Shown in pieces: positions 1 through 42,151 of a stretch of DNA of 42,151 nucleotides. The notes under the pieces were generated by a model. It made no database searches and had not been told where the DNA came from. It saw only the letters and a program-made list of their open reading frames with translations. The stretch lies in sequence record SRR33789315_88. One strand, written 5' to 3'. Position numbers and translations under genes: made by a program. Within the stretch, counting starts at the first letter, position 1. Each line of letters begins with the position of its first letter.

Positions 1-160
1 AGGTGATGAAGTTAAAGAAGGCGAAACACTTCTTATTCTTGAAGCCATGAAAATGGAAAATGAGATTAAAACTTCGGTTAATGGTGTGGTGAAGGCCGTG
101 CATGTGAAAGAGGGACAGGCCCTCGAACAGGGCGTCCTCATGATCGAGCTCGACGTTTAA
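1..160 (+). CDS. Biotin carboxyl carrier domain, 3' end (acyl-CoA carboxylase subunit), truncated by window edge
   Basis: Frame from position 2 reads GDEVKEGETLLILEAMKMENEIKTSVNGVVKAVHVKEGQALEQGVLMIELDV*, containing the EAMKM biotinylation motif; stop TAA at 158-160. Not in the ORF track. Confidence 0.9.
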   Translation, partial: GDEVKEGETLLILEAMKMENEIKTSVNGVVKAVHVKEGQALEQGVLMIELDV

Positions 161-283
161 AGTCATTTCTAGATGCATCTTGCCGATCAAAGTCTCACTC
201 GCTCGTGCGGCTTACACAAATGTAAGCCTCCTCGCTCTTTTCAACTTTTCACGACAATCTGCTATCTATAAATGAGCTTTAAA
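156..283 (-). repeat. ~125-bp imperfect palindromic element (ERIC/RPE/MITE-like), copy 1
   Basis: Arms TTTAAAGTCATTTCTAGATGCATCTTGCCG and CGACAATCTGCTATCTATAAATGAGCTTTAAA are imperfect inverted repeats; central hairpin GGCTTACA-CAAA-TGTAAGCC (209-228); its reverse complement aligns with 2194-2318. Confidence 0.75.
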
Positions 284-386
284 TTAAAGATTTAATCTCA
301 TCCAAATTGAGAATCATTAAAAAAAATTAATAGTACAAAAAATTGTGAATAAGCCTTTTAGTGTTAAACTAAAAGTATGGATATTT

Positions 387-1124
387 ATGAATAAGATTAT
401 ACTTCTTAGTTTGATCACTTTGGTTTCAAGTTGTGACTTTCTTTGGAATTTCTTTGAGCCTGAATTCAATATTATAGAAAAAGATTACGTAGCTGGAATT
501 GTCGATGGTGATCCAGAACCTCCGTATGCCACACCAAATATGAGCAAATCAAGTCTGCTTGGAATTGATAAAGACAATGATGGAGTCAGGGATGATATTG
601 AGATTTGGATTAATCGAAATGTTGATGAAGCAAAAATAAGACAATACCTAAAGGTTTACATAAAAAGGCAAAACGGATTTCTGACTTGCAGTGGTGAAAG
701 TGATTGTTTAAATGCATATAGGGTTTATCGAAGGTCATCAGCATGTTTAGGTATCATAATTATCGGTGAAACATGGAGACTTGATTCGATTCATAAATTG
801 CAAAGAGTTGTGAGGACTTTATTTTTCAATAGTGATAATCGTAAAAAACATGATTCTAAAATGTCTGATTATCTAGCAGCGACATCTTGGGGAAGTGAGG
901 ACTTTTTAGGCAGTTATCTTTTGAAGAATGACTTTTGTCAATTTGAAATAAGTATAGATGATAAATATTTAAACAATATTTGGAGTTACTCGAATAGAGC
1001 ATATTTTGTACGTAACGTGAAAGAAGGTTTATATGAAAAATACTTTAATCTACATGTCGATATTAATGACTACCCTAACATATGCGACGGTTTCCATGGC
1101 ACAGAACAAAACTTGTGCGATTAA
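387..1124 (+). CDS. Hypothetical lipoprotein with DxDxDG Ca-binding-like motif
   Basis: ATG 387 gives MNKIILLSLITLVSSC (signal peptide + lipobox), more plausible than GTG 345; contains LLGIDKDNDGVRDDIEIWI; several Cys; visibly AT-rich. Confidence 0.7.
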   Translation: MNKIILLSLITLVSSCDFLWNFFEPEFNIIEKDYVAGIVDGDPEPPYATPNMSKSSLLGIDKDNDGVRDDIEIWINRNVDEAKIRQYLKVYIKRQNGFLTCSGESDCLNAYRVYRRSSACLGIIIIGETWRLDSIHKLQRVVRTLFFNSDNRKKHDSKMSDYLAATSWGSEDFLGSYLLKNDFCQFEISIDDKYLNNIWSYSNRAYFVRNVKEGLYEKYFNLHVDINDYPNICDGFHGTEQNLCD

Positions 1125-1237
1125 CCCAGTGAAAGTTCTTTGTAACTAGCCGAAATTATTTAAGTGCAAAAAATACACACGGCCTTTCATCCCGTAATTC
1201 ATCAACTATCTTTGTTGAAACTTGAATTGGGGAATTT

Positions 1238-1828
1238 ATGATTAAAACACTATCGCTGGTATTAGCTTTTATTAGTCTGAGCTTTGCTCCTGTTATGGCC
1301 CAAGAGGCGCCATCATCTGCACAATCAATTGTGCCTGAGCAGTCATGTCATCAAGACTACGCAAAAAGAAGAAAGCATTTAGTTATTCGTGCTCTAGCCA
1401 CACCAGTTATTGGAGTTGGTGTTGCAGCTCTTGGAATCGTTATTGGTGCAAACTTGGGAGCAGAAGGTAACGGCGGTTGGGATTCATTAGTTTATGCCTT
1501 AATTGGTGGTTATATCGGTGTGATCGCAACAGTAGTCAGTGAGCTTAGAACAATCTATGAATTAATTAAGGCCAATTCCCTCGTCAAGATTATTGAAGAA
1601 GCCCATTTAATGGCCGGTAAAAGATTAGAAGCTTTGAAAAGATATGCTACGAGAAAGCTTGATCGTGAAGTTACTCTTAATGAAGTTTCAAATGCACTAA
1701 CGAAAGCTGATATGAGCGGAATTCTTTGTGACGGATCAATGAGAGGTAAGTCACCCGATTCAAGACTTAAAAAACGTCTTGCACGTAGAAAAGAAATTAA
1801 TGCTTATTTGTTAAGAGCTCTTAGATAA
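1238..1828 (+). CDS. Hypothetical exported/membrane protein
   Basis: 196-aa ORF, GGGGA RBS, signal peptide (VMA-QE), Gly-rich hydrophobic hairpin, basic C-terminus. Confidence 0.7.
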   Translation: MIKTLSLVLAFISLSFAPVMAQEAPSSAQSIVPEQSCHQDYAKRRKHLVIRALATPVIGVGVAALGIVIGANLGAEGNGGWDSLVYALIGGYIGVIATVVSELRTIYELIKANSLVKIIEEAHLMAGKRLEALKRYATRKLDREVTLNEVSNALTKADMSGILCDGSMRGKSPDSRLKKRLARRKEINAYLLRALR

Positions 1829-1829
1829 T

Positions 1830-2150
1830 CTATTCAAGCATCTGAGGACAAGCAGAACTTAGTCCAAGCGAGCAGGCTTTTATTGTTAAGTTGCTCGCTT
1901 GAATCATGTCACCAGATTTCGCTTCAAGTTCAGCTAAAAGAGAACAGGCAACCGCTTCATTTTTATGACAAGCAAAGTTGTTGAAAATCTTGGCCGAGAA
2001 ATCATAGCCATTGGCATAACTCCACTCACCTAAAAAAGCTCCAAGTGGAACATCCATCACCTTGGCATGTTGAAGAAGAGTATACGGGCCAAAGGCCAAT
2101 ACAAGGGCAAGGATTGAGAGTTTTGTTTTCATAGATATAGTCTGACTCAT
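1830..2150 (-). CDS. Hypothetical small protein with Sel1-like Cys repeats
   Basis: 106-aa ORF, N-terminal hydrophobic segment, ACxxxxxxAC repeats (ACHKNEAVAC, ACSLGLSSAC). Confidence 0.55.
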   Translation of the reverse strand: MSQTISMKTKLSILALVLAFGPYTLLQHAKVMDVPLGAFLGEWSYANGYDFSAKIFNNFACHKNEAVACSLLAELEAKSGDMIQASNLTIKACSLGLSSACPQMLE

Positions 2151-2193
2151 AAATCACAGAAAATGAAGTAGGGCTAAATACCTTAAATCAATA

Positions 2194-2318
2194 TAGCTGC
2201 TCTCAATTTATTAAAGATTAAGGTGAAACGAAATGGAGCGACTGAGGTGTACATTAATGTACACCGCAAGAAGTGACATTGAAGTTGATCCTTAAGATTT
2301 ATAAATTGGGAGTAGATA
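2194..2318 (+). repeat. ~125-bp imperfect palindromic element (ERIC/RPE/MITE-like), copy 2
   Basis: TA-bounded arms TAGCTGCTCTCAATTTAT / ATAAATTGGGAGTAGATA; perfect central 20-bp palindrome GGTGTACATTAATGTACACC (2246-2265); shares motif order with copy 1. Confidence 0.75.
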
Positions 2319-2355
2319 AAAAAGCGGGTTTGATTCTGTACGTCCAAACCCGCTT
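2318..2355 (-). terminator. Intrinsic terminator (minus strand)
   Basis: Minus strand AAGCGGGTTTG-gacgtacagaat-CAAACCCGCTT followed by TTTTAT; U-tract only on the minus strand. Confidence 0.85.
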
Positions 2356-2485
2356 CAAAAGCAACTTTCAATCGAGCACTCCACACACAACACACACGTG
2401 ATACCCAGAACTAGGAGAGCCTCAACACACACACAGCGAGAACTACAGCAAGTACCACCAAGAGCGCTCAAGATCGAAAGTCTTA
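2318..2485 (-). ncRNA. Putative structured small RNA with two GU-repeat loops
   Basis: Nested stems 2472-2481/2364-2373, 2462-2469/2374-2381, 2450-2458/2398-2406, 2437-2444/2418-2424 with about 7 G-U pairs on the minus strand; unpaired GUGUGUGUUGUGUGUG and CUGUGUGUGUGU loops; terminator at the 3' end. 5' end approximate. Confidence 0.65.
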
Positions 2486-2553
2486 TCTTTTATGAATGGG
2501 CTTATGGCCTGAGAATTTGGTCAAGAAAAGAGAGTTGGTAATATTTACACGGC

Positions 2554-3510
2554 TTATTTTTTTGAACGAAGAAGCTTAAAAAGCTGGTTTGCCGCCTGAA
2601 AAGGCGTTTGTTTGGAGGCTGCCACATCTGAAAGTGCCGATTGCCATTGACTTTTAAGCGATGGATCGGTGGCGAGCTCATCTTCAATCATGTTGTTTAG
2701 AAGCTCTTTAAGCCAAGATTTGGCCTGATTTTTTCTTTTGGTTTCAAGATTTTCTTTGCCCGCTGCCTTGTACCAGTTCTCGATTTCATTCCAATATCCA
2801 TCAAGACCAATATTATCTCTGGCCGAACAGGTGATGACTTTAGCCTGCCAAAAATCCTTATGACTTAGAAGGCTTAGAGCATTTTGGTAATGGGACTTCG
2901 CCATCTCAGCCAATGTCTTTTGATCGCCGTCAGCTTTATTTATAACTAACAGGTCAGCCAATTCGATAATGCCTTTTTTTATTCCTTGCAGATCATCGCC
3001 TGCACCTGGAACCAGCATGACTGAAAAAACATCAACCATACCTGAAACAGCAACTTCGGACTGACCGACGCCAACCGTTTCAATCAGAACCACATCAAAA
3101 CCAGCGGCCTCGCATAAAAGCATTGATTCTCTTGTCTTACGCTCAACGCCGCCAAGGGCACCAGAAGTAGGACTTGGTCTAACAAAGGCATTAGGATGGC
3201 GCGAGAGACTTTCCATACGGGTTTTATCACCCATGATGGAGCCGCCTGAAATAGGAGAGCTTGGATCAACCGCCAGCACCGCAACTTTGAGATTCTTTTC
3301 ACAAAGCATGAGGCCTAACTGTTCAATAAAGGTTGATTTACCTACACCCGGAACACCGGAAATTCCGATACGTTTTGATTTACCTGTATGGGGTAAGATT
3401 TCTTGTAAAAGCTTTTGAGACTCTTCTTTGTGTTCAGGCTTTTTGCTTTCAATCAGTGTGATAGCTTTTGATAATGCGCGAATATCACCTTTTAAAAGCT
3501 GATCCTTCAT
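2554..3510 (-). CDS. meaB: Methylmalonyl-CoA mutase-associated GTPase MeaB/ArgK
   Basis: [10 protein letters not shown]-loop, [33 protein letters not shown]; overlaps the mutase stop. Confidence 0.95.
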
Positions 3511-5669
3511 GATTTTCCGTGGGCCTTATTAATTTGGACGAGGACTTCTCTGGCAGCGTCAGGAATAACAGTTCCTGGGCCAAAGATTCCTTTAACACCG
3601 GCTTTGGTTAAAAACTCGTAGTCTTGTTTTGGAATCACACCGCCACAAACCACGATTACGTCATCTGCACCGGCTTTTTTAAGCTCAGCGATCAAATCAG
3701 GAATAAGTGTTTTATGACCAGCGGCTTGAGAGGAAACACCAACGACGTGAACATCATTTTCAAGTGCTTGTTTTGCAACTTCTTCTGGCGTTGAAAAAAG
3801 AGGAGCTAGATCGATATCAAAGCCAACATCAGCAAATGCTGTGGCAATAACTTTAGCTCCACGATCATGTCCATCTTGTCCCATTTTCGCCACTAGCATA
3901 CGTGGGCGACGGCCATGGGCGGCCACAAAAGAATCGATATCTGTTTTAATTTTTTCCCAAGACATATCTCCATCATACGCTGATCCGTAGACTCCGGAAA
4001 CTGTTTGTGATTGGGCGACGTATCTGCCCCATACTTTTTCAAGGGCTTCGGTGATTTCTCCCACAGTGGCGCGAACTTTAGCGGCCTTAACAGCAAGATC
4101 AAGACCGTTGCCGTTACCTGATTTTGCATATTCAGTAAGGGCCGAAAGGGCAGCATCAACGGCTTTTTGATCACGAGATTTCTTTATTTCTTCGATTCGT
4201 TTAACTTGAGAAATACGAACGGCTTGATTATCAATATCTAGGATATCTAACTTTTCTTCTTGATCCGAAGGAATACGATATTTATTCACACCAACGATGA
4301 CATCTTCACCGCGATCAATACGCGCCTGCTTACCAGCGGCTGATTCCTCAATACGAAGTTTAGGCACACCTTTTTCAATCGCTTTGGCCATACCACCTAA
4401 TGATTGAACTTCATTCATTAGCTCAGTGGCGCGATCAGCGATCTGTTGTGTGAGCTTTTCCATCATGAAAGAGCCACCAAATGGATCGACCACATCAGTG
4501 ATACCCGTTTCTTCTTGAAGAATGATCTGGGTGTTTCTAGCGATACGAGCTGAAAAATCTGTCGGTAGAGCAACCGCTTCATCAAATGAATTGGTGTGTA
4601 AAGATTGAGTTCCACCAAAAACTGCTGCCATGGCTTCAATCGTTGTACGAACAACGTTGTTGTATGGATCTTGCTCAGTTAAAGACCAGCCAGAAGTTTG
4701 GCAGTGAGTACGAAGCATTTTTGATTGAATATTTTGAGGATTATAGGCACTCATGATTTTAGACCATAAAAGTCTAGCGGCACGAAGCTTTGCAATTTCC
4801 ATATAGAAATTCATACCAATGCCAAAAAAGAATGAAAGTCTTGGAGCAAAGTCATCGATCTTCATACCTGAAGCGAGTGCAGTTTCAACATATTCCTTTC
4901 CGTCAGCTAAAGTATACGCAAGTTCGAGAGCAGCGTCGGCGCCGGCTTCTTGCATATGATAACCAGAAATAGAAATCGAGTTGAACTTAGGCATATGTTC
5001 AGATGTGTAAGCGAAGATATCAGAGATGGCGCGCATGCTTGGTTTTGGTGGATAGATATAAGTATTTCTCACCATGAATTCTTTAAGAATATCATTTTGA
5101 ATTGTACCTGAGAGCTTATCTTTTGAAACACCTTGCTCTTGTGCCGCCACAATATAATTAGCTAGGATTGGAAGAACAGCTCCGTTCATCGTCATAGAAA
5201 CAGAAACTTTTTCAAGCGGAATTCCATCAAAAAGAATTTTCATATCTTCGACGGAATCAATTGCTACACCCGCTTTACCAACATCACCCTTAACACGAGG
5301 ATGATCAGAGTCGTAACCACGATGAGTGGCTAAATCGAAGGCCACCGATACACCTTGGCCTCCGGCCGAAAGAGCGCGACGATAAAACGCGTTTGATTCT
5401 TCAGCTGTTGAAAAACCTGCGTACTGACGAATAGTCCAAGGACGACCAGAATACATAGTGGCTTTTGGGCCACGAACAAAAGGTTCAAATCCAGGAAGAG
5501 TATTAGCGAACTTTAAATCTTTAGTATCATCACTAGTGTAAAGAGGTTTGATCTCAATACCTTCAGGAGTTTTCTTAGCACTTGGAGCTTTGCCTTTAGC
5601 TTCCTTAGTTGCAAGTTCTTGCCAATCAGAAAGTGTTTTAACTGGTGGATGATATTCGTTGTTCGACAA
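3507..5669 (-). CDS. scpA: Methylmalonyl-CoA mutase (B12-dependent)
   Basis: [34 protein letters not shown]12 motif GQDGHDRG; Tyr/Gln specificity residues fit methylmalonyl-CoA. Start placed at TTG 5669 after AAGGAG. Confidence 0.95.
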
Positions 5670-5903
5670 ATGGTGCTCCTTATATGTGCCTGATATTTTT
5701 AGCAAAAACGAAGAGTTATGACCATGAATCTCGGTGCGAGATTGGCCCTATAGAGATGCTATTTTCTTATAAATACTCACTCTAAGTGTAAGAAATTATG
5801 TATTTCTAGAGTGTTAGCATGGGAAAGACTTTCCTCAAATGTTAGGAAGCTGGAGTTGTACGCTACAATATATGTAGTGAAACCCTCAGGAGGAAGAGAG
5901 GAA

Positions 5904-6458
5904 ATGACCAAGGATTCAACTTCAGGCCAAGAATTAATCTTAGAAACTAGTCTTCAAACATTCTTCTTTGATGAGCTGACACAGGTTAATCAAAAAAGTT
6001 CAAGACCTCTTCCACGTGAAACCGTTCACTATTCTAGTATCGTGCTTGATCAGTATGGTGAATCAGGAAAATATTTTGAGACAGTCGAAGGAAAAGTTCG
6101 AGATAAAGTTTTAGGTCTTAAGCTGCTTGAAACTTGTCATATGACGAAATCAAAACAAGTAAGAGTTCTAAGAGATATTGGTGATACTGCACTTTTTCTT
6201 TGTGGATTTTTTTCAGACTCACTCAATAGTAAAATCATCGATACTAGTTATTACCAACAAATTGGTTGTTCAGCTTATCGAAAGCTAAACCATCTTGTAC
6301 CAGAGTTTTATGAAACACCTTCATTCTATGATCAGTTATCAAAGTCATTTTCTGGTGTAACGATGTTAATGAATATCGTTGCTGAGAAAATGACTAAGCC
6401 TGATCAATTTGAAGGCATGATTCTTTATATTGGCGATCGAAATATTAAGGCTTCTTAG
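5904..6458 (+). CDS. Conserved hypothetical protein
   Basis: ATG 5904 after purine-rich GGAGGAAGAGAGGA; motif LRDIGDTALFLCGFFSDSL...YYQQIGCSAY; function unknown. Confidence 0.75.
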   Translation: MTKDSTSGQELILETSLQTFFFDELTQVNQKSSRPLPRETVHYSSIVLDQYGESGKYFETVEGKVRDKVLGLKLLETCHMTKSKQVRVLRDIGDTALFLCGFFSDSLNSKIIDTSYYQQIGCSAYRKLNHLVPEFYETPSFYDQLSKSFSGVTMLMNIVAEKMTKPDQFEGMILYIGDRNIKAS

Positions 6459-9027
6459 TTTCGTATTCTCTACCAACAACAACAGTTGACCATTTCTTAG
6501 AGAAGGCTTTTTTAAGCTTCTTGTTAAAATCTTCAAAATTGATGGAATCAATGGCTATAAGATTTTTATGGTACCAATCAAGATCGCGTCCTTGAAGAAC
6601 TGGTACCGAATATACTCCCGCCCAATCTTCGTTGGTTTGAACATTAATCTGTGCTTGCCCCTTAATCATTTCTTTAACACGATTGAAATCATCACGAGAT
6701 AGACCTTCATCTCTAAGGCGTTCGATAATAGAGCGAATGGCAGCAATGGCCGGCGTCACTTTATCATGACCACTGGCCATATAAATTCCCCAATAACCAC
6801 CTTCAAGTGCCGTGAAATGAATCGGTTGAGCCGTATAGCAAAGTCCTTGGCGATCACGTACTTCAACAAATAATTCGGAAGATTGTCCACCAAGATGGGC
6901 CGAAATAATTTTTAAAGCATTATGTTCAGCTTCATCCATGCCGCCGCAAGCAATAGCAGTAAAGATTTGTGTTTGTTCTCGCTCAAAAGGAATATAAGTG
7001 AGCTCACTTGGCTTAGGAGTATATTTTTTAGGTGTATGCTTTTTCCATGCGCGGGCCTTAAGTGGCTTGAAGGCTTCTTGGAACTTTTCGTAAACTTCTT
7101 CAAAACTTTGATCACCACAATAAGTGATGAGCATTTCTTTATTCTTAATACTCTTATTGTGAAGACGTTTCATATCTTCAACCTTAAAGCTTTTAACAGT
7201 CTTAGGATTTCCAAGCGCGTTCATGCTGTAAGGGTGAGTATTAAATAAAAACTTAGAAGCCGTTTGAAAACAAACCTTAATCGGATCTTCTTTTTGATTA
7301 TCTAAATGCCTTAACGCGATTTTCTTTTCATGGGCCAAAAACTTAGGTGGAAGAGTTGGATTAAGTAGTGTTTGGCTAAAATGAGTTAAAAGAGTCGTGA
7401 AGTGCTCACTTTGTCCATGAAGAGTTAGGCCATAAGCATTCTTGCCAGAAAAAGCTGAAAGAGAAGCCGACATATCTTCAAGACCATCTTTAAGGTCTTC
7501 GTACTTAATGCCTTTGTAGCCTTTAGTCAGAAGTCCCGCCAACATATGATAGCTGCCGTTGGTCTTTGCATTTTCTTCGGCTAGGCCACCGCGAATATAA
7601 GCATGCATGACAAAAGTTGGATTCATTGGATTTAGGCGGTGAACCAGTTTTACTCCAGGAACAAGATCAACTAAGCGAACTTGTTGATCGTATTTTGAAG
7701 TCTTAACACCTTTGATTTTACTAACAGTCGTAATTTTAGAAAGTTTAGAAAGCCCTTGTTGGAATTTCTCAAGTTCTTTAGTGCATTTTTTTAGATCACT
7801 ACCTTTAGGAACTTGCAGTGAGAAATGTAATGGGCGAGATAAAATATCAGATAGCGCTTTATCTACTTGTGACTTTGTCACTGCTTTCATACGGCGAATA
7901 AATTCCTCTTCACTGCCGATATCACCAAATTGAGCATGTCCATGGCCTAGGGAGAAAGCATAACTTTCAAGAGATTCCATATCGTAAACTTTAGAGGCGA
8001 TATATTGATTTTTGATTTTACGAAGTTCTTTTTCATCAAAGCCTTTTGTCACCGCTTCTTGGAAAGTCTTAACCACTTTGTCACAAGCCTTAGTTATGTT
8101 TTCAACGGGAAGACTTAGGCGCATAAAGTGAACACCACCATCAGTCATAAACATGGTTGAACAGCTACTTGAGTTGGCATAACTCTTATCAACCACAACA
8201 TTGCGATAAAGCCTTGAGCTTTCACCGTGACCTAAACAGTTCATGACCAGATCTTCAGCAGGAGATTTAGGATCAGCAATATTTGGGGCTTGAATTGTTA
8301 CAGTCAATGTTGCAATACGAGTATCTTTCTCATGCACTTCAATCGTTGATTTTTTAGCTAATTCAAATTTTGGAAAAGATGAAGCAGGGCCTTCTGGAAG
8401 TTTAAATTCCTCAACGATTTTTGAAATTTTTTCTTGTCCACCAACATGATCGATATCACCAGCAATAACCAGCATCGAATTCGTAAGATTATAAAATTTC
8501 TTTCTAAAATCTTTTAGCTGATCTTGAGAAAAGTTCTTGATAGTTTCTTCTTCGCCCAAGATCTGATGTGAATAACCACCAGTAAAAGAATTTTTTTGAA
8601 TTTGAGAAAAGGCATACTGATTAGGTGAATCGATTGAGCGTCTAAACTCTTCAAAGACCACGTCACGCTCTGGCTCTAGATCCTCTTGTTTAAACATCGG
8701 ATTAGAAACCATATCCATTAAAATTTTAATGGTGTTATCTAATTTAGGATTTGGGCAGTTAATATAATAACAAGTGTAATCAAATGAAGTGAAGGCATTG
8801 ATCTCACCGCCGAAACTTTCCACATCGTGAGCAATCATCGCCCCAGGTCTTTGTGGTGTTCCTTTAAAAAACATATGTTCAAGAAAATGTGCAATACCGT
8901 GATCTTTACCTGTCTCTAATGCACTTCCAGCGCGAAACCAAATTTGAGCACTAGCACTCGTACTTCCAGGCATATTGATAAAAAGAGTTTTTAGCTTATT
9001 GTTTAGGGTCTTTAATTGATGTTGCAT
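6445..9027 (-). CDS. M16 family zinc peptidase (pitrilysin-like, fused two-half)
   Basis: Inverted zinc motif HFLEH plus NAFTSFDYTCY; second half lacks the motif (HMLAG); C-terminal VRDRQGLCY. Confidence 0.92.
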   Translation of the reverse strand: MQHQLKTLNNKLKTLFINMPGSTSASAQIWFRAGSALETGKDHGIAHFLEHMFFKGTPQRPGAMIAHDVESFGGEINAFTSFDYTCYYINCPNPKLDNTIKILMDMVSNPMFKQEDLEPERDVVFEEFRRSIDSPNQYAFSQIQKNSFTGGYSHQILGEEETIKNFSQDQLKDFRKKFYNLTNSMLVIAGDIDHVGGQEKISKIVEEFKLPEGPASSFPKFELAKKSTIEVHEKDTRIATLTVTIQAPNIADPKSPAEDLVMNCLGHGESSRLYRNVVVDKSYANSSSCSTMFMTDGGVHFMRLSLPVENITKACDKVVKTFQEAVTKGFDEKELRKIKNQYIASKVYDMESLESYAFSLGHGHAQFGDIGSEEEFIRRMKAVTKSQVDKALSDILSRPLHFSLQVPKGSDLKKCTKELEKFQQGLSKLSKITTVSKIKGVKTSKYDQQVRLVDLVPGVKLVHRLNPMNPTFVMHAYIRGGLAEENAKTNGSYHMLAGLLTKGYKGIKYEDLKDGLEDMSASLSAFSGKNAYGLTLHGQSEHFTTLLTHFSQTLLNPTLPPKFLAHEKKIALRHLDNQKEDPIKVCFQTASKFLFNTHPYSMNALGNPKTVKSFKVEDMKRLHNKSIKNKEMLITYCGDQSFEEVYEKFQEAFKPLKARAWKKHTPKKYTPKPSELTYIPFEREQTQIFTAIACGGMDEAEHNALKIISAHLGGQSSELFVEVRDRQGLCYTAQPIHFTALEGGYWGIYMASGHDKVTPAIAAIRSIIERLRDEGLSRDDFNRVKEMIKGQAQINVQTNEDWAGVYSVPVLQGRDLDWYHKNLIAIDSINFEDFNKKLKKAFSKKWSTVVVGREYETKKP

Positions 9028-9087
9028 GCACTTCCATGGCCAAGGGGTTTTTAAGACATTATAGTCGGGATACGGCCTAGCGACAAA

Positions 9088-10227
9088 GTGGAAACTATGA
9101 TTTCTTCGTATGAAATAAAATCTCTCTATCTACATTTTCCGCATTGTCGGCATTTATGTAATTATTGCGACTTCTTTAAGTCGGTTCCAGCTGATTTTGA
9201 TGAAGCGCGTGATGTGTTTCAGTTTCGTCTTGAGAATCAATGGGAGCAACAAGAGCATTGGTTTGAATCACTCGGTTATCGCTTTGCTCCACTTGATACA
9301 CTTTATCTTGGTGGAGGAACACCATCACTTTGGGGTGTTAATGGAGCTAAGTGGTTTGAGTTTTTAATTCCATCAAAAATTCAAGTTAATGAAAAAACTG
9401 AGTGGACCATGGAAGTTAATCCTGGTGCTTGGGATGATGAAGGGCTTAAGGCTTGGCAGGGTCTAGGAGTGAATCGCTTTTCAATGGGCGTTCAATCTTA
9501 CAATGAAAAATTTCTAAAAGTACTGGATCGTTTTCATGATTTAACTGATGTTGATTCTTTACTTAGACGTTTTAAAGACCATCATTTTAGTGTCGATTTA
9601 ATGCTTGGTTTACCTTTTAGTCAGACTTGGAATCGTGATTTAAAAGCTGAAATTCTAAGATTGATTGATAGTGGTGCAGAACATTTTAGTGTTTATATTT
9701 TAACAGTTAAAGACAACTACAAGCATTATAAAGATCTACCAAGCGAAGAGTATATTGAAGAAGAATATCTCCTCACCAGCGAGCTTTTACGCGCGCACGG
9801 ATTTGATCATTATGAAGTCTCAAACTTTGCAAAACCCGGTGCAAAGGCTAGACATAATTTAAAGTATTGGCAGGCAGAATCGGTAGCAGCTCTTGGGCCT
9901 TCGGCGGTTGGATATTTAGCAGATACGGGTCATCGTTATAAATGGAAACCGAATCAAGATTTCTTTGAAATTGAAGAGCTGGATCAAGCGGCGATTGATT
10001 TAGAGCGTGCCTATCTTCAACTGCGTCTCGACACTGGGTTAATAGATTTTAATGAGTCTCTACGATCTAGCGATATTATTGAGCTAAAAGGCTTGATGCA
10101 AAAATGGAAGAAGGCTGGTTGGCTTAAGCCAGAATCGTCTATATCCAAAATCATGCTTACACCGAATGGCTTTTTAATGATGGATAGCGTCACTGGAGAC
10201 TTATTAAAGTCTGGCCTAATCAAGTAA
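9088..10227 (+). CDS. hemW: Radical SAM heme chaperone HemW (HemN-like)
   Basis: LYLHFPHCRHLCNYCDF, YLGGGTPS, YEVSNFA, HNLKYW; position upstream of grpE-dnaK-dnaJ. Confidence 0.88.
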   Translation: METMISSYEIKSLYLHFPHCRHLCNYCDFFKSVPADFDEARDVFQFRLENQWEQQEHWFESLGYRFAPLDTLYLGGGTPSLWGVNGAKWFEFLIPSKIQVNEKTEWTMEVNPGAWDDEGLKAWQGLGVNRFSMGVQSYNEKFLKVLDRFHDLTDVDSLLRRFKDHHFSVDLMLGLPFSQTWNRDLKAEILRLIDSGAEHFSVYILTVKDNYKHYKDLPSEEYIEEEYLLTSELLRAHGFDHYEVSNFAKPGAKARHNLKYWQAESVAALGPSAVGYLADTGHRYKWKPNQDFFEIEELDQAAIDLERAYLQLRLDTGLIDFNESLRSSDIIELKGLMQKWKKAGWLKPESSISKIMLTPNGFLMMDSVTGDLLKSGLIK

Positions 10228-10273
10228 TTTCAGTAAATTAAAGCCCTTATAAGAATTAATTTAACTACTAGCA

Positions 10274-10300
10274 TTGACAGTGGCACGTTTGCTCCCATCT
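10274..10300 (+). promoter_or_regulatory. Putative promoter of grpE-dnaK-dnaJ (RpoH-like)
   Basis: TTGACA-N14-CCCATCT upstream of grpE, resembling the sigma32 -35/-10 arrangement. Confidence 0.45.
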
Positions 10301-10333
10301 TAGAGGGGTAAGAGTGATTAATGTTGAGGATAA

Positions 10334-10885
10334 ATGATGAGCGAAAACACTGATACGACAATTAATGAAGAAGAGTTAAAAACTGATGCTCAAGTTGAAG
10401 CTGACGCGACTGAAGAAGTTGATCAGGATAACGTTACTGAGTTAAAAAATGAGCAAGAAGATTTTAAAGCAAAATTTTATTATCTAGCAGCTGATATGGA
10501 TAATTTGCGTAAACGTCATGAGCGCGAACGCGAGCAACTTATTAAGTTTGGTAACGAAAAAGTTTTATCAAATCTTTTGGATGTTATCGATAATCTTGAG
10601 CGCACAACTACTGCGATTAAAGATGATGAAGACGAAAAGGTTAAGAATATTTTCGTCGGCATTGATATGGTTCAAAAGCAATTTCTTGAATGTTTAAAAA
10701 ATAACGGACTTCAAACGATTGAAGCAGTTGGAAAAGACTTTGACCCGAATTTCCATGAAGCCCTGGCACAGCAGCCAGCTGAAGGAAAAAAAGATGGTGA
10801 AGTCATTTTGGAATATCAAAAAGGTTATGTACTCAACGGAAGACTACTAAGAGCCGCAAAAGTAGTAGTAGCAAAAAACGATTAA
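10334..10885 (+). CDS. grpE: Nucleotide exchange factor GrpE
   Basis: ADMDNLRKR, FDPNFHEAL, QKGYVLNGRLLRAAKVVV; GAGGA RBS. Confidence 0.96.
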   Translation: MMSENTDTTINEEELKTDAQVEADATEEVDQDNVTELKNEQEDFKAKFYYLAADMDNLRKRHEREREQLIKFGNEKVLSNLLDVIDNLERTTTAIKDDEDEKVKNIFVGIDMVQKQFLECLKNNGLQTIEAVGKDFDPNFHEALAQQPAEGKKDGEVILEYQKGYVLNGRLLRAAKVVVAKND

Positions 10886-10914
10886 TTTAGGTTTATAAAT
10901 AGAAGGAGAATATT

Positions 10915-12831
10915 ATGGGTAAAATTATTGGAATCGACCTTGGGACAACCAACTCATGTGTCGCAGTACTAGAAAACGGTAAATACAAAATCATTCCAAA
11001 TAGCGAAGGTCATAATACAACTCCTTCAGTTATTGGCTTTGCTAACAACGGTGATACTCTTGTTGGACAAGTTGCTAAGCGCCAAGCGGTAACAAATCCA
11101 GCTAAGACTCTTCACGGTGTTAAGCGTTTGATCGGTCGTAAATTTGAAACTCCTGAAGCAAAGAAATTTGCTGGTGTTGCTCCATTTGAGATTTTCTCAA
11201 ACAAAAATGGTGATGCTTGGGTACGTGTTGATGGCCGTGAAATGTCTCCACAAGAAATCTCAGCTAAAGTTCTTGAGAAAATGAAGAAGTCTGCAGAAGA
11301 TTATCTTGGTGAAAAAGTAACTGAAGCTGTTATTACAGTTCCTGCTTACTTTAACGATGCTCAAAGACAAGCCACAAAAGATGCCGGTAAAATTGCGGGC
11401 CTTGATGTTAAACGTATCATCAACGAGCCAACAGCTGCCGCTCTTGCTTACGGACTAGACAGCAAAGCTGATAAAAATATTGCAGTTTTCGACCTAGGTG
11501 GCGGAACATTCGATATTTCAATTCTTGAAATCACTAGTGATGGTGTTTTTGAAGTTAAAGCAACTAACGGGGATACATTCCTTGGTGGTGAAAACTTTGA
11601 TGAAGAAATCATTGATTTTCTTGCTGAAACTTTCCAAAAAGAAAATGGAATTGATCTACGTAAAGACCAAATGGCTCTTCAGCGTCTTAAAGAAGCTGCT
11701 GAAAAAGCTAAGCATGAGCTTTCAAGCACGACATCAACTGAAGTTAACCTTCCGTTCATCACTGCTGATGCTTCAGGCCCAAAACATTTAAATGTAAATC
11801 TAACTCGCGCCAAGTTTGAGTCATTGATCTCTAAGTATATCGATGGACTTGCGACACCATGTCTTACATGTCTTAAAGACTCAGGTCTTGATAAGAATGA
11901 AATTCATGAGATCGTTCTTGTTGGTGGTTCAACTCGTATCCCAATCGTTCAAGCTCGTGTTAAAGAGATCTTTGGTAAAGAAGCTTCAAAAGGTGTTAAC
12001 CCTGACGAAGTTGTTGCCGCTGGTGCAGCTATTCAAGGTGGCGTTCTAGCTGGAGACGTTAAAGACGTACTTCTTCTTGACGTAACTCCTCTTTCTCTAG
12101 GGATTGAAACTCTTGGTGGCGTGATGACTAAAATCATCGAGAAGAATACAACGATTCCAACTAAGAAATCACAAGTGTTCTCAACAGCTCAAGACAATCA
12201 GCCAGCTGTTAACATTCACGTCCTTCAAGGTGAGCGTGAGTTCTCTAACGACAACAAGACTCTTGGTCGTTTTGATCTTACAGGTATCTCTCCAGCTGCA
12301 CGTGGTGTTCCACAAATTGAAGTAACTTTTGATATCGATGCTAACGGTATCGTTAATGTTTCTGCTGTTGATAAAGCAACAAACAAGAAGCAAGAAATTA
12401 GAATTACTGCTGGTTCAGGCTTAACTGATGAAGAAATTCAGCGCATGGTTCGTGAAGCAGAAGAAAACCGCGAAGGCGATCAAAAGCGTCGTGAAGTTGT
12501 TGATGCTAGAAACAACCTTGATGCTTTAGTTCTTGGTGCTGAAAAAATGCTTAAAGAAGGTGGCGATAAAATTGCTGACCAAGATAAGACTGATCTTCAA
12601 GCAGCTGTTGATTCAGCTAAGGGTAAACTGCAAAGTGAAAACCTTGATGAATTAAAAGGTGAGATGGAAAGACTGCAAAACGCATCTCATAAAATTGCTG
12701 AGCAAATGTACCAAGCCGGCGCTGCAGGCGCTGACGCTGGTGCAAATCCAAACCCAGGCGCGGATGCTGGAACTGGAAGCCAGAAGAAAGATGACGATGA
12801 TGTTGTTGATGCTGACTTCAAAGAAGTTTAA
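10915..12831 (+). CDS. dnaK: Chaperone DnaK (Hsp70)
   Basis: [34 protein letters not shown]-terminal VVDADFKEV. Confidence 0.99.
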
Positions 12832-12855
12832 GAATTTTATAAAAGTTTAGTTTTT

Positions 12856-12888
12856 GAGGTCTCCTATTGATGGGAGACCTCTTTATTT
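12856..12888 (+). terminator. Hairpin/terminator between dnaK and dnaJ
   Basis: GAGGTCTCC-tattgatg-GGAGACCTC followed by TTTATTT. Confidence 0.7.
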
Positions 12889-12907
12889 GAAAATGAAATG
12901 GTGATGT

Positions 12908-14047
12908 ATGGCAAAACGTGATTATTATGAAGTCTTAGGATTACAAAAAGGTGCTTCTAAAGACGAAATTAAAAAAGCTTATCGCAAGCTTGCTATGCAA
13001 CACCACCCAGATAGAAATCCAGATAACAAAGAATCAGAAGCTAAATTTAAAGAAGGCTCTGAAGCAGCCGAAGTCCTACTCAACGAAGATAAACGCAAGC
13101 GTTATGATCAGTTTGGTCACGCTGGTGTCGACGGTATGAATGGCGGCGGCGGTGGCGGTTTTGGAGGCGGTGGCTTTCAAGACTTTGGCGATCTTGGTGA
13201 TATCTTCGGTGATATCTTTGGTGAATTCATGGGCGGCGGTCGTGGCCGCGGTCGCGGTGGTCGCAGAAGTACAGGGCGCCCTGGAAACGATTTGCAAATG
13301 CCAATTGAAGTTTCATTTCATGAAGCTGCCTTTGGTGTTGAAAAGAAAATATCTATTAACCGCCAAGTCAGCTGTGAAACATGTAATGGCACAGGTGGAA
13401 AAAACGGTGCTCGCCCAGTGGATTGTGGCACTTGTCACGGTTACGGCGAAGTAAGAAGACAGCAAGGTTTTTTCACAGTGGCAACTCCATGTCCAACTTG
13501 TCATGGTTCTGGACAAACAATCTCTGATCCATGCGGTAGTTGTTCTGGTGAAGGACGTCGCCGTAAAAAAGTTGATATCGCTGTTAAAGTTCCAGCAGGT
13601 ATCGATGGTGGGCAGCGCTTAAAACTTTCAGGTGAAGGTGACGCTGGTGGTATGGGTGGACCTGCCGGAGATCTTTACGTTGAAATTCGAGTTAAAGATC
13701 ACGAGCTATTTGAGCGTGATGGTTTTGATGTTCATTGCACGATTCCGGTAAGTTTCTCTCAAGCTGCACTTGGTGCAGAGATAGAAGTTCCAACTCTTGA
13801 AGGCAAAGTCATGGTGAGCATTCCTGAAGGTGCTCAATCAGGACGTCGTATGCGTCTTAAAGCTAAAGGAATACAAAAACTTGGTGGTTACGGCATCGGC
13901 GATCAGATTCTAACTATCCATGTTGAAACACCAACCAAGCTTTCTTCTGAACAAAGAGATTTGTTTAAACGATTGAGTGAACTGGATGGGGAAAGTAACC
14001 CGATGGGTCGTGGATTCTTCGATAAGGTTCGCGATCTATTTCAATAA
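12908..14047 (+). CDS. dnaJ: Chaperone DnaJ
   Basis: J domain HPD, G/F-rich region, four CxxCxGxG motifs. Confidence 0.99.
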
Positions 14048-14060
14048 CCAACTGCACTAG

Positions 14061-14092
14061 GCGGGATAAAAAGATTATCCCGCGCTTCTTTT
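14061..14092 (+). terminator. Intrinsic terminator after dnaJ
   Basis: GCGGGATAA-aaaga-TTATCCCGC followed by GCTTCTTTT. Confidence 0.65.
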
Positions 14093-14150
14093 ACTTTAGC
14101 ATCTTCCCTCTATAAAATAAGGCAGTTCTAAACGATCAAGGTTGATTGAT

Positions 14151-16130
14151 ATGGCTATATTTTGGCGCATTTATCTTATCTCATTATTTCTCTTTGTAAG
14201 TGGGTGCTCTGGCATTCAAATGCTTGGATCTAAAGATGTTAGCTATCTTTATAGTGACGAGTTCACTGCAAAAATAACGACAGTTAAAGAATTATATCGT
14301 ACTGGAAAATCTAATGAGGCCTTGAATCAATTAAAGAAAATTGATGAACAAGTTTTAAATGCTAGTGAAAGAGCTATGCGCCGAAATCTCATTGGTGTGA
14401 TTAATTTTTCACAGAAAAACTTTGAACAAGCCGTTTATAATTTCGAACTTGCCCTTACAACTTCACAAGAAGATCCAGGACTAACAGCTCAGATTGGTCT
14501 CAACTTAGCTAGCGGTCATTTTAAAATGGGCGCGATGGATAAAGCCTATAATGCTTTAGTCGCAGCTCAGCCTGAAAATTTAGAGCTTAATGAGCAAAAA
14601 AAATATCATCAATTACGTTTTAGTTTAGCCAAGGAATTAGGAAAGCTTGAAGATGCTGCATCATCTATGTTTGCTTATCTTGCTGATAAAAAAAGTCTGT
14701 CAGATTTAAGAGCAGATCCTGTCTTTGAAAAACTCATCTCTGTCTTCAATGAAATCGATGAAAGAGCACGCCTTAGAATTTTAGAAGAAAATTCCAAGCC
14801 ATTAGCAACGGCTCCTGCTTATATTGGATACCTGCAAGCTGAGCGACTTTATTACGAAGGCAAAAAAGACGAATCAACTTCAGTCATTTCATGGATCAAA
14901 TCTTCATTTTCAGAGCAGGCTGAAATTATCGAGCTTCTTGATGGATTTGTTTATCGCATTGAGAACTATGCCAAAATGGATCCAAAATCGATTGGCGTGA
15001 TCTTACCTTTAAGTGGGCCAAAGGCTGATTTTGGTAAGCGTGTTTTACTTGGGCTTGATGCTGCTTTAAAAGAAGTTAATGGTTCAAAGAATCCTGAATT
15101 TAGACCATTTAATCTTCACTTTAGAGACTCAGAAGGTGGTGGAGCATTGGGTGCTCACCGTGTACGCGATCTTATCGAAAAACAAATGGTCTCAGTTATT
15201 ATCGGTGGATTATTTTCAAGTGAGGCGACCAAAGAATATTTAGAGGCTAGAAAGTATGGAGTCTTCTTTGTTTCTCTATCTCAAATCTTTTTACCAAAAG
15301 AACAAAAAGATCATCTTCTTTTAGAAATTCCAGGCAGTGTTGAATCACAAATGGCTCAAGTCTTCTCTTCTGAACTATTAAATGGATTTGGAAAACGTGG
15401 AGCCATTATTTATCCGCAAGGTGATCGTGGTCAAGCTTACTTAAATGAGTTTTGGCGTCGAGCACAGGAAAAAGATGTTCGTATTACTGGTGCTTTATCA
15501 TTCAAAGAAAAAGAAACAGACTTTAGAGTTCCTGTTCAAAAACTTTTAGGACTACATTTTACTCGAGAGCGCCAAGAAGAACTTGATCTGTTGAGTGAAG
15601 TTCATGCGCTTGAGAAGAAAAAATCAATTCGAAGAATTCAAACGTTAAAGCCTCAGGTTGATTTTGATTGGGTCTTTGTGCCTGCCTATCCTGAAGAAGC
15701 TTTACAATTACTTCCATCATTCAGTTATTACGATGCTGAAAATTTAAATATTATCGGAACTCCTAGTTGGAGAACTCAACGCCTACTTCGTGAAAGTCCA
15801 AAACTTGGTAAGCTCTACTTTGTCGGCGATAATGTCGAGCAAGCATCACAAGCCTTTTCAGAAAACTTTGTTAAGCGATTTAATAAGGCGCCAAAGCTTA
15901 TTGAAATGAGATCTTACGATGCACTTAAGACATCACTTAAACTTCTTAATGGTAAAGATTATAATACTCGAGATGAGTTTAATGCTGCTATCAGAAGCCA
16001 AACAAAGCTTGAAGCGATGACTGGTATTTGGAATCTAGTTGATGGTATCTGGTTAAAAGATATGGAAACACTCATGCTTTATCGTGGCAGAATTAAAGAA
16101 GCTACTATTGTTGAGTCTGCGGCCGAATAA
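14151..16130 (+). CDS. LpoA-like lipoprotein (TPR + periplasmic-binding-protein fold)
   Basis: Lipobox FVSGC, N-terminal TPR-like helices, C-terminal IGVILPLSG...VDFDWVFVPA...SYDA typical of LppC/LpoA. ATG 14151 preferred over TTG 14142. Confidence 0.75.
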   Translation: MAIFWRIYLISLFLFVSGCSGIQMLGSKDVSYLYSDEFTAKITTVKELYRTGKSNEALNQLKKIDEQVLNASERAMRRNLIGVINFSQKNFEQAVYNFELALTTSQEDPGLTAQIGLNLASGHFKMGAMDKAYNALVAAQPENLELNEQKKYHQLRFSLAKELGKLEDAASSMFAYLADKKSLSDLRADPVFEKLISVFNEIDERARLRILEENSKPLATAPAYIGYLQAERLYYEGKKDESTSVISWIKSSFSEQAEIIELLDGFVYRIENYAKMDPKSIGVILPLSGPKADFGKRVLLGLDAALKEVNGSKNPEFRPFNLHFRDSEGGGALGAHRVRDLIEKQMVSVIIGGLFSSEATKEYLEARKYGVFFVSLSQIFLPKEQKDHLLLEIPGSVESQMAQVFSSELLNGFGKRGAIIYPQGDRGQAYLNEFWRRAQEKDVRITGALSFKEKETDFRVPVQKLLGLHFTRERQEELDLLSEVHALEKKKSIRRIQTLKPQVDFDWVFVPAYPEEALQLLPSFSYYDAENLNIIGTPSWRTQRLLRESPKLGKLYFVGDNVEQASQAFSENFVKRFNKAPKLIEMRSYDALKTSLKLLNGKDYNTRDEFNAAIRSQTKLEAMTGIWNLVDGIWLKDMETLMLYRGRIKEATIVESAAE

Positions 16131-17061
16131 GACCGCGCCAAATACCAAGTCCGTATGAAATATTAATAGCCATTTGAATCACTGCAACTCTTAACCAAAG
16201 TGTTTTTCCAAAATACACAGAGGTTGAAAGGTTGATGATGAGATAAGCAACTATTAAAGCTAAAAGTTTGGGAATGAATACCGTCCAGATGGGTAGCAAT
16301 AATAGGTAAAGAACGAAAAAAGCCGGAACAAAAAATCTTAAATCAAGTGAAGCTGGGTGTAGTGCAAAAGAGCGTAAGCGATTCTCTCCACTTGAACTTA
16401 CGGCCTTATATAGAGCTTTAAAGTTATCCTTTCGCTTATGAAAGACATAAAGCTTTGGAGACCAAGCCATACTTAAATTTTTAAGACTCAGCTCGTTTAA
16501 CATGACATTTTCTTCATTACGCCAAAAATCTTTTGGAAATGGATTTTGTGGAAGCTTTGATTTTTTAATCCATAAATTGCAAAGAATTAACGAACTCTCA
16601 TCAACATTGTGGTTCATTTTTAAATTCTTATCGTGTCGATATCTAGTTTTAGAGGTTGATAACGGAGAGGTAAGGGCAAGTCCAATAGCTTTCTCCCAAG
16701 GTCCTGCATTTGGAAATGTCGCATCTGGGCCACCAAGGACATCAGGCGAAGTTTCAGCCAATAATGATTCTAGGCTTTCAAAATAATGATCAGATAATTT
16801 AATGTCATCATCTAAAAAGCCAATCCATTCACCTGACGCAAAATGTAGAGCATAATTTCTAGCTTGCGCCGGAGTAGATCGTTCAATCTTTGAAAAATGA
16901 AATCCTGATTGGTTTTTCATGTATTCATTTGTGGCAGGATCTTCGCCATTGAGGACAATAATAATCTCAGTCGATGGTGGGCGCTGACTCTCAATACTTG
17001 CCAGGCATTCTTTCAAAAGTGCCAAGCGTTGGTGGGTAATGATGATCAGAGAATACTTCAT
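16105..17061 (-). CDS. Glycosyltransferase family 2 with C-terminal membrane helices
   Basis: MKYSLIIITHQR, AQARNYAL, GFLDDD (DxD); start placed at ATG 17061. Confidence 0.88.
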   Translation of the reverse strand: MKYSLIIITHQRLALLKECLASIESQRPPSTEIIIVLNGEDPATNEYMKNQSGFHFSKIERSTPAQARNYALHFASGEWIGFLDDDIKLSDHYFESLESLLAETSPDVLGGPDATFPNAGPWEKAIGLALTSPLSTSKTRYRHDKNLKMNHNVDESSLILCNLWIKKSKLPQNPFPKDFWRNEENVMLNELSLKNLSMAWSPKLYVFHKRKDNFKALYKAVSSSGENRLRSFALHPASLDLRFFVPAFFVLYLLLLPIWTVFIPKLLALIVAYLIINLSTSVYFGKTLWLRVAVIQMAINISYGLGIWRGLIRPQTQQ

Positions 17062-17124
17062 GAATAAATCATGCCCATGCAAAGTGCTTATGGCAATTAT
17101 CAAGACAGCGTATTAGAATAAGAT

Positions 17125-18132
17125 ATGTCTAAATTTGTTATTCATTTTGATTTTTACGGCGAGAAACTACGTCTATCCAGTGATAGCGAAGAGCTGATAA
17201 ATCGCTTGTCCAAAGACTTTTCCTATTTTAAGCGAGATGAATTTCAAAGTTCGAAATATAGTTTTGAAGCTTTGCTGCAAGAGGCACCTAAAAGCGAAAG
17301 TCCTACTGGTGTTGCCTCAAAGCAATCATTGCAGTCTTTAAGTTTTGATTACGGTCATATTCGATACAATGATTATCACGGCAAGTTGTTGAGTCGCTTT
17401 GACTATTCAAATGAAACAGCAAAACTTTGGTCAAAAGATATCGAGAAACTGCATGAAGTAAGCTACCTGCTCATTTTATCAAGAGTGGGTAAGGCGCTTG
17501 ATCTTCGTGGTCTTAATAAAGTCCACGCTATGTCGTTCACTAAAGGTGAGACGAGTTTGATTGGTATGATGCCAATGAAAGGTGGGAAAAGTACGCTATT
17601 AGCAAATTTATTAAATGATCAGTCTATTTCAATCATTTCCGATGATTGTCCTATCATCAATCTGCAAGGAAATATCGTTCCATTTCCACTCAGGCTAGGT
17701 GTTGATGAACTTAGTGTTGAAGCAGGATTAAAAGATCCTGAAAAAAATTGTTATATTCTAGAACGCGATTTTTATGGAACAAAAAAACTTATTAGCCTTG
17801 AAGGACTTCCACATTCAGTTGGATTGGTTAAACCAAGGCAAGTTCTTTTTGTTGGTAAGCGCGCTCCAGGACAAGAATCAAAGTGGACGAAAGTTTCAAA
17901 GTTCTCGATGATTTGGCCGTTGTTTATCAATATGGTCGTAGGCTTAGGTCTTCCCATGGTGATGGAATACTTTTGGGAAAATGGATTTGTTGATTTTTTA
18001 AGAAAGTCTAAGATTGCAATTTTAAGAATGATAAGTGCGATGGCGCTTTTATTGAAAAGCGAATGCTATGAATTTCAAATGAGCGATAAGCCACAGGAGA
18101 ACGCAAAGTTTCTCCTGTCAAAAATAAACTAG
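17125..18132 (+). CDS. HprK-related P-loop protein
   Basis: VHAMS...GMMPMKGGKSTLL...IISDDCP resembles the HPr kinase-like core; Walker A atypical. Confidence 0.6.
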   Translation: MSKFVIHFDFYGEKLRLSSDSEELINRLSKDFSYFKRDEFQSSKYSFEALLQEAPKSESPTGVASKQSLQSLSFDYGHIRYNDYHGKLLSRFDYSNETAKLWSKDIEKLHEVSYLLILSRVGKALDLRGLNKVHAMSFTKGETSLIGMMPMKGGKSTLLANLLNDQSISIISDDCPIINLQGNIVPFPLRLGVDELSVEAGLKDPEKNCYILERDFYGTKKLISLEGLPHSVGLVKPRQVLFVGKRAPGQESKWTKVSKFSMIWPLFINMVVGLGLPMVMEYFWENGFVDFLRKSKIAILRMISAMALLLKSECYEFQMSDKPQENAKFLLSKIN

Positions 18133-18141
18133 ATCGAAGAA

Positions 18142-18243
18142 TTACTTTTTAGCAGCAATCTTACGAGCAATACGAGCTTTAAGCTTCGCTTGACCCTTAC
18201 GACGGCGCATTTTTAATTCTGATTTTTTACGACCCATTCCCAT
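18142..18243 (-). CDS. Small basic protein, 33 aa (not in ORF track)
   Basis: MGMGRKKSELKMRRRKGQAKLKARIARKIAAKK*; AAGGA RBS; CGT/GCT/AAA codons as in dnaK and mreB; upstream sigma70-like promoter. Confidence 0.8.
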   Translation of the reverse strand: MGMGRKKSELKMRRRKGQAKLKARIARKIAAKK

Positions 18244-18286
18244 GACAATATCCTTGCTTGGTTTAAATTTAACTTTAAGGTTCGTG

Positions 18287-18315
18287 ATCCTAATGAAATC
18301 AGGGCCTAAAGGCAA
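18287..18315 (-). promoter_or_regulatory. Sigma70-like promoter of the small basic protein gene
   Basis: Minus strand TTGCCT-17 nt-TAGGAT. Confidence 0.6.
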
Positions 18316-18417
18316 GTGTGTTGTTGCGCGTTATAGGGTCAACCTTCGTCATTTTGAGGATTTAGTGTTGTCAGCAATAAAAACAGAGTGATAGATTGCT
18401 AGTATTATTATCTTTAT

Positions 18418-19389
18418 ATGAAGTTGGTAACGTTGAGCGTTAAAAAGAAAACAACAAAAAAGAAAGTCGTCAAAAAATCAGCAGCTGAAAGTAGCGCTAG
18501 AAAAATTATCCAAAAGGGTAAAGAGTCGCCAAAAGCCAAAACAAAGCTTCAGGTTGATGATTATACAATGCACCCGATGAAGCTAAAGCTTAACTCAGGT
18601 CGTATTCACGGAAATGAAGAAAAAAGAAAAATCGCGATTGATATGCTCGAGCGCTACACTGGACATGATCTTAAAGATTTTCAAAAGCAAATCATTCTAA
18701 CTAATTTCCAATACTACAGTGAACGCTTTAATGCCTTACTGGATGATTCTTATTCAACCAAGGGCTCTGCTTTTAAGGCGTCTTCATCTAAAAAAGCTCA
18801 AGTTACGATTATTGAGTTTGGTGTAGGGGCAGCTATGGCGGCCTTGATTGGAGAGTTATTAGCAGTAGTTGAGCCAAAAGCTGTCTTGTTTTTGGGACTT
18901 GCTGGCGCTGTTCACCATTCATTAAAGGTTGGTGACTTTGTCCTGCCTATCGCTTCAATCCGTGCTGAAGGGGTGTCTAGACACTTCCTACCGTCACAGG
19001 TTCCAGCGCTTCCAACTTTTAAAGTTCAAAAGTTTGTCTCTCAGATCCTGGTTGAGCATGACTTGGAATACCGCACTGGTACTATTCACTCAACTGACTA
19101 CCGTTTCTGGGAATTTGATCAAGCCTTTAAAGAAAATTTGATTAACGAGCGTGTTTTAGCCGTGGAAATGGAAACTGCAGCTTTGTTTACATCATGTTTT
19201 GTGAGCAAGGTGAATATTGGTGCCCTTCTTTTGATTTCAGATCTGCCCCTACACAGAGGCGGTATCAAAACAAAAGCATCGGCAAAGAGTGTATTTAGAA
19301 AGTATACTGATAGGCATATTGAGATTGGTATTGAAGCCATGGCCGATATTGCCGACAGAGGTGAAAAAATTCGCCACTATACATGGTGA
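18418..19389 (+). CDS. amn: AMP nucleosidase (PNP/UDP phosphorylase fold) with Lys-rich N-terminal extension
   Basis: MLERYTG, IILTNF, FGVGAAMAA, YRFWE, AVEMETA, LLLISDLP. Start uncertain. Confidence 0.85.
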   Translation: MKLVTLSVKKKTTKKKVVKKSAAESSARKIIQKGKESPKAKTKLQVDDYTMHPMKLKLNSGRIHGNEEKRKIAIDMLERYTGHDLKDFQKQIILTNFQYYSERFNALLDDSYSTKGSAFKASSSKKAQVTIIEFGVGAAMAALIGELLAVVEPKAVLFLGLAGAVHHSLKVGDFVLPIASIRAEGVSRHFLPSQVPALPTFKVQKFVSQILVEHDLEYRTGTIHSTDYRFWEFDQAFKENLINERVLAVEMETAALFTSCFVSKVNIGALLLISDLPLHRGGIKTKASAKSVFRKYTDRHIEIGIEAMADIADRGEKIRHYTW

Positions 19390-19409
19390 CCTTCGACCTA
19401 TAAAGTTGA

Positions 19410-20468
<1,059 letters not shown>

Positions 20469-20477
20469 GGGACGGCC

Positions 20478-21341
20478 ATGCAAGATCAGAATTTTAATTT
20501 TGTTAAAATTCCAATCAGTGAGCTATCGACAAAATTTGGGACCTTAGTTAAGTCTAAGTCCCAAGTTAATTTATGGTGTAAAGGCAAAGTACCAATTAAG
20601 CATAAAGCTAAAGAATTTCAGTCAGCACCAAATTCATCATTAACATTTTTTAAAGAAGATGACTTCAAGCCAGGCAAAGGTGAGAAGATATATTATTCAT
20701 TTAGAAATACAGGTTTTGAATATTATGGTGTGGGTTTAGCTGTAAAGTCTAAAGCTGATGATGAATTTGTTATACAAATGGCAAATGAAGTCTTTAGATC
20801 AGAAAAAAGAGGAAAAGAGAGACTTTTAACTTTTCCTCATCATCAGGTTTATGCATACTTCGAGCTAGCTGGGGCAAAAGACCTTTTTAGAGAAACATCA
20901 AATAAAAGTAATATCATCAGCCTCGATGGTTTTAGAAAACCATTGAAAGAGATTAAGCGTGAAGTTTTCACTGATCCTATCAAAAACTTTAAAAAATCAG
21001 TATTAGATGATGACGATAATATGATGGGATACAGAGTTATTGATCTTTCTTCTAATGGAATAGCATTCTTAGTTTCTGCACGTGAAAAGATGATTTTTGA
21101 TAAACCGCTAAATACAAAAGTTGTCCTTCTTTATAACAGTACAACTTTTGAGTTAAGTTCTTCCAAAATTGTTTATGTGGTTGATTCTCTTACCGGTAGT
21201 ACAAAAGGTAATCCACTTTATAAAGTCGGAATGACATTTGATGAGAACGAAAAATTATCAGATCTCGTTCACAGGAAGTTGGTGTCTAGTAACTCCAAAG
21301 AGGGAGCGCAGCAAGATTTTGAAGACTTTATTGAAGATTAA
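20478..21341 (+). CDS. PilZ-domain (putative c-di-GMP-binding) protein
   Basis: RxxxR (RGKER) and DxSxxG (DLSSNG) motifs after a YcgR-like N-terminal beta region. Confidence 0.65.
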   Translation: MQDQNFNFVKIPISELSTKFGTLVKSKSQVNLWCKGKVPIKHKAKEFQSAPNSSLTFFKEDDFKPGKGEKIYYSFRNTGFEYYGVGLAVKSKADDEFVIQMANEVFRSEKRGKERLLTFPHHQVYAYFELAGAKDLFRETSNKSNIISLDGFRKPLKEIKREVFTDPIKNFKKSVLDDDDNMMGYRVIDLSSNGIAFLVSAREKMIFDKPLNTKVVLLYNSTTFELSSSKIVYVVDSLTGSTKGNPLYKVGMTFDENEKLSDLVHRKLVSSNSKEGAQQDFEDFIED

Positions 21342-22095
21342 ATATCTGCTCATTATTTCATTGATTATTGGTTGTGCCTCTCAAAAATCACAACCCATTG
21401 CTACAAGTGTGTCCAAGCAACAATTCCAGCTAAAAGATAAATCTGGAACGTTAATGCTTGAACGAGAAAGTGGGCCTGTGTCCAAATCCAAAAGCATTTT
21501 TGCCGTAAAAAGAGTTTTAAAAGATGATGATAATAAAGTGTTGGAGCAGTCAGTGGTGCTTTCAAGGCTTGGTAGCCTAAAGGGAAAGGTTTCAATTCTT
21601 AGGCCTGAGAAATCACAGTACACAGTGTGGTTTGATGGCAAAGAGTATTCAACTATTACTCAGATCGATACAAAGAATAAATCTTTGGGATTAATCTTCA
21701 ACAGTCCTGAAGAACAATGGAGAGGACAAAAAACCATTCCCTTTCCCAAAAAAGGGATGATCTATTGTTATTTTTCTCAATTAATTGAATGTGTGATGGC
21801 AGCTGGATTTGTCCATAAAGCGATTGATAATGGAAACGGAGAAATGAGTCTGCACATTATTTGGGAAGGTTATCCTTATATACAACAGCAATATATAGGT
21901 ATCCCGGAAGAAGTATTTTCCATGGCAACATTTAGTTATGATGGTGAAAATGAAAGAGGTCTTAGAAGATTTTCTTTAAATATTAAAAATTCGAACCAAA
22001 TTATTTTTTATCAATTAAATAAAGAAGATGAATTGAAAGGTATATTTTGGCCGGCTCAAGGATTGAGCATTGGAGCTAAAGGAAGCTTAGAGTGA
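21319..22095 (+). CDS. Hypothetical lipoprotein
   Basis: TTG 21319 (or 21331) gives MKTLLKIKYLLIISLIIGC, signal peptide + lipobox; ORF-track start 21238 overlaps the upstream gene extensively. Confidence 0.65.
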   Translation: MKTLLKIKYLLIISLIIGCASQKSQPIATSVSKQQFQLKDKSGTLMLERESGPVSKSKSIFAVKRVLKDDDNKVLEQSVVLSRLGSLKGKVSILRPEKSQYTVWFDGKEYSTITQIDTKNKSLGLIFNSPEEQWRGQKTIPFPKKGMIYCYFSQLIECVMAAGFVHKAIDNGNGEMSLHIIWEGYPYIQQQYIGIPEEVFSMATFSYDGENERGLRRFSLNIKNSNQIIFYQLNKEDELKGIFWPAQGLSIGAKGSLE

Positions 22096-22997
22096 TTCAG
22101 AGTATCCTCAAAGGATTAGTGACAGCTTGGTTTGTTGCAAGTGCTGCGTTTCTTTGTCTTCGATTATCACCAGGGGATCCAGTTGAGAGAATCCTTGGGG
22201 CTCAAGCTAGGCCCGAACAAATTGAAACGTTTAGGCAAAAACTGGGTTTAGATCTCTCGTTAACTAAGCAGTATCAACATTTTATTGTCGGATTAGTTAA
22301 GCTCGACTGGGGAAAATCATTATTTAAAGACAGGGATGTTTTAGAAATGATAGGTGAATCTCTGGTTCCAACAGCGAAGCTAGCTATCATTTCAATATTT
22401 CTTTCATTTATTTTTGCCTCATTTCTTGGATCTTACTCGGCCTTAGTTCGAGGAGGGTGGCAAGATCATGTGATTCGATTATTTTGCCTTGGATCCTTGT
22501 CGTTTCCAATTTTTTCTCTTGCACCAATTTTAATTATCATTTTTTCAATCAAGCTAGGTTGGCTACCAGTTTCAGAGTTAACTTCGCCACTACATTATAT
22601 TTTACCCTTGATAACACTTATCCTTCCCTTAACAAGTGTTTTGACTAGAGTAGTACGTAATCAGTTCTTAGAATCTTCAGGAGAGCCATGGATAGCCGTT
22701 CTTAAAGCAAAAGGGATGGGAAGCTTTGCTATTCATTTGAGAGTTTATAAAGTCTGTTTACCGACAATTTTAAATTTAGTATCGATGCAGCTCTCGGTGA
22801 TATTAGCGGGTGCCATGATTACAGAAACAATTTTTGATATTCCTGGTCTTGGAAAATTACTATTAACCGCAATTGAAAATCGAGACTATCCATTAGTGCA
22901 GGGATTAATTATTTATACATCTTTGATCTATTTGGTTTTGTATGTTTTTACAGATATTGCAAACTCGAAAATTGATCCCCGGCTAGCACAGTCATGA
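22092..22997 (+). CDS. Peptide ABC transporter permease (DppB/OppB family)
   Basis: PGDP, LDWGKS, ITETIFDIPGLG, RDYPLVQG. Confidence 0.92.
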   Translation: MIQSILKGLVTAWFVASAAFLCLRLSPGDPVERILGAQARPEQIETFRQKLGLDLSLTKQYQHFIVGLVKLDWGKSLFKDRDVLEMIGESLVPTAKLAIISIFLSFIFASFLGSYSALVRGGWQDHVIRLFCLGSLSFPIFSLAPILIIIFSIKLGWLPVSELTSPLHYILPLITLILPLTSVLTRVVRNQFLESSGEPWIAVLKAKGMGSFAIHLRVYKVCLPTILNLVSMQLSVILAGAMITETIFDIPGLGKLLLTAIENRDYPLVQGLIIYTSLIYLVLYVFTDIANSKIDPRLAQS

Positions 22998-23815
22998 AAC
23001 GTTTTAGTATTGAGACAAAATTAGGTGCCGGTTTATGTTCGATCTATGTCGTATGGGGCGTGGTTTATTTATTAAACTCCTATTTTAATAATTTTGTTCC
23101 AACAATTAATATTGAAAAAGAATTACTCGATCCTTTACAAGATGGTTATTTACTTGGAACGGATATTTATGGTCGCTCTATGCTTGGTATGCTGTCTGCT
23201 GGAGTGATTCACTCTCTTATTTTTGCCATTGTAACCGCGAGTTCATCTGCCATTATAGGAGTTTGTGCTGGTGGCATAATGGCCCTAGGACAAAGCAAGA
23301 TCTCAACAATAATCGAAGGAATTGCTAATTCAATCTATATTTTTCCAACAGTTCTCATTGCAATCATGATTATGTCACTTTGGGAGGGTGGAATCTTCAC
23401 ATTATGGGTTACACTTGTGGGCGTTGGCTGGCCGGGATACGCAAGAATTGCTCGTGGAGAGTTTCTTCGAATTAAAACTATGCCCTACGTTGAGAGTGCA
23501 AGAGCAGTTGGTATTAGTCAGTTCAGGCTCTTTTTTAAAACGATGTTACCAGCAGTAATGCCTGTCATCATTGTTCAGCTCGTTTTAGGTTTGAGTGGAG
23601 TTATTATGAGCGAATCAACACTTGGTTTTTTAGGACTTGGAACGAGTGAATATTCTTGGGGTGAATTATTGGCCATGGCCAAAGATGTTATATTAGAAGC
23701 TCCGCACATAGTTGTTCTTACGAGTTTGACAATGGCGGGAATCATATTAGGATTAAACCTTCTCGGTGATGGTTTAAGAGATGCTCTAGATCCTAGAAGC
23801 ACAGGGGTTAAATAG
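22994..23815 (+). CDS. Peptide ABC transporter permease (DppC/OppC family)
   Basis: LLGTDIYGR, YVESARAVG, LGFLGLG, GDGLRDALDP. Confidence 0.92.
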   Translation: MKRFSIETKLGAGLCSIYVVWGVVYLLNSYFNNFVPTINIEKELLDPLQDGYLLGTDIYGRSMLGMLSAGVIHSLIFAIVTASSSAIIGVCAGGIMALGQSKISTIIEGIANSIYIFPTVLIAIMIMSLWEGGIFTLWVTLVGVGWPGYARIARGEFLRIKTMPYVESARAVGISQFRLFFKTMLPAVMPVIIVQLVLGLSGVIMSESTLGFLGLGTSEYSWGELLAMAKDVILEAPHIVVLTSLTMAGIILGLNLLGDGLRDALDPRSTGVK

Positions 23816-24885
23816 TGATTGGTCTTGGTCAATTGATAATGACAGGAATTAGTGGATTAACACTAACAAGTGATGAGTCTGAGTTTCTCGAGAAAGAAAA
23901 TATTGGTGGAGTTTTACTATTTGCCAAGAATTACGACTCGCCAGCTCAGTTGGCTGAACTTGTAAATTCAATTCAAAAGTGTCGAAGAGAGTATCCTTTA
24001 ATAATTGCAGTTGATCATGAAGGCGGCAGAGTAATGAGATTTAAAACTCATTTTACTCAGTTTCCAGCAATGATGGATATTGCAAAACTTGGTTCTCCAA
24101 AAATCTGCTACCACGTCACTCGTATCATGGCTGAAGAACTTTCTTCATGTGGTATTAACCTGAATATGTCACCGGTTTGTGATATTACAAATAATCCTAA
24201 TAATAAAGTCATTGGTGATCGCGCTTTCGGAATAGATGAAGAGAGTGTATCAAAATATGTTTCATCTGCGATTCGTGGTTTCCAAACTAATGGAGTCATG
24301 GCCTGTGCCAAACATTTTCCTGGTCATGGTTGTACAACTAAAGATTCTCATCACGACCTTCCTTACGTTAAAAAAACTCTAGAAGAACTTAGAGAAACTG
24401 AATTCCAACCATTTATTAAAGCTATAAAGTCTAGAGTTGAATTCGTAATGATGGCGCACCTACAAGTTGATGCTATCGATGAAAATCTTCCAACTAGTCT
24501 TTCTGAAAAAGCGCATGCCATTGTTCGTGATGAGTTTAGATTTAAGAAAGTGATCATAAGTGATGATATGCAAATGGGTGCTATTATTAATGAATATGGT
24601 GTCGAAGATGCAGCAGTTAAAGCCATAACGGCTGGGTCGGATATTATTGAATATCGAGATATGGAAGAAGCTCAAAAGGCACTTGCAGGTTTAAGACACG
24701 CCATGAAAGTCAAAGATCTTAAAAATGAAGCTGTTATGGCCAGAGTCTCCAGAATTACAGAGCTTAAGCAACAATATTTGTCGGACTATAAGCCAATTTA
24801 TATCCCAGAAATTAATAAAAAAATGGGTGTGAAGGCGAATCAAATCTTTCTCGATGATCTTTTAGAGCGAATTGCTCAGGCATAA
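23815..24885 (+). CDS. nagZ: Beta-N-acetylhexosaminidase (GH3)
   Basis: AVDHEGGRV, KHFPGHG...DSH, ISDDMQM; no signal peptide. Confidence 0.93.
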   Translation: MIGLGQLIMTGISGLTLTSDESEFLEKENIGGVLLFAKNYDSPAQLAELVNSIQKCRREYPLIIAVDHEGGRVMRFKTHFTQFPAMMDIAKLGSPKICYHVTRIMAEELSSCGINLNMSPVCDITNNPNNKVIGDRAFGIDEESVSKYVSSAIRGFQTNGVMACAKHFPGHGCTTKDSHHDLPYVKKTLEELRETEFQPFIKAIKSRVEFVMMAHLQVDAIDENLPTSLSEKAHAIVRDEFRFKKVIISDDMQMGAIINEYGVEDAAVKAITAGSDIIEYRDMEEAQKALAGLRHAMKVKDLKNEAVMARVSRITELKQQYLSDYKPIYIPEINKKMGVKANQIFLDDLLERIAQA

Positions 24886-24986
24886 GTTAAGTCTTAGATT
24901 TTATAGCTAGGCACAATCTTTCCACTACGCAACATAGATCCTAACTCTTTGATATCCTATAGGTAAGTATATTAAGGAGAGCCAGC

Positions 24987-25889
24987 ATGTTGATGTGGGC
25001 ATCAGTTATCTTGATGGGTTTAGCTGTTTTTATTCTAACGAATATGATTTTCAATGATGAAGATCAATTCAAAGCGCAAGAAAAGCTAGAAGAAAGTGAT
25101 CAGCGTGCACCAAATGAATTTGCTAAGCACGGAATTATTCTTCGCTACTCAAGACCTTTTTTCAAAAGATATTTCACTCCAATTGTTCAAACAATGAAGA
25201 ATAAGAAAAAGTTTCGTGAAAAATATAGAAGACCGATTGCAAGTGGTGGATTAACTGAAGTGATTACAGCTGAAGACTTTTTCGCCTTTAAACTTTTTTT
25301 AATTATAGGATTTCCAATAGTCTTCATGGCAGTTCGTTGGTTCTTGGAAGAAACTTGGCCACTGACGATGATTCCCGTCCTGGCAGGTCTTGGATTTATT
25401 TATCCAGATATTTGGATCAAAGGTAAAAAACAAGAAAGACAAAAAGAAGTCGTTCAAAACATGCCGTTTGCGGTTGATATGTTGGCATTATCAGTCGAAG
25501 CCGGCCTGGACTTCATTGCCGCCATGACTAAGGTGGTGGAGAAGGCGAAAAAGAGTGCGTTAACAGAAGAGTTTGAAACAGTGATTCGTGAAATTAGAAT
25601 TGGTTCTTCAAGAGCTGAAGCACTTCGAAATATGGCCTGGCGACTAGACATGATTAATATTTCATCATTTTGTGCCACATTAATTGCTGCAGACTCCGTG
25701 GGGGCTTCGATTGGACCAATCCTTAAGGCCTTGGCCCAAGAGATACGTCAAAAAAAATCAGCCGATGCAGAAAAAGCTGGTGCTACAGCAGCCACGAAAA
25801 TTCTATTTCCAATGCTGTTCTTAATTGTTCCAGCAGTATTTTTAATGATCGGCGCCCCACTGGCCATCCAGTCCTTTATAGGTAATTAG
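24987..25889 (+). CDS. tadC: Tad pilus inner-membrane platform protein (T2SSF family)
   Basis: DMLALSVEAGLDF, EIRIGSSRAEAL, KILFPML; AAGGAG RBS. Confidence 0.88.
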   Translation: MLMWASVILMGLAVFILTNMIFNDEDQFKAQEKLEESDQRAPNEFAKHGIILRYSRPFFKRYFTPIVQTMKNKKKFREKYRRPIASGGLTEVITAEDFFAFKLFLIIGFPIVFMAVRWFLEETWPLTMIPVLAGLGFIYPDIWIKGKKQERQKEVVQNMPFAVDMLALSVEAGLDFIAAMTKVVEKAKKSALTEEFETVIREIRIGSSRAEALRNMAWRLDMINISSFCATLIAADSVGASIGPILKALAQEIRQKKSADAEKAGATAATKILFPMLFLIVPAVFLMIGAPLAIQSFIGN

Positions 25890-26239
25890 TGAAAAGAATG
25901 ATGATAAAAAATAAAGATTGGGAAATAGCAAAAGATGTTGTTGTGGCTGATACATTTTTATCACGTGCACGCGGCCTTATGTTTAGAAAAGAAATGAATG
26001 ATTTTGATGGAATGCTAATTACCCCATGTAATTCAATTCATACATTCGGAATGAATTTTTCCATAGATATTATCTTTCTAAATAAAGCATTCGAAGTGGT
26101 TAAGATCTTTGAAAATTTGAAGCCATATAGAATGACCAGACCTTATTTTAGTGCCACACAAGTTTTAGAGCTAAAGTCGGGAACTTTACAAGGACGTCTT
26201 AAGAAAGGCGACCGTTTGGAGGTTTCGTGTATAAACTAG
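25889..26239 (+). CDS. DUF192 family protein
   Basis: ADTFLSRARGLM, CNSIHTFGMNFSIDIIFL, VLEL. Confidence 0.85.
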   Translation: MKRMMIKNKDWEIAKDVVVADTFLSRARGLMFRKEMNDFDGMLITPCNSIHTFGMNFSIDIIFLNKAFEVVKIFENLKPYRMTRPYFSATQVLELKSGTLQGRLKKGDRLEVSCIN

Positions 26240-27789
26240 TCGTCATTGGCGGAAAATTAAGAGGTAAGGAGTATCCACTAGAAGAAGGTGAGAATATTCT
26301 AGGTCGAGATCCAGAATGTGGAGTTCACTTTCCTGTCCAAGGTGTTTCAAAGCAACATATGTCCATCTCTGTTACTGGTGATGTAGCTTATATTAAAGAT
26401 CTCGGTTCTAGTAACGGGACATTTTTAAACGGAAAAATTGTAAAACGTGGAACGGTGAAGAGTGGAGACAAAATCGCTTTACCAGATTCGATTCTACAAG
26501 TTGTTCATGTCAAAGAAAAAAAGAAAGTTGTAAAACGTAAGTCAGCTAAAGAAGTTGATCAGTCTGAGGAGTTTTACTCTGGGGGAGCAGCTCCTGAAAA
26601 TCTACCTGGAAAAATTAAACACCTATTTAAATACAAAGCGATGTCGATTCTTCATGGAATTAATGAAGAATATGAGTGGCGTGTGCTGCTTGGGATCTTA
26701 TTAACAATATTTTCGATCTTGGCGATTACTTTAACTATTTTTCCTGTCCTACAGGATTCAAAAGCAATTCTACTTTATGAAACATCTCAGCGTGGAGCTT
26801 TTTATGCAGACGTTATTAGTCGAACGAACTCAAGAGCTTTAGAGCAGAAAGAACTAGACCGTGTAGACTCATCATTTTTAGAAAACGAAGATGGTGTTAA
26901 GTCTTATGAGTTGTTTGATATTGAGGGGCGTATTGTAAGACCAATTGCGCAGTTGAATAAATATATTAATGATTCATTTTCTGTAGAAACGTTTGATTGG
27001 GCTAAGAAAACAAAAGATGACGGTGGAAGTTCCGTATTAAAGAAACTTTTGGCTGATGGTGAAATTGGTATTGGCAAGAAAATCATGGCTTATGACACAA
27101 GAGTCGGCAAGCTTATTGCTGTCGGTGTTATCGCCATTAGATTTAAGCCGAAATCATTAGCCGTGGAAGCAACAAAAAGTTCAAAGGCGTACTTGGAATC
27201 GTTAACGACGACTGGTCTCGTTGCAATTTTCTTCTTCTGTTTTGTCTATTATTTAACGGTAAGGCCTTTAGAAGAAATGCGTTTTCAAATTGAAGAGGCT
27301 TTAAGAGGAAAAAGAAAAAATCTTGAATCAAATTATTTGATGGAAGAGCTCAATCCTCTTAGAAGTAGTATCAATAGTTTGCTGCAAAGAATACGAGAGT
27401 TAAATAAAGAAGATGACGGCGAGTTTGAAGATATGGAAAGTGATGAGGGTTATGTTTTAGCCCTTGGCGAATTCATGCGTGGAGGTGGAGTGCCTGCCAT
27501 GGTGATGGATTCTCAAAAGAATGTTTCAAGAATAAATACAGAAGCGGAAGACTTAACTGGTATTAGAGAAAGTACAGCTCAGAATATGAGCTTACTAGAT
27601 GTCTCAAGAGAAAAAGGTTTTGCAGCTACTGTTATCGAGCTTTGTGATAACTCTGCTAACAATAGTGGAACTAATCAAAGTGGAGAGTACGAGTTGGGTG
27701 GAACTCCTTATGAAGTTCATGTCGTATCGCTAATGGGGAAGGATGGCTTTGCTAAAGCCTTTTATATTACCTTCTTGAGGGCTGGTTAA
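26227..27789 (+). CDS. FHA-domain membrane protein (FHA-TM-periplasmic-TM-HAMP-PAS-like)
   Basis: FHA motifs LGR, SKQH, SSNGT; two hydrophobic segments; RPLEEM...EELNPL HAMP-like; INTEAEDLTG PAS-like. Confidence 0.75.
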   Translation: MYKLVVIGGKLRGKEYPLEEGENILGRDPECGVHFPVQGVSKQHMSISVTGDVAYIKDLGSSNGTFLNGKIVKRGTVKSGDKIALPDSILQVVHVKEKKKVVKRKSAKEVDQSEEFYSGGAAPENLPGKIKHLFKYKAMSILHGINEEYEWRVLLGILLTIFSILAITLTIFPVLQDSKAILLYETSQRGAFYADVISRTNSRALEQKELDRVDSSFLENEDGVKSYELFDIEGRIVRPIAQLNKYINDSFSVETFDWAKKTKDDGGSSVLKKLLADGEIGIGKKIMAYDTRVGKLIAVGVIAIRFKPKSLAVEATKSSKAYLESLTTTGLVAIFFFCFVYYLTVRPLEEMRFQIEEALRGKRKNLESNYLMEELNPLRSSINSLLQRIRELNKEDDGEFEDMESDEGYVLALGEFMRGGGVPAMVMDSQKNVSRINTEAEDLTGIRESTAQNMSLLDVSREKGFAATVIELCDNSANNSGTNQSGEYELGGTPYEVHVVSLMGKDGFAKAFYITFLRAG

Positions 27790-28766
27790 TGGGATTAAGA
27801 GTTGCTAAGGGCAATAATGTAAAAATCTCAAAAAAGTTAGAAGCGCCTACCGACGCTGGTAAGCACTATCGCCTATTATGCCTTACAGGAAAAAATAAAG
27901 GTGTAGCCTACTTTATGACAGGTAAAAGACTTGTCATGGGAAGACATGAAAATTGTGACATTCAAATTTTAGATACGAAGAGCTCTAGAGAGCATGCCGA
28001 ATTAACTCGAGTTGGCGAAAAATTTGTCCTAACGGACTTAGGTAGCCAAAACGGAATAATCGTTAATGATTTAAAAGTTAATCAACATACGTTAGCAGAT
28101 GGCGACAAAGTCATTGTAGGTCAAACAGTTTATAAATATTCCATTTTCAATAATAAGAAGTCAGAAACAATAGATGATGAAGACGAAGATGAAGAAGATG
28201 ATGAAGATGAAGAAACTACAAAGGATAAAAAGCCAGCAGGTAATAGAATTCTTATTCTGTTGGCGGTCTTGGGCGGAGCTTTCTTCTTTTTAGGTGAAGA
28301 GCCAGAGACTGCACCAGCTTCAAAACAAGTCGTAACTAGTATTAATACTGGTGGTGTTTCAAAAGGTGTAGCGGATACAAGTCGTGATATGGATTCCGAA
28401 CTTGAAAAGAAAGTGGATACTATTCTGCATCGAGGTTTAAGAGAATACCGCGAAGGAAATTATTTTAGAGGGATTGAAGAATTTAATTTAGCTTTAATCT
28501 TGAATCCTAGAAGCGGTCGTGCCGCCTTCTATTTAGAAAAAGCAAAGCAAAAACTGGATGATGAAGTTACACAAAGCTTTCTTCGTGCCAAGGTCGCAGC
28601 TGATGCTTTGAAATATGATTCTGCGGTTGTAAGTTATTGCTCAATTATAAAATTGATAAGTAAGAACCCTGATGATGAAAGATTTAAGAAAGCAGAAAAA
28701 GAATTAGGCGACTTATTAGAGAAGATGGGAAAACCAAATGCTGATCCGAAGAAAGATTGTCTCTAG
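27789..28766 (+). CDS. FHA-domain membrane protein with C-terminal TPR
   Basis: MGR, SREH, SQNG; acidic linker; TM helix; GLREYREGNYFRGIEEF TPR-like. Confidence 0.8.
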   Translation: MGLRVAKGNNVKISKKLEAPTDAGKHYRLLCLTGKNKGVAYFMTGKRLVMGRHENCDIQILDTKSSREHAELTRVGEKFVLTDLGSQNGIIVNDLKVNQHTLADGDKVIVGQTVYKYSIFNNKKSETIDDEDEDEEDDEDEETTKDKKPAGNRILILLAVLGGAFFFLGEEPETAPASKQVVTSINTGGVSKGVADTSRDMDSELEKKVDTILHRGLREYREGNYFRGIEEFNLALILNPRSGRAAFYLEKAKQKLDDEVTQSFLRAKVAADALKYDSAVVSYCSIIKLISKNPDDERFKKAEKELGDLLEKMGKPNADPKKDCL

Positions 28767-28781
28767 GATGATAAGGAAAGA

Positions 28782-31106
28782 ATGAAGCTAACTGTTTATA
28801 AAGATAATCAAATTATACAGTCTATCGACCTTGAAAAAGAGGTTGGTGGTTCTTCGCGTATGTCTTTCCTAATGGGTCGAAGCTCGCAGTGTCACGTCGT
28901 CTTAGATAGTCCGCTTGTTTCAAGAGAGTTGGCGGAGCTAAGTTTTGTTAGCAATATTTGGTCTGTAAAGAAGACATCTGATTTAAATCAATTGATTGTT
29001 AATGGCGCATCTATAAGTGAAAAAATATTAGCGAATGGGGATATGATTACCTGTGGCCCATTTGTCGTGAGCGTTGAGTTACCTAACCAGTCTATCAATG
29101 CGATTTCAAATAGTAATGCACCAACCCCGTCAATGGATGAAGGTGAGAGTGCGACTGAAACATTAGCTTTGAATAATGAAGATGCTACAAAAGCATTGGA
29201 TATGGATGAAGTTGATGAACTCGGCGCCGATCTAGAAGATGAGCTTAGCGAAGATCTGGGTGGTGAGCTTGATGGAGATCTAGATGATGATCTAGGCGGC
29301 GATCTAGATGGTGAAATTGGAGCAGATTTAGGTGCTGATAATTTAGGCGATGAATTTGGCGAGGAAGTTGATACTAATGATGCAACTGAAAATGCGTTTG
29401 ATATGCCGGCAGAAGGGGAAGCAGAATTCGCCGATGCTGGTGAGTTTGAAGAAGCTGAATTTGCTGAAGGTGATGGCGCCTTAGATGTCTTAGATGATGA
29501 TGACTATGAAGATGATGACAGTACAAAAGTATTCACTGGATTTGCATCGTACTTCTTAGACTTATTTGGTGAGTACGCACCATACGATAAATATAAAATA
29601 GATAAAAATGAAATAAAAATCGGTCGAGACCCATCAAAAGCAGATATTGTCCTGCCTGATCCAGAAGTTTCAAGTGTACATGCCATTGTAAGAAAAGTCG
29701 GATCTGATTTAATGATTGAAGATCTGCAGTCCGGAAATGGAACACTACTTAATGGCGAAAGAATAAATAAGGCAGAACTGCATAATCATGATGAATTTTT
29801 AATTGGTTCTACAACCTTCACTGTGGCCATAACTTCGGACTTGTTAAAACAAGAAGAAGGCAGGTTGATGCCTGTTGAGCTCAATCAAGAAATTGAAGTT
29901 GAAGAAATCGTTGAGATTGATCCAGACAGTGAAGAGGCAGAAGGACTTGAGGGTGATGCCTTTGGTGATTCAAATGTTTCAAGTTCTGGCTCATTATTTT
30001 CAAAAGATGCCTTAAAGGATCCAGTAAAAAGGAAAAAGCTTTTATATATGGTCGTTGGTTTGCTTGCTTTGTGGACACTTTTGGATGAAGAGCAACCAGA
30101 AGCACCTAAACCAAAAGCCGCTGAATCAGTTGAGGCTACGGCAACTCCAACTGCTGAAGAACTCAATAAGCTCAAGCAAGCAAGTGATGCCTTTTCAAAA
30201 CTATCACCTGAAGAGCAAAAGTTTGTTGAAAATAATTATATTTTGGCTAAAGCATTATTTGACCAAGGAAAATATAATGAAGCCCTACTTGAGCTTCAAA
30301 AGATTTTCTCGCTTCTTCCTGATTACAAAAATGCCAGACAGATTGAAGATCTTGCAAAGCAGGGTCTAGCTAAACTTGAAGAACTCGCTAGAAAAGAGCA
30401 ACAAGAAAAAGAGAGAAAAGAGAGAACTGAAAAGGTCTCGGCTCTAACAATTAAAGCGAAAGAAGCAGTTAAGGAAAAAAATAGACTTGTTGCCGAGGCG
30501 TTGTTTGGCGAAATACTAAGGCTAGATCCTGAAAACTATGATGTACCCCAAATGCGTTTAGAGCTTGAGGCATGGCAAAAAGAACAAGACAGAATTAAAC
30601 TTGAGAAAGCTTCGGCTGAGGCTGAGCGAAAGCGAATGGTAGATTCACTTTCCCCAGGAAAAAACGCGTTTTTAGCAGAAGAGTGGTACCGCTCTATTGG
30701 TGAGCTCGAAAAATTCTTAGAAATTAAGAATATGGATGAGGATCTTGTAAAAGATGCTACTGATATGCTCAAAACTGCGAAGGCTGAAATCGATAAGCAG
30801 GTTAATCCTCTTTTAGGAAAAGCACGCTCCTTAAAAGAAGGTCAGGATTTAAAAGGTGCTTATGAACAATATAAGCAAATTTTAAAATTCAATCCGACTC
30901 AATTAGAAGCACTCAACGAAATGGATGCAATTAGAGAGGAGCTCTTTAGAAGATCTCAAAGAGTTTACCGTGAGGCGATTATTGCTGAATCTCTAAGTTT
31001 ATTTGATAACGCCAAAGAAAAATTTCAAGAGGTTCAACAAATTTCTCCAACTGATAGCGAGTACTATCAAAAAGCAACAGAGAAATTAAAGAACTATATT
31101 TACTAG
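28782..31106 (+). CDS. Tandem-FHA / acidic linker / TM / TPR protein
   Basis: Degenerate FHA (MGR, SREL), long D/E-rich linker, intact FHA (IGR, SSVH, SGNGT), TM helix, multiple TPR-like repeats. Confidence 0.8.
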   Translation: MKLTVYKDNQIIQSIDLEKEVGGSSRMSFLMGRSSQCHVVLDSPLVSRELAELSFVSNIWSVKKTSDLNQLIVNGASISEKILANGDMITCGPFVVSVELPNQSINAISNSNAPTPSMDEGESATETLALNNEDATKALDMDEVDELGADLEDELSEDLGGELDGDLDDDLGGDLDGEIGADLGADNLGDEFGEEVDTNDATENAFDMPAEGEAEFADAGEFEEAEFAEGDGALDVLDDDDYEDDDSTKVFTGFASYFLDLFGEYAPYDKYKIDKNEIKIGRDPSKADIVLPDPEVSSVHAIVRKVGSDLMIEDLQSGNGTLLNGERINKAELHNHDEFLIGSTTFTVAITSDLLKQEEGRLMPVELNQEIEVEEIVEIDPDSEEAEGLEGDAFGDSNVSSSGSLFSKDALKDPVKRKKLLYMVVGLLALWTLLDEEQPEAPKPKAAESVEATATPTAEELNKLKQASDAFSKLSPEEQKFVENNYILAKALFDQGKYNEALLELQKIFSLLPDYKNARQIEDLAKQGLAKLEELARKEQQEKERKERTEKVSALTIKAKEAVKEKNRLVAEALFGEILRLDPENYDVPQMRLELEAWQKEQDRIKLEKASAEAERKRMVDSLSPGKNAFLAEEWYRSIGELEKFLEIKNMDEDLVKDATDMLKTAKAEIDKQVNPLLGKARSLKEGQDLKGAYEQYKQILKFNPTQLEALNEMDAIREELFRRSQRVYREAIIAESLSLFDNAKEKFQEVQQISPTDSEYYQKATEKLKNYIY
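29214..29360 (+). repeat. Degenerate 12-bp coding repeat ([D/E]Lxx tetrapeptide)
   Basis: DELGADLEDELSEDLGGELDGDLDDDLGGDLDGEIGADLGA; GATCT(A/G)G recurring in 12-nt register. Confidence 0.6.
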
Positions 31107-31113
31107 GATTCTT

Positions 31114-31851
31114 ATGGAACTCAAAAGCTATGCCGCTAAATCACATCAAGGACCCTACCTTCAAGTTAATGAAGACGGAGTCGAAGTCGATCTCATGCAA
31201 AAGATCTATATGGTTTTCGATGGTTTTGGTGGCAGTAATGTTGGTGATAAGACAGTTGAGTTTTTGAAAGAAAATATTAAAAAATTCTATGGGAAAATTG
31301 GAGGAGATCCAGATGCGACTCTGCCATTTTTTTATAGTCCTAAATACTTGCTTGAAGGCAATGCCCTTCTTAATTCAATGCACTATGCACACTCCATGCT
31401 AAAAAAAGAAAATGCTCAAAAACCTATGCATGAAAGAGGTGGAGCATCGGCCATGGTTATTACTGAGGCTGATAATATTGTCACATTAGCTTCGACGGGA
31501 AATATCTGTGCATGGTCCTATAGAAGAGGAAAGTTATCTGCATTGCTGTTGCCTGATTCAATGGAATCCCTAGCAAGGGATAATCACGAAAAGACATATT
31601 ACACTACTCCACTATCGGCCTTTGGTTTATTCGATGACTTGCACGTTAGGATTGCTGAGTTTAGACCAAAAGAGGGCGACAAGCTGATTATTATGACCGA
31701 CGGAGCTTATGCTAGGCTTGATGATGGCGAGTTAAAGTATATTGTTGAAGGAAAGAATCATTCAGACCTTGATCGAATTCAAGAAATATTTGGAGTCGTA
31801 AACTCAAGAGGAAATTTAGACAATCAAAGTTGTCTCTTATTAAACTTCTGA
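31114..31851 (+). CDS. PP2C/PPM-family Ser/Thr phosphatase (possibly degenerate)
   Basis: NED, FDGFGG, MTDG, DNQS motifs; GDSR motif replaced by GNIC. Confidence 0.8.
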   Translation: MELKSYAAKSHQGPYLQVNEDGVEVDLMQKIYMVFDGFGGSNVGDKTVEFLKENIKKFYGKIGGDPDATLPFFYSPKYLLEGNALLNSMHYAHSMLKKENAQKPMHERGGASAMVITEADNIVTLASTGNICAWSYRRGKLSALLLPDSMESLARDNHEKTYYTTPLSAFGLFDDLHVRIAEFRPKEGDKLIIMTDGAYARLDDGELKYIVEGKNHSDLDRIQEIFGVVNSRGNLDNQSCLLLNF

Positions 31852-31933
31852 TTCCAGATTCCATTAGTCGGAAAATCAACAGATTGGTTGCCTTCGTCGA
31901 CTCCTAGTGCGAAAATGTTGTCCTGGAGTTCAA

Positions 31934-33367
31934 ATGGCAGATAAAATTCTTGTAGCAGATGACAGTCTAACAATTCAAAAGGTTGTAGCCATTACTTTGG
32001 CTAATGAGCCATGGGTAATTGTTGAAGCAGTTGATGAAAGTGAGCTTTTTGGTAAGTTAAGAGGCGGGGACTATAACCTCGTTTTGCTCGATTTCAATCT
32101 ATCTGAATCAAAGTCTGGTTATGAACTTGTCCAAGAAATTAAAAGTCTATCTCCACATGTAAAAGTTCTGACGATGCTTGGTACATTTGATTCTATTGAT
32201 GATGATCAATTAGATCAAAGTGGAGCCGATGGAAAAATAGTAAAGCCATTTGATTCTTCAAAATTCATTCAAAAGTGTAGAGAACTAATTAATGCTAGCG
32301 AAAGCAGCGTAGATTTATCCTCAGAAGAGGAAGAAAGTCTTGCATTTGAGGATCAAGCTTCAATTCAAGATGAAGTTATGGAAGATAATAGTTTTGAGGA
32401 TGACTCTGAAGGCTGGGTCATGGATTCACCGTCTGTTTCTCATTCGGAATCAGAAGAAGATGAGTCTTTGTCTGATACTTGGGATGAGGAGACCTCACCT
32501 GGCATATCAATGGATAGTATTTCAAGTGCTGAATCAAAGCATGAAGACAAGTTGATGAATGAGCTGCAGGGTTGGGGAGTCAGTATTCCTGATCCAATCG
32601 GCGCAACAAAAGAAAAAGCTCAAAGAGTTCCACCCGTTATTGGCGGTGGTGATATGGAGAAAGACTTTCTTTGGGACGATGATTCAAGCAGTTCAGAAGA
32701 ATCAAGTGAAGAGATTAGCTTTAGTATTGATTCACAAATTAATGAGCCAGTTATTGGTTCAGTTGGTGAAGAAGAAGATGTTTATCCTAAAACAGATGAT
32801 TTAGATTATCCTGACTTTGGGTCATTATCAGAAATTTCAGACTTCGATAACTCAGCTACAAAACCTGCACCACAAATGATTTCATTGGATCAACTTAGTC
32901 CTGAAGACGATGAGTTACCGCTGCAAATTGTAAGAGAAGATGAGCCGATTAGACATGAGTTGGTTAAAGAAATAGAAGATGAGCTTTCGCCAGATGATTT
33001 TTGGGCAGCAGATGATTCGACTGCAACAGAGCTACCAACTCAAAAGTATAGCGATGAGGAAGATGATGATTCTCGAGAGAGTTTTGTCGTTGGTGTGGGT
33101 GATCCATTGGCTCCTATTGAGCCAGTTAAGCCTTCTGAAAAACTTAATGTCGAAATTTCACAGCAAAAGAATTTCCAACCAGCAGTTGATGAAGATGCAA
33201 TAGTAAAACGTGTAACTGAAATCCTTGCACCAATGATTGAAGATATTGTTAAACGTTATATGGAAGAAAAGGTTGAGAAGGTTGCATGGGAAATTATTCC
33301 AGATGTAGCCGAAAACTTAATTCGAAAAGAAATTAAAGAGCTGTCGCAATCAACCCGTAACTCTTAG
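31934..33367 (+). CDS. romR: RomR-like polarity response regulator
   Basis: Receiver ILVADDSLTIQKVV...LLD...KPF, long acidic disordered linker, C-terminal VEKVAWEIIPDVAENLIRKEI typical of RomR; ATG 31934 after GGAG. Confidence 0.85.
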   Translation: MADKILVADDSLTIQKVVAITLANEPWVIVEAVDESELFGKLRGGDYNLVLLDFNLSESKSGYELVQEIKSLSPHVKVLTMLGTFDSIDDDQLDQSGADGKIVKPFDSSKFIQKCRELINASESSVDLSSEEEESLAFEDQASIQDEVMEDNSFEDDSEGWVMDSPSVSHSESEEDESLSDTWDEETSPGISMDSISSAESKHEDKLMNELQGWGVSIPDPIGATKEKAQRVPPVIGGGDMEKDFLWDDDSSSSEESSEEISFSIDSQINEPVIGSVGEEEDVYPKTDDLDYPDFGSLSEISDFDNSATKPAPQMISLDQLSPEDDELPLQIVREDEPIRHELVKEIEDELSPDDFWAADDSTATELPTQKYSDEEDDDSRESFVVGVGDPLAPIEPVKPSEKLNVEISQQKNFQPAVDEDAIVKRVTEILAPMIEDIVKRYMEEKVEKVAWEIIPDVAENLIRKEIKELSQSTRNS

Positions 33368-34036
33368 GCTTCCAGTATAAACCTTGACGGTGCTGTCTTG
33401 ATCTTTCAAAATAGCAGCACCAAGTTCATCAATACCAATAAATAAACCTTTTGATTTCTGATCCCCATCCGTAATCTCAACTTTCTTATTTAAGTGAAAA
33501 CAGTGTTGATTCCACTTTTGCGAAGAAAAGCTCTCAGATTGAATAATATAATTGTAGATGTTCTCAGCCATTTCTTTTTTATTAATAGATTTTAAATTTA
33601 AATGACTAATTGGGTAGGAGAGATCTTTAACAGCAGAATAATCCGATTGATCAAAATACAGATTTAAACCAATTCCAACTAAGACATAATTAGGATTTAA
33701 AACCTGACATAAAATACCACCGACTTTTTCACCTTCTTCATTTAACAAATCATTTGGCCACTTAAGCGATAGGGAAATATTTTGATTTTGAAAAAAATTG
33801 CATAGTGCTAGTGCCATATGTAGTGGCGTTAAACTTAGTTGTTCCTGTGATTTAATAGAGAAGCTCATGGCTAAAGAGTGATCACTTGAATGCCATTGAT
33901 TGCCTCTACGTCCCACTCCGGATGTTTGCTTTTGCGTAGAAACCAAAAGGTGGGGGTCTGTCATATCATGCTGTGCCCAAAAATCTTTAAAGCTGCTTTG
34001 AGTCGACAGGCATGTCTCTAAAAAATGGTGCTTCAT
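33350..34036 (-). CDS. birA: Biotin--protein ligase (no N-terminal HTH)
   Basis: QTSGVGRRGNQW, KWPNDL, KVGGIL, VGIGLN; start placed at ATG 34036. Confidence 0.92.
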   Translation of the reverse strand: MKHHFLETCLSTQSSFKDFWAQHDMTDPHLLVSTQKQTSGVGRRGNQWHSSDHSLAMSFSIKSQEQLSLTPLHMALALCNFFQNQNISLSLKWPNDLLNEEGEKVGGILCQVLNPNYVLVGIGLNLYFDQSDYSAVKDLSYPISHLNLKSINKKEMAENIYNYIIQSESFSSQKWNQHCFHLNKKVEITDGDQKSKGLFIGIDELGAAILKDQDSTVKVYTGSLRVTG

Positions 34037-34111
34037 CTTTGCCTTCGTTGAAAAAGCTCCTGTCACAGGATAACTTAACCTCAACTTTCCCTCTGATGAC
34101 AGGAGTTGTCC

Positions 34112-34819
34112 ATGTCCTTAATTGAACGCTTAGATCCTCGCGAAGTACGATTTACGAAAAATATTAATCCATACGCTAAAGGTAGCGTGATGGCAGAATT
34201 TGGAAATACCAAAGTTCATATTACGGCCACAGTAGAAGAGAGTGTGCCACCATTTTTACGTGGTAAAAATCAAGGTTGGGTAACAGCAGAGTATAATATG
34301 CTTCCATCATCAACACATACACGTTCTCATCGTGAGCGTGGCAAGATTGGTGGACGTACAATGGAGATTCAACGTTTGATCGGAAGGTCTCTTCGTTCAA
34401 TCATCGATCTTGATAAATTAGGTGAGCGCTCGATTACACTTGATTGTGATGTCTTAGTAGCTGATGGTGGCACAAGAACAACTTCTATTTCTGGTGCTTT
34501 CGTTGCCTTAAGTTTGGCCGTGCAAGAGCTAATGAAAGAAGGCCTACTTAAAGAAAATCCAATTAAAGAACAACTTGCTGCTCTTAGTGTTGGTGTAAAA
34601 CTAGATGGCAAAATTATTGCGGATCTAAACTACGAAGAAGATTCAACTTGTGGCACTGATATGAATATCGTGATGACTAGCAGTGGACGCTTTGTTGAAA
34701 TTCAAGGAACAGCTGAAGAAGAACCATTTACTAAAGACCAGCTCGCAGCTCTTCTTGAGTGTGCTGAATCAGCTCTTAAAGTTGTGTTTGCAGCACAAAA
34801 TAAGGTTCTAAGTGTCTAG
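34112..34819 (+). CDS. rph: Ribonuclease PH
   Basis: [35 protein letters not shown] 34112 after AGGAG. Confidence 0.97.
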
Positions 34820-35420
34820 GCCTTATCAATTTATTCTAGCCTCAGGAAACGCTCACAAAGCTTCTGAGTTTAGTGAGCTTTTAAATCCTGAGGTGATTGC
34901 TGTTAGTGCTGCTAGTGAAAAGCTTGATGTGGTTGAAGATGGTAAGTCATTTCAGGCCAACGCTTTGTTAAAAGCGAAGGCTTATTTTGATAAATATCAA
35001 AAACCGGTTGTCGCAGATGATTCAGGCTTAGTTGTAAATGCTCTTCCAGGAGAGTTGGGAATTCATAGCGCTAGGTTTGGCGGTGAAGGCAAATCTGATC
35101 AGCAACGTTATGAGCTTTTACTTGAAAAGATGAAGGATCAAACAGATCGAAATGCCTATTTTGTTTGTTTGCTATGTTTTTATTTTTCACCTGAAAAAAT
35201 ATTCTTTTTTGAAGGTAGGCTGCAAGGAAGTATTGGGCATGAGGCAAAAGGTGGCCATGGCTTCGGTTATGACCCAGTATTCATCCCAACCAAGCTTTCA
35301 GAGGGAAAAAGCTTTGCAGAAGACCCAAATTTCAAAGCAAAGCACTCTCATCGCGCTGTGGCGTGTCAGCAAGCTGAAAGCTTTTTTAAAGGATTTAACG
35401 AAACCGTGGACAAGTCCTAA
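34812..35420 (+). CDS. rdgB: Non-canonical purine NTP pyrophosphatase
   Basis: [24 protein letters not shown]; follows rph. Confidence 0.95.
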
Positions 35421-35435
35421 AACAGACATTATAAA
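35407..35435 (+). promoter_or_regulatory. Sigma70-like promoter for tRNA-Pro
   Basis: TGGACA-17 nt-TATAAA ending 11 nt before the tRNA. Confidence 0.6.
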
Positions 35436-35446
35436 GTATGTCCAAT

Positions 35447-35523
<77 letters not shown>

Positions 35524-35540
35524 TTCTTTCCAAATAATAA

Positions 35541-35570
35541 AGGAGTCCACTAGGGCTCCTTTTTTGTTTT
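35541..35570 (+). terminator. Intrinsic terminator after tRNA-Pro
   Basis: AGGAGTCC-acta-GGGCTCCT followed by TTTTTGTTTT. Confidence 0.85.
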
Positions 35571-35638
35571 TACTTTCTCGCCTTGTTTGAGTCCGAACTT
35601 CGATCAATAATAGATAGAGATAAATTTAACGTTGAGAT

Positions 35639-36097
35639 GTGATGATGATTAATTCTAGTAAGTTTTCTATGTGGCGCGCCTGTATCTCTGTTGTCCATCT
35701 TGATGGGCGATTAACAACTGATGAGGACCAGTGGGTAAAGCAGAAAATCGAATCGTTGCCTCTGTCACAAGAGCAAAAAGCAATCTTGCAACAAGATCTC
35801 TCAAACGGAATTGATTTTGATAGCGTCATCGCAGATATATCTGAGCCTAAAGACAAGGCATTTTTATTGCACTTGCTAAGAGTGATCGCTCATCTTGATG
35901 GTGATTTTTCAAGCGATGAAAAACAGGCCTACGCAAAGCTTGAAAAGATCGTTCTAAGCAGGCTTGATCTGGCTAAATTTGAAAAGCAAGCTCAAGAGAT
36001 CGAGGATGCCAGCTATAAAAATGTACCCCTAGATAATAAAAGTTCACTGTTCGAAGCAGTCATTAAAAACATCGTTTCATTTCTTACGGCCGGCTAA
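35639..36097 (+). CDS. TerB/DjlA-N-like protein
   Basis: Two copies of HLDGxxxxDE (VVHLDGRLTTDE, IAHLDGDFSSDE). Confidence 0.7.
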   Translation: MMMINSSKFSMWRACISVVHLDGRLTTDEDQWVKQKIESLPLSQEQKAILQQDLSNGIDFDSVIADISEPKDKAFLLHLLRVIAHLDGDFSSDEKQAYAKLEKIVLSRLDLAKFEKQAQEIEDASYKNVPLDNKSSLFEAVIKNIVSFLTAG

Positions 36098-36261
36098 GGG
36101 CCCGAAAATTCGCATATGTAAAAAAGAGTTGAAAATATTTCTTTTTTGCACAATGCATAAGGCCATTGATTTAAAGCTGTTACGGCCCGCCGCGGCCTAG
36201 CAAAAGCCTTGTCGGACCGCACTTTCCCGTGTCATCGTATAGGGGCAGAACGGATTTCTGT

Positions 36262-36278
36262 CACACAACACACACAAC
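36262..36278 (+). promoter_or_regulatory. CA-rich element upstream of the smc RBS
   Basis: CACACAACACACACAAC ending 12 nt before GGAGG (36291-36295). Confidence 0.45.
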
Positions 36279-36301
36279 GCATCCAAGCGCGGAGGCCTCG
36301 C

Positions 36302-39300
36302 TTGAAATTAAAACGTCTAATAGTTCAGGGTTTTAAATCCTTTAAAGATCGTACAGTCATTCATTTCGATGATGGTATTACAGGAATCGTTGGTCCCAAC
36401 GGTTGCGGTAAATCTAATATTGTTGATGCCCTCTTTTGGGTAATGGGTGAGCAATCAGCAAAACACCTTCGTGGTAATTCCATGAAAGATGTAATCTTTG
36501 CTGGTTCATCAAAATATTCTCCAGGCTCGTTTGCTGAAGCAACACTTGTTTTAGAAAACGTTCACGGAAAACATATTCACATTGGTAATAAAGTTTCTTC
36601 TCCAACTGAAATTCAGTTAACAAGAAAACTTTATCGTAACGGTGAGACTGAATATCGTATTAATAACGAGCCAGCTCGTCTTCGCGATATTCAAGAAGTA
36701 TTCATGGATACTGGTGCCGGTGCAAAGTCGTATTCAATTATTGCTCAAGGTGAAATTAACAGACTTGTTCAGGCTAAGCCTGAAGAACGTCGTACCATGA
36801 TTGAAGAAGTTGCTGGTATTACAAAATTCAAAATGAGAAAGCGCGAGTCTTTAAAGAAAATTGAGGCGACTCAATCAAACCTTTCAAGACTAAATGATCT
36901 TCAAGCTGAAATTGAAAAGCAATTGAAAGCGCTTGAAAAACAAGCAGAAAAAGCTGAGCGCGCTAAAACGCTTAAAGAAAAAATTCGTCGTAATGAATTA
37001 GTGACTGTTTCTCACCGTGTATTTGATCTCTTAAAAAATCTAAGAGACGGCGCCACTATGGTTAATGAGAAACGCCTTGAAGTTGAAAGCTGGACACTAG
37101 AAAAAGAACAGTTTGAAGTTTCACTCGCAGACGAGCGTCTTAACAAAGACGAGCAAACTGATCGTATCGAAGAATATCAAAAAGAATATAATGAGCTTTC
37201 AAGAAACCTTGCCGGAGCCGAAGAGCGCTTGAATTCACTTTGTCGTGAACAAAGTGAAAAAGAAAAGCAATTAGAGCAACGTGAAAAAGATCTTGAAGAA
37301 GCAAAACTTGAAGTGGCCAACAGGACTGAGCGCTTAGAAAAACTTTTTTCTGAACGTGAAGAAGTTGAAGCTCAAGGGCGTGAAGAGCATGATTTTGCTG
37401 CTCTTGAAGAAAAAGTTGAAGCTTTAAAAGAAGAACTTGAACTTAGAAATGATACACTTTCAAATCTTGAAGAAGAAGTAAGTGTGGCGAGAAAAAGTCT
37501 TACTGATGTTGATCAGCAAGTTTTCAAAAATAGCTCTCGCCTTGAAGAGTACTCTGCACAGCTACAAGACCTTGCAGCGGAAATTGAAGCACTTGAAAAA
37601 CAATATTCAGGTGTATCAACACAAATTGCTGATGAGCGCGATGCTGTTAACGAAACAGCTGACCAGATGGAAGAGCTTACGATTCAGGATCAAGCTCACC
37701 GTCAGAATCTCGAGTTACTATCAACCGAAGTAAAAGAACTAGAAAAAGATCACGCCATTAAAAGTCGTGAGCTTATCCAATCAGAAAGTAAGCTTTCTTC
37801 CCTTATTGAAATCAATAAGTCGCTTGAAGGTGTTAAGGCTGGTGCCGCGAACTTCCTTGAAGGTCGTGATGACGATGCCTTTAGCCTACTTGGAAATCTT
37901 ATTCGTTCAGAAGAAGCAGATACGGCAGGCGTGCAAATGCTATTGGCCGATATTGTTAATACTCTTATTGCTCGCGACGAAAACGGTGCAACTGAGCTTG
38001 TGTCTTGGCTTCAAGGTAAAGAGGATATCTCCTTAGACTTCCTTCAAGGTGAAGCACCAAAAACAAGTGTTGAAAGCGAAGAGCGTCTACGTCTTCAGGG
38101 TCTTCAAGATTTAAGAGCACTTAATGATGTTGTTCAAATCACAGAAGGCTATGAAGCTCGCGTTCGTCCTCTTCTTCACGGTCTTTATCTTTCAAATGAA
38201 CTAACTCAAACTCTAGCTAGTGAGCTTTCGGCGCAAATTACGTACCGTGGTATCGCTCATCCAAATGGCACTGTGGCGATCAAGAATCACCATGGTGTAA
38301 AAGTCGTTAGTTTTGCAGGTGCAGGCGCTGAAGAAAATGGTGTCGTTGCTAGAAATAATAAAATTGAATCCCTTACGATAAAAGTTGCTGAGCTTGAAGG
38401 TATTCTTTCAAGCTTAACAGAAGTTCTTGATGCTAAAAGAACGACTCTAGAAGATCTTAAATTCACAGCAGACCAAGTTCGTGAAAACTTATCAGATGTT
38501 AGAGCGGATCACGCTGCTAAAAAATCAGCCCTTGAAGGCAAGCTTGCAGGGATGGAAAGCGGTACAAGCCGTCTAGAAATTCTTAAGAAGAGAAAATCAG
38601 AAACTTCTAAGGCGAGAGTTGATCTACTTGAAAGTGATGACAAGTTAACCAAAAGCCAAGAGCAGTTTAAAGCTGACCTTGAAGAAAAAGAATCACAATT
38701 TGAAGCTCTATCTGAAGAAGCTTCAATGCTTCGTGATCAATTTGACAGTGAAAGACAAGAACTTCTTGAAAAACAAGCAATGGCCAAAGGTTATAATGAT
38801 CGTATGGCTTCATTTGTTTCTCAAATTGAAGATGTTGAAGCTCAGATTGCTAGATTAGAGCAAAGAGTGACAACAACTGAAGAAACAATTGAGAAAATTA
38901 CAACTCAAATTGCTGAAACTGAAACAGAGCTTCAATCTCTTGAAGCTTCAAACCAGGAAGCGGCTTCTGTTCTTCAAGATAAAGAAGAAGCGCTATCGAT
39001 GCTTAAAGATCAGCTTGTTGTTCTTCTTCAAAGCATGCAAGAGCGTGAAGATAAGGTTAAAGAGCTCTCGAAAAAGATCGTTGCTAACGAAAAAGAAATG
39101 GCCCTTCACGAGTCAAAGCTTGGTCAATGGCTTACTGAAGAAGAGCAGAACGTTCGTGATGGATTTGAAAAATACAGAGTTGATCTTAGAAAAACGATTG
39201 GTCAATTCCTTGAGTATACTGAAGATCAGTATCTTGAACTTAATGATCTATCTAGTATGTACCAGATGGAATCAGAAAATGGTCCAGTCACTCTTGAGGC

Positions 39301-39982
39301 TGAGGAATACGTCTTCAACCGTCGTTACGGTCAAGACTTACGTGATTGTGAACAGAAGTTTAAAAACTATAAGCTTGAGTATTCAAGACTTGGTGACATT
39401 AACTGGCAAGCGATCGAAGATTATGAGCGCCAGAAACTTCGTCATGACTTCTTAAGAGTCCAGGAAGTTGAACTTCGCCAGTCTCTAGAAGATCTTGAAA
39501 AAGCGATTGCTCACATTGATGAGAAGAGTAAGTTGAGATTTAAGGCGGCTTTTGAAGAAGTGGATACACGCTTTCAAAAAGTTTTCCCAATCATCTTTGG
39601 TGGTGGTAACGCTCGCCTGCAAGTTGTTGGTAACCTTGATGACTCTGAATGTGGTGTCGATATTATTGCTCAGCCACCTGGCAAGAAAATGCAGAATATT
39701 AACCTAATGTCCGGTGGTGAGAAAGCCATGACAGCAGTTAGCTTAATCTTCTCTATCTTCCTAGTTAAGCCATCACCATTCTGTCTTCTGGACGAAGTTG
39801 ATGCTCCACTTGATGATGCCAACGTTGGTCGCTTTAACGAGCTTCTTCGTGAGATGAGTCAGGAGAGTCAGTTCATCCTTATTACTCACAATAAGAAAAC
39901 CATGGAACTTAATGACACGCTTTATGGTGTGACCATGCAAGAGCCGGGTGTTTCAAATGCTGTTAGTGTTCAGCTTCACTAA
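36302..39982 (+). CDS. smc: Chromosome segregation protein SMC
   Basis: GFKSF, GPNGCGKSN, long coiled coils, MSGGEK, LLDEVDAPLD, ITH; start TTG 36302 after GGAGG rather than 36209. Confidence 0.97.
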   Translation: MKLKRLIVQGFKSFKDRTVIHFDDGITGIVGPNGCGKSNIVDALFWVMGEQSAKHLRGNSMKDVIFAGSSKYSPGSFAEATLVLENVHGKHIHIGNKVSSPTEIQLTRKLYRNGETEYRINNEPARLRDIQEVFMDTGAGAKSYSIIAQGEINRLVQAKPEERRTMIEEVAGITKFKMRKRESLKKIEATQSNLSRLNDLQAEIEKQLKALEKQAEKAERAKTLKEKIRRNELVTVSHRVFDLLKNLRDGATMVNEKRLEVESWTLEKEQFEVSLADERLNKDEQTDRIEEYQKEYNELSRNLAGAEERLNSLCREQSEKEKQLEQREKDLEEAKLEVANRTERLEKLFSEREEVEAQGREEHDFAALEEKVEALKEELELRNDTLSNLEEEVSVARKSLTDVDQQVFKNSSRLEEYSAQLQDLAAEIEALEKQYSGVSTQIADERDAVNETADQMEELTIQDQAHRQNLELLSTEVKELEKDHAIKSRELIQSESKLSSLIEINKSLEGVKAGAANFLEGRDDDAFSLLGNLIRSEEADTAGVQMLLADIVNTLIARDENGATELVSWLQGKEDISLDFLQGEAPKTSVESEERLRLQGLQDLRALNDVVQITEGYEARVRPLLHGLYLSNELTQTLASELSAQITYRGIAHPNGTVAIKNHHGVKVVSFAGAGAEENGVVARNNKIESLTIKVAELEGILSSLTEVLDAKRTTLEDLKFTADQVRENLSDVRADHAAKKSALEGKLAGMESGTSRLEILKKRKSETSKARVDLLESDDKLTKSQEQFKADLEEKESQFEALSEEASMLRDQFDSERQELLEKQAMAKGYNDRMASFVSQIEDVEAQIARLEQRVTTTEETIEKITTQIAETETELQSLEASNQEAASVLQDKEEALSMLKDQLVVLLQSMQEREDKVKELSKKIVANEKEMALHESKLGQWLTEEEQNVRDGFEKYRVDLRKTIGQFLEYTEDQYLELNDLSSMYQMESENGPVTLEAEEYVFNRRYGQDLRDCEQKFKNYKLEYSRLGDINWQAIEDYERQKLRHDFLRVQEVELRQSLEDLEKAIAHIDEKSKLRFKAAFEEVDTRFQKVFPIIFGGGNARLQVVGNLDDSECGVDIIAQPPGKKMQNINLMSGGEKAMTAVSLIFSIFLVKPSPFCLLDEVDAPLDDANVGRFNELLREMSQESQFILITHNKKTMELNDTLYGVTMQEPGVSNAVSVQLH

Positions 39983-40583
39983 GAAAAATATCTTTCTATT
40001 TCTGCTACTGGTTCTTTGGATGCCGGTAGCAGAGGCATTTTTACCTTCTGCTTTTCGTTGTCAATTTACTCAAGAAGAAAAAAGCCTGGTTTCAGGAAAA
40101 ATTAAAAAAAGTGAAGGCCAGATAGAATATCGCCAACCGGGCAGAATTCGTTTTGAAATACTAAAACCACATCAAATAGTCTTTGTCGGTAATCCCAAGC
40201 GTACTTGGTATTATTCAGCGCCTGCATTTGACGGAGAACCTGGTGAGGTCACAATCTCTAATGGTGCCCAACATCCGATTTTAAAATTCTTTGATATTTT
40301 ATCTAAGGGCTTAGTAAAAAATGATTCTTATGATGTTGTTAAGAAAGACGGAATCGCAACTCTCAATTTTTCAAAAGTTGCTAAAGAAGAATTTGGCTTA
40401 AAGAGTGCAGTTCTTACAATGGGTTCTGATTATACATTCCCAAGTCTAAAGAAGATTTCAGTTACTCTGTCCGACAATAAAACTATTGAGTTATTCTTAT
40501 CAAATTTAAAACCGAATGTTGCTTTACCTGAATCTGTATTTCGTTTTGATATTCCGGCCAATACTCGTCAAAACCGTCAGTGA
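39948..40583 (+). CDS. lolA: Outer-membrane lipoprotein carrier LolA family
   Basis: Signal peptide (AEA), FTQE...SEG...PGRIRFE...P, C-terminal FRFDIP. Start uncertain. Confidence 0.75.
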   Translation: MFQMLLVFSFTKKNIFLFLLLVLWMPVAEAFLPSAFRCQFTQEEKSLVSGKIKKSEGQIEYRQPGRIRFEILKPHQIVFVGNPKRTWYYSAPAFDGEPGEVTISNGAQHPILKFFDILSKGLVKNDSYDVVKKDGIATLNFSKVAKEEFGLKSAVLTMGSDYTFPSLKKISVTLSDNKTIELFLSNLKPNVALPESVFRFDIPANTRQNRQ

Positions 40584-42151
40584 AGATCATCTAAATCAAG
40601 TTTAAAGTCAGAGGATTTTTCTATTTGTTGATAGATAATCCAATTTCTAAGAACGAGTTTAACGTAGTTTCTGGTTTCTTCGTAGGCGATCCCTTCAATA
40701 AATTCAAAAACATCATTTCTATTTCGAACTCGATACCAATTTTGAATAGGTCCAGTTCCAGCATTGTATGCTGCAATGACGCCGACCATGCGCTTATTCA
40801 TTTTAGAGTTGAGCTCTTTAATATAAGCCGCACCAAGAAAAACATTTTTGCTTGGATCATAGAGATCATCAAAAGACTTATAATTTGTTTTGTGTTGCTT
40901 GCTTAATCTTAATGCTAGTTCTGGTATAAGCTGCATTAGACCAAAAGCATCAGCAGGACTTCTTGCTTCTGGATTAAAGGCAGACTCTTGTCTAATTATT
41001 GATTGCATCAAATAGGGATCGATGGAGAAATGTTCAGCTGCTTTAAAAACATCGTTTTTAAAAGACAATGGATAAAGAGCAGCTAAGTTCTCCGTCATGA
41101 AGTCAATATCGCGTGCCTCAGGATGGGAATAATAGACCCGAATTGCGCCGGCAGCATGATGGCATTTAATAAAACTATGGAGCCATTCTTGCTTTTCACT
41201 ATTACTAATTTTTTTCGAGCGCCAATCATCGAGATAATCTTTGCATAGTTCATATTGACCGACAGAAGCTAGCCATTCAACTTCAGCAGACTTTGGTGTT
41301 TCATCAAGGCTTGCGGTTATTGATTCAAAGGTTGCACCACTAGATACATGTGCCATAAGCCCATAGAAGTTGTAGGGACTTTTCTTGTAGAGATCTTGCC
41401 AGGTTTCTAGAGCTTCAGGAATGCGTCCTTGCTTATATAAGGCTTTACCTTGCCAAAAGGTTAGCTTTTCATAGAGCTCTTCACTAAGCTTGGAGCGTCT
41501 TAAATCAACAAAGGCAATAAACTCATCAAAATCACCGTCTAGATATAAAGTCCAAGCTAAATTCCACGAAGCATCATCGAGAATTTTTTGTTGTGTTGGC
41601 TCAAAGGCAATAGCATCTTTAAAAAGTATTTTCGCTTCACCATGATTTTTGGCTTCTAATTCAATCATGCCTCGAATCCAAGAGATAAGAGCCTTCATAT
41701 TTTGACTCATCGTCGGTAGGAATTCTTGAGCTTGTTTTAGTATTGAGTTGGCCACGGTTCTATTATTTTGTGTCCATTCAGCTCTAGCTTCTTGAACCAT
41801 AATATCAGCAAGTGCATCAATAATTTTATCGTCTTGATTCTTTTTTACAAGTTTTTGCAATTTGTTCTTAAGGGAATTCGTTTCTCTAAGGTGACCTGTT
41901 TTGTCTCTTCTGTTTTTAAACAGCTGGCGATAGCGATTGGCAGCACTAATCCATCTTGGAAAATCTTTAAGAGGATTTTCTTTAAGAATTTTTTTGTACC
42001 AAAATATTGCTTGGTCAAAATCTCTAGCTTTTTCAAAGTCTCTGGCAATATCGGGGTAAAGATCAGGAGTTGGTGAAGTGTTAAACCTTGGAGAGTACTT
42101 AAAAAGCTTATCTTGAGCCTGTTTTTTTAACTCTAGATTAGAGTCAAGTTT
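40577..42151 (-). CDS. Soluble lytic transglycosylase (Slt70-like, TPR + SLT), 5' truncated by window edge
   Basis: IIRQESAF, GLMQL, AAYNAG, ETRNYVK; the frame stays open from 41860 to the window end at 42151. Confidence 0.92.
   Translation of the reverse strand, partial: KLDSNLELKKQAQDKLFKYSPRFNTSPTPDLYPDIARDFEKARDFDQAIFWYKKILKENPLKDFPRWISAANRYRQLFKNRRDKTGHLRETNSLKNKLQKLVKKNQDDKIIDALADIMVQEARAEWTQNNRTVANSILKQAQEFLPTMSQNMKALISWIRGMIELEAKNHGEAKILFKDAIAFEPTQQKILDDASWNLAWTLYLDGDFDEFIAFVDLRRSKLSEELYEKLTFWQGKALYKQGRIPEALETWQDLYKKSPYNFYGLMAHVSSGATFESITASLDETPKSAEVEWLASVGQYELCKDYLDDWRSKKISNSEKQEWLHSFIKCHHAAGAIRVYYSHPEARDIDFMTENLAALYPLSFKNDVFKAAEHFSIDPYLMQSIIRQESAFNPEARSPADAFGLMQLIPELALRLSKQHKTNYKSFDDLYDPSKNVFLGAAYIKELNSKMNKRMVGVIAAYNAGTGPIQNWYRVRNRNDVFEFIEGIAYEETRNYVKLVLRNWIIYQQIEKSSDFKLDLDDLH

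Follow-up and report, generated by a model that had tools for sequence, protein, structure and literature searches.

A predicted rod-shaped RNA with two GU-repeat loops downstream of meaB in a putative Halobacteriovorax-like lineage

The analysed stretch of DNA (SRR33789315_88; 42,151 nucleotides, referred to below as the window; overall G+C content 0.39) carries on its minus strand a gene for a fused methylmalonyl-CoA mutase, followed by meaB as the last gene of the mutase-meaB pair and, beyond a 403-nt spacer, by an open reading frame for 106 amino acids (orf106). This spacer is the setting of the element described here, which lies downstream of the meaB stop codon and shares its strand with an intrinsic terminator (hairpin followed by U6). 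The parts of the element and its surroundings are listed in Table 1, and their coordinates and minus-strand sequence agree with those of the initial annotation of this DNA. In a protein search the MeaB clade comprises about 11 clusters at 69-100% identity (the next ones are at 59%), and the cluster holding MeaB of L083, the divergent relative discussed below, includes an NCBI MAG named Halobacteriovorax sp. This is consistent with the window coming from an uncultured Halobacteriovorax-like bacterium, and also with the earlier guess that it belongs to Bacteriovoracia.

Table 1. Features of the meaB downstream region and of the candidate target site (positions in the window).
Feature	Position	Strand	Remarks
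orf106	1830-2150	minus	106 aa; no known family
Intrinsic terminator	2318-2356	minus	13-14-bp stem, ~12-nt loop GGACGUACAGAAU, U6 tail
Linker between rod and terminator	2357-2363	minus	7 nt, single-stranded
Rod	2364-2481	minus	~120 nt (2363-2482); minimum-energy and consensus folds
P1	2472-2481 with 2364-2373	minus	minimum-energy fold
UU bulge	2470-2471	minus	minimum-energy fold
P2	2461-2469 with 2374-2382	minus	minimum-energy fold
Internal loop, GU repeat GUGUGUGUUGUGUGU	2383-2397 (2382/3-2397)	minus	15-16 nt, asymmetric, on the 3' side of the rod; candidate seed
P3	2450-2458 with 2398-2406	minus	minimum-energy fold
Distal helix, bulged	2436-2449 with 2410-2426	minus	minimum-energy fold
Apical loop, GU repeat, within CUGUGUGUGUGU	2425-2436	minus	identical in L083
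Untranslated stretch, meaB stop to rod	2483-2553	minus	60 of 72 columns identical in L083; contains TTGACC (2519-2524)
meaB stop codon	2554-2556	minus	
meaB	2554-3510	minus	318 aa; Pfam MeaB 2.4e-106; last of the mutase-meaB pair
Fused methylmalonyl-CoA mutase	3507-5705	minus	MM_CoA_mutase 2.3e-238 and B12-binding; precedes meaB
Candidate target CACACAACACACAC, CA-rich	36262-36275	plus	smc leader, 27-40 nt before TTG start 36302

The minimum-energy fold calculated by ViennaRNA for the minus strand (2360-2485) recovers helices P1-P3, the UU bulge and both loops that had been drawn by eye in the initial annotation. The fourth helix proposed there, P4, is recovered in part: a P4-like distal helix with a bulge is present in the minimum-energy fold of the window RNA, whereas the RNA of L083 draws a different distal helix in its own fold. 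The unpaired parts had been described as dinucleotide repeats, and GU repeats indeed occupy both the internal and the apical loop of the predicted fold. The predicted mean unpaired probability in the window RNA is 0.87 for the internal loop and 0.75 for the apical one (0.62 in L083), and the mean pair probability of P1-P3 is 0.97 in the window and 0.84 in L083 when the 3'UTR is folded in full. G-U pairs make up ten of the 40 in the rod, and the earlier count of about seven wobbles favoring the minus strand was roughly right; read on the plus strand, the rod keeps 30 of its 40 pairs.

The terminator, also part of the original description, consists of 13-14 pairs and, in the minus-strand reading, a UUUUUU run behind them. 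Read in the plus direction, the hairpin is succeeded by TTCAAAAG and lacks a U-tract. A simple terminator scan missed this terminator, the loop limit of the scan being 3-8 nt and the loop here being longer.

Folded alone, the minus strand of the rod reaches -39.1 kcal/mol (z -3.44), and none of the 200 shuffles is as good; the plus strand reaches -19.4 kcal/mol (z -2.03), a value that 8 of 200 shuffles equal or surpass. This strand asymmetry arises because 10 of the 40 rod pairs are G-U. The comparison with shuffled controls thus sides with the strand chosen in the initial annotation, but by energy the rod is only the 33rd among 4004 126-nt windows of the 42-kb sequence, and two other stretches (2170-2317 and 6290-6470) beat its z. 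Since other windows fold as well or better, the fold statistics alone would fail under multiple looks; a hairpin like the rod is expected by chance fairly often when 42 kb are scanned by eye. When energy is regressed on G+C and G+U content, the rod falls at its expected value (residual z 0.05). This regression extrapolates to an extreme G+U content (0.71) and is not relied on, dinucleotide shuffles being the proper control; it nevertheless gives a warning that G+U richness explains much of the rod stability.

Several other regions of the window attract attention by their folding. The first of the two stretches mentioned above (2170-2317, minus strand) extends from the terminator to orf106 and forms a second long imperfect hairpin (-30.8 kcal/mol, z -3.99), the centre of which is a perfect 20-nt palindrome, GGTGTACATTAATGTACACC, at about 2246-2265. 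L081, a close relative, has this hairpin unchanged, and in L083 nothing aligned with it; it may be an operator of orf106 or an RNA hairpin. The other stretch (6290-6470, plus strand) forms a long hairpin of very high stability (-52.4 kcal/mol, z -5.20) and represents the strongest composition-corrected fold in the window. It is situated within the 3' end of an open reading frame without Pfam family (5811-6458) that runs toward an M16 peptidase gene (6445-9027) in convergent orientation. Raw fold energy is lowest at 13063-13293 (plus strand), where values go down to -50.5 kcal/mol and the DNA is locally G+C-rich (0.52-0.59).

Relatives of the locus were collected by searching metagenomes with the last 79 residues of MeaB, its divergent C-terminal part, which gave four loci, L081-L084 (L081, L082, L083 and L084). 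The sole informative divergent relative among them is L083, a marine metagenome contig, whose MeaB is identical at 280 of 318 residues (88%) and which has the gene order mutase-meaB-element-orf106 in common with the window. Between the terminator and the orf106 homologue (2914-3219) L083 has an extra open reading frame (2357-2758, minus) for 133 amino acids. Its start resembles a signal peptide, it belongs to no Pfam family, and it lies on the opposite strand and converges on the terminator. The MeaB C-terminus of L084 is 94% identical, and an ISL3 transposase gene follows directly after the meaB stop (IS at 146-1556 of that contig, ISL3-family transposase gene at 262-1530, PF01610, 7.3e-45). 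As this contig ends inside the IS, it was set aside as uninformative on the presence of the element. Two further loci labelled 'delta proteobacterium' were dropped, their G+C content being 58-61%. In a MeaB scan of genome contigs all the matches listed have at most 57% identity and belong to other phyla.

Near-identical strains (96.8% over 4.6 kb) are represented by L081 and L082. L081 differs from the window at no position of 2363-2553, and equally at none of the unrelated neighbouring spacer 2151-2317, so this comparison is uninformative. The stretch is carried by 20 listed sequencing runs, all of them aquifer or groundwater metagenomes, with no RNA run among those listed. Contigs of four of 23 listed runs (X1, X12, X18 and X20) represent an L081-like strain and show no difference in the rod, a comparison as shallow as that with L081. 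Positions 2356 and 2360-2362 differ in L081, in L082 and in three of these four runs, the fourth having no coverage there; the linker region is the only part that varies among the near-identical aquifer strains. Within meaB, parts of 2929-3124 (about 2954-3008 and 3055-3108) are covered far more deeply by contigs of other organisms with less than 90% likeness. These parts correspond to conserved P-loop GTPase motifs of other MeaB-like genes and not to strain variants.

The comparison with L083 is the one that carries weight. Nucleotide identity between the two meaB genes is 0.88, 0.94 and 0.54 at codon positions 1, 2 and 3, while in the noncoding stretch from the meaB stop to the U-tract 200 of 236 positions are identical (85%). 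By parts, identity amounts to 60/72 between stop codon and rod, 95/118 in the rod, 7/7 in the linker and 38/39 columns in the terminator including its 12-nt loop. Just past the U-tract only 2 of 13 positions are identical, and farther on there is no alignment at all. The contrast of 85% with 54% at third codon positions, together with this sharp boundary at the terminator, argues for purifying selection, and on this evidence the 236-nt stretch is a noncoding element maintained by it. Since the similarity ends at the terminator, the element appears to belong to the end of the meaB transcript and not to the downstream gene. A small protein gene was considered and rejected, as the rod has indels of 1, 2 and 1 nt relative to L083. 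The open reading frames on the same strand (window 2183-2395, L083 2197-2499) were discarded as well, because they cross the terminator and diverge completely beyond it.

Detailed examination of the 19 rod substitutions that separate the window from L083 shows that 16 of them fall on the 80 paired positions and three among the 38 unpaired, which makes the loops the best-conserved part of the rod. In spite of the changes, 37 of the 40 pairs are standard in L083, and the three lost ones are all at the junction of P3 with the distal helix. Conservation of stems and loops, the lack of which would have counted against the initial annotation, is largely found in this one relative. Random placement of substitutions with the same transition and transversion counts keeps 32.8 pairs on average (P=0.016); when 16 changes are required to fall on paired sites, this average drops to 31.2 (P=0.0006). 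Two pairs are altered on both sides (A-U to C-G in P1 and U-G to G-U in P2), and nine show a one-sided switch between G-C or A-U and G-U. The G-U positions differ between the two sequences, and a plus-strand reading keeps 30/40 pairs in the window and 28/40 in L083. Such shifting of G-U positions points to pairing of a minus-strand RNA, as opposed to a DNA palindrome or a plus-strand RNA. The apical loop is unchanged, and in the internal loop the 5' half is kept while the 3' half becomes UUUAUU, i.e. (GU)4U(GU)4 in the window corresponds to (GU)5UUUAUU in L083.

The rod of L083 forms P1-P3 unaided (-38.7 kcal/mol, z -2.89). A null based on energy is weak: when the window rod is mutated at random, 10% of the mutants fold equally well as the L083 rod (P=0.10). 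As to covariation, which the initial annotation had named as a test on homologues, changes that preserve the structure are present in the one divergent relative, but in a column-shuffle control on three sequences 63 of 500 shuffles reach the observed covariation score, which is not significant. Taken together, the pattern of substitutions makes it likely that a minus-strand RNA structure has been under selection at this site. What raises the putative element above chance is the conservation pattern in L083, not the fold energy.

It could be objected that the rod is functionless, i.e. a chance hairpin grown at slippage-prone GT/AC microsatellites, or the relic of a mobile inverted repeat, which looks conserved owing to low divergence. 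Such an origin would agree with a fold energy that is unexceptional in the window and with the GU-tract lengths, which vary between lineages in a microsatellite-like manner, only two lineages being at hand; in the shallow strain comparison the neighbouring spacer, too, has equally few changes. However, it does not account for 85% identity against 54% at synonymous-like sites, for the abrupt stop of similarity past the terminator, or for substitutions that keep pairs beyond the null and shift G-U positions in a manner fitting RNA and not DNA pairing. A MITE- or REP-like repeat was rejected as well, the element being present in a single copy in the 42 kb (no second copy was found by blastn-short or by the covariance model) and having no match by blastn among 72,556 plasmid and 50,697 phage records. 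Sequence-pattern and MeaB scans of viral contigs likewise gave no match. With these observations a functionless origin is quite improbable.

The question of how the RNA would be made was approached from its upstream side. The initial annotation had offered two possibilities, an own promoter and processing from the mutase-meaB 3' end. The TTGACC hexamer on which the former was based is present in the window; its counterpart in L083 is CTGCCA/TGCCAC, and no -10 element is found at a distance of 16-18 nt, so the proposed promoter is not supported. A consensus scan of the minus strand for sigma-70-like sites found none in 1800-3000. By eye, a weak TTCTCA-17 nt-TAAAAG can be seen that ends about 7 nt before P1 and is largely conserved in L083, but its -10 candidate TAAAAG lacks the T at position 6. 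A promoter between meaB and the rod, driving an independent sRNA gene, might account for the 83% conservation of the 72 nt that precede the rod, and the ISL3 element after the meaB stop in L084 would require any element downstream of it to have its own promoter (that contig ends within the IS); with the promoter evidence as it is, such a gene seems unlikely. Of the two possibilities, the second fits better: conservation begins at the meaB stop codon, and since it runs from there onward, an origin from the 3'UTR fits best. The evidence favours an element of the meaB 3'UTR or an sRNA derived from that 3'UTR.

The novelty suggested in the initial annotation is supported by the searches for known families. 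Rfam 15 searched over 1800-3000 on both strands at E<=10 gave four chance-level matches of 13-16 bits against gathering scores of 35-90, and the sole one touching the element, to P31, is on the plus strand and covers the terminator hairpin; no relevant match to a known RNA family was thus found in this region. The GcvB model (RF00022) also had no match there at E<=10. At the Rfam gathering score the whole window yields one tRNA only, in agreement with ARAGORN. Covariance model R1 recognized nothing beside 80 meaB loci of other lineages (0/80; the best scores are 9.9 and 9.7 bits with E of 7-8). The element can be classed as a candidate for a new family within a known kind of RNA, represented so far by two Halobacteriovorax-like lineages.

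A possible partner for the loops is found within the window itself. The internal loop is complementary over 14 nt, without a mismatch, to the CA-rich sequence CACACAACACACAC in the leader of smc. Outside the element this sequence occurs once in the window, whereas none is expected from 100 dinucleotide-preserving shuffles with one mismatch allowed. Among 21064 windows on both strands the smc site forms the best duplex with the internal loop (-24.8 kcal/mol; -27.5 kcal/mol with flanks). The site lies just upstream of GGAGG and is unpaired in the leader's own predicted fold; the SMC_N profile begins at residue 3 of the smc product counted from the TTG start at 36302. The spacer upstream of smc (36098-36301, plus strand, about 200 nt) consists of a G+C-rich part followed by CACACAACACACACAAC, GGAGG and TTG. 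The leader as a whole has an unremarkable fold (z -1.2), and no sigma-70-like promoter was found in 35900-36400. The smc leader should be considered as a lead only, because it is a single post-hoc match between low-complexity sequences. Moreover, with the 3' half of the internal loop changed in L083, the 14-nt match would shrink there unless the target has changed along with it.

The following explanation is suggested by these data. The element would be transcribed as the 3'UTR of the mutase-meaB mRNA and would end at the terminator of that mRNA. The rod of about 120 nt would keep two GU-repeat tracts unpaired, one in the apical loop and one in the 15-nt internal loop. Acting where it stands in the mRNA, or as a 3'UTR-derived sRNA once released, the RNA would offer these GU-rich loops for pairing with CA-rich single-stranded stretches of mRNA leaders, as region R1 of GcvB does, the concrete target candidate within the window being the smc leader with its 14 perfect pairs. 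The element is probably a regulatory RNA. That its GU loops act by base pairing with CA-rich RNAs is a tentative proposal made by analogy with GcvB, and the explanation as a whole, a selected 3'UTR RNA whose GU loops pair with CA-rich leaders, is put forward with the same reserve.

The same position in the transcript would also suit a purely cis-acting 3'UTR element that protects the mRNA from exonucleases, tunes termination or serves as a platform for a GU-repeat protein, with no targets in trans. The element lies wholly within the meaB 3'UTR with conservation starting from the stop codon, no promoter was found, and the target candidate is single and post hoc; the terminator with its loop is invariant at 38 of 39 columns, as expected of one functional 3'-end unit. 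On the other hand, a simple stabilising hairpin needs no conserved loops, while here changes affect 3 of 38 unpaired against 16 of 80 paired positions. The lack of a similar element at all 80 meaB loci of other lineages also argues against a general need of such operons. A role confined to cis is considered somewhat unlikely, and pairing of the GU loops with CA-rich leaders is kept as the working explanation.

To our knowledge, little is known about regulatory RNAs of predatory Bacteriovoracia, and strict GU dinucleotide repeats held open by a rod are, as far as we know, unusual in bacterial RNAs. A conserved 3'UTR RNA on a methylmalonyl-CoA mutase operon would be a new family. If the proposed pairing is true, GU-rich/CA-rich recognition in the style of GcvB would have arisen independently in a distant lineage, and if the smc leader is its target, propionate and odd-chain carbon metabolism would be linked to synthesis of a chromosome-organisation protein. 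For now the value of the element is limited by the narrow, uncultured family that carries it and by the RNA and its target both being predicted.

Comparison with known RNAs helps to place the element. The pUG fold, in which poly(UG) RNA adopts a left-handed quadruplex, comes to mind because of the GU repeats, the window RNA having 13 G in GU context. This fold prefers 12 guanosines in one tract, and the text of the source does not contain the word 'bacteria' (PMC12962679). In the element the guanosines are split 5 + 8 between two loops that are separated by about 25 nt and lie on either side of helices, and in L083 their number is only 10; the pUG fold is kept as a reading of low probability. 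In this highly improbable reading the rod would act as a scaffold joining the two GU tracts, which would form a pUG-like G-quadruplex or G·U loop-loop module or else attract a GU-repeat protein as a decoy. If true, it would be the first bacterial GU-repeat RNA serving as a structural or protein-recognition mark, and the B12-dependent mutase operon would have its expression coupled to a further process, e.g. SMC synthesis.

The base-pairing explanation preferred here finds its model in GcvB, an Hfq-dependent sRNA that is controlled by GcvA/GcvR and whose gene is divergent from gcvA. Its R1 region is described as conserved, unstructured and GU-rich, pairing with CA-rich repeats in or upstream of ribosome-binding sites and silencing CA-rich enhancer elements; in gltI the distance from the site to the start codon downstream is 45 nt (PMC3879156). 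The likeness consists in a GU-rich single-stranded region, predicted in our case, that would pair with CA-rich sites, the candidate here being 27-40 nt before the smc start, and in the intrinsic terminator at the end of both RNAs. In contrast to GcvB, the element is situated at the 3' end of meaB in a Bacteriovoracia-like lineage and has no Rfam match at E<=10, and its GU tracts are strict dinucleotide repeats placed in the loops of a long rod and not in an open linker.

As regards its origin, the element can be compared with NarS, SdhX and CpxQ, 3'UTR-derived sRNAs that share the terminator of their mRNA. 3'UTR-derived sRNAs form an established class (PMC7038943). Compared with what is typical of this class, the element is longer (236 nt with a 120-nt rod), far more structured and known from sequence alone. 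Like them, it follows the stop codon of the gene that closes a metabolic operon, is situated in the 3'UTR there and uses the terminator of that operon. No promoter of its own is convincing, and its conservation exceeds that of synonymous sites in the upstream gene.
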